Positions 1 through 64,000 of a DNA stretch of 64,000 bases are shown here, piece after piece. The notes beneath the pieces were generated by a model. It saw nothing but the letters and a program-made list of their open reading frames with translations. It did not search any database and had not been told where the DNA came from. The stretch spans positions 12,609 to 76,608 of the forward strand of contig CAVXVG010000024.1 of NCBI GenBank assembly GCA_963765145.1. The letters run 5' to 3'. The DNA is from Parachlamydiales bacterium (lineage in GTDB: Bacteria; Chlamydiota; Chlamydiia; Chlamydiales; JAJFMK01). A program made the translations under genes and the position numbers. How positions within the stretch are numbered: position 1 is the stretch's first letter; every line of letters starts with the position of its first letter.

Positions 1-75
1 CCAATGGTCAGAGTAAAGTGTTCCAAATAGGCCTGTTGTAATAACTAAAAGCAAATTGAAGAATTTCAATGACAT
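1..75 (-). CDS. 5' end of a probable exported protein (runs off window)
   Basis: ATG at 75..73 gives MSLKFFNLLLVITTGLFGTLYSDHW, signal-peptide-like. Confidence 0.45.
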   Translation of the reverse strand, partial: MSLKFFNLLLVITTGLFGTLYSDHW

Positions 76-240
76 ATTTTTCCCAATATAAAGAACAATT
101 CTAAAGCTGTTTATCCTAAATCCCAACAAAATTTTTCCACGCGATAGCTTGAGCTCTTAAAACGCTTCGCAGAAGAATGGACAGTTTGAAATAGTTAAAA
201 CTGCTATAATTTGTATAAATTTTTAAATAGAAGGGTTTCG

Positions 241-1118
241 ATGTCGATTACGTTAAGGTTTTCTATTCCATCTGCTGAAGCAAGTTGGACAACAAAGAGC
301 GCCAACCTATTAGCACAAAAAGTTGAAGAGCAGTTGCCTCATGTGAAGGTAAATGTTGTGTGCGGGAAAACTATACAAGCAGGGTGAAGAGCTGGCAGCC
401 CTTCAAAAGAGAGATCTTGATCTAGCGACTCTTTCGTTTTCTGACTTAGGCGAACCATTTAATGCTTTATAAGAGCTTATTTGATCAAAGATTATGAGCA
501 TTTGCGCAGAGTTGTGGAGGATACAAGTTTTTGGCTAGAGTTTTGCAACCTTGTTTCAGAAAAATTGGGCATTACGATCCTTTCTGTAATCTACATCGAA
601 CCAGACATTTAGCCGAAATCGGTGAAAAACAGTTCCAAAGTGAAGATTTTGCATTAAGGATGCCGAAGGGAGAGGCTTGGGCTCAAGTGGCTAAATCTTT
701 GGGTACACATCCTATTCCTATTTCTCTACATGATTTGCCAAAAGCCATACAGGATGGTCAAATCGATGGGATTGATAGTCCGTTGCCAGCGATAAAAGCT
801 TATAACTTAGAAAAAATCAAAAGACTCGTATTAACTTCACACCTGGTCGATTGTATTTTGATGGTTAAGTCGAATAAAACAATCCTTCAACCTGAAGAAG
901 AAGCAGCCCTTTTTATAGCTTCAAAAGAAGCACAGCGTTTCAATGACATTCATCGGAGGGAGGAGGAAACAGGTCTTTTTCTTGAATATGCCCAAACTCA
1001 TAGCGTCGTGGAACCGGACTATAGTGAATTGGAAGGGAAAGCTGATACCTATTACAGAAAGCATCTTCAGCTTTCTCAGGAACAGCAAGGTTGGATTGAA
1101 ACGATCCAGCGACTTTAA
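241..1118 (+). pseudogene. dctP: TRAP transporter substrate-binding protein (DctP family), frameshifted
   Basis: N-part MSITLRFSIP...EELAALQKRDLDLA in shifting frames; C-part LRMPKGEAW..SLGTHPIPISLHDLPKAIQDGQIDGIDSP..LVLTSH is typical DctP; shifts may be sequencing errors. Confidence 0.7.
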
Positions 1119-1126
1119 AGGATAGG

Positions 1127-1660
1127 ATGAAAATAAAGACCGATTGGCTCATATTAAGAGAATGGGAAGACAGAGACATCCCTCCTTTTGTTGCGATCAA
1201 TCAAGATCCGTTGGTGATGCAACATTTGTTAAAGCCCTTAACTGAAGAGGCTAGGGCTTTAGTAGAAACGTTTAGGCGCCATTTTAAAACCCACGGTTTT
1301 GGGTTGTATGCTTGCGTCGTAAAAGAAACATCTCAATGCATCGGTTTTGTCGGTCTCAATGTTCCAGCTTTTGTCTCTCACTTCACCCCTTGCGTTGAGA
1401 TTGGATGGAGACTTGCCTCAACTGCTTGGGGGCATGGGTATGCTACTGAAGCTGCTACGTCGGTTTTGAAAGAAGCTTTTACGACATTTGGTCTTCAAGA
1501 GGTGGTCGCTATTACAGTTCCTCGAAACAAACGTTCGATCCGTGTGATGGAAAAAACTTGGGATGACGCGTGATCGAAGGCGATTTCGATCATCCCAAGG
1601 TTCCTCGCAGGCCATCCTCTCCTCCGCCATGTCCTTTACAGAATAAAATTTTTTCCCTGA
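1127..1660 (+). CDS. GNAT family N-acetyltransferase (RimJ/RimL type), 3' frameshift(s)
   Basis: CIGFVGL..VEIGWRLASTAWGHGYATEAA..NKRSIRVMEK; expected tail (LGMTRD..FDHPK..HPLLRHVLYRI) continues in other frames after an A run at ~1551. Confidence 0.85.
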
Positions 1661-1666
1661 AGCAAT

Positions 1667-1793
1667 CCCTTGCCCTTGCCCGTGCCCTTGCCCGAATTTT
1701 AAGTAAAAGCCATCTTAGACACTAATTTATAATGGTTTTTACTAAGAAACATTCGGGCAAGGGCAAGGGCAAGGGCAAGGGCATGGGCAAGGG
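1667..1793. repeat. Palindromic element family B: (TTGCCC)n..CGAA / TTCG..(GGGCAA)n arms around an AT-rich spacer
   Basis: Inverted hexamer arrays between convergent genes; related copies at 62786-62914 and 50366-50396. Confidence 0.85.
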
Positions 1794-1816
1794 TAGTTCA
1801 GGTGGAGAAATGCTTC

Positions 1817-3021
1817 TTACCTTTTCACAAATTGGATGAGGCGGCACTTGATGCTGAAAGGGGGGTTTTTGTCGCTGTCGGTGAATAGGTAGATTTCGGA
1901 GGCGTTAAGCAATTCGGCATCACTTGCATCAGATGTGACAGCTCCGGGAGGAATTTGCTCTTGAGTGAAGATTTCGCGGCTGCAGCGGATCAGAGGACGC
2001 CTTTCAAACGTTCCGAGATATTCAAAACGGGTGAAGTTGGTAGAGACCAAAAGATCGTACATCTTCGGAACATGGCTAGGAGTAAATAGGTGCCCTCGTA
2101 GTAGAGGACATTTTTTGCAAATTGAGAGACTCGCGAAAGTATGGCAGTTTTATTGACAAAGTAGGAGGTGTCTAAAATGGCGAGTAAAAAGACTGTGTCT
2201 GCCTGTGGAATAGACGATAAGAAGGCGCTATTTTCCATGTCTCCAACAAGAAATTGAGCATTGGGGATCTGTTTTTCCTCTACCATTATATTTGCATTTT
2301 CAATGCACCTACGAGACAGATCAATGCCGGTGATCGAGCGTGCGCCTAAGGTTTGGCAGGCAAATAAGACAAACCCTTCATTGCATCCAAAATCCAACAA
2401 CGATTTACCAACGATGTCTTTTTGGAGGAATCGGCTGGCCCGAACGTCTGCCTTATCCCGATCTTCTTCATAGGGCCGCTCTGTTGAGCCATAATTTGGG
2501 TTTTTCATCACCTGATTGGTGACCAGCTGTCTTTTAGCATCACAAACATAAAAATATTTGACGATGGTCTCTCCGATGGTTTCATCGTTATTTTCAAAGA
2601 ACGAAGCTAAACGATAAGCAACACTGACAGGAGTATGCGAGGGAACCTCTGCAACCAATTTGTGCGCCGCAGAAATTTTTCCACCCAGAAATAAAATACC
2701 AAAAAAGAAAAGCTTTGCATTGCGTTGCGAATCTGAAAAAGGAATAAACCCCCAAACAATTCCTTGCGCCCCTTTTTGTACAAAGTGCCTCGAAAAAAAG
2801 GTGCCATTTTTTTCAATGTCTATTGAATTGGCCAACGTTATTAATGTTTCTTCTATTTTTTCCTTAGCATTCGGTGGAATCGGCGGAAACTTTTCTTCTC
2901 TATCTAAAAATGCCTTCTGGATGCCATCTTTTGGCGAAATTTTCAACGGGAAGTGTGTGAATGAGGGGTAACGACTTTGCCGGACATTAAAGAAGGCAGG
3001 ATAGCCAATTCCTCTGAACAT
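1817..3021 (-). CDS. Class I SAM-dependent methyltransferase domain protein, frameshift near 2092
   Basis: LLDFGCNEG..ITGIDLS..FLVGDME motifs; C-terminus continues in ORF 1817..2062. Confidence 0.75.
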
Positions 3022-3648
3022 TTGACTTTAAGTGGAAAGAGAAACGGATTGTCCTGTACTTTTTCGAGGCAGGTAGTAAGGGTTGTTTTCATTTGATCCC
3101 ATCTTTTCATCATCATCCAACATTCGGCAATGTGAAAGGTGATAAATGGGTTTTCAGGCAACAAAACATGTGCAATGGAAAATGACAATAGGGCAGGCAA
3201 AGACCGTTTTTTGAGCCTGTTGGCAAAAGCCCAGCCATAGATAAAAATCTCCATTTTGGGGGCATAGCAATGTTAACAGGCGAAAGGCCAGTTGCCCCTT
3301 CATAAAATCGTTTGCTAGGTAAAAGCTTTGCCCTGCGTAAAATAGATACTGAAGAAATTTGTAAGGAATGATTTCGTTTTGTTCGTCTTTTAAAAGCTGA
3401 TCTAAAAGATCTCCATTCTCTAAAACCCATTGGTTTAATTCGATAGAGGCTTCAGGGTGCAGTTTCTTTAATTCTTCGCAGGTTAACTTGAATCCCCCAA
3501 CGAGCTCTTCGATCAGTTCGGACATTTCTTGATGAATGTGCGGTGCTTCGTTTTGCAAAAGCTGCTCATTTGCTTGTTTAATCGATGTAGCAAGGGTGTT
3601 CCAAACGGTATCGAGCCATTCGACTGTTTCTTGATGAGCAAGAGCCAC
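2943..3648 (-). CDS. SycD/LcrH-like TPR chaperone, frameshift at T run ~3207-3212
   Basis: YLFYAGQSFYLANDFMKGQLAFRLLTLLCPQNGDFYLWLGFCQQAQK joins ..ALLSFSIAHVLLPENPFITFHIAEC, the class II T3SS chaperone pattern. Confidence 0.65.
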
Positions 3649-3705
3649 TAGACGTTCCTTAAGGTTTCATGTTCAAGCCATTCATTTCAAAATAACAGTT
3701 TAACT

Positions 3706-4566
3706 TCAAGCTGAATTGTGGGCGCTGTCTCCCGCAGTGACATCGTAGGTTGCGCCAGATACCATGTCTGCTGCATTAGAGGCCAGAAAAGTGACGACGG
3801 AGGCAACCGCTTCAGGCTGGATCGAAGGGACACTCAGAGGAGTTCTCCCTTGCAGGATTTTTTTAGCCTCGCCCTCTTCTTGTGATAGATCGACCTTTTT
3901 GTGGGCCTCATCTAAAACTTGTTCATACCGCTCTTTATGCCGGGTCAGCGGGGTGTCGATCAGTCCAGGAACGACCGCATTGACAGTAATACCATAGGGG
4001 CCAAGTTCCAATGCAGCTGACTTCATTAAACCGATAATGCCCCATTTGGAGGCCGAATAAGCCGACCCCTCTCTCATCCCATGCCTACCTTGGGTTGAAG
4101 AGGTAACAATGATTCTCCCTCCCCCCCTTTTTACAAGATAGGGAGCAAAAACGCGGATCGCATTGGCTGTGCCTGTTAAATTGACATCGATTTGTGTATG
4201 CCAATCTTCATCTTCCATCTTTAAAAGAGATGCAAAGCCCTGTACGCCGGCATTTGCAAAGAGGATATCAATGCCTCCGAACATGCCTTCAATTTCAAGA
4301 GCCGCCTTTTGAAGCGCTTTAAAATCGCGTTGATCGAGGACAATCGGATGAAAACGAGTTCCGGCCTGTTGGACGAGCCTTCCGGTTTCTTCTAGCTCTT
4401 CTTTGTTTGATCCTTTCACTCCAAAACGGGGAGAGACAACCTTGCAAATGTCCATTCCGATGACATGAGCCCCTTCCTCTGCAAAAGCGATAGCTGTTGC
4501 TCGGCCAATGCCGCGCGCGGCACCTGTGATCACAGCTACTTTTCCTTCCAACCTTTTTTTCGACAT
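3706..4566 (-). CDS. SDR family NAD(P)-dependent oxidoreductase
   Basis: TGAARGIG, NAG and YSASK motifs. Confidence 0.92.
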   Translation of the reverse strand: MSKKRLEGKVAVITGAARGIGRATAIAFAEEGAHVIGMDICKVVSPRFGVKGSNKEELEETGRLVQQAGTRFHPIVLDQRDFKALQKAALEIEGMFGGIDILFANAGVQGFASLLKMEDEDWHTQIDVNLTGTANAIRVFAPYLVKRGGGRIIVTSSTQGRHGMREGSAYSASKWGIIGLMKSAALELGPYGITVNAVVPGLIDTPLTRHKERYEQVLDEAHKKVDLSQEEGEAKKILQGRTPLSVPSIQPEAVASVVTFLASNAADMVSGATYDVTAGDSAHNSA

Positions 4567-4612
4567 AAGCTTTCCTCGATTTTAAATTTTGCATATAGCA
4601 AATCTGTAAAAT

Positions 4613-4648
4613 AAAAAGGCGACCTCATTGAAAATGAGGCCGCCTTTT
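4613..4648 (-). terminator. Intrinsic terminator (possibly bidirectional)
   Basis: AAAAAGGCGACCTCATT-GAA-AATGAGGCCGCCTTTT hairpin downstream of the porin gene. Confidence 0.7.
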
Positions 4649-4673
4649 GTGAGAAAGCTAAGAAGCTAACTGA

Positions 4674-5720
4674 CTAGAAAGCTAGATTGACAGCTACGTA
4701 TGGTCCTTGAGCATTTAAATTGCTATAAAGATCCATAGTGTCGCCGGCGTATGCAACATCATAGCCTAAGATGTTGTCTATAACGTTGCTGTAATAGAGC
4801 ATCTCATATCCAAACTCGACAGTGCCTGCGAGGCAGAAGCAATCAAAGCTGCTGCTAAATCCAAGTCTTGCATCAAAAGCAGGTGTAACTCTCCAGTAGG
4901 TGTCATTTTTGATTGACAACCCAAGAGGGCCTGTTCTAGTGGTAACATCATTAAGGCAGGCTTTAGTGTTGCTGGCCAATAATGCAGCTCTTGCGTTGGC
5001 TACAAATGTTAAGCTTCCATCACCGTGTGAAAAGAAGTCGTGTCTATAATCCACACCAAATTGTGGCCCAATACCCCAGAAACGGGAAGTGTTACGCAAG
5101 TTGTTTGAAACAAATGCAGCTCCATCATCGGTTGAGTAGGAACCTGTGCTCAAGTGGTCTTCTTTAAATTTGACATAGGCAAAGTGAAGCCCAACCAAAA
5201 AGGTCATGTTTTCGCCGCAGCAACCAGGGTGTATACGGTTAAAAGTGAAATCTCCGCCGTAGTAATGGATGTTGAAGCTATCTTGGACAACGCCATCAAA
5301 TGGGGTGTCTTCGCCGCTTTGAGCGCCATCTCCAGGAAATCCTTTTGTTACCCATAATACAGGACCTGCAAAAGTGGTGGTGTGGCTAGATTGAAGCCAT
5401 GTAAATCTCAAGTCGAGATCTGTTGGGCATTCTGGCATTAAGTAGGCAGCTTCTACACGGAACCCAGATTTAAAAGGTGGGTTGTTGATGTGTCTATTAG
5501 CAAGAGGATAGTGCTCGCCATCGAAAAAATTGTCAGTTGCTGATAGAACGTAGTGAGGTTGATCCCATGTTGTTTGGAATATAAGGTATTCACCTCTTAC
5601 CAAAAAACGGGGTTGATCTTCACAGCAGCAGCTGTCGTATGCATCATCGTATACATATTCGTTCGCTACTAGGGCTGTTGAACCCAAAACGAGCGATAAT
5701 AAAAGAGAACGGTAGGACAA
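4674..5720 (-). CDS. Lpg1974-like pore-forming outer membrane protein
   Basis: Signal peptide, Cys-rich N-terminus, FKSGFRVEAAY, FWGIGPQFG, C-terminal GPYVAVNLAF; start placed at TTG 5720 after an RBS. Confidence 0.75.
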   Translation of the reverse strand: MSYRSLLLSLVLGSTALVANEYVYDDAYDSCCCEDQPRFLVRGEYLIFQTTWDQPHYVLSATDNFFDGEHYPLANRHINNPPFKSGFRVEAAYLMPECPTDLDLRFTWLQSSHTTTFAGPVLWVTKGFPGDGAQSGEDTPFDGVVQDSFNIHYYGGDFTFNRIHPGCCGENMTFLVGLHFAYVKFKEDHLSTGSYSTDDGAAFVSNNLRNTSRFWGIGPQFGVDYRHDFFSHGDGSLTFVANARAALLASNTKACLNDVTTRTGPLGLSIKNDTYWRVTPAFDARLGFSSSFDCFCLAGTVEFGYEMLYYSNVIDNILGYDVAYAGDTMDLYSNLNAQGPYVAVNLAF

Positions 5721-5833
5721 GGGTAAATTCCTTCTTTTTTTTAGGTTGAAAGGGTCCACATTACTCCGAAAGATAAAATGACGCAAGAGTTGACTGTAAA
5801 TATTTCCCAAAAAAGGTTATAATATTTGGTTCT

Positions 5834-6811
5834 ATGATGAGCTTATTACCTAAAAACTCAAAGGGTTGCCCGTTTTTGATCCTAGCGCCTATGGAAGGGG
5901 TGGGCGATCGGTGTTTTCGAAAAGCGATGGCTTCGATTGGAGGTTTTGATGAAGGGGTCCGAGATTTTCTCCGTGTCCCCACCAATGCCCATGTGAAAAG
6001 CCTAGCTGTCCAGTATGAATCGGACGAAATTGCTCCAATCCCTCTTGCGGCCCAGCTGATGGGGTCTGATCCCGATTTAATGGCCGATATGGCACGAGAA
6101 ATGGAAGCCAGAGGGGCAAAAAGGATCGATCTCAATTGTGGATGCCCTTCAAACACTGTGACAGGCAGAGGGGCAGGTTCAAGCCTCTTAAAAGATCCAA
6201 ACCACCTGCATGAAATTGCTAAAAAGATGGTGCAGGCTGTTTCTGTGCCTGTGACAGCCAAGCTCCGTTCCGGTTTTGAAGATACCTCTTTGTTTAAAGA
6301 GAATTTACTTGCGGCACAAGAAAGTGGCATTGCTTACCTTACCCTTCATCCTAGAACAAAAGTAGAAGGATATGGCCCACCTGCAAATTGGGACTTGATT
6401 GCAGAAGCAAAAAAGACATTAAAAATCCCCGTTGTAGGCAATGGAGATATTTTGACTGTTGAGCATGCCTTGAAGATGTTGAAACATACAGGTTGCGACG
6501 CCCTCATGATTGGCCGAGGCAGTGTGATCAATCCGTTCATCTTTCACCAGATCAAAGGTCATTTTGCAGGAGAACCGTATCACCTTCAGTGGGACAAGCT
6601 GGTCACCTATTTTACAGTATATCTTTCTGAAATAGGGGAAGAGATGGCCGAGCGGTCAAAAATCAATAAGATGAAACAGTTATTCGGTTTTTTCTTCAAA
6701 GGCAATGAAGCCTTATTAGCTAAAAGAGACCTTATTTTAAGGTCCTCTTTTAACTCGATCCAGGAGTGTGTTGAATTTACTCTTCCTCAATTACAAGAGG
6801 GATTTCTCTAA
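5834..6811 (+). CDS. dus: tRNA-dihydrouridine synthase
   Basis: LAPMEG, IDLNCGCP, GAGSSLL, LHPRT, VGNGDI, MIGRG motifs. Confidence 0.93.
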   Translation: MMSLLPKNSKGCPFLILAPMEGVGDRCFRKAMASIGGFDEGVRDFLRVPTNAHVKSLAVQYESDEIAPIPLAAQLMGSDPDLMADMAREMEARGAKRIDLNCGCPSNTVTGRGAGSSLLKDPNHLHEIAKKMVQAVSVPVTAKLRSGFEDTSLFKENLLAAQESGIAYLTLHPRTKVEGYGPPANWDLIAEAKKTLKIPVVGNGDILTVEHALKMLKHTGCDALMIGRGSVINPFIFHQIKGHFAGEPYHLQWDKLVTYFTVYLSEIGEEMAERSKINKMKQLFGFFFKGNEALLAKRDLILRSSFNSIQECVEFTLPQLQEGFL

Positions 6812-7895
6812 TTGCCTTTAACCAGCAGGAGCTAAATAAAAGTCCTCCTTGGTGCTCTCCATAGCCGATTCCTTTGATTCCATTCAGGATCGCCTTGATA
6901 TCCTCATGTTCTTGTTGAAACAGAGCGACGTCTTTCATCGCCTCTTCGAGCTTTTTTTCTTGATCAAGAGCATTCAACTTCTCTTCAGGAGTTGTTTCTT
7001 GGTTAGGAATAGGGCGAAGTCGGGTAATACCTGTTTGCGTCGATGCTTGAAAAAAGGAAGGGATAGGCTCCTCTTTAAGAGGTCCGAAGGCATAGAGATA
7101 AACAGCTCTGGCTGCTAAGAAAGAGAAAATATCTGGGTCATTTTCTTCCATCATATCTTTAGTGTCAGGTGTGAGTTGACCATCAGCAAGAAAGTGGGTC
7201 TTGATAAATTCGACCCCTTCATTCACCTCTTTATCAATATCTGCAGTCAGGTTTCTCAACCTTCCGATGAGCGTCGCCGGTTGAACATCAAAGGTTTCAC
7301 CGATTCCTTCAGGAAGGCCACTCATCAATAGAGCAATCTGGCCCCTGTGCTCCTCGCGAAAGTATTTTTGGTCGAGAGTCTTGCTGAGCGAATCAACAAC
7401 TTCGCCTGTAGGAATGCGTATTCCTGCAAATATAGAAGCGATCGCTATCAGACCACCAAAAGCCTTAAAAGATGTTTTCGCAATCGCTGCATAGGGGCTT
7501 GTATCAACAGCATGACGCGCGAATGACTCATTTGTGCATATGTTTACTAAGCGGAGATTAAACCCAAAGCAATTGCATACATTCCAGGAGACAGTGAAAT
7601 GGCTGCTTTCCAAAAGCTTTAGTAATAGATGGCAGGGTCTTTTGGTCCATGGCAAAGTGCAAGCTGCGGGTAACAGCAATACTCCGCAAGCTATTCCTTC
7701 AACTAAGGAAACGACGACTAGCAGTGCCGATCCAATTTCTGCAACGACAGCTCTGCCGATCAGAAGATGACGATCGTAAGGTTGTTCCTCTTGAAGCACC
7801 CAATTTTCCTCACTGCCGTGGGGGTTGCGAAACAACATAAGTTGAGTCGTTAACTGACTTGAAAAACAGGTTGTAGGGGTTGAAAGGCTGGCCAT
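6777..7895 (-). CDS. Hypothetical membrane-associated protein (possible effector/Inc-like)
   Basis: 372-aa ORF, S/T-rich N-terminus, long hydrophobic segment; overlaps the dus 3' end. Confidence 0.6.
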   Translation of the reverse strand: MASLSTPTTCFSSQLTTQLMLFRNPHGSEENWVLQEEQPYDRHLLIGRAVVAEIGSALLVVVSLVEGIACGVLLLPAACTLPWTKRPCHLLLKLLESSHFTVSWNVCNCFGFNLRLVNICTNESFARHAVDTSPYAAIAKTSFKAFGGLIAIASIFAGIRIPTGEVVDSLSKTLDQKYFREEHRGQIALLMSGLPEGIGETFDVQPATLIGRLRNLTADIDKEVNEGVEFIKTHFLADGQLTPDTKDMMEENDPDIFSFLAARAVYLYAFGPLKEEPIPSFFQASTQTGITRLRPIPNQETTPEEKLNALDQEKKLEEAMKDVALFQQEHEDIKAILNGIKGIGYGEHQGGLLFSSCWLKAIREIPLVIEEE

Positions 7896-7932
7896 AGAAG
7901 AATAATCTCGAAAAAAAAGACTATATTACTAT

Positions 7933-8041
7933 AGCTTCAAATTTTTATAAACAAAACTTTGATTGAACCGAATCGATTTTTCTGGTAAATTCGAATAATT
8001 ATTTAATTTTTTCTCTAGGAAATGTGATGAAAGGACAAGCT
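7933..8041 (+). repeat. 109-bp exact direct repeat of the brnQ upstream region and first codons (10826-10934)
   Basis: AGCTTCAAATTTTT...GAAAGGACAAGCT identical at both sites. Confidence 0.95.
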
Positions 8042-8043
8042 AC

Positions 8044-8118
8044 CTTTTAAGGTCCTCTTTTAACTAGATCCAGGAGTGTGTGGAGTTTGCCCTTCCTAAG
8101 CTGCAGGAAGGGTTGTAA
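8044..8118 (+). pseudogene. Diverged duplicate of the dus 3' end
   Basis: Translates LLRSSFN*IQECVEFALPKLQEGL* versus dus ILRSSFNSIQECVEFTLPQLQEGFL*. Confidence 0.9.
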
Positions 8119-10789
8119 CGTTGTTCCACATAGTCCTTATTTCCGCTTTGCACAAGGCCGCTCGTTCCCTTTCAGATCTATCTGAGAAATTTCTGAAAAT
8201 TTGGCTCATCATATTGCAATGGCTCCGAACAAAAAGTAAGCTGTCATAGGAAGTTATAAGGATGAAGTGAGAGGTTGACTGTACTCCTGTGAATATCAAG
8301 ATTTCAGTGAGCTTGAAAAGGCTGATCGACTTCATTGCAGCGGTGACATAAGGAATAGGAGGCAATAATAAGGTTACAATCTTTTGGGCAATAGCTGTAT
8401 AGACTAAAACTTTTATTCTATTGTTGAAGACATACTTATTAAGGTCTAACAAGCTATTCCCAGCCCGGATTATCTGAAGGGGGGTATTGTTAATGAGGAT
8501 GGGCATAGCATAGCCGGTAGCCTTTACAATCCTGCCATAAGATGTTGATGACAGTTTTGCTGCTCCATAGCAAGCTGCAACAGATACGACCAGCTTAAAA
8601 AGAGAGGAGCCCGTTATGTTAGCTATTGCATTTGAGAGCCTAATCAGGATGACTTTTTTCCAGGCCGGATAGGAAGACCTCTTTTGAAAGAGGCGTCGGT
8701 CTTCAAAAATTTGGAAGAGCTCTTTTGAGTTGGTGGCATAAGTGCATTCAAAAAAAGAAATTAAATATTGCTCTCTCTTTGTTAAAGTGGATGCGAATTG
8801 ATGTCTTGGGTTTTTCACATTTAGCTTATCTAAAGCCAGAGCTGCTTTTTGTTCTTGAACCTCTAAAGACGAATTTTCATTAATAATTGTGTGGAAAGGA
8901 GCAAGATCAATATCTTTAATAAACCCTCGGGCTTCAAACTGTGGTAATAATATACGGTGAGAAACAACCAGCCACTCTAGAAGAGGCAGTGGAATGCCGG
9001 TTTCATGCATCTGGTCAACATTGAATAAGCGGAAAAAATCGCTTTCTCTCAATTGGTCTTGATAGCCTTCTAATGCTACCTTAATGTCTAATTTCCCCTC
9101 TAAAATCCTTACGATGGTATCGCTTTCTAATGGAGCAATGGCTTGGATTTTTTTAACTTTTTCAAGCTCACTTAATTTGGCCGTTAAAGCAGCTGTATCA
9201 AGAGGTGCTTCATCTACAATGGCCGTTTTGAGTTGTTGTATTAAGGCGACGCCCAACTGGTTGGATAGCAATGGATATAGAGCGGCTTTTTCAGCACGGT
9301 TCCATTTTTTTTCACCCTGCCCATAAATCATCTCTTCGATTAGCTTGGTCCAATCATCCCGCTTGTCGTCTGTAGTTTTGGATAAGTTCTCTAGTGCATT
9401 AGGTAAGTGCGACTGTGCAAAGGCGACGAATGCTTGGATTCTACTGACCTGTTCTGAGGAATCGATTGTCATTGAAATAACTTCGGTAATCTTTTGAATG
9501 TGTGCTTGAGAGACAGGATAGGCCTCCTTGTTCCATTCTCTAGCATGGCTCTTGATCCAATCGATGATCTGTTCGCGGAAAATGGCCGATTTTTTGGCTT
9601 TTGCTTGGATCTGTGCAAGAATGAATTCGACCGTATATTTTTTAAAGAAGCGGTTTAGATAAATGTTAGTATCCAGAGGAGTGGAGAGATGTTCAACAAC
9701 GTTTTCAGTCCCAGGGATGGCTAATAACCGCCCTAAAGAGGCCATGTAGTTGGTATATTTGTGAGTGTCGGTTCCAAAAGATGCAGCTTCTGAATCGGCT
9801 ATTTTTTTTCTTCCATAGGCGAGGGTTTCAATCAAATTGTCTTCTAAGGTTTCTGATGAGCCGATTCCTTCTTCATAGAGGCGGTAATAGGTCCCCATGG
9901 CATCTCCCATGTAGCGAGCCCCACACCATCCTCCGGCTATGGCCAGGTCGATTACAACACGATCTCGGTCTTCTAAGAAGTTCAGGTACTGTTCTTTCTT
10001 CAGATCACTATAGTTATCTGTTTCAGCTCCATTGCTATCGATAAAATCTTGCAGAGCTTTCGTGACTCTGTATAAGGAGAGTCGGGTAGCAGCCTCTATT
10101 TGTCCGTAGAAGGCAAAAAGGGCTACCGTATCATATCCTTTAGGTGTCCCTAGAAAAGCGGTTCTCTTCTTAATGTCGTCGATATACTTTTCTAAATCTT
10201 TTTCCAATTTAGCTTGCCCACCATTTTTTGCAGGATCTCTATAACCAAGCTTTTCAGGCTGGGTAAAATTGATCTGTTTAAAGTGGGTGGCCAGTAAATC
10301 GACTTTAATGTCAGGGGGAACTTTTGAATCATCAAGAGCCAACTGTTTTGTTCTGATATGGCTCATATCCAATTGACCCGCCGAATAACGTTCTAAGTGG
10401 CCTGTTCCTTGGTGAGCGTTCGAATAAATTCGATACGTTGTTGCCAATGCACTGTATCCCATGCCCAATATCCAAAGGGCTATTTTGAAGACAGCTAAAT
10501 GGACATTTTCCGGAAGGTTGATGTCATAAGGGCCATAATAGCCAAGAACAACGTACCTAAAAGAGGCGCCTGAACTGGCAAGGGTAAAATAAACCGCTTT
10601 TGCAAAAGCAAGTGTTAGATCATGCAAAGATTGGGTGGCAAGAAGGGTGATTTGTTGAATTTGCTGATGTGTCGTAAGGACTTTGATCTCTTTTGTCCGA
10701 TCGAACTGTCTAAAATCAACCGAAAATTCAGGTGTAGTTGCTGTTGGTTGAATGAATTGAATTGTGATTGGATTTAGAGGAATTGCCAT
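8096..10789 (-). CDS. Large hypothetical protein with N- and C-terminal hydrophobic segments (possible effector)
   Basis: 897-aa uninterrupted ORF; no recognised catalytic motif. Confidence 0.7.
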   Translation of the reverse strand: MAIPLNPITIQFIQPTATTPEFSVDFRQFDRTKEIKVLTTHQQIQQITLLATQSLHDLTLAFAKAVYFTLASSGASFRYVVLGYYGPYDINLPENVHLAVFKIALWILGMGYSALATTYRIYSNAHQGTGHLERYSAGQLDMSHIRTKQLALDDSKVPPDIKVDLLATHFKQINFTQPEKLGYRDPAKNGGQAKLEKDLEKYIDDIKKRTAFLGTPKGYDTVALFAFYGQIEAATRLSLYRVTKALQDFIDSNGAETDNYSDLKKEQYLNFLEDRDRVVIDLAIAGGWCGARYMGDAMGTYYRLYEEGIGSSETLEDNLIETLAYGRKKIADSEAASFGTDTHKYTNYMASLGRLLAIPGTENVVEHLSTPLDTNIYLNRFFKKYTVEFILAQIQAKAKKSAIFREQIIDWIKSHAREWNKEAYPVSQAHIQKITEVISMTIDSSEQVSRIQAFVAFAQSHLPNALENLSKTTDDKRDDWTKLIEEMIYGQGEKKWNRAEKAALYPLLSNQLGVALIQQLKTAIVDEAPLDTAALTAKLSELEKVKKIQAIAPLESDTIVRILEGKLDIKVALEGYQDQLRESDFFRLFNVDQMHETGIPLPLLEWLVVSHRILLPQFEARGFIKDIDLAPFHTIINENSSLEVQEQKAALALDKLNVKNPRHQFASTLTKREQYLISFFECTYATNSKELFQIFEDRRLFQKRSSYPAWKKVILIRLSNAIANITGSSLFKLVVSVAACYGAAKLSSTSYGRIVKATGYAMPILINNTPLQIIRAGNSLLDLNKYVFNNRIKVLVYTAIAQKIVTLLLPPIPYVTAAMKSISLFKLTEILIFTGVQSTSHFILITSYDSLLFVRSHCNMMSQIFRNFSDRSERERAALCKAEIRTMWNNVTTLPAA

Positions 10790-10916
10790 AGATTAATAAC
10801 CTATTAAAAAACAAAATATTACCACAGCTTCAAATTTTTATAAACAAAACTTTGATTGAACCGAATCGATTTTTCTGGTAAATTCGAATAATTATTTAAT
10901 TTTTTCTCTAGGAAAT

Positions 10917-12092
10917 GTGATGAAAGGACAAGCTGCCTCTCTCGAGGTTCAATCCTCCTCTTTGTGGACGACAGGCCTTGCCCTTTTTTCGATGTTTTTT
11001 GGAGCCGGCAACCTGATATTTCCCCTATTGATTGGCCAATCTGTAGGAGAAAATGGGTGGTATGCCATCGGTGGTCTTGGGATCACGGCTGTTCTTGTTC
11101 CTTTTTTAGGGCTTGCCGGGATGGTGTTGTTTGACGGAGATATCCACCGCTTTTTTGGCAGGTTGGGAAAAGCTCCCGGTTGGACCCTTTTGTTATTATT
11201 GCAGTTGATTTTAGGCCCTTTTGGTGTGATTCCACGGTTGGTCACCTTGATGTACGCGATGGCAAAGCCCTATCTTTTCCAACTCTCTTTGCCTGCCTTT
11301 AGTGTCGTTTGTGCTGTCGCGATTTTTCTTTTCAGTTTCCAGAGGCAAAGATTGATGAGTTTATTAGGGGGAGTGTTGACCCCGATTTTGCTTCTTTCTC
11401 TTGCTGCACTTCTCTACTTTGGTTTGACGGAGCCCTCTACATTGAACCCTGTTTCGCCTACAGCTTCGAACAGTTTTTTTGAAGGGTTGTTGGGCGGTTA
11501 CAATACGATGGATTTAATCGCGGCTTTTCTTTTTGCCACTGTTGTATTGCCCCACTTTAAAAAAGAGGCAATGAGTCAAGGCCGTTCGGTTCTGCAAAAG
11601 ATTTTGTACTCCAGTTTAATTGCCGCCGGCCTCCTTTTTTTAACTTACATAGGGCTTGCCACCGTTTCTTCGATGCATGGCTGGTCGTTGGAATCTTCCA
11701 TTCCTCAAGAAGAGTTATTAGCCGCTATCGCAACTAAATTACTAGGGCCTATAGGGGCGCTTCTTGCAGCCATGGCTGTGATCACCGCTTGCCTGACTAC
11801 AGCGATGACACTTTCCTCCATTTTTGCCGACTATCTTCAAAAAGATCTGTTAAAACAGAAGATTGGATCTACTCAAGCCCTTGCTTTGACCCTTCTGATC
11901 ACAACTCTTTTTGCCAATTTAGGTTTTAGCGGCATTGCTGCCTTTTTAGGGCCGATTTTGCAAATCTGCTATCCAGGCCTCATTGTCTTGACCTTGTTCA
12001 ACATTCTCCACCATTTCTATGGCATCCGAACAGTCAAGCTGCCAGTCTTTGTCACCTTCGCCTGTTCTGCCGCCTTCTACTTCATTGTTTAA
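10917..12092 (+). CDS. brnQ: Branched-chain amino acid transport system II carrier
   Basis: GLALFSMFFGAGNLIFP, GYNTMDLIAAF and ACLTTA motifs. Confidence 0.93.
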   Translation: MMKGQAASLEVQSSSLWTTGLALFSMFFGAGNLIFPLLIGQSVGENGWYAIGGLGITAVLVPFLGLAGMVLFDGDIHRFFGRLGKAPGWTLLLLLQLILGPFGVIPRLVTLMYAMAKPYLFQLSLPAFSVVCAVAIFLFSFQRQRLMSLLGGVLTPILLLSLAALLYFGLTEPSTLNPVSPTASNSFFEGLLGGYNTMDLIAAFLFATVVLPHFKKEAMSQGRSVLQKILYSSLIAAGLLFLTYIGLATVSSMHGWSLESSIPQEELLAAIATKLLGPIGALLAAMAVITACLTTAMTLSSIFADYLQKDLLKQKIGSTQALALTLLITTLFANLGFSGIAAFLGPILQICYPGLIVLTLFNILHHFYGIRTVKLPVFVTFACSAAFYFIV

Positions 12093-12151
12093 AAGAGGTT
12101 GTGAAAAACTCTGAATCAGGAACATGATCGCCCTCACGAAAGGCGTTTCTC

Positions 12152-15100
12152 ATGTTCAACAGAGTCTGTTTTTTGGTCCTCATCTTGGGTGCTCTTGCAG
12201 CTGAAGAAGAGAGGATTGCCCACTTTGAAGGGTCTCCATCCGGTATAGCTGCAGGATGGGTCAATGTGATCTCAGGATCTATTGTCCATCAAGAAACCGA
12301 CCTGATCATTCCGGGAATTGAACCGCTTCAAATCTCTCGATCGCCTCTTTATGCGCCAGGCTATTTCCCCAAAGATAAGGTAAAAGAGAGCTGGAATTTC
12401 TCTTTTAAAGAAACTCTTCAACGGCAAATGGATAATGGAAGAGAGAATCTGGTTGTACACCAAGGTTCTCAAGAGCTGCTCAGTTTTAAAAATGGCGATC
12501 CCCATAATCCTGAAAAGAGGTTTTTTAAATCATCGGATCATCCAAGAGGATATACTAACCAAGCTGCAGGACCTCGACCAACTGGACAAACCGCTTTAAA
12601 AAACTATTGGGTGAATCGGGGCTCTCCTCACTGGATGACTCTTACTTCAGGGTCTGGGGAAGTGAGAGACTATCAGGGCAATCCTGCTCAATCGTCCAAA
12701 AAAGATGTTTGGCTGCCTTTAAAAGAGGTTATAAAGCCAAACGGCTTTCGCTACTTCATTGGATATGACCGGAACAATGAAAAACAAGGGGTCACCTTAA
12801 AAACTCCAAGTGGAAGAGAGGTGGCTTTCTATCTTGCTGACGACAAGGGAGATGCCCTTTCCATCACATCATTTGATGACCGTTCTGTCCAATATCAATT
12901 CCAAAAAATGGGTGGAAGAAATGGATCGACGTTTAGGTTTTTAAAAGGGGTAGAAAGAAGCGATAGCCCCTCCGTTCAGTATGAATATGTCACAGACGAT
13001 CTTCAAAATGGGCAACTCAAAAAAATCCAATATCCTGAAGACCGCGCCATCTCGTTTCAGTATTGGAACAGCAATAGCGAAAAAAACAACCGCTCTAGTC
13101 TTAAGGTTAAGACCCTTTATCAACCTGCAGGGACAAATTCAACCCCAATTGCAACACACACTTTTGCCTACTACACCAAAGATAAAGAGAGAAGTGGCTG
13201 GACCGATGTCATCGACTTCGAAGGTAACAAAGATGTTTACCTGTTTGATGCCGACTATCGGCTGCGAGAGGTCAGAAACTACAAAGGGTTGTCAGAAAAG
13301 CACTTTGTGGAAACATTTTTTTGGGACAAAGAGGGGCAACTGACTTTATCTGCCTTGTCAGATGGTCACGACAACCCTCTCCGCGCAAAATCGTATGGCT
13401 ATTCGGATAAGAGAGGCAATGCGACTGAAGAAAGGGAGTTTGGAAATCTAACAGGAGAGGGAAAAGCCCTCCCACAAATAGATCATAACGGCCATTTTAA
13501 CCAAAGTGGATTAGAAAGTTACGGCTCCTATTTTGACTATTCGAACGATAAAAACCTTCTTGTAAAAGAGCGACATGAAAATGGGATCACTATCCTCTGT
13601 AGCTATAAGGAGGGGACTAATCTTGTCGCGGAGAAGAAAACATTTGCTCATGAATTTTGTGTAAAAAGCGAAACATTTACTTATGACGGAGAGCACCGTC
13701 TTATTGAAACAACTGAGGATGACGGTGAACGAAAAACCATCGTCCGCTTAGCCCCACTCGAAAGGCCTTTTGGCTATCCCCAAGAGAAAAAGATCATTGG
13801 CTGGAGCCAGGAGACCGGAGAGGTTTTTCTAGAGTCTTATCACTACACTTACAATGTACGCGGCGATATTACCTCAGAAGAAAAACGGGACAGCCAAGGA
13901 AGATCGGTTTATAAAATCGAGCGGACCTATGACGGACATGGCAACTGCACTCAAGAAAAAAACGCAGTTGGCGATATCATTAGACGGCTATTTGACCTCA
14001 ACGACAACTGCATCCGAGAAGAAGGGCCTCGTGTTGGCCTTGTCAAAACATTCAGCTACGACTGGATGAATCGATGCACTCAGGAAACGGTTACCTACCT
14101 AGGTGAAGTTACCAAAAGAGACCATGCGTATAACAAGCGAGGGAATAGAACCTCAACTGTGGATCCTTTTGGACAGATCACCCGGTTCACAGTTGATCGT
14201 TTCGGAAATCAGGTCCGTATCGAGTTGCCCCCCGTTCTTGTGGATGGCATAGAAAAAATACCGGTGATCCAACAAAGCTTTGACCATTTCGGAAATGTTC
14301 TGACTGCTACCGACCCGCTGGGGTACACCACACAGAAAAAGTACACTTCACGAAACAAACCCTGCTTTATTGAACACCCTGATGGGACCTCCGAACATTT
14401 TCTCTACACCCGTGATGGCCACCTTTCCCAAACCATCGATCAAGAAGAGGTTAAAACACGTTATCACTGGGATCCTTTAGGAAGGCTTCAGGCCAAAGAG
14501 ACGCCCTTTGGCATAGAATATTTCCATTACAAAGGGATGTTGCTCGAGCGCTCCTTCGACCTAGCAGGTGTAGAAACCCATTACAAATATGACCCATTTG
14601 GAAGGTTAACTGAGACCAGATGCGGCAACCGCAAAGAGACGATTGTATACGATGTTTATGGATACCCTGGTCGTAAAAGCTATTACGAAGAAGATCGGCT
14701 ACTGAAAACAGATGTGACCTGTTATGACGCACTGAAAAGGGTGGTTGAAACCTATGTGGAAGACCCAACAGGTGCCATATTCTGCCCTAAACGGTTTGAA
14801 TATGATGGTGCTGGCAACTGCATTGTCGAATGGGATGACGCTGCAAAAACAGTCAAAACTTACGACGGCGAAAACCGTGTAGTTAAGCTGGTAGACCCGT
14901 TAGGAAATGTCTACCAGATCGATTATCGAAAGGGTTCTGTTCTTGAAAAAACGGTCATCGATCCTTTAGGGCAAAAGGTTGTCACTCTTTACAATACGCA
15001 TGGGAAAGAGGCGAAAATCTCCCATTTTGACAACTTCGGCATTGAGCTGTCGTCGAAAACCCTCTTCTACAACCTTGCAGGCCATCTCGAAAAAGAGGAG

Positions 15101-17260
15101 ACCAAAGCTGATGGGGTTCTACAAACCCTGCTTTATCAACGCGATTCGATGGGAAGAGTCATCGCCTTAATAGAACCTCTTCGAAAAATCACAACAAGCA
15201 AATACACCTCAGGTAAGCTTGCTGTTTTGACCAAGCCTGATGGAGTGCAATTACTTCACACGTATGATCGAGGCAGACTTGCGAGCTTGAAAAGTTCTGA
15301 TGGCAAACTGGCCTATACCTATTCTTACTCTCCTCGAGGAGAGCTTTTGGAGGTTTTAGATGAATTGACAGGCTTTTGCTCGAGACAAGCGTTTTCTATC
15401 CATGGGGATTTAGTAGAAGAGGCGTTGCCAACAGGGCAAACCATCAACTATCAACACGACGGACTTGGGCGTATCATTTCTTACCGGCTTCCGGACGGTG
15501 GAGAAGTTGCCATGGAGCACAATGCCATCGTAGCAACATCCATTACCCGTTATGATCAAAAGAAAAATCTTCTTTATACGCATGCTTATACATCTTTTAA
15601 TCAACGGGGAGATGTTGAAGAACAGCAATTGATCGGGACTGCCGGAAAAATCAACTGTACTTTTGATGAGATGTACCAACTGAAAGGGGCTGTTCATCCA
15701 CGCTACAAGCAAGAAGAGTTGATGTATGATGCGGTAGGAAATCTTCTTTCGTATCGCTTGAATGGAGAAAGCTATCGCTTTTCTTATGATAGCCTCTACC
15801 AACTGACAGAAGAAAAAGGGCATTCCTATTCTTTCGATGCCCTTCATAACAGACGGTCAAAAGATGAGGATCTCTACCAACTCAATGAACTAAATCAACT
15901 GACAGCTGCCGGTGCCTATCATTACACTTACGACCCCAATGGGAATTTGATCCAAGCTGACAACGGACATGAAACCTTACGATTTGGGTATGACCCTCTT
16001 AACCGTCTGATTTTTATTCAAAAAGGGGAACATCAAGTCCACTTCAAATACGATCCATTTAATAGACGGATTTCACAAAATGGAAAGCCCTTCTACTTTT
16101 TTGGTCATCAAGAGATTGGAGATGAGCGATCGCTTCGTATTTTGGGTTTAGGTCTTGGAGCCGATGTTGGAGCAGCTGTAGCCCTTGAGCTCGATGGGCA
16201 GATTTACGCTCCTCTTCACGACCATAACGGTAGCATCACAGCCCTTCTCGACCTTGAGGGCAATCTAGTCGAAGAGTGGAGCTACACTGCCTTTGGTGAG
16301 CAAATTGGCACCACCTCATCTCCTTGGACCTTTTCTTCGAAACGGCACAATCCGCTCACAGGCTGGCTCTCCTTTGGTCGGCGTGATTATGACCCGGAAA
16401 CAGGCCGTTGGACCACCCCAGACCCCCTCGGCTTTGCCGACGGCCCCAACCTCTATGCCTATGTCTCCAACCGCCCCCTCACCCACCGCGACCCGTTAGG
16501 CCTCTTCGAGATTCCTTCAGTCCAAGGACCGCCATATATAACCGAATGGGTTCCTCAAAACCACAATGGAAGCTTTCCTCAGGTCCGTTTTTTCCAAGAT
16601 TTTGAAGCGATGGCAGGTCAATATCAAGGGAATGGAGAGAGATCCAGCATCTTTTCTGTTGGCCATGTAGAAGTGCCAAATAGGGGTGTCGGTTTTATGC
16701 CTGGGATCTTAAACGATAAAAAAGGGACTTCTGAGTCTAGCAATTACATTTCGACTCTAATTGGAGGTGTTAAACTGGATGTGTACCATAACAGTACCCA
16801 TGGTGTTGGACTCGATCTTGCTGAGTGTGATTTTGGGAAAAAGAATATCGCAACGACACCTGTACAACTTCTCCATAGAGGGTGGAGCGATTTTTTCGCG
16901 AAAAACCCCAACGGCTATTATCTCATGTACTGCCACAGCCAAGGGGCGATCCATGTAATGAATGCCCTCATCACTTTTGACAGAGAATTAGCCAAACGGA
17001 TTCAAGTTGTTGCAATTGCCCCCGGCGCCTATATTTATGAGCAATCGTGTGGGAGCGTTGTGCATTATAGAGCTAAGTCGTCGTTAAGAGACCCCATAGC
17101 CCATGGCAGTGATAAGCCTGGAGCCATCAGAGAAGCCGAAACAATCAGAGAGGTTGCATCGCATTGGGATGCCCCTTACCTTGACCATACCATTCTCAGT
17201 CCGACCTATAAGAGACCCATACAGATTGAAGCAAGAAAATTCTTTGGAAACAGGTGGTAA
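12152..17260 (+). CDS. RHS/YD-repeat polymorphic toxin with signal peptide and C-terminal alpha/beta-hydrolase (DUF687-like) domain
   Basis: YD repeats, RHS core FGRRDYDPETGRWTTPDPLG..NLYAYVSNRPLTHRDPLGL, C-terminal CHSQGA nucleophile elbow. Confidence 0.9.
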   Translation: MFNRVCFLVLILGALAAEEERIAHFEGSPSGIAAGWVNVISGSIVHQETDLIIPGIEPLQISRSPLYAPGYFPKDKVKESWNFSFKETLQRQMDNGRENLVVHQGSQELLSFKNGDPHNPEKRFFKSSDHPRGYTNQAAGPRPTGQTALKNYWVNRGSPHWMTLTSGSGEVRDYQGNPAQSSKKDVWLPLKEVIKPNGFRYFIGYDRNNEKQGVTLKTPSGREVAFYLADDKGDALSITSFDDRSVQYQFQKMGGRNGSTFRFLKGVERSDSPSVQYEYVTDDLQNGQLKKIQYPEDRAISFQYWNSNSEKNNRSSLKVKTLYQPAGTNSTPIATHTFAYYTKDKERSGWTDVIDFEGNKDVYLFDADYRLREVRNYKGLSEKHFVETFFWDKEGQLTLSALSDGHDNPLRAKSYGYSDKRGNATEEREFGNLTGEGKALPQIDHNGHFNQSGLESYGSYFDYSNDKNLLVKERHENGITILCSYKEGTNLVAEKKTFAHEFCVKSETFTYDGEHRLIETTEDDGERKTIVRLAPLERPFGYPQEKKIIGWSQETGEVFLESYHYTYNVRGDITSEEKRDSQGRSVYKIERTYDGHGNCTQEKNAVGDIIRRLFDLNDNCIREEGPRVGLVKTFSYDWMNRCTQETVTYLGEVTKRDHAYNKRGNRTSTVDPFGQITRFTVDRFGNQVRIELPPVLVDGIEKIPVIQQSFDHFGNVLTATDPLGYTTQKKYTSRNKPCFIEHPDGTSEHFLYTRDGHLSQTIDQEEVKTRYHWDPLGRLQAKETPFGIEYFHYKGMLLERSFDLAGVETHYKYDPFGRLTETRCGNRKETIVYDVYGYPGRKSYYEEDRLLKTDVTCYDALKRVVETYVEDPTGAIFCPKRFEYDGAGNCIVEWDDAAKTVKTYDGENRVVKLVDPLGNVYQIDYRKGSVLEKTVIDPLGQKVVTLYNTHGKEAKISHFDNFGIELSSKTLFYNLAGHLEKEETKADGVLQTLLYQRDSMGRVIALIEPLRKITTSKYTSGKLAVLTKPDGVQLLHTYDRGRLASLKSSDGKLAYTYSYSPRGELLEVLDELTGFCSRQAFSIHGDLVEEALPTGQTINYQHDGLGRIISYRLPDGGEVAMEHNAIVATSITRYDQKKNLLYTHAYTSFNQRGDVEEQQLIGTAGKINCTFDEMYQLKGAVHPRYKQEELMYDAVGNLLSYRLNGESYRFSYDSLYQLTEEKGHSYSFDALHNRRSKDEDLYQLNELNQLTAAGAYHYTYDPNGNLIQADNGHETLRFGYDPLNRLIFIQKGEHQVHFKYDPFNRRISQNGKPFYFFGHQEIGDERSLRILGLGLGADVGAAVALELDGQIYAPLHDHNGSITALLDLEGNLVEEWSYTAFGEQIGTTSSPWTFSSKRHNPLTGWLSFGRRDYDPETGRWTTPDPLGFADGPNLYAYVSNRPLTHRDPLGLFEIPSVQGPPYITEWVPQNHNGSFPQVRFFQDFEAMAGQYQGNGERSSIFSVGHVEVPNRGVGFMPGILNDKKGTSESSNYISTLIGGVKLDVYHNSTHGVGLDLAECDFGKKNIATTPVQLLHRGWSDFFAKNPNGYYLMYCHSQGAIHVMNALITFDRELAKRIQVVAIAPGAYIYEQSCGSVVHYRAKSSLRDPIAHGSDKPGAIREAETIREVASHWDAPYLDHTILSPTYKRPIQIEARKFFGNRW

Positions 17261-17773
17261 ATGAGTATTATTTTAATTCTAATGTTTAGTCTTTTTAATT
17301 CTAATCCTCCTGATACATACCGACATCCTGAGCATATAAAAGTTGCTCATGCCATCCAGAATGAAGTAGGAGATCGCCTTGAAAAGCGCCACAAAATGGA
17401 AAATATAGGTCAATGTGGAGCTTTATTTGACAAGATTAATGGCCTTGGCTTTAGGTTTCAGGCGATAGGGCCTAAAACTAAAGAAGAGTTGCGAGGAATA
17501 TTAGTTGACTGCACTGAGGAATTGGTAAATGCAGTAAACCAAACTGAAGGCATTGCTCAGCATCTTGGTTCTTACCCATTTTCTTTTGACAAGGTCGATC
17601 TAGCTATTTTTTTAAATGATGATCGGGGCTATGAAATTCATTATCCTTCGTATGGTGTAGTTGGTATTACCCAAGGAGTATTGCATTATCACACTGATGA
17701 AAAAGGAGGAATGGGGTACAAAACTACCGAATCTGAAAGCTATGAAGAGGCTTTAAAGGTACTTGGCAGGTAA
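17261..17773 (+). CDS. Putative cognate immunity protein 1
   Basis: Starts immediately after the RHS stop; N-terminal hydrophobic signal; paralogous to the next genes. Confidence 0.7.
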   Translation: MSIILILMFSLFNSNPPDTYRHPEHIKVAHAIQNEVGDRLEKRHKMENIGQCGALFDKINGLGFRFQAIGPKTKEELRGILVDCTEELVNAVNQTEGIAQHLGSYPFSFDKVDLAIFLNDDRGYEIHYPSYGVVGITQGVLHYHTDEKGGMGYKTTESESYEEALKVLGR

Positions 17774-17774
17774 C

Positions 17775-17872
17775 TTCGCAAAGCGTTTGGAGTGCTAAAC
17801 TCCTGTTTAGCTTTGACTTATCAGTGAAAGTGAAAGCTAAACAGGAGTTTAGCACTCCAAACGCTTCGCGAA
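17775..17872. repeat. Palindromic element family A (REPIN-like), copy 1
   Basis: 40-bp inverted arms TTCGCAAAGCGTTTGGAGTGCTAAACTCCTGTTTAGCTTT (1 mismatch), each with inner hairpin GCTAAAC-N4-GTTTAGC. Confidence 0.95.
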
Positions 17873-17912
17873 AAAAATTGAATCTAGCTCGTAAAACCTG
17901 GAATTGACATTC

Positions 17913-18425
17913 ATGATTTTCATCTTATTTTTGTTGCTTAGCTTTTTTAATTCTAATCCTCCTGATACGTATCAAACTCCAATGCATATAAAAGTTGCTG
18001 ACTCGATTCAGGAGGCGGTGGGAGACCGCCTTGCAGCGCGTCATAAAATGAAACTCATAGGCCAATCTGGGGCTCTGTTTGGAACAATCAATGAGCTCGG
18101 TTTTAGATTCCAGATCACTGGACCTAAAACTAAAGAAGAATTGCGGGAAATATTAGTTGATTGTACTGAAGAACTGGTCAATGCGGTCAACCAAACTGAA
18201 GGAATTAGTCAATACCTCCCTTCATACCCATTTACCATAGAACAAGCAGACATTGATGTTTTTCTGTATGACGAACAAAATGGCGATCTCATTTACCCTC
18301 TATATTGCACGGCAGGCATAAATCAAGGACGTTTGCAATTTTACACCGTTGATAAATACGGAATGGGGTATAAAACGAGAGAATCTGAAAGCTATGAAGA
18401 GGCTTTAAAGGCGCTTGGCAGGTAA
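17913..18425 (+). CDS. Putative immunity paralogue 2
   Basis: Shares FNSNPPDTY, GPKTKEELR, ESESYEEALK.LGR with copy 1. Confidence 0.75.
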   Translation: MIFILFLLLSFFNSNPPDTYQTPMHIKVADSIQEAVGDRLAARHKMKLIGQSGALFGTINELGFRFQITGPKTKEELREILVDCTEELVNAVNQTEGISQYLPSYPFTIEQADIDVFLYDEQNGDLIYPLYCTAGINQGRLQFYTVDKYGMGYKTRESESYEEALKALGR

Positions 18426-18426
18426 C

Positions 18427-18524
18427 CTCGCAACGCGTTTGGAGTGCTAAACTCCTGTTTAGCTTTGACTTGTCAGTGAAAGTGAAAGCGCAACAAGAGT
18501 TGCGCACTCCAAACGCTTCGCGAA
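18427..18524. repeat. Palindromic element family A, copy 2 (variant right arm)
   Basis: Right inner hairpin reads GCGCAAC-AAGA-GTTGCGC. Confidence 0.95.
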
Positions 18525-18564
18525 AAAAATTGAATCTAGCTCGTAAAACCTGGAATTGACATTC

Positions 18565-19077
18565 ATGATTTTCATCTTATTTTTGTTGCTTAGTTTTTTT
18601 AATTCTAATCCTCCTGATACGTATCAAACTCCAATGCATATAAAAGTTGCTGACTCGATTCAGGAGGCGGTGGGAGACCGCCTTGCAGCGCGTCACCAAA
18701 TGGAAAATATAGGTCAATGCGGAGCTCTATTTGACAAGATTAATAGTCTTGGATTTAGATTCCAGATCACTGGACCTAAAACTAAAGAAGAATTGCGGGA
18801 AATATTAGTTGATTGTACTGAAGATTTGGTCAATGCAGTGAACCAAACTGAAGGGATTAGCCAATATCTTCCCTCTTACCCATTTACCATAGAACAAGCG
18901 GACATTGCTATTTTTCTGCGAGACAAACAAAATGGCGATCTCATTTACCCTCTATATTGCACGGCAGGCATAAATCAAGGACGCTTGCAATTTTACACCG
19001 TTGATAAATACGGAATGGGATACAAAACGAGAGAATCTGAAAGCTATGAAGAGGCTTTAAAGGCGCTTGGCAGGTAA
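18565..19077 (+). CDS. Putative immunity paralogue 3 (mosaic of copies 1 and 2)
   Basis: 652 bp downstream of copy 2 and nearly identical, except MENIGQCGALFDKIN as in copy 1. Confidence 0.75.
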   Translation: MIFILFLLLSFFNSNPPDTYQTPMHIKVADSIQEAVGDRLAARHQMENIGQCGALFDKINSLGFRFQITGPKTKEELREILVDCTEDLVNAVNQTEGISQYLPSYPFTIEQADIAIFLRDKQNGDLIYPLYCTAGINQGRLQFYTVDKYGMGYKTRESESYEEALKALGR

Positions 19078-19078
19078 C

Positions 19079-19176
19079 CTCGCAACGCGTTTGGAGTGCT
19101 AAACTCCTGTTTAGCTTTGACTTGTCAGTGAAAGTGAAAGCGCAACAAGAGTTGCGCACTCCAAACGCTTCGCGAA
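19079..19176. repeat. Palindromic element family A, copy 3
   Basis: Same as copy 2, offset 652 bp. Confidence 0.95.
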
Positions 19177-19216
19177 AAAAATTGAATCTAGCTCGTAAAA
19201 CCTGGAATTGAAATTC

Positions 19217-19415
19217 ATGATTTTCATCTGATAAGGTAGGTATTGGTATTTTCCTGCGTGACAAGGAGAACGGTGATATTCTTTTTCCTCTATATTGCGC
19301 AGCAGGTATATGTCATGGAGAGTTGGGATATTTCACGCGCGACAAGGCTGGAATGGGTTACAAAACGACCGAATACGAAAGCTATGAAGAGGCTTTAAAG
19401 GTACTTGGCAGGTAA
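19217..19415 (+). pseudogene. Immunity paralogue 4 with internal deletion
   Basis: ATG ATT TTC ATC TGA joined out of frame to DKVGIGIFLRDKENGDILFPLYCAAG..YESYEEALKVLGR*; unit is 338 bp instead of 652. Confidence 0.85.
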
Positions 19416-19416
19416 C

Positions 19417-19513
19417 TTCGCAAAGCGTTTGGAGTGCTAAACTCCTGTTTAGCTTTGACTTATCAGTGAAAGTGAAAGCTAAACGGGCTCAGGAGCACTC
19501 CAAACGCTTCGCG
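19417..19513. repeat. Palindromic element family A, copy 4
   Basis: Left arm as copy 1, altered right arm. Confidence 0.9.
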
Positions 19514-19546
19514 GATGGGTAATGTTGCTTTAATTGGGGAAAGAAG

Positions 19547-20551
19547 ATGCCGTTGAAAATGTATGAAGAGCCAATGTCTGGCGTGAAACAGATTGTGGCG
19601 ATTGCTGCTGGAAAAGGGGGAGTGGGGAAGTCGACTGTGACGGTTGGGCTGGCTCATGCTCTGGTGGCAATGGGTTTTCGGGTGGGAATTCTGGATGCAG
19701 ACGTCTATGGCCCTTCGATTCGAAAAATGGTTGGGGATGGAGAGCTGCCCTATAAGGAGGGAGACAAGCTGTTTCCGGCCATGGCAAACGGGATAAAAGT
19801 GATGTCGATGGCCTTTTTCCGGAAGGATGGGCAGGCCGATGCGGTTCGGGCTCCTGTTGCAAGCAGTATCGTGACCCAGTTTTTAAAAGAGATACAGTGG
19901 GGGCAGCTTGATTTTCTCCTGATCGACTTTCCACCCGGCACAGGCGATATCCAATTGACCCTCTGTCAGCAGGCTAAATTGAGGGGCGCCGTAATGGTGA
20001 CAACCCCTCAGGAAGTGGCTGTCATGGATGTGAGAAAGGCGATTAACCTATTCCAAAAAGTACACGTGCCGATTTTAGGGATTGTCGAGAACATGAGTTA
20101 TTACCTTGTGAACCAAACACCTCATTATTTGTTTGGTCAGGGAGGGGGAAAACGGTTAGCGAATGAGGTATCAGTTCCCCTTTTAGCTGACATTCCGATC
20201 GATCCAGAAATAGGCAAAGCCATGGAAGAAGGAAGGTCTTTTTCTCACACCTCTTTTGTCACGTTGGCTAAACTCTTGGTTGGACAAACTGCAGAACGTC
20301 ATGCGATCTCGTTTTACCAGAAGGATCGACACCACTTAGTCGTCGAATGGGAAAATGGAGTGCCAGAAACATACCGTTTTGCAGATCTACAAAAACGTTG
20401 TCCATGCGCTGCTTGCGACAAACCCTTAGTCGATGAAGAGGTCGGTGCGACCTCTGTGGAAGCAGTTGGCCGTTATGCCTTGAAAATCAAATTCACTTCC
20501 GGCTGCTCAAGCGGCCTCTATCCTTTTGAGTTTCTGCATAGTTTGCGTTAG
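19547..20551 (+). CDS. mrp: Mrp/NBP35 Fe-S cluster carrier ATPase with C-terminal DUF971-like domain
   Basis: GKGGVGKST, DADVYGPS, DFPPGTGD, VENMS; C-terminal RCPCAAC..VGRYALKIKF..SGLYPFEFL. Confidence 0.9.
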   Translation: MPLKMYEEPMSGVKQIVAIAAGKGGVGKSTVTVGLAHALVAMGFRVGILDADVYGPSIRKMVGDGELPYKEGDKLFPAMANGIKVMSMAFFRKDGQADAVRAPVASSIVTQFLKEIQWGQLDFLLIDFPPGTGDIQLTLCQQAKLRGAVMVTTPQEVAVMDVRKAINLFQKVHVPILGIVENMSYYLVNQTPHYLFGQGGGKRLANEVSVPLLADIPIDPEIGKAMEEGRSFSHTSFVTLAKLLVGQTAERHAISFYQKDRHHLVVEWENGVPETYRFADLQKRCPCAACDKPLVDEEVGATSVEAVGRYALKIKFTSGCSSGLYPFEFLHSLR

Positions 20552-20567
20552 TTAAGCATCTTTGTAT

Positions 20568-20666
20568 TTCGCGAAGCGTTTGGAGTGCTAAACTCCTGTT
20601 TAGCTTTCATTTTTCACTGATAAGTCAAAGCTAAACAGGAGTTTAGCACTCCAAACGCTTCGCGAA
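20568..20666. repeat. Palindromic element family A, copy 5 (loop in opposite orientation)
   Basis: Perfect arms; loop is a near reverse complement of the copy 1 loop. Confidence 0.95.
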
Positions 20667-20668
20667 AA

Positions 20669-20716
20669 AAACTCCCTCTTGATTCGTATTCGAGAATCGG
20701 GAATAAAGGAATTTTT
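20669..20716 (+). promoter_or_regulatory. nuoA upstream motif (putative promoter/operator, GATTC-N8-GAATC dyad)
   Basis: AAACTCCCTCTTGATTCGTATTCGAGAATCGGGAATAAAGG; near copy upstream of nuoF and partial copies inside the island. Confidence 0.55.
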
Positions 20717-21070
20717 ATGTCCGATTATGACTCGCTCTACCTTTATTTAGGTTTCATCGCCTTAGTGACACTTCTTGTTGTCTCTCTTTCTGCCCTTTTT
20801 CCTGCCAGAAAAAACAAGGTGAAGTCGATGCCTTACGAATCGGGCATGTTGACTCAAACCCATCTATTGCAAGAGCGATTCCCCCTTCAACACTATCTTG
20901 TCGGCCTGATTTTCTTGATATTAGATGTTGAGGTTGTGTTCCTTTATCCGTGGGCTGTTGTAGGCAAATCGATCGGAGCTTTTGCTTTTTGGGAAATGGC
21001 CTTTTTTTTAGTCGCCCTTTTAGTTGGGTTTACCTACGTTTGGAAAAAAGGAGGGTTAAAATGGGAATGA
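20717..21070 (+). CDS. nuoA: NADH-quinone oxidoreductase subunit A
   Basis: [29 protein letters not shown]. Confidence 0.95.
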
Positions 21071-21552
21071 CACCGAAAGAAAAATCGCCATTCTTAGTGG
21101 CGCCACTCGGTAAATTGATCAATTGGATGAGGGCCAACTCGTTATGGCCGGCTCAATTTGGTCTGGCATGCTGCGCCATCGAAATGATGTCGACAGCAGG
21201 CTCTCGTTATGACATGGCCCGCTTTGGAATGGAGGTATTTCGCGCATCGCCAAGACAAAGCGATGTGATGATTGTCGCCGGTCGCTTAAGCCAAAAAATG
21301 GCCCCTGTTTTAGAGACCGTTTACGACCAGATGTTAGAGCCAAAATGGATCGTGGCAATGGGAGACTGCGCCTCAACGGGCGGCATTTACAACAATTATG
21401 CCGTCGTCCCTGTCGATCGTGTCGTGCCGAAAGTCGATGTCTATGTGGCAGGATGTCCACCTCGTCCTGAGGCCCTTTTAAATGGGCTGATTTTATTGCA
21501 AAAGAAGATCAAAAAAGATGACAACCTCTTTGGGTGGCATGAAAGTACTTGA
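21067..21552 (+). CDS. nuoB: NADH-quinone oxidoreductase subunit B
   Basis: [30 protein letters not shown] overlap with nuoA. Confidence 0.95.
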
Positions 21553-21961
21553 AGTAAAGAAAGAGGGCTTAATTGATCTGCTGACATCATTAAAAAATGA
21601 AGGCTATGCAGTTTTGATCGATCAAACAGCTACCGATTACATCACAGAAACAAAAGTTCACTATCTTCTCCGTAATCCGGCCACTAATGAAAGAGTGCGA
21701 GTGGTTGTAGTCATAATGAGAGGGGAAAAATTGCCTACAGTTACCGATCTGTGGCCTGGTGCTAATTGGTATGAAAGAGAGCTGTACGATATGTTTGGAG
21801 TCGGTTTTTTAGGCCATCCCGATTTGAAGCGGATCTTAATGCCCGACAATTGGGAAGGTCATCCGATGCGTCGCGACTATCCTCTCATGGAAGAACCTGT
21901 TCAGTTTAAACATGGGGTAGAACCCAAATGTCCTTCGGAGATCATTCCTCATGTTAAATGA
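21539..21961 (+). CDS. nuoC: NADH-quinone oxidoreductase subunit C
   Basis: [37 protein letters not shown]. Confidence 0.95.
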
Positions 21962-23132
21962 TCTGCACGACGATATCTTAGAGTTGAATCTCGGGCCGCA
22001 ACACCCTTCGACCCATGGTGTCTTGAGGCTAAAGCTTCGTTTAAAAGGGGAAGAGGTTGTTTCTGCCGAACCTGTCATCGGTTATTTGCATACTGGCATC
22101 GAAAAAGAGTGTGAAACAAGAACCTACATGCAGGTCTTCACCCTTGTCGATCGGATCGATTACCTCTCAGGCCCTGCGGAAGAGCAAGGGTATGCGGGCA
22201 CTGTTGAGCAGTTGATGGGGTTGCAAGTGCCAGAGCGTGCGCAGCACATTCGGGTGATATTGCTAGAGCTTGCCCGGATTGCAAGCCACTTAGTGTGGAT
22301 TGGGACAAGCGCGCTTGAGCTGAACATGTCTTCCATCTACATGTATGCCTTTGCAGAAAGGGAAAAGATACTCGATCTGTTTGAAGAGATGTCGGGTGCC
22401 AGGATGTTTCCCTCCTGTTGGCGTGTCGGAGGGCTTGCCTACGATTTAGACCCCCATTTTGAAGAGAATACCAGGCGGTTTTTGAAAGATTTTCCACGGA
22501 CATGGAAAGATTTAGATGCCCTGTTAACCGACAATTATGTCTGGCGTACACGTCTTGAAGGAGTCGCAATCATCGATAAAAAGCTGTGCGAAGCCTACAT
22601 GTGCACAGGGCCTGTGATCCGCGGCGCAGGTGTTCCATATGATATCCGTAAAGTCTATCCCTATTTAACCTACAACGAATACTCCTTTGATATTCCGACA
22701 CAACCAGAGGGGGATGCTTTTGCCCGCTACATGGTACGGATGGAAGAGATGAAAGTAAGCGCCTCTATCGTAGAGCAGGCACTCGGCAAATTGAAGCCGG
22801 GCCCCGTCATTGTCGACGACCGAAAAGTAGCGCTTCCTCCAAGGAGAGAGTTGGTGCGGAGTATGGAGGCGGTGATCCATCAGTTTAAGTTGGTCAGCTC
22901 CGGGATCCATCCTCCTGTAGGTGAAGTCTACAGCTGTGTTGAGTCGGCAAGAGGGGAAATTGGCTACTATCTGGTTAGCGACGGAAGCAATAAGCCTTAC
23001 CGTGTCAGGGTACGCTCTCCCTCTTTTCCTCACATTCAAGTTCTCAAAGAGGTATTAAAGGGGTATTTGCTTTCAGATGTCGTAGTGGCCATTGCCAGTG
23101 TCGATCCAATTTTGGGAGATGTAGACCGATGA
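21951..23132 (+). CDS. nuoD: NADH-quinone oxidoreductase subunit D
   Basis: [14 protein letters not shown]-terminal DPILGDVDR. Confidence 0.96.
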
Positions 23133-23599
23133 AAAATGAAATCAAAGAAGCCATTCTTCAACTGCAAAAAAAATACCCAGAAAGCCGGTCAGCGCTGATT
23201 CCTGCCCTCCATTTAGCCCAAGAGGAATTTGGCTATCTACCCGAAGCCATTCAGCAAGAGGTGGCCGATCTGTTTGGTATTGCTTTGAACGAAGTGAACG
23301 CCGTCGTGACTTTCTACGATATGTTCTTTACCAAACCTGTCGGAAAACACCTGATTCATGTGTGTAAAAATGCCTCTTGTATGCTACGAGGAAGCGATCC
23401 TCTTTTAAAAAAGATGTGCGAAAAGCTCAATATCCAACCGGGTGAGACAACTGCAGACGGTCAGTTCACCGTCCTTCCTTCCGAATGCCTTGGCGCCTGC
23501 GACCGTGCCCCCATGATGATCGTCAATGAAGAGGTTGTAGGGCCCGTCAAAGAAGAAGAGATCGACCAGATCCTTAGGGAGGCTAAACAGCAAGTGTGA
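23129..23599 (+). CDS. nuoE: NADH-quinone oxidoreductase subunit E
   Basis: VCKNASC..ECLGACDRAP 2Fe-2S motif. Confidence 0.95.
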   Translation: MKNEIKEAILQLQKKYPESRSALIPALHLAQEEFGYLPEAIQQEVADLFGIALNEVNAVVTFYDMFFTKPVGKHLIHVCKNASCMLRGSDPLLKKMCEKLNIQPGETTADGQFTVLPSECLGACDRAPMMIVNEEVVGPVKEEEIDQILREAKQQV

Positions 23600-23622
23600 G
23601 ATGCTTACCTTTGGTGGGGTGG

Positions 23623-24585
23623 TTATAACAATGAGCGTAGGCTATTTAAGCGCTCCTTAACTTGATGCCAAGTTGGATATTTTCCAAAGCATAGTATGCG
23701 GCACTGCTTTTCGAATTCTGAGGAAATCATCTCTTCCAATTCTCCTGAGGGAAATAAGGCGTCGCTTTTTGAGAATCTCATGTCAGGTGGTGGTATGTAA
23801 CTTGCTTTGAAAAATTCACTGCTGACACTGTCGTAATCAATCTTAATTGTCTCATATTCACTAGACCGAAGCATGTCATGAACTTCTAGACGCTCCGCTA
23901 AGCAATATAAATCATAGTAATGGCGAGCATATCCACCAATCCCTATTCCAGATCTTTTAAATGTTTCAACTTTGGCATGGATAGCAAACATCTTTTCTAC
24001 AAAGGTTCGCCGAAAGTGCAACAGCCGCATCTCAAACGGCTCCTCATCCTCTGCTCCAAGACTAATGTCTGTTTCATGAAGGAATTGCCCCACATAGGAT
24101 TGCAGTTTTATGGTGTTAGTAGGTTCTTTGCCACTTGCAGTGCCGACTTCAACAAGCACGCGATTGCGAATTTCCCCAGCTCCGGCAAACTTTTGAGGGT
24201 ATTCGAAATGGTCAGCACGTCCAAAACCACCAATAGTTTGACTTTCCTCCTCGATAAACTTCAGCCTGGGATGTTTTTCAATAGCTTGTCGCAGGCTCTT
24301 TAACTCACGATTAATGGCGTTTTTTCCTAAGCGAGGATCAAAAGCCATCGGGTCAAAAAAAATATCAATGTCTTCAGAAAATCTTTGTATGAGGTCCCAC
24401 CCTTTCGAAAGGCTTGTCCCACCTTTAAAAAGTACCTTGTCTCCAACGGTCTGATTGATAACGCGCAATGCTTCAGTTACGTAGTAGTCCTTTTCGATCA
24501 TAGCTTCACGCATGCCCAACAAGCTAAAATGCTCTGTAGCACGAGTGATGGCCTGCTCAAAATCTTCGTGTTCAAATAGCTTCAT
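23623..24585 (-). CDS. AbiEii/AbiGii-family nucleotidyltransferase toxin (type IV TA)
   Basis: IEKDYYV, FKGGTSLSK..IQRFSEDIDI, RTFVEK, RHYYDL. Confidence 0.9.
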   Translation of the reverse strand: MKLFEHEDFEQAITRATEHFSLLGMREAMIEKDYYVTEALRVINQTVGDKVLFKGGTSLSKGWDLIQRFSEDIDIFFDPMAFDPRLGKNAINRELKSLRQAIEKHPRLKFIEEESQTIGGFGRADHFEYPQKFAGAGEIRNRVLVEVGTASGKEPTNTIKLQSYVGQFLHETDISLGAEDEEPFEMRLLHFRRTFVEKMFAIHAKVETFKRSGIGIGGYARHYYDLYCLAERLEVHDMLRSSEYETIKIDYDSVSSEFFKASYIPPPDMRFSKSDALFPSGELEEMISSEFEKQCRILCFGKYPTWHQVKERLNSLRSLL

Positions 24586-25333
24586 GAAGATTCCGCTCCT
24601 TTGCTTGCCACTGTTTAGCATATTTTAAAGCTGATAAATTACCAAAATCAAACCTAGAAAGTGGGTTAAGGCTTTTTCTCAGATAACGAAGTTGTTGCTC
24701 AGAGCGTCCAAGTTGTTGTCCTATTGCACCAAAAATTGCGCGAACGCGAGGCGGTTCTAATATAGCAACTTTAAGAAGGCGGTCGAATTGCGCTGATTCA
24801 CGAAAGCACTCGAGTAACTTACTAACCGTACCATTGGATGAGAGTTCACTAGTCAACCCACGGTTGCGAATGAAATCTAGAATGGCTGCATCTCTAGAAG
24901 AAAGTTTTTGCCATGCCTCAGGACGCCTAGTGTGTATGATAGTATCTTTTCCAACGATTTGACGAGGCAGGCTGAGTCCTGTTGTAGCTATCTCTATTCT
25001 TGCTGGGTTCTGCGAGCTAAACCCGAGCAAATTTGCTGCTGCATGCCCTGCAGGAAAGACTTTTCTGCCGGATATGGGTAAGGCACGGATCAAATTACTA
25101 CTAACTGTGCTTTGTCCAAATACGGTTGGCCTTGGCCTATAGTATAAGCCTTTACCAATACGCTGAATAATTCCTTTGCGAGATAGACGAGATAATGCTT
25201 GCGCTGTTGCAGTAAATGATAACTTTTCAAAGTCAGCTAAGCGCCAAACTCTCTCTCCTTCTGCTTCAATGCGAAGAAGGACTTTTTCAGCAATGCTTCT
25301 TGCTGGTCTAGTTTTCTTTCCTTTATCTCTCAT
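24572..25333 (-). CDS. AbiEi-like antitoxin (DUF6088-type wHTH)
   Basis: QALSRLSRKGIIQRIGKGLYYRP, AANLLGFSSQNPA; overlaps the toxin start. Confidence 0.8.
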   Translation of the reverse strand: MRDKGKKTRPARSIAEKVLLRIEAEGERVWRLADFEKLSFTATAQALSRLSRKGIIQRIGKGLYYRPRPTVFGQSTVSSNLIRALPISGRKVFPAGHAAANLLGFSSQNPARIEIATTGLSLPRQIVGKDTIIHTRRPEAWQKLSSRDAAILDFIRNRGLTSELSSNGTVSKLLECFRESAQFDRLLKVAILEPPRVRAIFGAIGQQLGRSEQQLRYLRKSLNPLSRFDFGNLSALKYAKQWQAKERNLHEAI

Positions 25334-25451
25334 ATCAATTCTGATTTTGCCCCAGTCGGGTTATAGTGTCAAGTTTTTCAGCAAAAAAACATGACATAAC
25401 TGCAATGATTAACAAGTGTAACCAGTTTGATTTAAGGTGCTTTAACTGTTT

Positions 25452-25686
25452 AATGTTAGATGTAGTCGAAGTGTTAACTGATTCCACGAATCCTCGTAGA
25501 TATTGGTCGGATCTTAAATCTCAAATCGCTAATTTTGAGGGCTTTGATCAGTTGTACGAAAAAATCGTACAGTTGAAATTAGTGGCTCAAGATGGAAAAA
25601 TGCGAGAAACCGACACGGTATTTCGTGTCATTCAATCGATTCTTTCACCAAAAGCGGAACCTTTGGAGTTCTGCTGTGAAATGTGA
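25452..25686 (+). pseudogene. Bro-N domain (antirepressor-like) fragment
   Basis: DVVEVLTDSTNPRRYWSDLK..QLKLVAQDGKMRETD..FRVIQSI.SPKAEP, truncated at the junction motif. Confidence 0.75.
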
Positions 25687-25712
25687 AACTCCCTCTTGAT
25701 TCATATTCGAGA
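25686..25712 (+). repeat. Copy of the nuoA upstream motif (26/27 identical to 20669-20695)
   Basis: AAACTCCCTCTTGATTCATATTCGAGA. Confidence 0.9.
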
Positions 25713-25713
25713 G

Positions 25714-28700
25714 TCAAACATCTGAAGAAAGAAGACCTTCATTGAGTTCGCTCTGTCTATGACTTCTAAGCGGGAAACTGTTTGGAAACTGTATTTTTCC
25801 AAACCATCTTTCAAACCGGCCGGTTGATAATTCTTCTTCCTGATCACTATCTTCGGTTGGCCGAGGGGATAAGCTCGGTAAGCAGTTTCTGCATTTTGCA
25901 ATCAGATCATCTGATTGCGGATCCAAAGGATCAGGAGCGTCTGCCGATTCTTTTATCATCAGGACAAACTCCTCTAGATAGCGACCATCCTTACCAATGA
26001 AACGGATCGTGTACTTACCAGGTTTGGTTGGAGTGCCTTCCAGTCGGTTATCGGTGTAGCTCAAGCCTTTAGGAAGCAACTCTCCTTGCGCTAAGGGGTG
26101 GTTATTTTGAAAGGCCCTTACTTCTTTGATTCGAGCTTCATCAATAGTAATTGCTCTTTCGTATCTCTCATTAACAACTGTTCGTTCTGTTGCTTTTCTG
26201 TATTTTTTTGTCAGAAAATAGTTCCAGATCAAATGCCGCTTTTGGATGGCGCCAAATAGTGAAATACCCACAGAGCCGACAGTTAAGCTTGTTTTGAGGA
26301 AAAATGCCCAAAAGGACTCTCCGGTAACAAATAAATCAAAAGTTGTCTTCGCGCTTCCGGTGCCATCTCGGGCAAAAACTTCTATTTTATAGGTTCGGCT
26401 AGCAAAGGCATCGGTATCAAACCAATCGGGTGTTCCTGAAAGGTCTTTTTTTACCGGGTCCCAACGGAGCCAACCGGGTAAAGGAAGTCCTCCTGCTAGA
26501 TAGACAGAAATTTCGAGTTCATCGCCATTCGCATCAAAAAAGGTATTTGCAGGTATTGGGTAGACAAACGGCTTGTCAACCTCCGCAACCCCATCCAGGA
26601 GAGGATTTAATACAATGGGAGGATAGTTGGTTGAGTCGACAACAGCAAAAGAAAAAGTGTCGATAGCAAAAGCCCCTAGGGGGTCGTATGCTCGGACGCT
26701 GATCCGTAAACTTTGAGGCTCGGGCGGTGTGCCCGAAAATGTTCTCGTTGCGGAATCAAAAAGCATCCAGGCAGGGATTGGATCGCCGGATTCTAAAGCC
26801 ACTTCATACCTTAAAAGATCATCGGATCCATCCGGATCTGTGAAGGTATTGGCAGAAAATGTGTAAGAAAAATACTCGCCAGCATTGACCTTTTGGTCGG
26901 GGATTTCCCTGTTCACAAGCGGCGGGTTATTATTAGATGAGCTGAGCACCGTGATATCGAATCGAGTAGAGACTTTTTCACCGAAGGGATCAACTGCGGT
27001 TACAACTACGGCTAAGGTTCCACCCATTGTCGGCAAACCTGAAAACGTTCTTGTAGCCGGATCAAAGCTAAGCCAATTAGGAAGAGGTCCGCTCGACGAA
27101 CTTGCAGAAAGGGATAAAGTTTGTCCATCCACATCGTAAAAAGTGTTGGTATTGATTGTCGCTCTAAACTCTATTCCCACACTTGCAAGTTTGCTATCGA
27201 TTGGATTGAGGACAATCGGCGGGCTATTTGGAACAGTGATCGAAAACTGAGCGGTTGCTTTCCCTCCATATCCATCCTCCGCTATCAATTCAATTTGATA
27301 ATTCGCAAAGCCAAAAGGGGTGCCATAGAACCGTCTTAAAGCTGAATCTAAGGCTAACCAGCCTGGAAGCACTTCGCTGCCGACTAATCTTGCTCGATAC
27401 GAGATCGTATCTAAGTCTAAATCGACGAAAGTGTCTGCTGGAAAGGCATACTCAAAAAATTGACCTGTATAGGCAGTTTGATTACCTAAGGGGTTTTCGA
27501 GGAGTGGGGGACGATCAGGAACTTCGATATTGAAAGATGCAGTTACAGTTTTCCCATACCCATTATCGGCTTTGACTTGAATTTGATAGACGTTTTGATC
27601 TCCTGAAAATGGTGTCCCATGAAATGTTAAAGTTAAAGGATCGAATTGCAACCAATCGGGTAATGACATTCCACCAATTAGAGTTGCAGTGTATGTGAAG
27701 GGTGAATTCGGGTAATCAAAAGTATTAGGATCAAGAGTAAACAACAAAGACGAACCGACATAGACAGTCTGTTTGGGAATCGAGTTGACTGCAATAGATC
27801 CCACGTTGATGGGAAGCTTAGCAACCGCTTCATGACCTCCGCTATCTTTAGCGACGACATCAAGCAATTGTAACCCTCGGTCAGAAGAACTAGGTCTACC
27901 GGACAACACTCTTTTTGCGACATCTACACTCTTATAACCGCTTGCACGTTCAGCAACAAATAAGGTGTTTCCTTTTAAATCCAATTTTACGTTAGTCCCA
28001 TCACTTAAAATGTTCGCGGAAGCAGCTTCAACAACTGGGTTTGAAGGGGAGTTTAAATTAATGACTCTGATTGTATTCTTATCATATGCATAAACTAAAT
28101 TTCCTAAGATAGATACTGCTGTAAGCTGGAGACTTCTAAGAGGAACTCCTTCAATAAAAGGATTGTTTTTATTGGAAATATTGATGAGCAACAAACCATT
28201 GTACGTTTGAGCAATGCAGGCGTAATCGCCATTGACATCAATATCCAAGGGCACATCAAGTTGAGTAGTTAAAGAGCTTTTTAAAGTCGGATTTTTCGGA
28301 TTTGTAATATCATAAATAAACAGAAGTTGAGCATTATTTGAGTGTCCAGTTAAATATATGTAGTTCCCATCAACTTTTATTAGTGGACTAGAAAGACCCT
28401 GGTATATTCCTGCAACTTGTTGCATATTTGAAGGGTTACTAATGTCAAAGATTTTAATATCATCGCTCCCCACTAATCCTCCACCAACTAGAAAAGCATA
28501 ATCACCTTGGATCTCTAGATCATTAGCATTAATGGAATTCCTCGACATAATCTTTGGATTTGCTGGATCACTTATGTCTACGGATGTAAATGTTGAAGAC
28601 CCTAAATACGCATAATCGCCAGCAACTTTAATATATATACAATTGCCAAGCGAATTCAACTCGCTCACCAATATCGGTTGAGAATCAATACTTATATTTA

Positions 28701-30486
28701 CAATACTTAAACCCCTGCTAGTCGCTAAATAGGCGTAGTCTCCTTGAATAAACAGATCTGTCACTATATTATTTAAATAAAAAGTGCTTGATAACTGCGG
28801 GGCAGACGACTTAAATGACAACCAATTAGGAAGAGAGGAATTATTTGCTGTTTGTGCGGAAATTAAAAGATTCCCATCCGGGTTAGAAGCGTCTTGGAAG
28901 GTCTCCAGGACATCTATCTCTAAATTTAAAGATTGCCCGCTGTTTAGGTCTTCTGTAATCAATGGATTCAATACAGAAACATCTCTTTTTTGAATCCTAT
29001 GTCTGGTGAATCTTGAAGTCGCATTTTGATCTAGCCGGGTTTCCTCGACACTATGAATGTCACTGACCGGATAGGCGTCAGCTCCACGGATTAATGACAA
29101 AAATGCACTTCCTAATGCATGCAAAGACGCATGCTCTTTATGGCCTGTTGCCAAACTTGCCAAGTAGGCTGTTGCTGCATTGATCACAACCGGTTGTGCA
29201 TGATATCGGCTCAAGATCCCTTCAACAAACCCTTCTTTAGGAGCTGCAGGAGCCTCTATAGAGTGCAATCTCACGATAGGAAGATCTTTAAACTCTTTTT
29301 GATCTATTAAAACAAATTCATCGCCTTGTTGATGATATGTCGCTTTTTGTACAAAACTTGAACCATCATCAAAATGTTCCCTCTTTGTCAAAGTCATCCG
29401 AGCATCACTTTTTACAGTGGTAAACTCAAATTTCCTCTCTTGGTCTTCTACAAGTCGGCTGTAGGTGTCGCTCTGATCATCAAAGTGGAATTTATCCGTG
29501 AAAGAGGTCCCCTCATACTCATAACTTCGGGAAAAACCTCGACTTTGCCACTGAACATTTCTTAGTTGATCGGCAATATCTCCCATCCCGTTTTCTGCAC
29601 GCACTTCTGCAAGTTCGATGACCTTTGCCTGGAGAGAGGGGCTTCTTGCCATCTCAATCAGCTCATCTGTGCTTAGAAAATTATCCTGAACAAGTTGCAG
29701 AGCCCTTTTTTGTTCCAATTCAGCCAGCTGATGACTCTGTCCCCAAGAAGCTAATAAAGGACCTGACAAGCTTAGATAGCCTATGAAAAGGCCTCCAAAA
29801 AAACGCCATTTCTCATCGTTAACTTCTTCTTGGGGTGTTTGTGCGAATTGATAATATCTCTTCAGGTAGAGGTCTGCCTTTTGATGAGCATGATCGCCTT
29901 TAAAGACTCGCTCGGAATCATCTGGCAAGTTCAAGACAACATTTCCCTGTTGTTCTCTCAGCATTCCCTGTAAATTCAAATCCTTTTTTAGGTCTTCAAA
30001 CTTTTCCCCTTTCCAACGTCTGCCGATTTTCCCATACTCGATCATCTCCATCTGAGAGATTTTTTTGACTAGATACTCAGATACCGCAGCTTCCCAAAGC
30101 TTTCTGCTGTCCCGGCTTTTCCCCTCTTGAATAACCACAGGGTGCATCTTCTCATTGATTGCACGAAAAGCAAATCGCCCTTGTTTGTTCTTGAGGAGCT
30201 CTAAAATCGTATAACTCTCTTTTGTAGAGGCAAGGGCATTTCCCTCTTTTTTCAGTTGTGTGATGACTTCACTCACCGATTTTGGTTTTAAATCGGGCAG
30301 CAAACTGCAAAGCGCCCTTGTTGACCCATCTAAAACATCAAAAAATGCACCAAAAACAGCATCAAAAATAGCACCGGAACTACTTAACAAATTCGGAATC
30401 GAAGAATCGTTGTTATTATTTCTTAAAGCATTGGAAGTGAAAAAATTAACAGACATATTCAATACCGTTTGAAATTGGGCAGACAT
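25714..30486 (-). CDS. Large membrane protein with LVIVD-like repeats and multiple putative Ig (He_PIG/dystroglycan-type cadherin) domains
   Basis: GDYAYL..IVNIS....P repeats; LP.WL.FD...RTFSG.P repeats; TM near the C-terminus. Confidence 0.85.
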   Translation of the reverse strand: MSAQFQTVLNMSVNFFTSNALRNNNNDSSIPNLLSSSGAIFDAVFGAFFDVLDGSTRALCSLLPDLKPKSVSEVITQLKKEGNALASTKESYTILELLKNKQGRFAFRAINEKMHPVVIQEGKSRDSRKLWEAAVSEYLVKKISQMEMIEYGKIGRRWKGEKFEDLKKDLNLQGMLREQQGNVVLNLPDDSERVFKGDHAHQKADLYLKRYYQFAQTPQEEVNDEKWRFFGGLFIGYLSLSGPLLASWGQSHQLAELEQKRALQLVQDNFLSTDELIEMARSPSLQAKVIELAEVRAENGMGDIADQLRNVQWQSRGFSRSYEYEGTSFTDKFHFDDQSDTYSRLVEDQERKFEFTTVKSDARMTLTKREHFDDGSSFVQKATYHQQGDEFVLIDQKEFKDLPIVRLHSIEAPAAPKEGFVEGILSRYHAQPVVINAATAYLASLATGHKEHASLHALGSAFLSLIRGADAYPVSDIHSVEETRLDQNATSRFTRHRIQKRDVSVLNPLITEDLNSGQSLNLEIDVLETFQDASNPDGNLLISAQTANNSSLPNWLSFKSSAPQLSSTFYLNNIVTDLFIQGDYAYLATSRGLSIVNISIDSQPILVSELNSLGNCIYIKVAGDYAYLGSSTFTSVDISDPANPKIMSRNSINANDLEIQGDYAFLVGGGLVGSDDIKIFDISNPSNMQQVAGIYQGLSSPLIKVDGNYIYLTGHSNNAQLLFIYDITNPKNPTLKSSLTTQLDVPLDIDVNGDYACIAQTYNGLLLINISNKNNPFIEGVPLRSLQLTAVSILGNLVYAYDKNTIRVINLNSPSNPVVEAASANILSDGTNVKLDLKGNTLFVAERASGYKSVDVAKRVLSGRPSSSDRGLQLLDVVAKDSGGHEAVAKLPINVGSIAVNSIPKQTVYVGSSLLFTLDPNTFDYPNSPFTYTATLIGGMSLPDWLQFDPLTLTFHGTPFSGDQNVYQIQVKADNGYGKTVTASFNIEVPDRPPLLENPLGNQTAYTGQFFEYAFPADTFVDLDLDTISYRARLVGSEVLPGWLALDSALRRFYGTPFGFANYQIELIAEDGYGGKATAQFSITVPNSPPIVLNPIDSKLASVGIEFRATINTNTFYDVDGQTLSLSASSSSGPLPNWLSFDPATRTFSGLPTMGGTLAVVVTAVDPFGEKVSTRFDITVLSSSNNNPPLVNREIPDQKVNAGEYFSYTFSANTFTDPDGSDDLLRYEVALESGDPIPAWMLFDSATRTFSGTPPEPQSLRISVRAYDPLGAFAIDTFSFAVVDSTNYPPIVLNPLLDGVAEVDKPFVYPIPANTFFDANGDELEISVYLAGGLPLPGWLRWDPVKKDLSGTPDWFDTDAFASRTYKIEVFARDGTGSAKTTFDLFVTGESFWAFFLKTSLTVGSVGISLFGAIQKRHLIWNYFLTKKYRKATERTVVNERYERAITIDEARIKEVRAFQNNHPLAQGELLPKGLSYTDNRLEGTPTKPGKYTIRFIGKDGRYLEEFVLMIKESADAPDPLDPQSDDLIAKCRNCLPSLSPRPTEDSDQEEELSTGRFERWFGKIQFPNSFPLRSHRQSELNEGLLSSDV

Positions 30487-30707
30487 TATACGAGATTTTT
30501 AATCGCTTAGCAAATTGTCGAACTTTGAAGGATTTAGAGATGGTCTCTGCGTGGCCTATCGACTTTTGTATCACAGCAATACTCGATTGAGCTTATCCTG
30601 CCTATCTTCCTGTTCTCCTAACGTTACAACAAAAAATTGTTAGATTTTTGCAACAAGGCCGTGATTTGGTATAAGTTTGAAGGAAACTTAATCCGGTCTT
30701 TCTACTG

Positions 30708-32342
30708 ATGTCAAATCGTTCAACTCTCCTTCCTCCTGTAACCCTTTCTTTGGTTCCTACACCAGCCTCTTCGTTGATTTTGAGGCAAAGTCCTTCGCAA
30801 ACGACAGAAAAGTCCAAATGGATTTTTGTAAAGGTTTGCGGTAGTTGCAACAAGGAAAGCCCTAGCTTTAATTGCTCCCGTTGTAAGGAGATTAGTTATT
30901 GTAATGAGAAGTGCCAAAGCGCAGCGTGGAAAACGCATAAAGAATTTTGCCTCCCGCATGGCATTTCAAACCCTTTTGGAGGGAGTCGAGCTGACCTTAA
31001 AAAATTGGTGGCTCCACCACCTCATGATGATGAGTTCGTTTGCCAGTTCAAAGATGAAAATGGGGTTATTTCCCTTTTGACGCAAAAGGAGTTCAAGGAA
31101 ATGACAGGGAAGAATTACGCGCGTCATTTTAGTGCATCTGTCCCAAGCATTATAGCATGGCAGAAGATGGCCCCTGCTCCTATTCCTCAGTACCGAGATG
31201 AGCTTCAGCGCCTACTTATGCCCACGGATGAAGAGATCAAAGCGTTTCATGCAAGGGGCCCCTCAATACTTAGGCTAAAAAACGAACCCTCCATGGGGGG
31301 ATTTGGGGTAGTTGCGGGCGAAAAGATTCCGAGAAGGTCGGTCTTTTGTTACTATTCCGGTGAGATAAAATATCCTTCAAGTTCGGGGAAAAAAGATTAC
31401 GCAACATCTATGTACGCTATGGATCCTGTCGATGCATCAAAAGATGCAGGATTAATAGCTTTTGCCAACGACGGTCCTCCAAATTTCGTCTTTGCGTCGA
31501 TCCCTAACTGCAAGGGGGTCCCTGAGGCTATTGTTGCTTTTGCCATCAAAGACATTGAAGAAGGGGAACAATTATGGACTCAATATGGAGGGGGACATCC
31601 GTTGACGTCTGAGGTTTATCGCATTGCTCCTGAAAAATTCGAAGAATTAAAACAACATTGCTCAACCGGAAAATTTTATGAGAAATTTTCCACGGCGGAG
31701 GATCTTCTCCTCTTTTTATACATATATGGAACAAGAAGTGTTTTTTTTCGCCTGCATCTAGAAAAGGCGTTAAATACTCAACAAACAAGGGATTTACTTC
31801 CCCATAGAATCCCTCAAGAACGGACACAAGATTTGATTGAACTCAGCTTAATATTAAGGGCAACAGAACACATTTTATCCTTTAACGATAGTCGGTTGAC
31901 TAAAGAGGTTCTTATGTTTTCAACAATGTTTAGAACGTCAACGTTTATCAAATTGTTATCTCTTCTTGGAAAGGAAAAAAAATTAACAGCCCATAAAATG
32001 GAAGCATATAAACGTCTTGGAGATATCCTGAATAAGCTTTATCTTTTTACCTATCAAAAACATTATGGCAGCCCTATAACTCTGAAGGGAGATGAAATAA
32101 AACAACAATTCTCAACATTGCCTACCTATTTAAAAGAAGCGTTCCCTGGCCTTATATCTTCCTTTATTAGGGAGTGTATCAAAGAGAATTTAGTTGAAGA
32201 AAGAGATAGGCTCTATTTGCTATCTGTTGAACTTTTCGGTGAAGAGGGTAGCAGGAAAAATGTAGTTAAAGAAACGGAGGAGATGCTCCATTCGATACTT
32301 ACTCTACTTAGTTCCCAGGGAGTTACAACGAAAGAGGCTTGA
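30708..32342 (+). CDS. MYND zinc finger + SET domain protein (eukaryote-like effector)
   Basis: CGSC..CSRC..YCNEKCQSAAWKTHKEFC; GFGVVAGEKI..YYSGEI..FANDGPPN..AIKDIEEGEQLWTQYG. Confidence 0.85.
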   Translation: MSNRSTLLPPVTLSLVPTPASSLILRQSPSQTTEKSKWIFVKVCGSCNKESPSFNCSRCKEISYCNEKCQSAAWKTHKEFCLPHGISNPFGGSRADLKKLVAPPPHDDEFVCQFKDENGVISLLTQKEFKEMTGKNYARHFSASVPSIIAWQKMAPAPIPQYRDELQRLLMPTDEEIKAFHARGPSILRLKNEPSMGGFGVVAGEKIPRRSVFCYYSGEIKYPSSSGKKDYATSMYAMDPVDASKDAGLIAFANDGPPNFVFASIPNCKGVPEAIVAFAIKDIEEGEQLWTQYGGGHPLTSEVYRIAPEKFEELKQHCSTGKFYEKFSTAEDLLLFLYIYGTRSVFFRLHLEKALNTQQTRDLLPHRIPQERTQDLIELSLILRATEHILSFNDSRLTKEVLMFSTMFRTSTFIKLLSLLGKEKKLTAHKMEAYKRLGDILNKLYLFTYQKHYGSPITLKGDEIKQQFSTLPTYLKEAFPGLISSFIRECIKENLVEERDRLYLLSVELFGEEGSRKNVVKETEEMLHSILTLLSSQGVTTKEA

Positions 32343-32354
32343 TCAAATAAACGC

Positions 32355-32439
32355 GATCACTTTCATGAAGCCATAACGTCTTGCGCTTCGAGGCAGAGAA
32401 ACTCCCTCTTGATTCGTATTTAAGACCCAGGAATTAAGG
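32355..32439 (+). repeat. ~57-bp direct repeat (with 34003-34058) running into another copy of the nuoA motif
   Basis: GATCACTTTCATGAAGCCATAACGTCTTGCGCTT..AGAGAAACTCCCTCTTG; 32399-32420 identical to 20669-20690. Confidence 0.9.
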
Positions 32440-33864
32440 GGTTAGCATTTGACCGAATGGGACGATGTCTGCAAAAAAACCCTCAGCTATAATCTCTTCA
32501 TCTACGCCATTTACATGGATTAATATAGGACGAATAGAGATTCCTCCTCGTACATCAAGGTTGGAAATTTTTTGTTCTACTTCTTTGATGATGCCTATTT
32601 GGATTGGGTGTTTCGAAAATTTAATTTCGCACACATAAAGTGTGTTGTACTTCGTCTGGATCATGTAATCAATTTGGCAGCCGGATTTATGTTTTGTTGC
32701 CTTCTGAAAATAAGGACCATCACATAAAATTTCACTTGGATGGATGTGAAGAAGGTCATAAAGGACATTGCGATTCTGTATGACAAGGTTTTCAAATTGA
32801 AGGCCCACCACTGTTTCCCAGTTTGAGCTCAACCCGATTGGGCGGTCTTGAAATGATCCTCGCAAAATACTTTCTTTGTTTGGCGCAATGTATTTTAGAT
32901 AAAAACGAATGTAATTGTCGGAAATGGTGAGTTGGCTCAGCTTGGAACTTTTTGCTTTTTTTAAGCTCCATGTGTGAGATTTTTTGAGAAAGCCAGCTGC
33001 TATCAGATCGTTGAGGTATTGGCTGATTGAGCCACCCTTGGTCACTGAGAGCCCTTCGCAAATTTCTTCAAGAGTTGCATGTGGGCTTGAGCTTAAATAT
33101 TCTAATATCTTCCGATAAGTCTCGTTCTTTCTGGAGAATAAATCGTGAAAAATTTGATCAAATTCACGGAATAGAAGCCCTTCAGGAGTAAAACAGAGTT
33201 GGCGAATGAGTTCTTCAGCATTGATACCGGGAATGATATTCTCCAGGTAGCGGGGAACGCCACCTGTTACAGACAATATTTTGAACTTCTCATAGGCAGA
33301 AATATTTTTCATCTGTTTACCCCAGAACTGACTGCATTCGGAAAGGCTTAGCTCTCCCAAAGAAATGACCAGGTCGATTCTTCCAACAAAACCGGTGCTG
33401 CTTAATATGTTTTTATCTATCCATGAAGAAACAGAACCGCAAACGATTAAAATGAGCTGCGGATTTTTTTTAAAATATTGGTCCCAAGCAGTTTTTAATT
33501 TTCCAAGGAAAGTGGGGTCTTTCATGCCCATCCAAGAAATTTCGTCCAATGAGATGATGACCTGACCTTTTTGAGTATGATGAGCCAAGTGCCAAAAAAG
33601 ATCTCCCCAGTCTTTACAGTAAGGTGTGGGTATACGGAAAATTCGCCCAAGTTGACGGGCAAATTCATCTCGCTGATCCTGAGCTTTTATTTTGGGATTT
33701 GGGGGTAGGCCGGAAAAAAAGACAAAATTGATATTTTCTGCAAATTTTTCTATGAGTCGGCTTTTGCCAATACGGCGTCGACCTTTGATGACCACAAAGC
33801 TGGCTATGTTTTTTTTCCACAATCCATTCAAGCTTTCTAGTTCTTTTTTGCGGCCTACAAACAT
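32434..33864 (-). CDS. Archaeal-type AAA ATPase with C-terminal PD-(D/E)XK-like (DUF234-type) domain
   Basis: MFVGRKKEL, GRRRIGKS, LDEISW, TGGVPRYL, QIDY..VCEIKF. Confidence 0.88.
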   Translation of the reverse strand: MFVGRKKELESLNGLWKKNIASFVVIKGRRRIGKSRLIEKFAENINFVFFSGLPPNPKIKAQDQRDEFARQLGRIFRIPTPYCKDWGDLFWHLAHHTQKGQVIISLDEISWMGMKDPTFLGKLKTAWDQYFKKNPQLILIVCGSVSSWIDKNILSSTGFVGRIDLVISLGELSLSECSQFWGKQMKNISAYEKFKILSVTGGVPRYLENIIPGINAEELIRQLCFTPEGLLFREFDQIFHDLFSRKNETYRKILEYLSSSPHATLEEICEGLSVTKGGSISQYLNDLIAAGFLKKSHTWSLKKAKSSKLSQLTISDNYIRFYLKYIAPNKESILRGSFQDRPIGLSSNWETVVGLQFENLVIQNRNVLYDLLHIHPSEILCDGPYFQKATKHKSGCQIDYMIQTKYNTLYVCEIKFSKHPIQIGIIKEVEQKISNLDVRGGISIRPILIHVNGVDEEIIAEGFFADIVPFGQMLTP

Positions 33865-34002
33865 AAAGTCACCTCTTATTACCTTTCACAAAATATCATT
33901 TTTATTATTTTGGTGCAAGATGACATAGTCGTACGTCTATCACCAAATATAACTTTTGTCTTTTTTGTGAAAGATTGTAGGCCCGTGCATCTATCCCCAA
34001 CT

Positions 34003-34058
34003 GATCACTTTCATGAAGCCATAACGTCTTGCGCTTGAGCCAGAGAAACTCCCTCTTG
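34003..34058 (+). repeat. Second copy of the ~57-bp direct repeat bracketing the ATPase gene
   Basis: Near identical to 32355-32411. Confidence 0.9.
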
Positions 34059-34206
34059 GATCTTCTCTTTTTTGGGATCAATTTTAGGAGGAGAGTCAAA
34101 AGGCTCTTGTAGACGAATATTGCGGCCATTCCTTCTGAGCGGTTAGGTAATGCATGGAAAAAATTTAGATTAAGGTCTTTTAATCATAAGAGAAACCACC
34201 CCCACC

Positions 34207-35898
34207 CTACACCCACCTAGGGAGAAGGTCCGAAATCTGTTCAGGCGTAAACTTTCCATCCCAGCCCATACTGGTGATGTATAACTCGACCGAAAGACGT
34301 AAGTCCAAAATTTTTTCTGATGCATTTCGAATCACCCGAAGATGACAGAATAAAGCGATCCAATGAGCCATTGTTTGAAATGGAAGCTCGGATAAACTTT
34401 CTTGAGTTAATTTTTTTAATTTAGCCTTTTCTCTTTCGTAAAATTTAGGGAAAAATGGAAGATCAGCTGGAAACTCTATCCACTCGGGATCATAGATGGC
34501 TGGAAGATCAACCCCATTAAAAGAAGTAACAAATGTTGCGCCCTCTTCAATCGACAAAGGTGTTTCCTGGTCGATATCCTCTAATCGCCTTAAAAATACA
34601 TCCAAGGTCTGTTTAGTAAGTTCTAGATTATTTGAAAATCCAAGAGAGAGAAATTCAAAGATTTGTTCCTTCGTAAAATCCTCGTTATGAATGAGCGCCC
34701 ATCTCGTCAAACCTTCAAATCCATTTTTAAGACGGCTCACAAAGCTCCACCTCTTGCCCATTTTTTTTAAGGAAGAGGTCACATCCGACAAAATCTGAAC
34801 AGTTAAAGAATCAGGTTCGCTAGCTATTTTGTCTAGTACGCAGCCGACTATAACTACAACGGCTGCTATAGTTGGCCCATCAAAATCGATTATTTTACTA
34901 AGCGCATGCAGCAGTTCAAGGCTCTCATCAAAAGAAAATAACCGTTTAACGTCATCGTTGTGAAGAACATGATTTAGTACAAGATAACGATTGAAAAAGT
35001 TCACTAAGAAATTTTTTGTACAGCAGGAACGACTCCAGATTTCTCTATATTTCCAATTTTGTCTTGCAAGAAAGAGAATAACCTTCCTCTGAAAAGAGGG
35101 GCTGAGACTTTCCTGAATCATTGCCATATGATCCAGTATGTGAACGCTTATTTCTCTATACTTCTTTTCAGTAAATGGGGTATTGAGCTCTGCCAAATGC
35201 TTTAAAACATTAAAATAGAATTCAGCACGCACTTCATAGTCATCGTCCTCTTTGAGGCTAAGTAAAGGGGTCATGTTATTAATTGCAGACATCCAATTAT
35301 CATAAGGATGATTCGACCTTGTCAGAAAAGTGGCTATTTTACTCCACAACTTTGGATCTCTCTGACGAGAGGAGTCAATATATCGGGCAAGTTCATTACA
35401 GGTCCCTCCCCATTTGACGTTTTCATTTTCCCAAGGTAACGCTTGAGTTGGTGCTGCAAAATATTTTCGAATGACCCTCTGAGCCAATATTCGCAACTCT
35501 TTGTTTACTTTAAGACACTTTAAAAGATCGGAGGGAGATAAGAATTGAAGAATGTTTTCCCACACTTCTAAAGGAAAAGTGTCAGGAGGAACTCTTTCTT
35601 TTGGCACTAGAGCATTTGAAGGCTCAAGGTTTGTAATGGGTAGATCACTAGAGGGCAAAACCGGAGGCTCAGGCTGTGTTGTCTTACAGCTAATACATAA
35701 AGGATACAACCATGCGATCAAGGAGGCGGTTATTGCGCAAGGCGCTACGCTTTTAGCAGAAAACACAAACAACGCGAATGTTGAAGTTGCAGCAATCGAT
35801 GCAATGGCAAGTTTCGAGATTCTTTCCAAACATGGATCTAATCCAGGCCGATATAAAGCCTGCTCAACTGTAGGTAATTTTAAACCGAATATCTGCAT
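34207..35898 (-). CDS. F-box domain protein with N-terminal bilobed hydrophobic segment
   Basis: DTFPLEVWENILQFLSPSDLLKCLKVNKELRILA F-box; hydrophobic residues ~30-68. Confidence 0.8.
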   Translation of the reverse strand: MQIFGLKLPTVEQALYRPGLDPCLERISKLAIASIAATSTFALFVFSAKSVAPCAITASLIAWLYPLCISCKTTQPEPPVLPSSDLPITNLEPSNALVPKERVPPDTFPLEVWENILQFLSPSDLLKCLKVNKELRILAQRVIRKYFAAPTQALPWENENVKWGGTCNELARYIDSSRQRDPKLWSKIATFLTRSNHPYDNWMSAINNMTPLLSLKEDDDYEVRAEFYFNVLKHLAELNTPFTEKKYREISVHILDHMAMIQESLSPSFQRKVILFLARQNWKYREIWSRSCCTKNFLVNFFNRYLVLNHVLHNDDVKRLFSFDESLELLHALSKIIDFDGPTIAAVVVIVGCVLDKIASEPDSLTVQILSDVTSSLKKMGKRWSFVSRLKNGFEGLTRWALIHNEDFTKEQIFEFLSLGFSNNLELTKQTLDVFLRRLEDIDQETPLSIEEGATFVTSFNGVDLPAIYDPEWIEFPADLPFFPKFYEREKAKLKKLTQESLSELPFQTMAHWIALFCHLRVIRNASEKILDLRLSVELYITSMGWDGKFTPEQISDLLPRWV

Positions 35899-36264
35899 AA
35901 ACCACTAATTTAAATAAATATTATACAAAAAATTCAATTACTCAACAAGATGCTTGAGGGAAAAAGGTTTTTAATTAAAATTGAGGAGATAGTTAAGAGC
36001 AAGTGACTTGGTCCCAACGGATCATCTGATTTCCGGCAATATCCTCTTTAGCTTTAAATTTGTCTAAATTTTCATAGGCGGAAGCAGGCATGGCTCCTTC
36101 AAGGTGGGGGGGGAGGGTCGTAACATTGCTAATTGTGAGAGATTCTCCTTCATGAAGCTTTTAGCTCTGAAAGAAGGTTCAGAAAATTCTCACATCGCGT
36201 TAATAATTAACTGAATACGAAAATTAATCGACAGATCGATTAATTTTTTGTTTTTTTAATCGAC

Positions 36265-36575
36265 AGAATGCTGTCTATTTAGAATTAAGGCGCAGGGGCA
36301 AACAAGCATTCTATTATAAACAAGCGCAAGAAGTCGACTTTGTAATCACAGAATTGGGAAAACCTTTAGATGCAATACAAGTGTGTTACTCCGATCTTGA
36401 GGACCAAGAAACGCGTAATCGCGAGATCAATGCTCTGCTAGAATGTTTGCAGGTTCTAAAACTTCCATCGGGAAAAATCTTAACGCTTTCTTTGGAAGAT
36501 GTTCTCTTTAAGGAGGGGAAAACGATTCATCTCATCCCTCTCTATCAATGGCTGAATTCAACCGCTCAACTTTGA
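36265..36575 (+). pseudogene. C-terminal remnant of a DUF4143-type AAA ATPase
   Basis: ENAVYLELRRRG..EVDFVI..AIQVCY...TRNREINAL..IHLIPLYQWL; N-terminus missing. Confidence 0.7.
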
Positions 36576-36588
36576 GTAACTTTATTCT

Positions 36589-36627
36589 CTCTTGATTCGT
36601 ATTCGGGAATCGTGAATAAAAGAATTT
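36589..36627 (+). promoter_or_regulatory. nuoF upstream motif, homologous to the nuoA upstream motif
   Basis: CTCTTGATTCGTATTCGGGAATCGTGAATAAAAGAATTT. Confidence 0.6.
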
Positions 36628-36645
36628 CTTGGGGGTTTGTAAAAC

Positions 36646-37917
36646 ATGGGTGAGATGCGGGTTTTGATGGCTCATGTGGATGATCCTGATCAGATCAAGA
36701 TCGACACCTACCTCAAAAACGGGGGGTATCAGGCGATAAAAAAAGAGATAGCCCCTGCAGATCTTGTCGAAATGGTGAAGCAGTCGGGATTGAGAGGACG
36801 GGGAGGAGCCGGTTTTGTCACGGGAGCCAAGTGGGGCTTTATTCCAAAAGAGGCAAAAGTTCGTTATTTGGTCTGCAACGCTGATGAAAGCGAGCCGGGG
36901 ACATTTAAAGATCGGTTGTTGATGGAGCGCGATCCTCACCAGTTGATTGAAGGGATCATCTTGGCTTGTAGGGCGATTGAGTCAAAACATGCATTTATCT
37001 ATTGCCGCGGCGAATATTTCAAGGCGCTTAAAATTCTTAATAAAGCTGTAGAAGAGGCAAAAGAGAAAGGCTTTTTGGGAGACTTGCAGATTGTGGTCCA
37101 CCCGGGAGCCGGAGCTTACATTGCCGGTGAAGAAACGGCGCAACTCAATTCGTTGGAAGGATACCGTGCTACACCCCGTTTAAAACCCCCTTTCCCTGCA
37201 GTAAAAGGGTTGTATGGTCAACCAACTGTGATCAACAATGTAGAAACTTTGTGTAATGTGGTGCACATTGTTAATCGAGGAGCCGAATGGTTCCAAAGCA
37301 TCGGCAAACCCAAAAATACAGGGACTAAAATCTTTCAGGTCAGTGGGCAGATTGCAAAGCCCGGTTGTTATGAATTTCCCCTTGGGGTCTCCTTAAGGGA
37401 AGTTTTGGATACGGCAGGAGGAATGTTGCCCGGCCGCACCTTTAAAGCTTGCTATCCAGGTGGCTCTTCCTGTTCGTTACTAACAGCAAAAGATATCGAT
37501 ATTGCGATGGATTTTGAGACTTTGGCAGCTCGAAAATCGGCTTTAGGAACTGCCTCAATCATTGTGATGGATGACACCGCCAATATGGTGAAAGTGGCCC
37601 ATCGGTTGATGGAATTCTATCAAAATGAATCGTGTGGTAAATGTACTCCTTGCCGCGAGGGAACCCGTTGGGTCGTTCAAATTTTGGCCCGGATTGAGGC
37701 AGGAGGGGGCACTTACGACGATTTAAAAACGATCGATCGGGTGTGCAAAAGTATGGCAGAGACCTCTTTTTGCCCATTAGCTGTGGGGGCAGCGCCGCCC
37801 ATTGTCAGCGCTGTGGAAGAGTTTAGAGATGAATTTGAAGCTGAAATCAAAAGAAATCCCGATGCCCATCAACTGCCGCCCATGAAAGTGGCTTACCCTT
37901 ACTTGAGGGTGCTATGA
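36646..37917 (+). CDS. nuoF: NADH-quinone oxidoreductase subunit F
   Basis: SGLRGRGGAGF, NADESEPGTFKDR, ESCGKCTPCREG. Confidence 0.96.
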   Translation: MGEMRVLMAHVDDPDQIKIDTYLKNGGYQAIKKEIAPADLVEMVKQSGLRGRGGAGFVTGAKWGFIPKEAKVRYLVCNADESEPGTFKDRLLMERDPHQLIEGIILACRAIESKHAFIYCRGEYFKALKILNKAVEEAKEKGFLGDLQIVVHPGAGAYIAGEETAQLNSLEGYRATPRLKPPFPAVKGLYGQPTVINNVETLCNVVHIVNRGAEWFQSIGKPKNTGTKIFQVSGQIAKPGCYEFPLGVSLREVLDTAGGMLPGRTFKACYPGGSSCSLLTAKDIDIAMDFETLAARKSALGTASIIVMDDTANMVKVAHRLMEFYQNESCGKCTPCREGTRWVVQILARIEAGGGTYDDLKTIDRVCKSMAETSFCPLAVGAAPPIVSAVEEFRDEFEAEIKRNPDAHQLPPMKVAYPYLRVL

Positions 37918-40169
37918 CAGAAGAGATGATCAACCTGACCATAGATGGGAAATCGGCTTCAGTACCGAAAGGGACGACCGTTTATCACGCCTGCAAGGAT
38001 ATGGGAATCGATCTTCCGATTTTTTGTTATCAAGATCGGATGCCCCCTTTTGGCGCATGCAGAGTATGTTTGGTAGAAGTTGAAAAGACGCCAAAACTCC
38101 AAACTTCGTGTACCTTACAGGCAGCTGAAGGAATGGTTGTGAAGACCCAGGCTGATAAAGCTGTTCAAGGACGTGAGGAGATCCTCGAATTTCTCCTCAT
38201 CAACCATCCGCTCGATTGTCCGATCTGCGACAAGGGGGGAGAGTGCCCTTTACAAGACCAGACAGAGAAGTTTGGCCCCGGAAAAAGCCACTTTTTCGAA
38301 GAAAAAAGGCACTTCACAAAGCCTCTTCCGCTTGGTCCTGTTTTGATGCTCGATCGGGAGCGGTGCGTTGTCTGTGCCCGCTGTACCCGATTTGGAGACA
38401 TCGTGGCAGGGGACCATGCTCTAGAATTCATCGACAGAGGGTTTAAAACAGAGGTGGGCACGCCTAACGGAGGCCCGGTAGAATCTAAATTTATTGGAAA
38501 TACGATTGAAATTTGTCCTGTTGGTGCATTGACAAGCCAGGTCTACCGTTTTCGCGCTCGCCCATGGGATAATCGCCACACCCCAAGCGCCTGCACATTG
38601 TGCCCTGTGGGTTGCAGTTTGACTTTAGAAGAGCGAGATGGAGAAATTGTTAGGACCCAATCGTACGAAAACAAGGCGCTCAATGACATGTGGCTGTGCG
38701 ATAAGGGGTGGTTTGGCTACGAATTTATCATGGATTCACAGCGGTTAAAAACACCGCTGATCAGACGAAATGGAAAGCTTGAAGAGGCATCATGGGAAGA
38801 GGCGCTGTTCCTGATCGCCTCAAAAATGGAAACCTATCGACCCCATGGAAAGATTGCTGGATGGGGTGGAAATCCTTTGACAGTAGAGGAAAATTACCTT
38901 TTCCAAAAACTGATGAGAACGGTGTGTGATGTCAATCACGTCGATCACAGGATTGGGATGCCTCTGTTTAACCAGGCCGAAGAGGGATTGCCGGCAGGAA
39001 TGGAGATCTCGATTGGTTCATGTGTTGATTTGAAGACCATCTACCTTTTTGGTGTCGATATCACAGAAGAATTTCCTGTTATTTGGTTGCGCTTGAAAGA
39101 GGCGATTAATAAGGGGGCCAGAGTGATCTTCGCCGGCCATTATGCTCCTGAAATAGCTAAACACCTTTCGGAAGTCTATCTCCATCCTCCGGGAGAAGAG
39201 ATCGAGGCAATCCAACGGTATCTGAAGGATGGGCATGGAGAGGGCGCCATTTTTGTCGGCTCTCAATACCTCTCTTCGCTGAATCGTGGATCTATTTTGT
39301 CTGAGTTATTAAAACGGCGCAGCACCTTATCACTTAACCTTCTGGAAGGGCGTGGCAATAGCATGGGAGCTCGTCTTGCAGGGATGAGGCCCGATCTTGG
39401 CCCGCTGAATAAGTCGCTTGAGCGCCATGGGCTAAACTTTTTACAAGTGGCACATGAATCGGCTGAAAAAGGATGGGACCTTCTGCATGTGGCAGGGGCT
39501 AACCCTGCTTTAAAACTGTCTGCCGATCTCTGGAAAAAAGTTAGAGAAAAGACCGACTTCATCGTTGTACAAGATCTTTTCTTAACAGAAACGGCGCGCG
39601 AGGCTGATGTCGTATTGCCAACCCTTTCTTATGTAGAAAAAGAGGGGCACTTCATCAACATCGAAAAACGGGTGCAAAAACTTCGGCCCGGCAAAGACCT
39701 TCCAAAAGGGTTGAAAAGCGACGGAGAGATTTTTGTGTTGCTGGCCGAACGATTAGGTCACACGATTCCAATCGATGAACAATTTTCAAAGATTTTCACC
39801 CTTGAAAGACTTCCAAACCTCTATCCCGCTTCTATTGAGGCGAAACAGCAAAAAATAGAGGGAGACCTTTTAGCCACTTTTGCCCATGCCCTGTTTGATG
39901 AAGGGGTGAGGATGGAGCACAACAAACACCTCATCCAAATGGCAAAAGTTCCTAAAATCCGCATACACCCAAAAGAGGGAGCCAAACGGCAGATCCAAGA
40001 GGGTGAATGGGTCAAAATCAATGGGGTCAAAGGCCAAGTCCAGCTAGATGAAACGGTCTCTTTCAATACGGTTGTTTTGCCTTTAGGATTTAAAAGTTTT
40101 TCTGTTTTTGATGTAGAAAATAACCTAAAGAATGGTTTAAAGATCACCCTTGAGAGGATTTCAACATGA
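37914..40169 (+). CDS. nuoG: NADH-quinone oxidoreductase subunit G
   Basis: GACRVCLV, NHPLDCPICDKGGECPLQ, RCVVCARC. Confidence 0.96.
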   Translation: MTEEMINLTIDGKSASVPKGTTVYHACKDMGIDLPIFCYQDRMPPFGACRVCLVEVEKTPKLQTSCTLQAAEGMVVKTQADKAVQGREEILEFLLINHPLDCPICDKGGECPLQDQTEKFGPGKSHFFEEKRHFTKPLPLGPVLMLDRERCVVCARCTRFGDIVAGDHALEFIDRGFKTEVGTPNGGPVESKFIGNTIEICPVGALTSQVYRFRARPWDNRHTPSACTLCPVGCSLTLEERDGEIVRTQSYENKALNDMWLCDKGWFGYEFIMDSQRLKTPLIRRNGKLEEASWEEALFLIASKMETYRPHGKIAGWGGNPLTVEENYLFQKLMRTVCDVNHVDHRIGMPLFNQAEEGLPAGMEISIGSCVDLKTIYLFGVDITEEFPVIWLRLKEAINKGARVIFAGHYAPEIAKHLSEVYLHPPGEEIEAIQRYLKDGHGEGAIFVGSQYLSSLNRGSILSELLKRRSTLSLNLLEGRGNSMGARLAGMRPDLGPLNKSLERHGLNFLQVAHESAEKGWDLLHVAGANPALKLSADLWKKVREKTDFIVVQDLFLTETAREADVVLPTLSYVEKEGHFINIEKRVQKLRPGKDLPKGLKSDGEIFVLLAERLGHTIPIDEQFSKIFTLERLPNLYPASIEAKQQKIEGDLLATFAHALFDEGVRMEHNKHLIQMAKVPKIRIHPKEGAKRQIQEGEWVKINGVKGQVQLDETVSFNTVVLPLGFKSFSVFDVENNLKNGLKITLERIST

Positions 40170-41137
40170 TCGAAGTTCTCATCAAAGGGTTGATTTTAGT
40201 GATGGTCTTATTTGGGGCAGCTGCATACATGACCTTCATTGAAAGGGTGGTCTTGGCATTGTTTCAATTAAGGTTAGGGCCCAACCGTGTAGGGCCTTTT
40301 GGTCTTCTTCAGCCCATTGCAGACGGGATTAAACTACTAACCAAAGAACGATTTCAACCTGCCAATATCGATGCCTTTACCTATTGGTTGGCCCCTAGTA
40401 TCTCTTTGTTTGTTGCTTTGGCGGTATTTGCTTTTATCCCTTTTGGTGGGACGGTCCATCTGTTTGGGCAAGAGATTCAATTGCAGATAGCTGATGTCAA
40501 TAGCGGCATTTTACTTTTATTGGCGATCTCTTCCTTAGCAGTGTATGGGGTTGTTTTAGCAGGATGGTCTTCTAACAATCGCTATTCATTGCTCGGGGGT
40601 TTGAGAGGAACAGCGCAGTTGATCAGCTTTGAAATTCCGATGGGGATTTCTTTGCTGACTGTCATTCTTTCTGTCGGGACATTAAGTCTGCCAGAGATTG
40701 TAGAGGCTCAAAGAGGGCATTGGTTGATCTGGAGCAACCCGATCAGCTTTCTGATCTACCTGATCACCTCGTTTGCAGAAACGAACAGAGCCCCTTTTGA
40801 CCTGCCTGAAGCTGAGCAAGAATTGACAGCCGGATACCACACCGAATATGGAGGGATGAAATTTGCCATGTTCTTCTTAGGAGAGTATGTCAATATTTTG
40901 GTCGTCTCTTCGATTGCAGTGACCCTCTTTTTTGGAGGGTGGCTTGGCCCCTACGATTGGCCTGTGATCTGGTTTGTTCTGAAAGTGGCTGTGATCGTGT
41001 TTTTCTTCATGTGGGTGCGAGCCACTTTGCCTCGCTTTCGGTATGACCAGCTCATGTCATTTAGTTGGAAAGTGCTGATACCTATTTCTGTGATCAATTT
41101 GATCGTGACGGCCTTTTTCTTGCTGGTGGTAAAATGA
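40166..41137 (+). CDS. nuoH: NADH-quinone oxidoreductase subunit H
   Basis: GPNRVGPFGLLQPIADGIK, AETNRAPFDLPEAE. Confidence 0.96.
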   Translation: MIEVLIKGLILVMVLFGAAAYMTFIERVVLALFQLRLGPNRVGPFGLLQPIADGIKLLTKERFQPANIDAFTYWLAPSISLFVALAVFAFIPFGGTVHLFGQEIQLQIADVNSGILLLLAISSLAVYGVVLAGWSSNNRYSLLGGLRGTAQLISFEIPMGISLLTVILSVGTLSLPEIVEAQRGHWLIWSNPISFLIYLITSFAETNRAPFDLPEAEQELTAGYHTEYGGMKFAMFFLGEYVNILVVSSIAVTLFFGGWLGPYDWPVIWFVLKVAVIVFFFMWVRATLPRFRYDQLMSFSWKVLIPISVINLIVTAFFLLVVK

Positions 41138-41608
41138 AAAAGCGATTGTATCAAGTTTGGATCTACCTAAAAGGGTTATTGATCGTGATGAAGTATGCTT
41201 TTAAAAAGCCGATCACCATCCAATATCCTGAAGAGAGAAGAGTATTGCCCCCTCGGTCGAGAGGCCGCCACTATTTAACCAAATGGGACTGATGGGTATG
41301 AGCGGTGTGTGGGGTGTGAATTGTGCGCTATTGTATGCCCATCCCAAGCGATCTATGTGAGGCCGGCCCAAAATGAACCGGGCCATGCCCATTCCCACGG
41401 CGAGCGGTACGCCTCTGACTTTCAAATCAATATGCTACGGTGTATCTATTGCGGAATGTGTGAAGAGGCTTGCCCAACCGGTGCCATCATTTTGAGCGGC
41501 GAATACGAACTATCGGGCTATACAAGAGAAGATCTGATTTTTACGAAAGAAAAGCTGACAGAAAAATATCCTGGCGAGTCGGGCAGAGACCCGAAAAGGG
41601 AGATTTAA
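41134..41608 (+). CDS. nuoI: NADH-quinone oxidoreductase subunit I (+1 frameshift at GGG ~41285)
   Basis: [14 protein letters not shown]; removing one G restores [33 protein letters not shown]. Confidence 0.92.
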
Positions 41609-41610
41609 TC

Positions 41611-42099
41611 ATGTTAGCAGAGGTTGTTTTTGGATCGGTTGCTGTGTTGTCAGCGCTAGGGGTTATTTTAGTTAAAAAGCCGGTATATGCCGGGTTATCT
41701 TTTCTACTGACATTGTTGATGCTGTCCGGTCTCTATTTGCAACTGTCGGCTCAGTTCATCGCAGCGATGCAAATCTTGGTCTATGCAGGGGCCATCTTGG
41801 TGATTTTTATGTTTGTGATCATTTTATTCCAAGATGCGCACGCACAAATTGAAAAATTCAAAGCCGGAACTTCTCGTGTTTTAGTAGGAGTGTCGGCCCT
41901 ATTATTTATCCTGTCGATCGGTTTTATTGCACAACAGATGGTGCTTCCTCAAAAGTCAGAGACTGTTTCTGACACATTTGGAACGGTCCAGTCGCTGGGG
42001 TCGGCCCTTTTTACCGACTATTTTTTTCCATTTGAGGCTATAACGCCTCTTTTTTTGGTGGCCATTGTGGGAGCTGTTTACCTGGGGAAAAGAGAATGA
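41611..42099 (+). CDS. nuoJ: NADH-quinone oxidoreductase subunit J
   Basis: QILVYAGAILVIFMFVI, FPFE. Confidence 0.93.
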   Translation: MLAEVVFGSVAVLSALGVILVKKPVYAGLSFLLTLLMLSGLYLQLSAQFIAAMQILVYAGAILVIFMFVIILFQDAHAQIEKFKAGTSRVLVGVSALLFILSIGFIAQQMVLPQKSETVSDTFGTVQSLGSALFTDYFFPFEAITPLFLVAIVGAVYLGKRE

Positions 42100-42389
42100 C
42101 ACTGCCTGTTTTAATTAGCTTTGCCCTATTTACGATTGGCCTGATAGGCGTATTGACCAAGCGGAACACGTTGATCTTTTTCTTGTCGATCGAACTGATG
42201 TTGAACAGTGCCAATCTTCTTTTTGTCACCTTTGCACGTCAATGGGACAACTCTGTCGGCTTAGTCTGGGTCTTTTTTGTCCTCGTCGTCGCAGCTGTAG
42301 AGGCAGCCGTCGGCTTGGCCATCCTCATCCATCTCTTCCGAAAAAAACAAGTTGTCGACATCGACCAATACAACGTCCTCAAAGGGTAA
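42096..42389 (+). CDS. nuoK: NADH-quinone oxidoreductase subunit K
   Basis: SIELMLNSANL, VAAVEAAVGLAI. Confidence 0.95.
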   Translation: MTLPVLISFALFTIGLIGVLTKRNTLIFFLSIELMLNSANLLFVTFARQWDNSVGLVWVFFVLVVAAVEAAVGLAILIHLFRKKQVVDIDQYNVLKG

Positions 42390-42471
42390 TTGGCGGGTAA
42401 GCGTCGTCTAAGCCCCAGGTTGAATTGACGATTGCCATTTGTCATTGTTTTCCCAAAAGAGGAGACAAAGT

Positions 42472-42819
42472 CATGTCTAGAAGAAGCGCGAGGGCTCGAT
42501 GGGACCCATCATTCAGAAGTTCAACGATTCAGGAAAAAGTGCAAAGCAATGGGCAGAAGAGCAAGGCATTTCTTACCAATCTCTCATTCTTTGGAAAAGA
42601 AAACTCAAAGAACCGCTTGCTTTTGTAAACAAAAGACGAGAGCTGATGAAGGTAATCTACTTCGATGGCGATGGTCTTGCGATTTGGGCAAAGAGACTTG
42701 AAAAGGGTCGTTTTGGTAGACATCTAAGTTCATCTCCACTCATGGATCGGAGGAGCTTTTTGATGCTTTTAGAAGGTGTAATACCAAGAAGAATGAATCG
42801 ACGTTACAAGCATTCTTAA
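42472..42819 (+). pseudogene. IS66 TnpA/TnpB fused remnant
   Basis: HTH SGKSAKQWAEEQGISYQSLILWKRK joined to FVNKRR..MKVIYFDGDGLAIWAKRLEKGRF. Confidence 0.85.
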
Positions 42820-42883
42820 GGGCGATTTTTCTTTGATTTCATAGAGAGAAAATGGTACCATTTTCTATCCCCTCTATGAAGAG

Positions 42884-43724
42884 ATGAGGAAACAGGTGTT
42901 ACAAAGTGGTGCTCTCTGGATGGATGAAACACCTCTCGATATGCAATCAAAAGGGAAAGGCTCTCTACACCAAGGGTATATGTGGACGATGTGTGGTGGA
43001 GAAAAAGCCCCTTACCTGTTCTACCGCTTCTTCAAAAACAGAAAGCATCAAAACGTTGAAACGCTCCTAGGAGATTACACGGGCCTCCTTCACACAGACA
43101 AATATGAGGCTTATCTTAAACAAGCCAAGAAAGAGGAGATTATATGGTGCCCTTGTTGGGCTCACATCCGTAGGAAGTTCATCGAAGCTGAAACGAAAGA
43201 TCCTCTCCGAGACTGGATCTTAGAGAAGATCCAGTCTCTCTTTTTATTAGAGAGACGAGCCTGGGAATCTTCTCCAGAAGAACGGCTTGAGATCCGTTTA
43301 CAGGAAGAGGTGCCGATTATCGATGAGTTAATCGATAAAGTTAAAGAGAAGCTCATCAAAGGCCAACTTCTTCCGAAATCAAAATTAAGAGAGGCTCTTG
43401 GCTACTTCTGCAGCCTGATCCCTTATCTAAAGAACTACACTAACCACCCCGAAGCTCGTTTAGACAACAATGTTGCTGAAAAGAGCCATTCGTCCACTTG
43501 CCATCGGCCGGAAGAACTGGTTGTTCGTTGGAAGTGAAGGAGGTGCTGAAGCTGCAGCAGTAGCGTTATCTCTCATCCAGACCTGCCGTTCACTTAATAT
43601 CAATCCTCGAGACTACCTGGAGGATGTAATGAGAAGGCTTCTAGACCATCCAGCAAACAAACTAAGCGAACTTTTACCCGATAACTGGGCTAAATCTAAA
43701 CAAATAATCCCCGTCGCTCGCTAA
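42884..43724 (+). pseudogene. tnpC: IS66 TnpC transposase, N-truncated and frameshifted ~43480
   Basis: MDETP, CWAHIRRKF, LDNNVAE|RAIRPLAIGRKNWLF, ELLPDNW. Confidence 0.9.
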
Positions 43725-43975
43725 AGCGAGCTTCCGGTCAGGGGGGGGCGGCCGCCCCCCCCTGACGCCGTGCTGTCAAGCACGTGCGGAATATTTTTAA
43801 AACAACCTGTACCTCATCGGATGCTTGATAACCTTCGTTAGCCCAATATAGCGAAGGTAATCCCTTCTTTAGATCAACCTGGGGCTTAGACGACGCTTAC
43901 ATTGGCGGAAACACTTCACGCATGCGTGAAAGGGGAGCCGGGCGCATTCGGGTTTTGCCCTAACGGACCGATCAT

Positions 43976-44062
43976 AGGCCTGGAAGGCCGACCTGTGAAA
44001 GCCCAGCGCCGAAGGCCTGGGTTATGGATGCACAATAAAATTGGAGTCCTGAAGGGACGACA
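43976..44062. repeat. Left ~87-bp inverted repeat with REP-like hairpins
   Basis: Reverse complement of 44538-44623 except one indel and two substitutions. Confidence 0.92.
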
Positions 44063-44069
44063 TCACATG

Positions 44070-44519
44070 TTATAAAAAATACTTTTCGTCATATTTGATC
44101 TTAGCTCTCTTGAGAAATGAGACAAATTCATCTTGAAAAGAGACTGTTTTATGATGTTCTTTTTGAGAGGCAATATAGTTTATTGCTTTATCTATAGATG
44201 GTCTTGCAACAGAAAATGTCCCATAGCCACTTTGCCATGCGAAATCTTTATAAAAAACACCTTTAGTCTTGATCCATCGCGAAGACCCAGATTTTATTTC
44301 AGAGATTAATTTGCTGATTGTAATTGTTCTGCTTAAGGCTAATAAAACATGAATGTGATCTGTCGTCCCATTGATTTGAATAAGTGGACAGTTAAGGTTT
44401 TTGCAAATTGCTGTTATGTAAGAATATAATTCTTCTTCAATGATAGGCTGAAGCCATTGTTTTCGTCCCTTCGTGGTAAAAACAATGTGTAAAACAACAT
44501 CGGCCAACGATTGTGACAT
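44070..44519 (-). CDS. tnpA: IS200/IS605-family Y1 (HUH) transposase, RAYT-like
   Basis: HIVFTTK, DHIH HUH motif, FAWQSGY, YIASQKEHH; no tnpB; flanked by inverted repeats. Confidence 0.9.
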   Translation of the reverse strand: MSQSLADVVLHIVFTTKGRKQWLQPIIEEELYSYITAICKNLNCPLIQINGTTDHIHVLLALSRTITISKLISEIKSGSSRWIKTKGVFYKDFAWQSGYGTFSVARPSIDKAINYIASQKEHHKTVSFQDEFVSFLKRAKIKYDEKYFL

Positions 44520-44537
44520 GTTTGTTTTTCGGGGTTG

Positions 44538-44623
44538 TGTCGTCCCTTCAGGACTCCAATTTTATTGTGCACTCATACCCAGGCCTTCGGCGCTGGGCTT
44601 TCACAGGTCGGCCTTCCAGGCCT
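44538..44623. repeat. Right ~86-bp inverted repeat with REP-like hairpins
   Basis: GTCCCTTCAGGAC, CCCAGGCCTTCGGCGCTGGG and GGCCTTCCAGGCC hairpins. Confidence 0.92.
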
Positions 44624-44731
44624 TTAACCAGATCATTACACCCGTTCGGATAATATTTGGCTAGACCTGCACCGAAGTGTTTTCATTTGTGGTAATCTTT
44701 TTTTTGTTTACAAAAAGGGCGGGAGTTTCGA

Positions 44732-46558
44732 ATGTGGGGGATTATGGTTTTTGCGCTTTTTCTTCCCCTTTTTGGGTTTATTCTATTGCTGTTGACCTAT
44801 CGGGTGATCGGGAATAGGTGGGCAGGCTACATTGGGTGCTCAACTATTTTTCTTTCGTTTGCCACCTTTTTGACTCTACTGGCCCAAAATGGGGGGCCTA
44901 CAGTAGTTACCCTATTTGAATGGATCCATGTAGGGAAAGTGAATGCCGATTTTACCTTGGTGCTCGATCATCTGTCGCTCTTGATGACTTTGATCATCAC
45001 GGGAATCGGTTTTCTCATCCATGTCTACTCGATCGGCTACATGGACCATGAAAGAGATGTAGTCCGCTACTTTGCCTGCATGAACTTTTTCGTTTTTTCG
45101 ATGTTATTATTAGTGTTAGCAGGCGATTTGTTAGTTCTGTTCATTGGCTGGGAAGGGGTGGGGCTTGCCTCGTATCTTTTAATCGGCTTTTGGTATGAGC
45201 AGAAAAAAGCGGCTCAAGCTGCTACCAAAGCTTTTGTCATCAACAGGATCGGTGACTGTGGGTTTTTGCTTGCCCTTCTGTTGACCTACACCTTGTTTGG
45301 GACTAGCAACATCGCCGAAGTGTCAAAATTGGCCATCGCAGGACCGATGGTGACGGTGTTGACACTGCTCTTTTTTATGGGCGCTGTAGGAAAGTCAGCA
45401 CAGCTGCCTCTGTATACTTGGCTGCCAGATGCGATGGCCGGCCCAACGCCGGTTTCAGCGCTCATCCACGCAGCGACCATGGTGACTGCAGGTGTGTACC
45501 TTGTCGTCAGAATGCATGAGGTCTATCTGTTGGCGCCGATTACGTTGCAAATCGTAGGAGTGGTGGGGGGAGTCACCTCTCTATATGCCTCCTTGTGCGC
45601 TTTGGGGCAAACCGACTTGAAAAGAGTGTTGGCCTACTCAACTGTCAGCCAACTGGGGTTAATGTTTTTAGCCTGTGGGATTGGCGCTTTTTATTCGGCC
45701 ATGTTCCATTTAACCGCTCATGCCTTTGTGAAGGCGCTGTTGTTCTTATCGGCTGGCAATGTTGTTCACATGCTCGGTGGGGCAACAGAGATGAGCCAAA
45801 TGGGGCGCTTGTCTAAAGTTTTCACTAAAACCCATTGGCTTTTCTTGATCGGAGCAATTGCCTTGGCAGGTATTCCTCCTTTAGTGACCTTTTTCAGCAA
45901 AGATATGATTTTGGAAGAGGAGATTCTGACCGGTCACGATGTTCTCTACTTCATTGCGCTTGCCGCCTCTATTTTGACAGGGGTTTACCTCATCCGCGCC
46001 TACTGTTTAACCTTCTTAGGGAAAGGGGAAGAGCAAGGAAAAGAAGCCCCTTGGATCATGCTAACGCCGGTCATTGTTTTGGCCTTCTTAACAGTATTTG
46101 GGGGGTTCCTCGGTTACAGTTCAACGACGCTGCCTCCATTAGAGGCGTTTTTGCAAATGATAGGTTTAACCCCTTTAGAGCTAGAATTCGGACATGGATT
46201 CCCAATCTCTTTAGATTTATTGATCGCTGTTCTTGGTTGTACTTTAGGTGTGCTTCTCACTTTTTGGGTCTACACTCGCCACAAAGATGCACTTGGAAAT
46301 AACTTAGCAATACTCCGCCGCTCCTTCTATGTCGACGAGATCTATTGGGCAGTTGTTGCCGTTCCTTTGCGCTGGTTTGCAAACTTGATTGCTTATGTAT
46401 TTGAACCCAAAGTCATTGGAGGGTCTGCTCGGCTGTTAGCAAACGGAACTCAAGATGCAGCTATCAGAGTTCAGCGGGTGCAAAATGGTCAAATCCGCTC
46501 GTACGTGGCTTGGATGGCCCTCGGCATCGTATTGCTATTTGTGTTATGGGTGTTTTGA
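44732..46558 (+). CDS. nuoL: NADH-quinone oxidoreductase subunit L
   Basis: GKSAQLPLYTWLPDAMAGPTPVSALIHAATMV. Confidence 0.96.
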   Translation: MWGIMVFALFLPLFGFILLLLTYRVIGNRWAGYIGCSTIFLSFATFLTLLAQNGGPTVVTLFEWIHVGKVNADFTLVLDHLSLLMTLIITGIGFLIHVYSIGYMDHERDVVRYFACMNFFVFSMLLLVLAGDLLVLFIGWEGVGLASYLLIGFWYEQKKAAQAATKAFVINRIGDCGFLLALLLTYTLFGTSNIAEVSKLAIAGPMVTVLTLLFFMGAVGKSAQLPLYTWLPDAMAGPTPVSALIHAATMVTAGVYLVVRMHEVYLLAPITLQIVGVVGGVTSLYASLCALGQTDLKRVLAYSTVSQLGLMFLACGIGAFYSAMFHLTAHAFVKALLFLSAGNVVHMLGGATEMSQMGRLSKVFTKTHWLFLIGAIALAGIPPLVTFFSKDMILEEEILTGHDVLYFIALAASILTGVYLIRAYCLTFLGKGEEQGKEAPWIMLTPVIVLAFLTVFGGFLGYSSTTLPPLEAFLQMIGLTPLELEFGHGFPISLDLLIAVLGCTLGVLLTFWVYTRHKDALGNNLAILRRSFYVDEIYWAVVAVPLRWFANLIAYVFEPKVIGGSARLLANGTQDAAIRVQRVQNGQIRSYVAWMALGIVLLFVLWVF

Positions 46559-47922
46559 TGTTGTATCTGTTAATCCCCTTTTTTTTATCGGCCTTTTCGG
46601 CGGTGGTCCGTTTAAGCAAGTCTGTTGCCTTTGTGTTAAGTTTAATTCCGCTCTTTCTATTGCTCTATGGAGTTGAATTGGATGTGTCGTACAACTGGTT
46701 TCCACCCCTTTCGATCCATTTTCATTTGCACGCAGATGCTTTGTCAAAAGTCTTTCTTTATCTAACTGCTCTTGTGATCCCGTTTAGTATTTTGGCGGTG
46801 AGAAGAGAAAGTCGCCTTTACTTCCCTTTTGTTTTTCTTCTGCAAGGGCTGTTGATCGGTTTTTTCACGGCAAGGGATTTGGTGCTTTTCACCCTCTTTT
46901 GGGAATCGATCATCTTGCCTCTCTATTTTATCATCAATTTGTGGGGTGGAGATAACCGTAAAAAAGCGGCTATGCAGTTTCTTCTCTACATGATTGCAGG
47001 TTCTTTCCTGATGGTAGCTGCAGTGCTGTCTGTCTATTTGACGGTGGGCACATTCGACATGGATCAGTTATCGAAAATCACCCCTGCAGCTTGGGTTGCC
47101 TTCGCTTTTTTCTTAGCGTTTGCGGTAAAAACGCCCCTTTTCCCTTTCCATGCTTGGTTGCCGGAGGCCTATACACAAGCTTCTACCTCAGGTTCAATTC
47201 TACTCGCTGCCATCTTGTCGAAAGCCGGTATCTATGGATTCATCCGAATTGGGTTGGAGATTTTTCCACACTATTTGAACGTCTGGAGTTCGGTGTTGCT
47301 TGCCCTGGCCATCGTAGGGGTTTTTTGGGGAGCGCTTGCTGCATGGAGGCAACGAGATTTTAAACGGTTGATTGCCTACTCTAGCTTTTCCCACGTGAAC
47401 TTCATTTTAGTGGGCCTTTTTGTCTGGAACGAAACAGCCGAAGTTGGAAGTGTTCTTCAAGCGTTTAACCATGGCATTACGATCACTGCCCTCTTTCTGG
47501 TGTCTGGGTGGTTAGAAGTCCGATTGGGAACGACTAAGATGGATGGTATCTCCGGAGTGGCAAACTACCTTCCCCAGCTTTGCTGGCTCACACTCTTTTT
47601 TGTCCTCTCGTCGGTCGCATTACCAGGGATGAATAATTTTGTAGGGGAGTTGCTCATCTTTTTTGGGCTATTTAGCTTCAATAAATGGTTGGCTGCTCTC
47701 TTAAGTATCACTGTCGTCCTGTCTGTCGTCTACATGTTGCGGTGGATGCAGAAGGTTTATTTTCAAGAGGCAACCCCTTTACAACCAACCTATAGAGATA
47801 TCCGCTGGAAGGAATGGCTCATAGCCCTTCCGTTGATCCTGTTGATCCTTTGGGTTGGCCTTTACCCAACACCACTTTTAAAAGAGATTGAGCCTTATGA
47901 ATATTTCTCTAGAATGGACTGA
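46558..47922 (+). CDS. nuoM: NADH-quinone oxidoreductase subunit M
   Basis: AVKTPLFPFHAWLPEAY, KRLIAYSS, ALPGMNNFVGE. Confidence 0.95.
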   Translation: MLYLLIPFFLSAFSAVVRLSKSVAFVLSLIPLFLLLYGVELDVSYNWFPPLSIHFHLHADALSKVFLYLTALVIPFSILAVRRESRLYFPFVFLLQGLLIGFFTARDLVLFTLFWESIILPLYFIINLWGGDNRKKAAMQFLLYMIAGSFLMVAAVLSVYLTVGTFDMDQLSKITPAAWVAFAFFLAFAVKTPLFPFHAWLPEAYTQASTSGSILLAAILSKAGIYGFIRIGLEIFPHYLNVWSSVLLALAIVGVFWGALAAWRQRDFKRLIAYSSFSHVNFILVGLFVWNETAEVGSVLQAFNHGITITALFLVSGWLEVRLGTTKMDGISGVANYLPQLCWLTLFFVLSSVALPGMNNFVGELLIFFGLFSFNKWLAALLSITVVLSVVYMLRWMQKVYFQEATPLQPTYRDIRWKEWLIALPLILLILWVGLYPTPLLKEIEPYEYFSRMD

Positions 47923-49287
47923 CCTTGCAGCCATAAGCCCGCTCTTGATCCTCTTTATCGGTGGATTATTGGTGTTGTTATGTGCCACGTTTGAGAAGAA
48001 GTACATTGAGTGGATCACTTCTGCTGTTCTTGTGCTGGCCATCATGTCTGCTTGGGTGGCTCCTGCGTCTGTTCATCCTTTATTAATCCGTTGGCTTGCG
48101 TTTGATTCCTTGGCCCGTCAATTCACCCTCTTTTTTCTTTCGATTGGGCTTGCAGCTACCTTTCTTGCTTCGTCCTTTTTTAGGACCTTTCCAACAGTAA
48201 AAGGAGAATATTTCTTTTTGCTCCTTTCAGCACTGTTCGGATTGGTTTTAATTGGCTCTTCTGCCGATTTTTTAACCCTTTTTATTGGGATTGAAACCCT
48301 CTCGCTTTCGTTATACGTTCTTTGCGGTTACATGAAGGGGTGGATTTTTTCGGCAGAGTCAGCGATGAAATACTTCTTGTTGGGGTCGCTTGCGGCAGCT
48401 TTTTTATTGTATGGGATTGCCCTTGTTTACGGGGCGACAGGGACGACCCAATTTGCCGCTTTGCAGGGGGCAGCCAAAGATTCAACCCTCTTTTTAGCAG
48501 GCATGGTATTTATTACCTTTGCCCTTTGTTTTGAGATTGCAGCCGTTCCGTTCCATTTTTGGGCTCCTGATGTTTATGCGGGGGCTGCCACACCGGTGAC
48601 GGCCTTTATGGCGGTGGGGACAAAAGTGGGCGCCTTTGCTGCCCTTGTACGTGTGTTTATCGAAACATTGCCCCACTTTGATCCTTTATGGAGTCAGGGG
48701 ATGGCCTTGATTGCAGTTTTAACCCTGCTTTATTCAACCTTTTGGCCATTCGACAAACAGAGATGAGGCGATTTTTTGCCTATTCCGGGATTTCTCATGC
48801 GGGCTTTCTGCTTCTGCCTCTTTTAGTCGGCACACCCGAAGCTGAAAAAGCGCTCCTTTACTATCTGGTTGTCTACTCGATCGCAACGCTTGGTTCTTTT
48901 GCCGTGCTCTCGTTTTTAGACAACGAAAAGGGGGTAAACTTAAACAGCGTCAAAGGGCTATTCCGTCGTTCTCCCTGGCTTGCCGCTCTCTTTTCGCTTT
49001 GTCTGATTACTCTTGCGGGCATCCCTCCAACTGTCGGCTTTTTTGCTAAGTTTTATATTTTTAAAATAACCTTTCAGGCTGGCTACACGGCCCTTGTCAT
49101 CATCGCCTTGCTTACGACAATTATTTCTGCCTACTACTATCTACGGATCATTGCCTTCATGTTTGCAGATGCACCTGCGGAGTTATCGCCACCCACAACA
49201 CGCTATCCATCTGTTATCGTTGGTGTTATCTCTTTCTTGAGCTTGATATTATTTTCATTTCTTCCATCGTTGATTAGTTTTTATTGA
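47897..49287 (+). CDS. nuoN: NADH-quinone oxidoreductase subunit N (frameshift ~48735-48743)
   Basis: ESAMKYFLLG, AVPFHFWAPDVY, then RRFFAYSGISHAG and LAGIPPTVGFFAK in the next frame. Confidence 0.93.
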
Positions 49288-49454
49288 AATAAGCATCTGT
49301 TAATTCAACATGTTGATTATAAACAAGTCTTTTGATGGCTTGAGAATCTGCTTTTAAATGCTACGGCCGGATATCTATCTATAGTACAGTTGGAATAATC
49401 TCTTGTTAAAAAAATACTTTACATGCAATCTGCGATTTTAACAAGAGAAAGATT

Positions 49455-50351
49455 ATGAACTACCGCAGCCATGGCATGATTTCATTTTTTGGCTTAAGCA
49501 TGCTTTTAGGGACACATTTTGTCTCAGCAGAAGACGTCATTATTGTTCCGACAATAAGGCAGACAGAGTCAAGGGGGCTTGGGTATGAACATGGATATAC
49601 AACACTTGAGGTGTTTGCATTTCCAGAGCCTTATACAGACGAGTTTATTCCTTTTGTCGATCTATTAGGGCACCATTTTGATAATGGACGATGGGCGGCA
49701 GACATCGGTATTGGTTCTAGATATTTCTATTCAAAATGGGACATGGCATTTGGTGGAAACGTTTATTATGACTACCTAGAATCAAAGCATGGCATTTTTC
49801 AACAAATTGGTGTTGGCGCTGAATTGTTAACCGAGTGTTTCAATGTAACAATCAACGGTTACATTCCTGTCGGCAATGGGTTTGGAAAAGACAGGACACG
49901 TGTTTTTGATAACTTCATTGGTAATTATGTTATCACTCAACATAATCGGCATACCTCGATGAGTGGGATGGATGCAGAAGTTGAGGCTATTCTTTATCGA
50001 AAAGGGTTTTTCGAATTCTGGGGGGCTGCAGGAGTCTACTATCTCACCGATTCTCGTGACTTTTTTGGTCAAAAGCAAAATTGCACCGGGGGCGAATTTC
50101 GCCTTGAAGCTGACTTTGGAGAGTACGTTGCAATAGAGGCTTTGTGTACGACGGACAAAATTTTCCATACCCGTGTTCAGGGAAGAATTTCTCTTACCGT
50201 CCCTTTTGATGTGTTCATACCTGGCACGTGGGACTACTGCTCTCGAGAATGTCAAGATTGTTGCTGGTTGGAAAGGATGTACATGAGACAACCTCGTCGT
50301 CACGAAATTGTCCCAATAAACGGTCATTGCTGTTACACAACCAATTACTAG
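49455..50351 (+). CDS. Inverse-autotransporter beta-domain-like outer membrane protein
   Basis: Signal peptide, GIGSRY..FGGNVYYD..QQIGVGAEL..NGYIPVG; Cys-rich tail. Confidence 0.7.
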   Translation: MNYRSHGMISFFGLSMLLGTHFVSAEDVIIVPTIRQTESRGLGYEHGYTTLEVFAFPEPYTDEFIPFVDLLGHHFDNGRWAADIGIGSRYFYSKWDMAFGGNVYYDYLESKHGIFQQIGVGAELLTECFNVTINGYIPVGNGFGKDRTRVFDNFIGNYVITQHNRHTSMSGMDAEVEAILYRKGFFEFWGAAGVYYLTDSRDFFGQKQNCTGGEFRLEADFGEYVAIEALCTTDKIFHTRVQGRISLTVPFDVFIPGTWDYCSRECQDCCWLERMYMRQPRRHEIVPINGHCCYTTNY

Positions 50352-50365
50352 TTACAGAGGAATGC

Positions 50366-50396
50366 CTTGCCCATGCTCGATAAGAGCACGGGCAAG
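50366..50396. terminator. Hairpin between convergent genes (family B-related)
   Basis: CTTGCCCATGCTC-GATAA-GAGCACGGGCAAG. Confidence 0.6.
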
Positions 50397-50409
50397 AGTT
50401 TTTACATCG

Positions 50410-51555
50410 TTAAAAATCAACCATTAGAGGCAAATAAACTTCGATGTTTTTTTCGACTCGATCTCGAATGTAATCAGGAATAGCCTCTTTTTCCAATATC
50501 CACTTTGAAGCTAAATACGCCTCTCTCATATGCCCCTCTTGATAAGCACAAAGGGAATAATAGAGTAAGAAATAGTAATCATAAATACCATGATCCACAA
50601 ATAGGGTATCGGTTGTCTTTTTTAAACCGAGCGCAAGTTTGCCTATCCTATATCCTTCAGCAAAGTTCCCATGCTTCCAGTGGTACAACATGGCGAAGTA
50701 AAGAGGTTCTACACGGTTAGGTCTATAGCGGTAGGCAGCTTTATAGGCATTGATGACTTCGTTTTCTTCATGGCCTAACTCTTCTTTTAAAAGGGCAATT
50801 TGTAAAAGAGACCAAAAGACCTCTTGGTCCCACCCACGCATTTTTACTCGCTTTTCGTACGTTTTGATAGCCTCTTCTTTTTCTCCTGCATCTCTATAGC
50901 TTTGGGCAAGGTAAAAAACATATCGATTGTGGTTTGGCTTTGTTTCCAGTGCCTGTTTTAAGACTTCGATGTCTTTCTTAAATTTTTCAGGGTCTTGAGA
51001 GCGTGCTCCTCCACCACCTACAAGGTAGGTGATTCCATTCAGAACATCAGAAGTTTTGCCCCACAGAGGTCCAATGGCTTCGTGTAAAACATCTTCCCAT
51101 CTCCATTCTAGACCTGTTTTGATCAATTCTGGTCTTTTATGTCTCATATTTGCATGCTTGACAGTGATGTAATAAAAGTCTTTATCCATCACTTCCGGAA
51201 AATAAAAATTGTTGTCTGTTACGTACAAATCATCCGCATCTAAAAACAGGATATAATCTGCCGTACCTTTGGCAAGTTCAAGAGCTTCGTTTCGATTGTG
51301 CTCAAAATTTTTCCACGGCCTTTCGTGCAATTCTCCGGGGATATCTGACATAAAATCTCGTATGATTTCTCGAGTCTCATCGGTTGAGCCTGTATCGACA
51401 ATCACCCAATAATCGATGAGTGGTTTGGCAGATTCTAAGCACCGTCTAATCAGCTCACTTTCGTTTTTCACGATCATGTTGAGGCAAATTGTTTTGTCTC
51501 TTGCTGAAAGTGAGCTGAAGAAAAATAGCAGCAGTAAAATAGATAGCTTTCGCAT
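50410..51555 (-). CDS. Glycosyltransferase family 2 with TPR repeats and signal peptide
   Basis: ICLNMIVKNE, VDTGSTD, FLDADD, FYLAQSYRDAG. Confidence 0.9.
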   Translation of the reverse strand: MRKLSILLLLFFFSSLSARDKTICLNMIVKNESELIRRCLESAKPLIDYWVIVDTGSTDETREIIRDFMSDIPGELHERPWKNFEHNRNEALELAKGTADYILFLDADDLYVTDNNFYFPEVMDKDFYYITVKHANMRHKRPELIKTGLEWRWEDVLHEAIGPLWGKTSDVLNGITYLVGGGGARSQDPEKFKKDIEVLKQALETKPNHNRYVFYLAQSYRDAGEKEEAIKTYEKRVKMRGWDQEVFWSLLQIALLKEELGHEENEVINAYKAAYRYRPNRVEPLYFAMLYHWKHGNFAEGYRIGKLALGLKKTTDTLFVDHGIYDYYFLLYYSLCAYQEGHMREAYLASKWILEKEAIPDYIRDRVEKNIEVYLPLMVDF

Positions 51556-51710
51556 CGTGTTCCTTTCGGTTGCATTTGTTTTATGAAAAATTAACAGATT
51601 AAGGAAGAATGCCTTAAGTCAAATAATTGCTTTCATTCCAAATTTGGTTTAGATTCTATCTTTAGTCATTTTTGGCTTACAAGTTGGAATTTTTAACAAA
51701 AGAAGCTCGT

Positions 51711-53810
51711 ATGGGTTTTTCCCGATTATTTGTTGCTGCTATTGCGCTTATTGCTAACGCAGGCGCTTATGCGGAACCGCTAGCAAAGTGGTCTTCCCAT
51801 GAAGATGCATTTTACGACGTACAAAACAGAGATTACGTCGAAGGGGCTGTAGAACTTGTGGTGGACGGCTTACAGCCGCTTTCACTGCAACGCCACTACA
51901 ACGTCAAAAACCCTCTTTCAGATAGAGGAACTGGAGAATGGAGCTTGGCTCCACAATCTTTTTTGATTTTAGGGCAATCTAATGATGACTCGTGGAATTC
52001 AGGTCTGTTAACTTACGGTTTTGCAGGAGAAAGCTCTGGAGAAATTGTCTCTTATAGTGGCGTAAGGTTAGCAACAGGCATCAGCGAAAACCCTTTAACA
52101 CCAGAACTTGCATCCGAATCATCAGAAGGCAATGTATTGCACTGCAAAGGGGATCTTTGTGTCATATCTACAGCTGTTGGTGGCAAAAGGGTTTACAGAA
52201 GGGTAGATCAATTGTCTCCTGTCATGGTAGGTGAAAGGCTTATTGAAAATATTAGCCAGTCTGTCTCATCGCCAGAGTACTATCGTCTTATCCATGAATT
52301 GGACAATGGAGATAACCGAGCTTATTTTTATGATGCAAAAGGGGATCTACAAACGATTTCAACCGATACTGGTTGGGTTCAGTTTGAGCATGCCAAAAAC
52401 GAAGATAGCTATGTCATCAAAGCTTCTACAAACGATCAAAAAAACGCTGAGTACAGCTTTGCTCCTCTCGTTACAGAGAATGGAAAAGTTGTCCATGTTT
52501 TGGCATCAGTCACAGGTTCAAATATCGAGCCGACTTCTTACCATTACATCAATCACAATGATGCTACTCTTTTAGATAGAAAAGTTGTGGGAGATAGAAC
52601 TATCGAAATCGTTTACGACATTGACGGTGATGCTTCAGCCCTTATAGAAAATGGAGAATTTGTTGCGGCATTTGATGCCCCACGCCAACGAGGAGGATTG
52701 GAATCGCTTTTATCTAACCATAAAGCAAATTGCAGATCTCCTATTCAAGGTCCTCCAGGGCCTCCAGGACCGGCTGGAGTACCAGGATCAATGGGCGCTA
52801 CAGGAGCGACAGGTGCAACAGGGGCATCAGGATCAACGGGTGCTACAGGAGCGACAGGCGCAACTGGAAGCGATGGAGCTATTGGTCCGACAGGGCCGAC
52901 TGGAGCCACAGGAACTACAGGGGCGACAGGTGCAACTGGAAGCGATGGAGCTATTGGTCCTCCAGGGCCAACTGGAGCCACAGGAGCCACAGGAGCGACA
53001 GGTGCAACTGGAAGCGATGGAGCTATTGGTCCGACAGGGCCGACTGGAGCCAACGGAGAAAACGGTGCTAATGGAGCCAATGGAGACAACGGAGCGACAG
53101 GCGCAACTGGTGCGACTGGTCCTACTGGTGCAACAGGAGCGACTGGCCCTACAGGAGCGACCGGCACAGCAGGAACCGATGGCGCGACTGGTGCAACTGG
53201 CCCTACTGGAGCGACAGGCACAGCAGGAACCGATGGTGCGACTGGCGTAACTGGTGCAACAGGAGCAACTGGCGGAACTGGCCCTACAGGTGCAACGGGA
53301 GCAACTGGTGGAACTGGTCCTACTGGTGCGACTGGCACCGGTGGCGCAACAGGAGCGACAGGCGCAACCGGCCCTACTGGTGCGACCGGTGCTACTGCAA
53401 CCATTGCTTGGCTCAATACTTATACTGATACTCTCTCAGTAACTATTGGAATAGGTACAACACCTTTACCTTTTGGTGCCTCTGTTAATACAACAACAGA
53501 TGGATCTGGTGACATCACCATAACTCCCGATGGAGAAACTATCACCTTTGTAGTTCCCGGAACGTATTTGATAGAATATGTTTCCCCGTCTGCAACTGCT
53601 GGGATAGTCGGTTCGAATCTTACATTTACCTTGAATGGCACAGCTTTTGGACCAACTCCATCTCTAGGAGTTGCTGGAGCATCAACTGTTTTACAAACAA
53701 TTATCGTTGTTTCTTCAGCTAATAACACGCTAGGAGTTGAGCTTCAGGGGCTTGTCAGTGCTGGTGTGCTTAATGGTTCGGTTTCTACAAATATTATGAA
53801 AATCGACTAG
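51711..53810 (+). CDS. Secreted collagen-like protein: RHS-N-like region + 72 Gly-X-Y triplets + beta-rich C-terminal domain
   Basis: Signal [27 protein letters not shown] repeats 52749-53396; C-terminal [11 protein letters not shown] motif resembling BclA/C1q-type heads. Confidence 0.85.
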
Positions 53811-53838
53811 AAGAATATTATTTAGTTGCTTGAATCTG

Positions 53839-53870
53839 GCCACGCTTTTAAAAAGGCGTGGCTTTTTTTT
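53839..53870 (+). terminator. Intrinsic terminator
   Basis: GCCACGC..GCGTGGC followed by T8. Confidence 0.75.
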
Positions 53871-53894
53871 GTCTTAGTGTTCATTTTCGTCTTT

Positions 53895-55319
53895 ATGGTC
53901 TCGATTAATTTATATCCCTTACAAATAGTAGGATCGGTCTTCATGACCTCTTTTGGCCTGTCGCACGGAAGAGAGGGGCTTCAACTATTGATCAAAAATG
54001 GATGGAAGGCCACCCCCCTTTTTCATGAAGCCATGCAAGCTAAAAGCGATTTTGGTGACATAGGCGAGCTTTTACAAATGTTCCCCTACTTTTGGTCATC
54101 CAGAACAGCCAGTAAATTCAAAGTTGCAAAAGAGGGTGGACAGTTTTTAGTCTTTGAAGAAAAAAATCGAAAAGGAGTAACAGGGTTTGGTTATGACCTC
54201 TCGTTTCGCCCGATCAAAGCTGTGGGGAATATTTTTGGTACAATGGCCTGTTTCCACACGGCAGCTAGGGTGGGTGCACAATTTTTTAGACCCTCGTTAA
54301 AAGTGGGAGATGGCTCCTCGTTTCGTGTAGTTGAGCATAGTGCCAAGGCTTTACATCACCTGAACTACATGCTTCATTTGAAGCAAGATCAATCGAGATC
54401 ATTTACAAAAGGGCTTTTAAATATGTCAGCAGAGGTTTTGCTGGCAGCCTATTATTACACCAAAAATCCTTGGGTAGGTTTCGTAGGAGGAGGCACTCAT
54501 CTTCTTGCTAACGCTTTTGCCGATATACGGAAGGAGGCCAAGTTGTATCACAAAAAATGGATAGAGAAAATGGGAGAATCATCTATTGAAGATAGCCGAT
54601 CGCTGGAAGGCAAGTTTGTGGACAGGCTTTTTAACACCACTTATCTGGTCGATTCTCTTTACGATGTGGAACAATATGCCCGAACGTTGACTTGTATCAA
54701 TGGTTTTGCCGATTCAGCGAGTTACCTATTTGGTTTAAATAAACATCCGAGTTTTTCTTATGTTGTTTCTGCAATAGGTGGGATGAGCTGTTTAATGACT
54801 CCTAAGCACGTCCAATATTGGACAGCTCCAAAGTTAGGGGAAAAGAAGATCCACACATTATTTGTCGTGGCCTGCTTACAGCTCGCTGGTGTTTTCGATA
54901 CCTTCTTTTTCTTCAATGAAACAAAAGTCATCCAAATTTCTCGTCATATGGGCAAGATGTTGGTTTTTAAAAGTGTTTTAGTTGGTGCTTCATCTGTGGT
55001 AGCCCTTTGGAGTTATTTCCAAGAATGGAAAAACCCAAAACTATCTTCGTCTGACAAAGAAGGTTTGATATTAAACGGAATTAACTCGGCTGCGAAAGCA
55101 CCCATGGTTGCCCAAGGTGCCTTCAAGCACTACGGTTATACGATTCCTAAAATCGCATTGGTCTTCATCGGCACTACACTTGGCGTAGACAATGTCGCCC
55201 GCCACCTTTTTTGGCAAAGTCTAACTGTTGCCAAAAAAACAAACACAGAAAACAAACTAGCCTCCCAACCCTCTCTCTCTACCGACAGGCAAGTTCTCGC
55301 CCAAAAGCTTTACTTTTGA
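53895..55319 (+). CDS. Hypothetical multi-pass membrane protein
   Basis: Long ORF with several hydrophobic segments; start moved past the terminator. Confidence 0.6.
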   Translation: MVSINLYPLQIVGSVFMTSFGLSHGREGLQLLIKNGWKATPLFHEAMQAKSDFGDIGELLQMFPYFWSSRTASKFKVAKEGGQFLVFEEKNRKGVTGFGYDLSFRPIKAVGNIFGTMACFHTAARVGAQFFRPSLKVGDGSSFRVVEHSAKALHHLNYMLHLKQDQSRSFTKGLLNMSAEVLLAAYYYTKNPWVGFVGGGTHLLANAFADIRKEAKLYHKKWIEKMGESSIEDSRSLEGKFVDRLFNTTYLVDSLYDVEQYARTLTCINGFADSASYLFGLNKHPSFSYVVSAIGGMSCLMTPKHVQYWTAPKLGEKKIHTLFVVACLQLAGVFDTFFFFNETKVIQISRHMGKMLVFKSVLVGASSVVALWSYFQEWKNPKLSSSDKEGLILNGINSAAKAPMVAQGAFKHYGYTIPKIALVFIGTTLGVDNVARHLFWQSLTVAKKTNTENKLASQPSLSTDRQVLAQKLYF

Positions 55320-55411
55320 ACAGGCAGCAAAAGCATATCTAAGGCAAAAAAGGGAACAGGATCCACCTACGGTGGGCAGGATAAAATCGCCTAGCTTTAC
55401 TTTCTTTTTAT

Positions 55412-55508
55412 TTCGCAACGCGTTTGGAGTGCTAAACTCCTGTTTAGCTTTCACTTTTACTGAGAAGTCAAAGCTAAACAGGAGTTTAGCACTCCAAACG
55501 CTTCGCGA
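55412..55508. repeat. Palindromic element family A, copy 6
   Basis: Same arms as copies 1 and 5. Confidence 0.95.
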
Positions 55509-55529
55509 TTAGATGTTTGTGGTGAGTTG

Positions 55530-55596
55530 TGCGGAGAATAAATGGGCTAATCTCCGCATGCTTTGCGGAGATTAGCCTTGTTTGTGCGGAGATTAG
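55530..55596 (+). promoter_or_regulatory. Repeated TGCGGAGATTA boxes upstream of fic (putative operator)
   Basis: GGCTAATCTCCGCA-N5-TGCGGAGATTAGCC dyad plus two direct copies. Confidence 0.55.
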
Positions 55597-55622
55597 ATGC
55601 TATTCTTATGGAATAGGGGGTA

Positions 55623-56720
55623 GTGATGTATATTTACGAGGTCAGGGGCTGGCCAAATTTTGAGTGGGATCGAGAGGCGGTCGGAGAATGGCTGATCCAA
55701 CTGCGCCATCAGCAAGGCCGCTTGCTGGGGAGGATGGAATCGATTGGATTTGGTTTAAGAGAGGAGACTGTTTTAAAAACCTTAACCGAAGATGTCGTTA
55801 AATCAAGCGAGATTGAAGGAGAGATTTTAGATCAATCTCAAGTCCGCTCATCTGTTGCACGTCACCTTGGGATTGAGCGTGCAGCACTGGACGTTGTTGA
55901 TAGGAATGTTGATGGGGTCGTTGAGATGTTGCTTGATGCGACATTGAGGTACGACATGCCTTTGACTAAAAAAAGGATATTGAATTGGCACACTTCTTTA
56001 TTCCCTTTTAAACGTAGCGGTTTTACGGATATTAGGACCGGGGCTTGGCGTGTTGGCCCTGTCCAGGTTGTCTCTGGAAGGATGGGAGATGAGACCGTTC
56101 ACTTTGAGGGGCCTCCGGCCGATCGTGTTGATCATGAAATGGAGCTCTTTCTAAATTGGTTAAACAGCGCAACAACAATAGACCCCGTTTTAAAAGCGGC
56201 TCTTGCTCATCTTTGGTTTGTAACTATTCATCCGTTTGAAGATGGCAATGGACGGATCGGCCGTGCAGTAGCAGATCTGTTACTTGCCCGTTCTGAAAAA
56301 AGTTCGAACCGGTTCTATAGTCTATCGGCTCAAATCCAAAAGGAGAGAAAGCACTATTACGCAATCTTAGAACAAACCCAGAAAGGGGGATTAGATGTTA
56401 CCCCGTGGATCAAATGGTTTTTTAACTGTCTTGGAAGGGCAATCGAAAATGCTTCTTCCACTTTAGATGTTGTTATGTACAAGGCGCAGTTTTGGGAATC
56501 TTGCGCAGAAGCTACGTTGAATGAAAGGCAGAAGAAGGTGATCAACCTGATGCTGGATGGTTTTGACGGGAAGCTAACCACGTCAAAATGGGCAAAGATA
56601 GCGAAATGCTCTCAGGATACAGCCTACAGGGATATTCTTGATCTTTTAGATAAAGGGATATTGGTTAAAAATCCGGAGGGGGGGCGCAGCAGCAGTTATT
56701 CTCTTAAAAGCGAACGGTGA
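55623..56720 (+). CDS. Fic family protein (DUF4172 N-terminus, C-terminal HTH)
   Basis: WPNFEWD, SSEIEGE, HPFEDGNGRIGR, CSQDTAYRDI. Confidence 0.92.
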   Translation: MMYIYEVRGWPNFEWDREAVGEWLIQLRHQQGRLLGRMESIGFGLREETVLKTLTEDVVKSSEIEGEILDQSQVRSSVARHLGIERAALDVVDRNVDGVVEMLLDATLRYDMPLTKKRILNWHTSLFPFKRSGFTDIRTGAWRVGPVQVVSGRMGDETVHFEGPPADRVDHEMELFLNWLNSATTIDPVLKAALAHLWFVTIHPFEDGNGRIGRAVADLLLARSEKSSNRFYSLSAQIQKERKHYYAILEQTQKGGLDVTPWIKWFFNCLGRAIENASSTLDVVMYKAQFWESCAEATLNERQKKVINLMLDGFDGKLTTSKWAKIAKCSQDTAYRDILDLLDKGILVKNPEGGRSSSYSLKSER

Positions 56721-57944
56721 GGCCGGCGGTGAGGCCCTGAGTCCAGGTGTTCGATTGGTTGAAGCGAAAGAGGGGGTCGGGGGTGCCGGTGGGTGATGGG
56801 GCAGCAGCAGGAGCGCCGAATGGTACGGGGCCAGGGCCTGTGCCAACAGTAGCGTGAGAGGCATTTGCGAGTGCAGTAAGTGTGGTATTGATGTTACGGT
56901 CCATCTGGTTGCCAGGGCGGACGACACGGTTAAGCCAGAAAAAACGGTAACCGACGGTGAGCTCTAAAAAGGAGAAGAGGTGATAGCCCAAGCGGATGTT
57001 GGCTTCAAGGGTGGTAGCAAAAATTCGGTGGTCAAAGGTGCCGATGTTGGAGGATTGAGCAAAAACACCCCCGGGAAGGAGGTCTGAAGCTGTTCCTGAA
57101 GTAAGAAAAAGAGGTTGCCGCCAGCTGTTTGGCTTGTACCGTGGATGGAAACCCGTTCGTTCGTTACGCCGATGCCAAGTTTGATCCCTGTTTCAATAGA
57201 ACCATTCCATTTTTCAAAAAGAGTTTTAAAGCCAATCGTTCCGCCGACAAAGTTGTTGTCGGTTTTAAATGTATCTTGAAAGTTATAGAAGTTGGAACCA
57301 AAAGGTGAGCCAACAGCTGTGTGGGTGGCCCCTTGAAAAGTGAGGGATTCTTTCAGTTGGATCCATTCTATTCCAATCGAACCGTCTAGCTCAAAACAGC
57401 CGTTTGTTCCGACAACATAGATGTAGTCGAGTTCTGCCCCTTGGAATTGGTGAGAGACGGCTAAATGAAATAATCCTTCGAAACCAGCCATTCCGCCGAT
57501 CGGGCCCGGCAAGATGAAAACGGTTTGCCCAGCTATCCCGTTCAACCCAAAAACACCTGTCGTGTCAAAAATGGGGACTGCAAAATTGGGGCTGCCTATT
57601 TCTCCTGAAGTAAAAAAGTTTTTGTTCTGGGTGTAGGTCGGCATCAGAAAATAATTGGCCTCAAATCCTGCTCCACACTCTGGAAACATCCAAGTGCCTA
57701 CATCAATTCGAAAACCATTTTGCCATTGGGAAGAGAGGGTTTGTTGCCCAAGAAGAGTTCTGGTGTTGGGTTGTCCAATAGCTCCTGGAATGGGGTCAAC
57801 AAAAGAGGCGGTTGTAACCAAAGGAATAGGCAGAGAGGTCTCTTTTGAAGTCCACCCCAAATATTCAACTTCAACCCAACAATCATTGGCTGACAGAAGG
57901 GAGGGTATCGCTAAAAATAACCCTTTAAACAACTGTCTTAGCAT
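56704..57944 (-). CDS. BBP7-like outer membrane beta-barrel protein, frameshift ~57105
   Basis: Signal peptide, VEYLGW, DTFKTDNNFVG, GYRFFWLNRVVRPGNQMD, C-terminal QGLTAGLTVRF. Confidence 0.75.
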
Positions 57945-57966
57945 GTAAAAACCCTCTTTACTCTAA

Positions 57967-58131
57967 AGAGGCACTTGCAAAAATGGGCCAATCTGCTTTT
58001 CCGTCTTTTCGAAAAAAATGTGCTTGTTTTCGATTCGGCTAACCCGCAAGGGGTTAGGCCTCACCTCCAAACAAGCATTTTTTCCAAAAATCCTGAAAAA
58101 TCAGGTTTGGCCGATTTCTGCAAGCACCTCT
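57967..58131. repeat. Imperfect long palindrome (MITE-like), family C
   Basis: AGAGGCACTTGCAAAAATGGGCCA ... TGGCCGATTTCTGCAAGCACCTCT with inner pairing TGCTTGTTT/AAACAAGCA. Confidence 0.7.
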
Positions 58132-58152
58132 AAAGAGGGTGTATAGAAGAAT

Positions 58153-59466
58153 TTAGATTTGGCGCAAAGAATCTTTTTGATGGGACAGAAGTTTTCGCTT
58201 TCCAATGATTCCGATCAGCATAGACATTGCAATCGCAACTCCAATGGTAATCGGTGGTAAGTAGACAGTTGCGGCCTTCAGAGTGCCAAAGGCTATTAAC
58301 AACGATTGGACAATGAACGATCCCGACCCGGCAATCAGAGGGACGATGATGATTTCTGCCCACGCTTTGGTCGAGAAACGGTTAGCCTTTGGTAAAGAAA
58401 GGTAGCCGATTTGCAAAACCGGGAACAAAAAAGCAGAGGATAATGTCGCTAAAAGCACCTGGTTGATCACGATGAATTCGGCAGTAAATATATTTAAAAG
58501 ATGAAGGACATAAGAGAGAGCGATCGATTGAGAGACGATCAAAGGAGGTGTTAACACAGCTAATTGCCACCCTTTTTTCTTTAAGAGCCAGTAACCGAGA
58601 TAGGCGACAGGGATGGTGAGGGTTAAAACACCTATGCCAATGATGAGAGGGTAATTAGAAAACCAAGCAGGTGTCCCGTCTTTTGGTAAGGCCTTGATAA
58701 AAGTTCTCATCAAGGTTGACATCAGGGTAAAGGCCCCAAAAGCAAAGCCAAAAATAACGGGAGTGAAGATTGTTGAAGGCTCAGGCTTTTCTTGAGGATC
58801 TTCTTCCCATCGCTCTAGAGGGAGTTTTTTGCAGACTGACCTAAAAACAAAAAGGGTCGCAATAAGAGAGACGATCGAACCCAAGATTAGAAGCCTAGAT
58901 GTTCCTAAAGCTGTTCCAAAGAAGGAAGGGGGCGTTAATAAAAGACCGGAGAAAATGGCCAATGGAATGTAGTATTTCATCCCTTCGGATAGTTTAGTGA
59001 TCTGGTTGATCACACCCCAAACCACAACGGTCAGGAGGCCTGGCTTAACAACGCTTAAAAGGAAAAAAGTAAGAAAGCCCTGCCAGTTAGCAAGAAGGGT
59101 GTTTAGGTAAAAAGTAAGATCGGCACTAGGGGCCAGTTCTGCCTTAATTACAGGAGTTGGGAGAAAGAGCAGAAGGGTTTGTCCTGCTACAAAAAATAAG
59201 ATGAGAGGGGCAAACCAAGAGCGGATCTGTTTTCGGGCAGAAAGGACGATAAAAACAACAAAACAGACGGTCGCTAAAATGGATGCAGAGGTACGGCAGG
59301 CTGTTGTACCTAAAAGTGCTTCGATCGATGGGTCGTTATGCGCATAACTTTGCGCTGCGGAATTGAAGAAAAAAGTGCTGACGCCGACTAACAATAGAAG
59401 GACAACGAATGGGAGTAGGAGATTTTTATAAAAATAACCGTCTTCAGTTCTGTTGGTTTGTGCCAT
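58153..59466 (-). CDS. Highly divergent TLC/NTT-family nucleotide transporter-like protein
   Basis: VVWGVINQITKLSEGMKYY and QIGYLSL...KAWAEII...GSGSFIVQSLLIAFGTL..ATVYL parallel NTT motifs; multi-TM. Confidence 0.65.
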   Translation of the reverse strand: MAQTNRTEDGYFYKNLLLPFVVLLLLVGVSTFFFNSAAQSYAHNDPSIEALLGTTACRTSASILATVCFVVFIVLSARKQIRSWFAPLILFFVAGQTLLLFLPTPVIKAELAPSADLTFYLNTLLANWQGFLTFFLLSVVKPGLLTVVVWGVINQITKLSEGMKYYIPLAIFSGLLLTPPSFFGTALGTSRLLILGSIVSLIATLFVFRSVCKKLPLERWEEDPQEKPEPSTIFTPVIFGFAFGAFTLMSTLMRTFIKALPKDGTPAWFSNYPLIIGIGVLTLTIPVAYLGYWLLKKKGWQLAVLTPPLIVSQSIALSYVLHLLNIFTAEFIVINQVLLATLSSAFLFPVLQIGYLSLPKANRFSTKAWAEIIIVPLIAGSGSFIVQSLLIAFGTLKAATVYLPPITIGVAIAMSMLIGIIGKRKLLSHQKDSLRQI

Positions 59467-59647
59467 GATTTCCTCAAATAAATTAAAGAGAGAATAATAT
59501 TAGTTTGCTTCTCATTCAGTCAATTTTTTAATTCGCCCCAGCGTTTGGAAATATAGCATTCATCTAGGAAGAGACTCTTGCCCCTCTGATCATGAAGTAA
59601 CATGATGTCAATCGTTTAACATGATTAGTAGACGGAGTAGTCATCTC

Positions 59648-59864
59648 GGAAAAATCATCTTAAAAATTTAACAGGGTGAACAGGATGAACAGGATAAGCT
59701 CCGCCTACAAAAAGCAGTTGTTTCGGTGAAAACAACAAAAAAAGTTGATCATCTATAAAAACTAACAAGGCTTAGCATTCTTTTCTTTTTGCCTTTTCCA
59801 CTTTAGGATAGCTTTAGGCGGAGCTTATCCTGTTCACCCTGTTAAATTTTTAAGGTGCTTTTCC
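59648..59864. repeat. Inverted-repeat element, family D
   Basis: CTTAAAAATTTAACAGGGTGAACAGGAT(GAACAGGAT)AAGCTCCGCCTA at 59659-59707 and its reverse complement at 59815-59854. Confidence 0.85.
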
Positions 59865-59874
59865 CTAAGGCTTG

Positions 59875-60150
59875 TTAATTCTTGAAAGTGGTGGTCATTT
59901 TGTCGACGACGTCGGTGACACCTTTTGTCTTTCTGGCAATTTTGGCAATTTTCTTCTTCTCTTTTTCCCCTTTGACTTGGCCGGTCAAAGTGACAACACC
60001 ATCGTTGATTGAAACCTGCACACTTCGGCCATAGCTGGAGATATCATGATTGTTTTGAATGGCAGTTCTTACTTGGGCCCCTACCTCGCTGTCTGTCGAG
60101 AAGGCTGCGAGGAGTGAGGAAAAAAGCAGTATGCAAACAAAAGAATGCAT
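59875..60150 (-). CDS. BON domain protein
   Basis: Signal peptide, DSEVGAQVR..DGVVTLTGQV..TKGVTDVVDKM. Confidence 0.85.
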   Translation of the reverse strand: MHSFVCILLFSSLLAAFSTDSEVGAQVRTAIQNNHDISSYGRSVQVSINDGVVTLTGQVKGEKEKKKIAKIARKTKGVTDVVDKMTTTFKN

Positions 60151-60153
60151 CGG

Positions 60154-60657
60154 TTACCCCTTTTGGCGGCTTTCAAATAAAAACCAGACTCTCCGTTCCG
60201 TTTCATCTAAGAAAACTTCAAGTAAACTCGCTGTTGCCACATCTTCTTCTTTTTCACAGACTTTGTGGACTTTCAGAAGGTGGGCGGCAAAGCTTTTATT
60301 GTCATTATAGAGCCGCCGTAACATCTCTTCCGGCGGTACGAATGCATCGTTATCGTCTGCAAGTGTTTGATATTTGCTGATTTCGCCTATCGAGTGGAGC
60401 GTTAACCCTCCAAGCTTTCGTCCCCTTTCTGCCAGAACATCGACCATAGCAAAAATTTGTTCAGCCTGCTCGTCGAATAAGAGGTGATAGTCTCTAAAAT
60501 GGGGGCCTGATAGGTGCCAATGGAAATTTTTTGTTTTCACATAGAGGGCAAACGTATCGGCAACCAAAGGTTTTAACGCTTCGATGACTGGGGTATTGTC
60601 CTTTGAGGGATGTTCGTTGACAACCGCCAAAGTTGGGGGGATAGCATCTGTTTTCAT
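60154..60657 (-). CDS. dps: DNA starvation/stationary phase protection protein
   Basis: KTKNFHWHLSGPHFRDYHLLFDEQA..DVLAER. Confidence 0.95.
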   Translation of the reverse strand: MKTDAIPPTLAVVNEHPSKDNTPVIEALKPLVADTFALYVKTKNFHWHLSGPHFRDYHLLFDEQAEQIFAMVDVLAERGRKLGGLTLHSIGEISKYQTLADDNDAFVPPEEMLRRLYNDNKSFAAHLLKVHKVCEKEEDVATASLLEVFLDETERRVWFLFESRQKG

Positions 60658-60758
60658 ATTCTCTACCCATAAAATAATAGGAGATCTTTTTCAATGCTCA
60701 TTTGCTTGTCAGGGAAATGCATTTGAGCTAGGCTTTTCGTTTTTAACCGGAGCTGTAG

Positions 60759-61556
60759 ATGTCCCATATTGATATTACTGATTTAAGCGATAGATTCGAT
60801 CTTCTCGCTAATGTTGATTATTCTATTAATCTCAAAAACGATTCAATCGGATTGTCCGAAGCCAATAAAATTGCCGGTTTATTAAATGGCCGCAAGGTGA
60901 CGAACTTAACTCTTAGAGAGACCCAAATAAGTGATGAAGCTCTAGAAGTGATTGCTAAAGCCCTAGAAAAGGTCAGCAATACCATCTATATTTACTTGGA
61001 CGAGAACAATATAGATGATGTGGGTGCTAGTGTATTAGCGAAAGCGCTGAAAAATAAAAACGTTAGAACGTTGAGTTTAAACAATAATCGCATTTCAGAT
61101 GCTGGGGCTATTTGTCTTGCAGCCTCATTACACAACAATAAAGATTTAGCTTTATCTCTAACAAAAAACAAAATTGGAGCTATTGGTGCAGAAGCTCTGG
61201 TTAAAGCCTGGTCGTATCATTCTTATACTAGCCTCATTGACCTCTCTGATAACAACATAGGAAATGAGGGGGCTAAAAAAATCGCCCTTGCTTTAAAGGA
61301 CCACCCAGGTAAGATCAAAACTCTTTGGCTACGTCGTAATGAGATAGGTTTAGAAGGAGATAAAGCCCTGGCTGAGCACCTTCCATCTTCTGTAAAAGAG
61401 GTTGTTTATCGGACTAAAAAGGTCAATTTTGCAGAATTTAGCCAAAAACATCCCTACTTAGCCGCTTTTACGACACTCTTTACTCTCGGAATAGCTCCCT
61501 TTATGAAATTTGATGAGGACATTGAAGGATTAATTCATCAAAGAACAGCAAGATAA
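60759..61556 (+). CDS. RNI-like leucine-rich repeat protein with C-terminal hydrophobic segment
   Basis: L.L..N.I.D.GA..LA..L repeats. Confidence 0.85.
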   Translation: MSHIDITDLSDRFDLLANVDYSINLKNDSIGLSEANKIAGLLNGRKVTNLTLRETQISDEALEVIAKALEKVSNTIYIYLDENNIDDVGASVLAKALKNKNVRTLSLNNNRISDAGAICLAASLHNNKDLALSLTKNKIGAIGAEALVKAWSYHSYTSLIDLSDNNIGNEGAKKIALALKDHPGKIKTLWLRRNEIGLEGDKALAEHLPSSVKEVVYRTKKVNFAEFSQKHPYLAAFTTLFTLGIAPFMKFDEDIEGLIHQRTAR

Positions 61557-61811
61557 ACAAAAAACTTTACGTTGATTCTCTGATTTTGTTAAAATGATAG
61601 GGTGACTATAAAAAACGTTTCTACTTTTTTTAGAAGGTGCTTTTTTTTCGCCCTTTTTATGGCAGGTGTGACTGTCTTTGAGGAATGGGAAGAGGAACAC
61701 CGTTCTGAAAGGCTCATGCAAGAGCCTCTTCGCAAGGAAGCGTAGAATTTTGATTGCTTGCGGCTTGCCCGTTTAAGTACTCTACTCCTTATTTTTCGGA
61801 GTCGCATTCTT

Positions 61812-62777
61812 TTGAAATACCTGATTTTTCTTCTTTTTCCCCTGATTTGTATGGGATTGCCTCACAAAGCAGTGACTTTTGGCGAAGGGGGCAGGCTTGG
61901 GGATAACATCTTAGACTATACTCATGCCAAATGGATCTCCTATAAGTGGGGCATCCCTCTACTGTTCTACAATTTCGAATATTCAGATCAGTTTGTTTTT
62001 TCTGATGCCGAACAGCACCTCACCAACGAAAGCAAGAGTGGGTATGTGACAAAAGTATTAACCGACTTTTCACAACTTTCTGAATCAGTTGACGTGGATA
62101 CGCTATATCAAATAGGCCATGTCCCTGATGCGTACGAAGAATATACTTTTCTTGGGGCTTATGGCCTCTATATCCCTGTCGATTGGTCAGACAAAATTTT
62201 TCGAGACATGATGAGAGGCTTGATTGTTCCAAAGGAGAAATTAAGCTTAATAGAGCCGCCGCCAGGGATGGTTTCGGTTGCAATCCACTATAGAGATGGG
62301 GGAGGGTTTGGTTGGGACACCGATTCTATGAAAAGAGGGTTGCCTCTCCGCTTTCCACATATTAGTTACTATATCAAGCAGTTAAAAAGACTGACTGTTT
62401 TGGTGGGAAGGCAGCAATTATATGTTCAATTGTTTACAGATCATCCAGATCCGGAATCTATTAGAAAGCAATTCAAAGCAGCCTTTCCACAAAGTAATAT
62501 CGAGTTTCATTGCAGGCAAAGCGGTAACCGCCATGATGCCAATGTGCTTGAAGATATGTTTTCAATGACCAATTTTGATTGCTTGATACGTCCGATGTCT
62601 CACTATTCGATGACAGCATCACATCTAAAAGACTTTAAAATTGAATTTTATCCCACCGGAGGTCATTGGGAAGAGAAAGGATTCATTATAGACAAAGTCG
62701 AGCTCATTGAAAGAGCTAGATGGGACAAAACGCTCAAGCGGTGGATCCCCAAAAACAATACCCGCATCTCGTTTTAA
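61812..62777 (+). CDS. GT11-like (fucosyltransferase-type) glycosyltransferase, exported
   Basis: GGRLGDNI, VAIHYRDGG, LFTD, DMFSMTNFDCLIRPMSHYS. Confidence 0.6.
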   Translation: MKYLIFLLFPLICMGLPHKAVTFGEGGRLGDNILDYTHAKWISYKWGIPLLFYNFEYSDQFVFSDAEQHLTNESKSGYVTKVLTDFSQLSESVDVDTLYQIGHVPDAYEEYTFLGAYGLYIPVDWSDKIFRDMMRGLIVPKEKLSLIEPPPGMVSVAIHYRDGGGFGWDTDSMKRGLPLRFPHISYYIKQLKRLTVLVGRQQLYVQLFTDHPDPESIRKQFKAAFPQSNIEFHCRQSGNRHDANVLEDMFSMTNFDCLIRPMSHYSMTASHLKDFKIEFYPTGGHWEEKGFIIDKVELIERARWDKTLKRWIPKNNTRISF

Positions 62778-62785
62778 AAATAAAC

Positions 62786-62914
62786 GTGCGCCTGCCGAAT
62801 TTAAAACGTGCCCCTGCCCTTGCCCGAAAAAATTGTTGGTAAGAGCGTCGTATATTTTGCCTAAACAGTTTTTAAGTTGAAAATCGGGCAAGGGCAAGGG
62901 CAGACAAGGGCAAG
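62786..62914. repeat. Palindromic element family B, copy 2
   Basis: GTGCCCCTGCCCTTGCCCGA ... TCGGGCAAGGGCAAGGGC between convergent genes. Confidence 0.85.
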
Positions 62915-63799
62915 TTATCTTTTATCAATGAATTTAACCTGTGAAGCATTTGGTAGCTGAAACAGGTAATAAGCATCCCAGAGAGATTTGTGATAGTTGT
63001 TATGTCCCCCATCGCTTCCATAGACAGACCAAGTGGTTCCTTTAGAATTGGCTTGCTGTATGTTTTTGACAAATAGGTCGTCGTCTCGATTGGGTATGAC
63101 CTCGTCTGGGTATTGGAAATTGATTAAAATTTTGTAAGACAAGCCTGTCAGCCCGTTTAGAGAATCAATCGGTCTTAAACGGTTCATCCGGTATCGGTCG
63201 GCAAGGACCCGATCCATTTGGCTTCCACCTTTTACAGCAGCAATTTCATCGATCGATTTGAGAGGGGCATCTAAAATGATCGACCCTTTTTGCAACGCCT
63301 GAGATATCTTTTGTTTCATTTCAAGATTGATCCCAATCGCTTGTAAATCTTTGTCATAATCTTTTTTGTTCAACACAGCCAGAACGTTAACAACAGCTCC
63401 GCCTCCTGCAGAGAACCCGTATAGGCTGATTCTTTCTGCGCCATTTACAACCAGCTGTTTCAACAGGTAAAGAGGGGGTAAAATTTCTTGGATAGTGCCG
63501 AAAGCGGTTTGATAAGCATTGAAATTTTCATTTGAAATATTAGCGTCGGGGAAGTTGAAAGAGATGATGTGATCTTGAATGCATTTGTTTTCGCGCAAGA
63601 TTCCGCCTAGTTGGCAATCATGTCCAAAACCGTGGAAAACCACTAAGGGATCGGCATTGGGGTTGTAGGCTGGAAACACTCGGGCCCTTAAAAGGTAAGG
63701 GAACGGGGTCGGTCCGCCCAAGGCTTTTTGTAATTGCTGCGTGTTGATAGCAGCAAGATGACCGGAAAAGAATAAGAAGAGCAGGAGAAAATTTTTCAT
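62915..63799 (-). CDS. Exported alpha/beta-hydrolase fold protein
   Basis: Signal peptide, VFHGFG, GFSAGG, DEVIP, GGH. Confidence 0.7.
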   Translation of the reverse strand: MKNFLLLFLFFSGHLAAINTQQLQKALGGPTPFPYLLRARVFPAYNPNADPLVVFHGFGHDCQLGGILRENKCIQDHIISFNFPDANISNENFNAYQTAFGTIQEILPPLYLLKQLVVNGAERISLYGFSAGGGAVVNVLAVLNKKDYDKDLQAIGINLEMKQKISQALQKGSIILDAPLKSIDEIAAVKGGSQMDRVLADRYRMNRLRPIDSLNGLTGLSYKILINFQYPDEVIPNRDDDLFVKNIQQANSKGTTWSVYGSDGGHNNYHKSLWDAYYLFQLPNASQVKFIDKR

Positions 63800-64000
63800 G
63801 AGCCCGATTTTAAAGGAAAAACTCAAATTTTTGTATGTTTTTTGAATGCGCAAGACCGGGTCTACTACCAATCGATAAGTTTTCAAGCAAAACCATTTTA
63901 GAGTGTCCTTTACACAGGGATTTTGTCTCGTAAGAATAGAGCAATTTTCGATCGATTTTCAGATGTCGTTTTTTTATTGTTGTGCGAAATTCGGGGGTTC

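Follow-up and report, generated by a model that had tools for sequence, protein, structure and literature searches.

The window analysed here, a stretch of 64,000 nt from the genome of a Parachlamydiales bacterium (assembly handle G000), holds what we believe to be a polymorphic toxin locus, and we put the probability of this reading at about 0.7. In this reading the hydrolase tip of an RHS protein would be matched by a recombining row of immunity alleles, and the REPIN behind each gene would be a passenger that is copied together with it. The toxin with a putative immunity repertoire had already been proposed in a first-pass annotation made from the letters alone, and it is borne out as a prediction by genomic evidence, namely the pairing of tip and partner genes, their co-variation and the mosaic structure of the alleles. 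The combination of an RHS protein, a hydrolase tip, a homogeneous immunity array and recombination is already known, and so are REPINs. What is new, as far as the literature searched shows, is a large chlamydial family of partner genes and its near-universal pairing with the hydrolase tip. The features discussed below, with their positions in the window, are the following.

10917..12092, + strand: brnQ-type transporter (PF05525), left flank
12152..17260, + strand: RHS protein of 1,702 aa with YD repeats, RHS core and hydrophobic N-terminus; DPLG ends at residue 1450
16502..17257, + strand: C-terminal tip of 252 aa, an alpha/beta hydrolase with predicted triad S1596, D1647 and H1679, Tox-ABhydrolase-2-like and DUF687-related
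17261..17773, + strand: partner gene 1, 170 aa, likely the cognate immunity gene; its ATG abuts the RHS stop
17775..17872, no strand: REPIN copy 1, symmetric arms
17873..17912, + strand: 40-nt spacer, repeated ahead of units 2-4, with a sigma-70-like -35 match inside
17913..18425, + strand: partner gene 2, 170 aa from ATG (173 from TTG 17904), 66% identical to gene 1
18427..18524, no strand: REPIN copy 2, hybrid right arm
18565..19077, + strand: partner gene 3, a mosaic, gene-2-like except for a gene-1-like patch near codons 41-61
19079..19176, no strand: REPIN copy 3, with a hybrid right arm like that of copy 2
19217..19415, + strand: unit 4, a remnant with an internal deletion; 61 C-terminal codons are left, nearest to the C18 paralogue (161/183 nt)
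19417..19513, no strand: REPIN copy 4, third right-arm variant
19547..20551, + strand: mrp/NUBPL-type ATPase (PF10609), right flank
20568..20666, no strand: REPIN copy beyond the array, downstream of mrp, with the loop reversed
55412-55508: REPIN copy, the sixth in the window

In the RHS frame, the YD repeats matched PF05593 (E 3e-51), the core matched TIGR03696 at residues 1378-1451, and a Kyte-Doolittle scan found the hydrophobic N-terminus; these results confirmed the initial description of an RHS protein with a CHSQGA motif in the tip behind DPLG, and fit the signal peptide named there. The predicted triad of the tip (S146, D197 and H229 in tip numbering) was invariant in all 25 aligned tips, and the tip model (pLDDT 89.8) showed a lidless alpha/beta hydrolase fold. 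The tip had been called lipase-like, of which the hydrolase part is well founded but the lipase specificity is not, since esterases, cutinases, thioesterases and lipases were tied as the nearest structures to the model at Z 12-14 (hydrolase fold at Z 13-14). A search of solved structures with the tip profile gave nothing below E 0.01, and neither the tip nor the partners matched the Tle or Tli models of Pfam. An NG-type motif was present in 20 of the 24 family tips covering that column, the window's own tip having PG there. Standalone hydrolases of the tip family, with a signal peptide and without a partner, also exist (C21 in G000).

The four repeat units behind the RHS gene are spaced 652, 652 and 338 nt, every unit ends in LGR-stop, and a palindrome of 97-98 nt begins 1-2 nt further on, all of which agrees with the period of 652 bp, the last unit of 338 bp and the hairpin within 2 bp that were noted at first. 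Of the four paralogous genes with hydrophobic N-termini counted then, three are intact, whereas unit 4 is a remnant: it lacks 314 nt, a stop comes four codons after the ATG at 19217, and the hydrophobic N-terminus is gone. The junction of unit 4 was covered with zero differences by one contig piece of run X9, a run that could be the source itself or nearly identical to it. All units of the array belong to one gene family, with no unrelated cassettes between the hairpins. Searching Rfam gave no match within 11000-21000, and promoter-like sites were not above chance (4 found vs 5.2 expected).

Members of the partner family were found in 36 of 60 relatives at 69 loci, 22 of which, spread over 18 of the 36 genomes, hold at least two copies; in one relative (G033) six copies stand in a row. 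The family runs to 4,024 clusters at 50% identity in a profile search, many of the top matches being fusions of 2-4 domains. Its named members are chlamydial, including WP_154017656.1 of Criblamydia sequanensis, and an Atlas search with the partner returned unnamed Chlamydiota clusters only. No Pfam family was common to more than one of 49 members, none of the 49 matched the SUKH models (Pfam, E 0.05), NCBIfam gave nothing for five members, and a plasmid search with the partner gave no match. The partner model (pLDDT 93.4) had no Foldseek match at E 0.001, and its nearest structures were unrelated small alpha/beta domains with Z no higher than 8.0. In a crude scan of 150 family members, a hydrophobic N-terminus was seen in 137 and a lipobox-like motif in 30; the hydrophobic N-termini point to an action outside the cytoplasm. 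The literature that was searched, in which subscription journals are thinly covered, contained no description of this partner family.

The partner is closely tied to the tip. In relatives, a tip lay no more than 4 kb upstream on the same strand for 84 of 102 partner matches, and no more than 300 nt upstream for 57; the first count is partly circular, because the tip profile was built from loci that had been found via the partner gene. The remaining 18 partners had no tip nearby, some of them being at contig ends. Seen from the side of the tip, the profile matched in 54 of the 60 relatives, and a single-protein query found the partner behind 36 of 77 tips in frames of at least 1,000 aa (these pairing counts leave out the G000 rows and one unlisted tip match). 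At 20 of 22 loci no gap separates the partner frame from the RHS stop, the two overlapping or abutting; at the other two the gaps are 9 and 544 nt. Within G000 itself, a family member follows all three hydrolase-tipped RHS genes and none of the three RHS genes with other tips.

Co-variation pointed the same way. Over 22 loci, which are not independent of one another, the similarity of partners rose with that of the tips (rho 0.62; partial 0.64, permutation p 0.0005). It did not rise with that of the cores (rho -0.20), and tips and cores showed no correlation with each other. A partner that tracks the tip and not the core looks like the pattern of tip-immunity cassettes, and linked transfer alone could give it. 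The RHS family carries variable tips on related cores: a C5 paralogue in G000 has a core that is 52% identical and an unrelated tip, and in G001, a complete genome of the same genus, the nearest core (68%) has a divergent tip and partner, the nearest tip (70%) and partner (75%) being found elsewhere as an orphan pair. In several relatives, 3' remnants of the tip lie between partner copies. A predicted complex of tip residues 25-252 with partner 1 scored 0.02 against a mark of 0.32, for one of the three paralogues and with controls not folded, and is given no weight for or against binding.

The partner copies are old mosaic alleles with recently homogenised ends. Between genes 1 and 2 the dS is 1.56, three times the value of 0.51 obtained when this tip is compared with its counterpart in L068, a locus from a metagenomic relative. 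The 64 informative sites in five alleles were clustered in patches (permutation p 5e-5), with mosaic breakpoints inside the partner genes and not at the hairpin. The variable parts of the partner lie at residues about 41-61 and 108-149. Synonymous differences between genes 1 and 2 occurred in 0 of 12 codons beside the hairpin and in 39 of 92 codons of the body; in L068 and G001, which have no hairpin at +2, 3 of 11 and 4 of 12 synonymous codons of the end block are changed relative to gene 1. Genes 2 and 3 share 92% of their DNA sequence. In all ten allele pairs dN/dS was about 0.14-0.27, hence purifying selection acted on the alleles. In contigs of related peat populations, the tip is accompanied by one gene, which resembles gene 1, gene 2 or a hybrid of gene 3 and unit 4. 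The array was likely diversified by homologous recombination, as in the staphylococcal esaG arrays.

A different purpose for the same genes has to be considered, in which the tip would serve as an effector against the host and hydrolyse lipids or thioesters of the protist or the inclusion, the partner is a self-protector or a chaperone in export, and the arrays reflect turnover of tips and not a defence against rivals. The attraction of this idea lies in DUF687, which matched 14 of 25 tips (best E 4e-13; shared region at profile positions about 52-163) and is listed among the predicted inclusion-membrane (Inc) proteins of Chlamydia in the accessible part of PMC3048545; a host target was proposed by Zhang et al. 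for a Parachlamydia member (PMC3482391, in the text accessible), and near-universal presence in relatives would fit a lifestyle function. DUF687 proteins, however, are described in the accessible part of PMC11878206 as catalytically dead hydrolases with a membrane bundle, so that the homologous hydrolase domain there lacks the catalytic residues and is anchored by a transmembrane bundle, unlike the tips, which are fused to RHS and keep their triad intact. Moreover, a pure self-protector gives no reason for old non-cognate alleles, orphan pairs and fusions. An intracellular, often inclusion-bound lifestyle counts against an attack on rivals. On balance we regard the host-directed role as rather unlikely.

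The hairpin is a dispersed, genome-wide REPIN. Each arm has a 7-pair stem and a 4-nt loop of its own, the whole element folds as one hairpin, and the array hairpins of units 1, 2 and 4 are much more stable than shuffled sequences (z -6.5 to -13.6). REPINs, which Bertels and Rainey are said to have described in 2011, are reportedly inverted short palindromic units with many extragenic copies, a RAYT beside copies, and a use as targets of insertion sequences. The present repeat has the same anatomy, dispersal, adjacent RAYT and insertion-sequence targeting, but differs in that its spread in chlamydiae is patchy and its RAYT was not found in G000. Repeat matches were located by blastn at 190 loci in the 2.68-Mb G000 assembly, and an arm search gave 168 left arms, 173 right arms and 91 intact elements, with 42 further arm pairs outside intact spacing, most of them split by insertions. 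All but two of the 91 intact copies (89) lie between called ORFs, 43 arms are no more than 5 nt from a stop codon, and an arm is found within 15 nt of 74 of 2,323 crudely called genes. Across the phylum, 3 of the 401 genomes searched carried the exact arm pattern, and G001 had degenerate copies. In one genome, G393 (C24, L120), an ORF scoring above the REP-transposase cut-off of NF047646 (86.9 vs 80) is directly followed by two copies of the repeat. The motif of this repeat was not found in the accessible part of PMC3733652.

The name REPIN-like that the hairpins had been given was thus justified by the 190 dispersed loci, the arm anatomy and the RAYT beside the repeat in G393. That the array held the same hairpin of about 98 bp throughout was right for the left arms, which agree, but not for the right arms, which come in three variants; nor is the hairpin special to the array, considering the fifth copy behind mrp, the sixth at 55412-55508 and the other loci of the genome. 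With a site that is not confined to the array and units that are all of one family, the notion of a cassette array without an integrase finds no support. A plain terminator was also considered for the hairpin and rejected, as the long stem on the coding strand is followed by an A run or by no run, not by U.

Whether the hairpins delimit or drive the expansion of the array, as first supposed, was examined in relatives. We fetched 20 loci with 47 partner genes, picked for best matches and tandem copies, and a strong hairpin was found behind none of the 47 genes; the lowest folding energy there was -40.0 kcal/mol, vs -51.7 to -73.8 for five G000 copies. Most genomes of the fetched loci are without the repeat, so genomes with both the repeat and the family are the sharper test, and in these no hairpin was linked to the 8 genes of G393 (tandem pair included), the 2 of G248 or the 2 of G001. 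Arrays therefore occur in relatives without such a hairpin, an outcome that the first-pass annotation had itself named as refuting its idea, and a driving role is not supported. Comparison of brnQ-rhs-mrp loci, which had been recommended, found no such locus in G001, where the brnQ-mrp interval contains four other genes, no RHS gene and no hairpin. The partner comes as one copy each in L068 and in G001, and neither belongs to the same strain group as the window genome.

Two further loci bear on the history of the unit. At C18 in G000, a remnant of the 3' end of a tip is followed by one partner gene, a hairpin, a truncated partner gene and then a piece of ddl, while at L068 the whole module stands before ddl with a single partner, from which the REPIN, turned the other way, is separated by 43 nt. 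A gene-plus-hairpin unit moving as a mobile cassette was considered from the C18 copy and rejected: this copy occupies the ddl site where L068 keeps the whole module, and it is thus probably what remains of the module at a former location. A REPIN lies behind family members at three separate places (the window at +2, C21 at +9 behind a divergent member, and L068 at +43), and these placements exceed the baseline of 3-5%, which counts against a passenger, on very small numbers. The element may aid recombination passively as shared homology, being about 98 nt of the recently homogenised block between units. E. coli REPs no more than 15 nt from a stop codon can damp translation according to the accessible part of PMC12306157, which cites Liang 2015, and by analogy the hairpin may do the same here.

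An active role was also weighed, in which single strands would be cut and rejoined at the hairpins by a RAYT, and units of spacer, gene and arm would be excised, duplicated or swapped. Hybrid arms are present in three of the four array copies, from two independent events, but they are common elsewhere too: among 88 scored intact elements 20 have them, 3 in the array and 17 of 85 outside it, just as the position of the array hairpins is shared by the 43 arms close to stop codons. The element lies between 5 of 45 adjacent paralogue pairs, 3 of which are of the partner family, leaving 2 of 42 others. Against these genome-wide baselines, neither the +2 position nor the hybrid arms stand out, and the repeat shows no general link to tandem arrays. 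The block around the hairpin was recently homogenised, and the family members at C18, C21 and L068 again have the repeat behind them, as a hinge would have it; the breakpoints, however, lie in the genes, and arrays form without the repeat. Likewise, the association of repeat and RAYT in G393 is favourable, yet none of the 8 partner genes of that genome, a tandem pair among them, is linked to the repeat. In G000 (84.8% complete) no close homologue of the G393 RAYT was found (best 25%), two other RAYTs have no arm within 3 kb, and the Y1 transposases have none within 3 kb save one at 2 kb. We consider such a hinge very unlikely; our confidence figures overlap, in that this reading shares the repertoire part with the preferred one. 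The boldest version, in which a selfish REPIN has been recruited as a recombination hinge, with an HUH transposase reshuffling antidote alleles in an inter-chlamydial toxin war in shared host cells, and the tip family is also the source of the DUF687 dead-enzyme inclusion proteins of pathogenic Chlamydia, is in our opinion equally improbable.

Neutral tandem duplication of gene and hairpin, with later drift and without any role as a repertoire, would account for the decay of unit 4 and of the second C18 copy and for the close likeness of genes 2 and 3, but it is highly improbable given gene bodies far older than their flanks, the purifying selection on all ten pairs and the recurrence of arrays in 18 of 36 genomes.

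The preferred reading, a polymorphic toxin with a recombining row of immunity alleles, can be laid out as a series of events. It would begin with what is visible in sequence and model, namely an RHS cage, its core motif and a hydrolase tip whose triad is intact. RHS proteins are exported, cleave themselves at the core and release the tip, and by this general biology the present protein would be exported by the Sec pathway, cleaved at its core and relieved of its tip. The tip would then hydrolyse envelope esters, most likely lipids, of rivals, which are probably related chlamydiae in the same host cell. The partner would bind and block the tip outside the cytoplasm, as its position, N-terminal signal and co-variation suggest. 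Gene 1 would cover the locus's own tip, and genes 2 and 3, which resemble the alleles beside variant tips in related populations, may protect against those tips. As to the array, a single REPIN insertion just behind the stop codon in this lineage probably came first; the unit of spacer, gene and REPIN would then have been duplicated, and gene bodies would have been exchanged between the conserved ends.

Several known systems resemble this locus. The Tle/Tli pairs of type VI secretion consist of alpha/beta-hydrolase effectors with exported, often duplicated immunity genes, and the Tle nucleophile motif is GxSxG. The likeness lies in the alpha/beta-hydrolase effector and in the exported, often duplicated immunity genes; here, however, the hydrolase is fused to an RHS protein with an N-terminal signal, the window has CHSQG in place of GxSxG, and the family consensus is without the G two positions before the serine. 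VgrG (PF04717) had no match in the G000 assembly at its 84.8% completeness.

Another is Tox-ABhydrolase-2, for which Zhang et al. (2012) give RHS repeats, a motif of HSxG, D and H and an NG motif, name chlamydiae among the carriers and make no specific link to lipases, as far as the accessible text of PMC3482391 goes. The tip in the window combines a hydrolase fold with the HSxG, D and H residues and has PG at the NG position. The immunity family differs: SUKH is listed there (PMC3482391, same portion), whereas the partner here is of another family without a Pfam or NCBIfam match and is found in many chlamydial families. Multi-domain fusions are known in the same accessible text as polyimmunity proteins, and loci with four or more immunity genes are given there for proteobacteria, bacteroidetes, firmicutes and actinobacteria only. 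The array itself resembles the esaG and tipC arrays of Garrett et al. (2022) in the accessible part of PMC9484751, in which non-identical paralogues also follow a toxin in tandem, the gene ends are conserved around a middle that varies, the genes recombine with one another, and decaying copies and 3' remnants of the toxin occur. Those arrays belong, in that portion of the paper, to type VII secretion in firmicutes and to unrelated proteins, whereas the present one follows a Sec-type chlamydial RHS protein and has a homology block that includes the REPIN.

The hairpin array itself is a strain-level curiosity; the partner family has the wider meaning. It would revise the statement of 2012 that a chlamydial member, the Tox-ABhydrolase-2 protein of Parachlamydia, has no immunity protein (PMC3482391, accessible part). 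Through their relation to DUF687, the tips also hint at the class of function that predicted Inc proteins may have. Polymorphic toxins are one proposed scenario, in the accessible part of PMC6520448, for how chlamydial symbionts restrict bacteria in amoebae, and the locus is a concrete candidate for that restriction scenario. Chlamydiae are usually seen as manipulating their hosts and not as fighting each other, and the preferred reading, if true, would be genomic evidence of routine warfare against kin or rivals among intracellular chlamydiae.

Further copies of the module, that is, an RHS protein with a C-terminal hydrolase tip and its small downstream partner gene, were located in the genome to which the window belongs (G000):
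C21:217002-226918 (L136), second hydrolase-tipped RHS locus
C18:80600-85400, module remnant before ddl
At the C21 locus, the RHS gene is followed by a divergent partner with a REPIN at +9. Next come a tip-partner pair in decay, then an IS200-type gene, and finally a standalone hydrolase, which is a signal-peptide member of the tip family without a partner. The C18 remnant runs from the 3′ end of a tip through one gene, a REPIN, and a truncated gene to a 1,122-aa gene; the truncated gene is fused to a duplicated ddl piece, and another short palindrome lies at the left edge.

By sequence comparison, the RHS tips (window:16502-17257; predicted to be active) are homologous to the hydrolase domain of DUF687 (Pfam PF05095), a family of predicted Inc proteins of Chlamydia in which this domain is dead. 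Other tips were found on closely related RHS cores (G000 C5:129750-134813, and L053 in G001, a complete genome of the same genus); in these two proteins a shared pre-toxin segment lies upstream of the tip, and each has its own small downstream gene. The partner domain is also found fused two to four times per protein (P0009-P0012; L038:7269-9521), and such multi-domain fusions resemble polyimmunity proteins.

Genome-wide, REPIN arms in G000 are insertion targets of an IS5-type DDE element (PF13737), whose coding region is split into two frames, and of its non-autonomous derivatives of 100-470 nt:
C29:69607-70720 (L134), example in a REPIN arm
C2:72902-73179, example in a REPIN arm, nested with a second palindrome family
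Such inserts were present in 28 of the 42 widely spaced arm pairs, 20 of the 28 with an exact 9-bp duplication. The terminal repeat of this element resembles that of IS903, and its REP-targeting habit may be unusual for the IS5-type group. Since some miniature inserts (C2:72902-73179) enclose a second palindrome family, similar to that on both sides of an IS200-type tnpA (C21:218940-219404), three layers of mobile DNA are nested here. The same REPIN-arm 9-mer is the site of an IS110-family transposase (PF01548 and PF02371). The end motif of this transposase has 5 occurrences in G000, each adjoined by that 9-mer:
C18:60087-61700 (L135), IS110-family transposase
C27:238112, C29:29275, C29:48882 and C29:153242, further positions

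Two other window genes were recorded:
window:23623-24621, opposite strand, 332-aa gene interrupting the nuo cluster after nuoE
window:8096-10789, 897-aa protein upstream of brnQ
The former may, judged by eye, be a nucleotidyltransferase of AbiEii type. The latter gave no match in the Pfam search; its counterpart in G001 occupies the conserved position and, like brnQ there, is broken into two frames. The module site is occupied in G001 by four other genes (L051:4455-13302), of which one encodes a ubiquitin C-terminal hydrolase domain. The brnQ-mrp interval appears to be a hot spot for genes of effector type.
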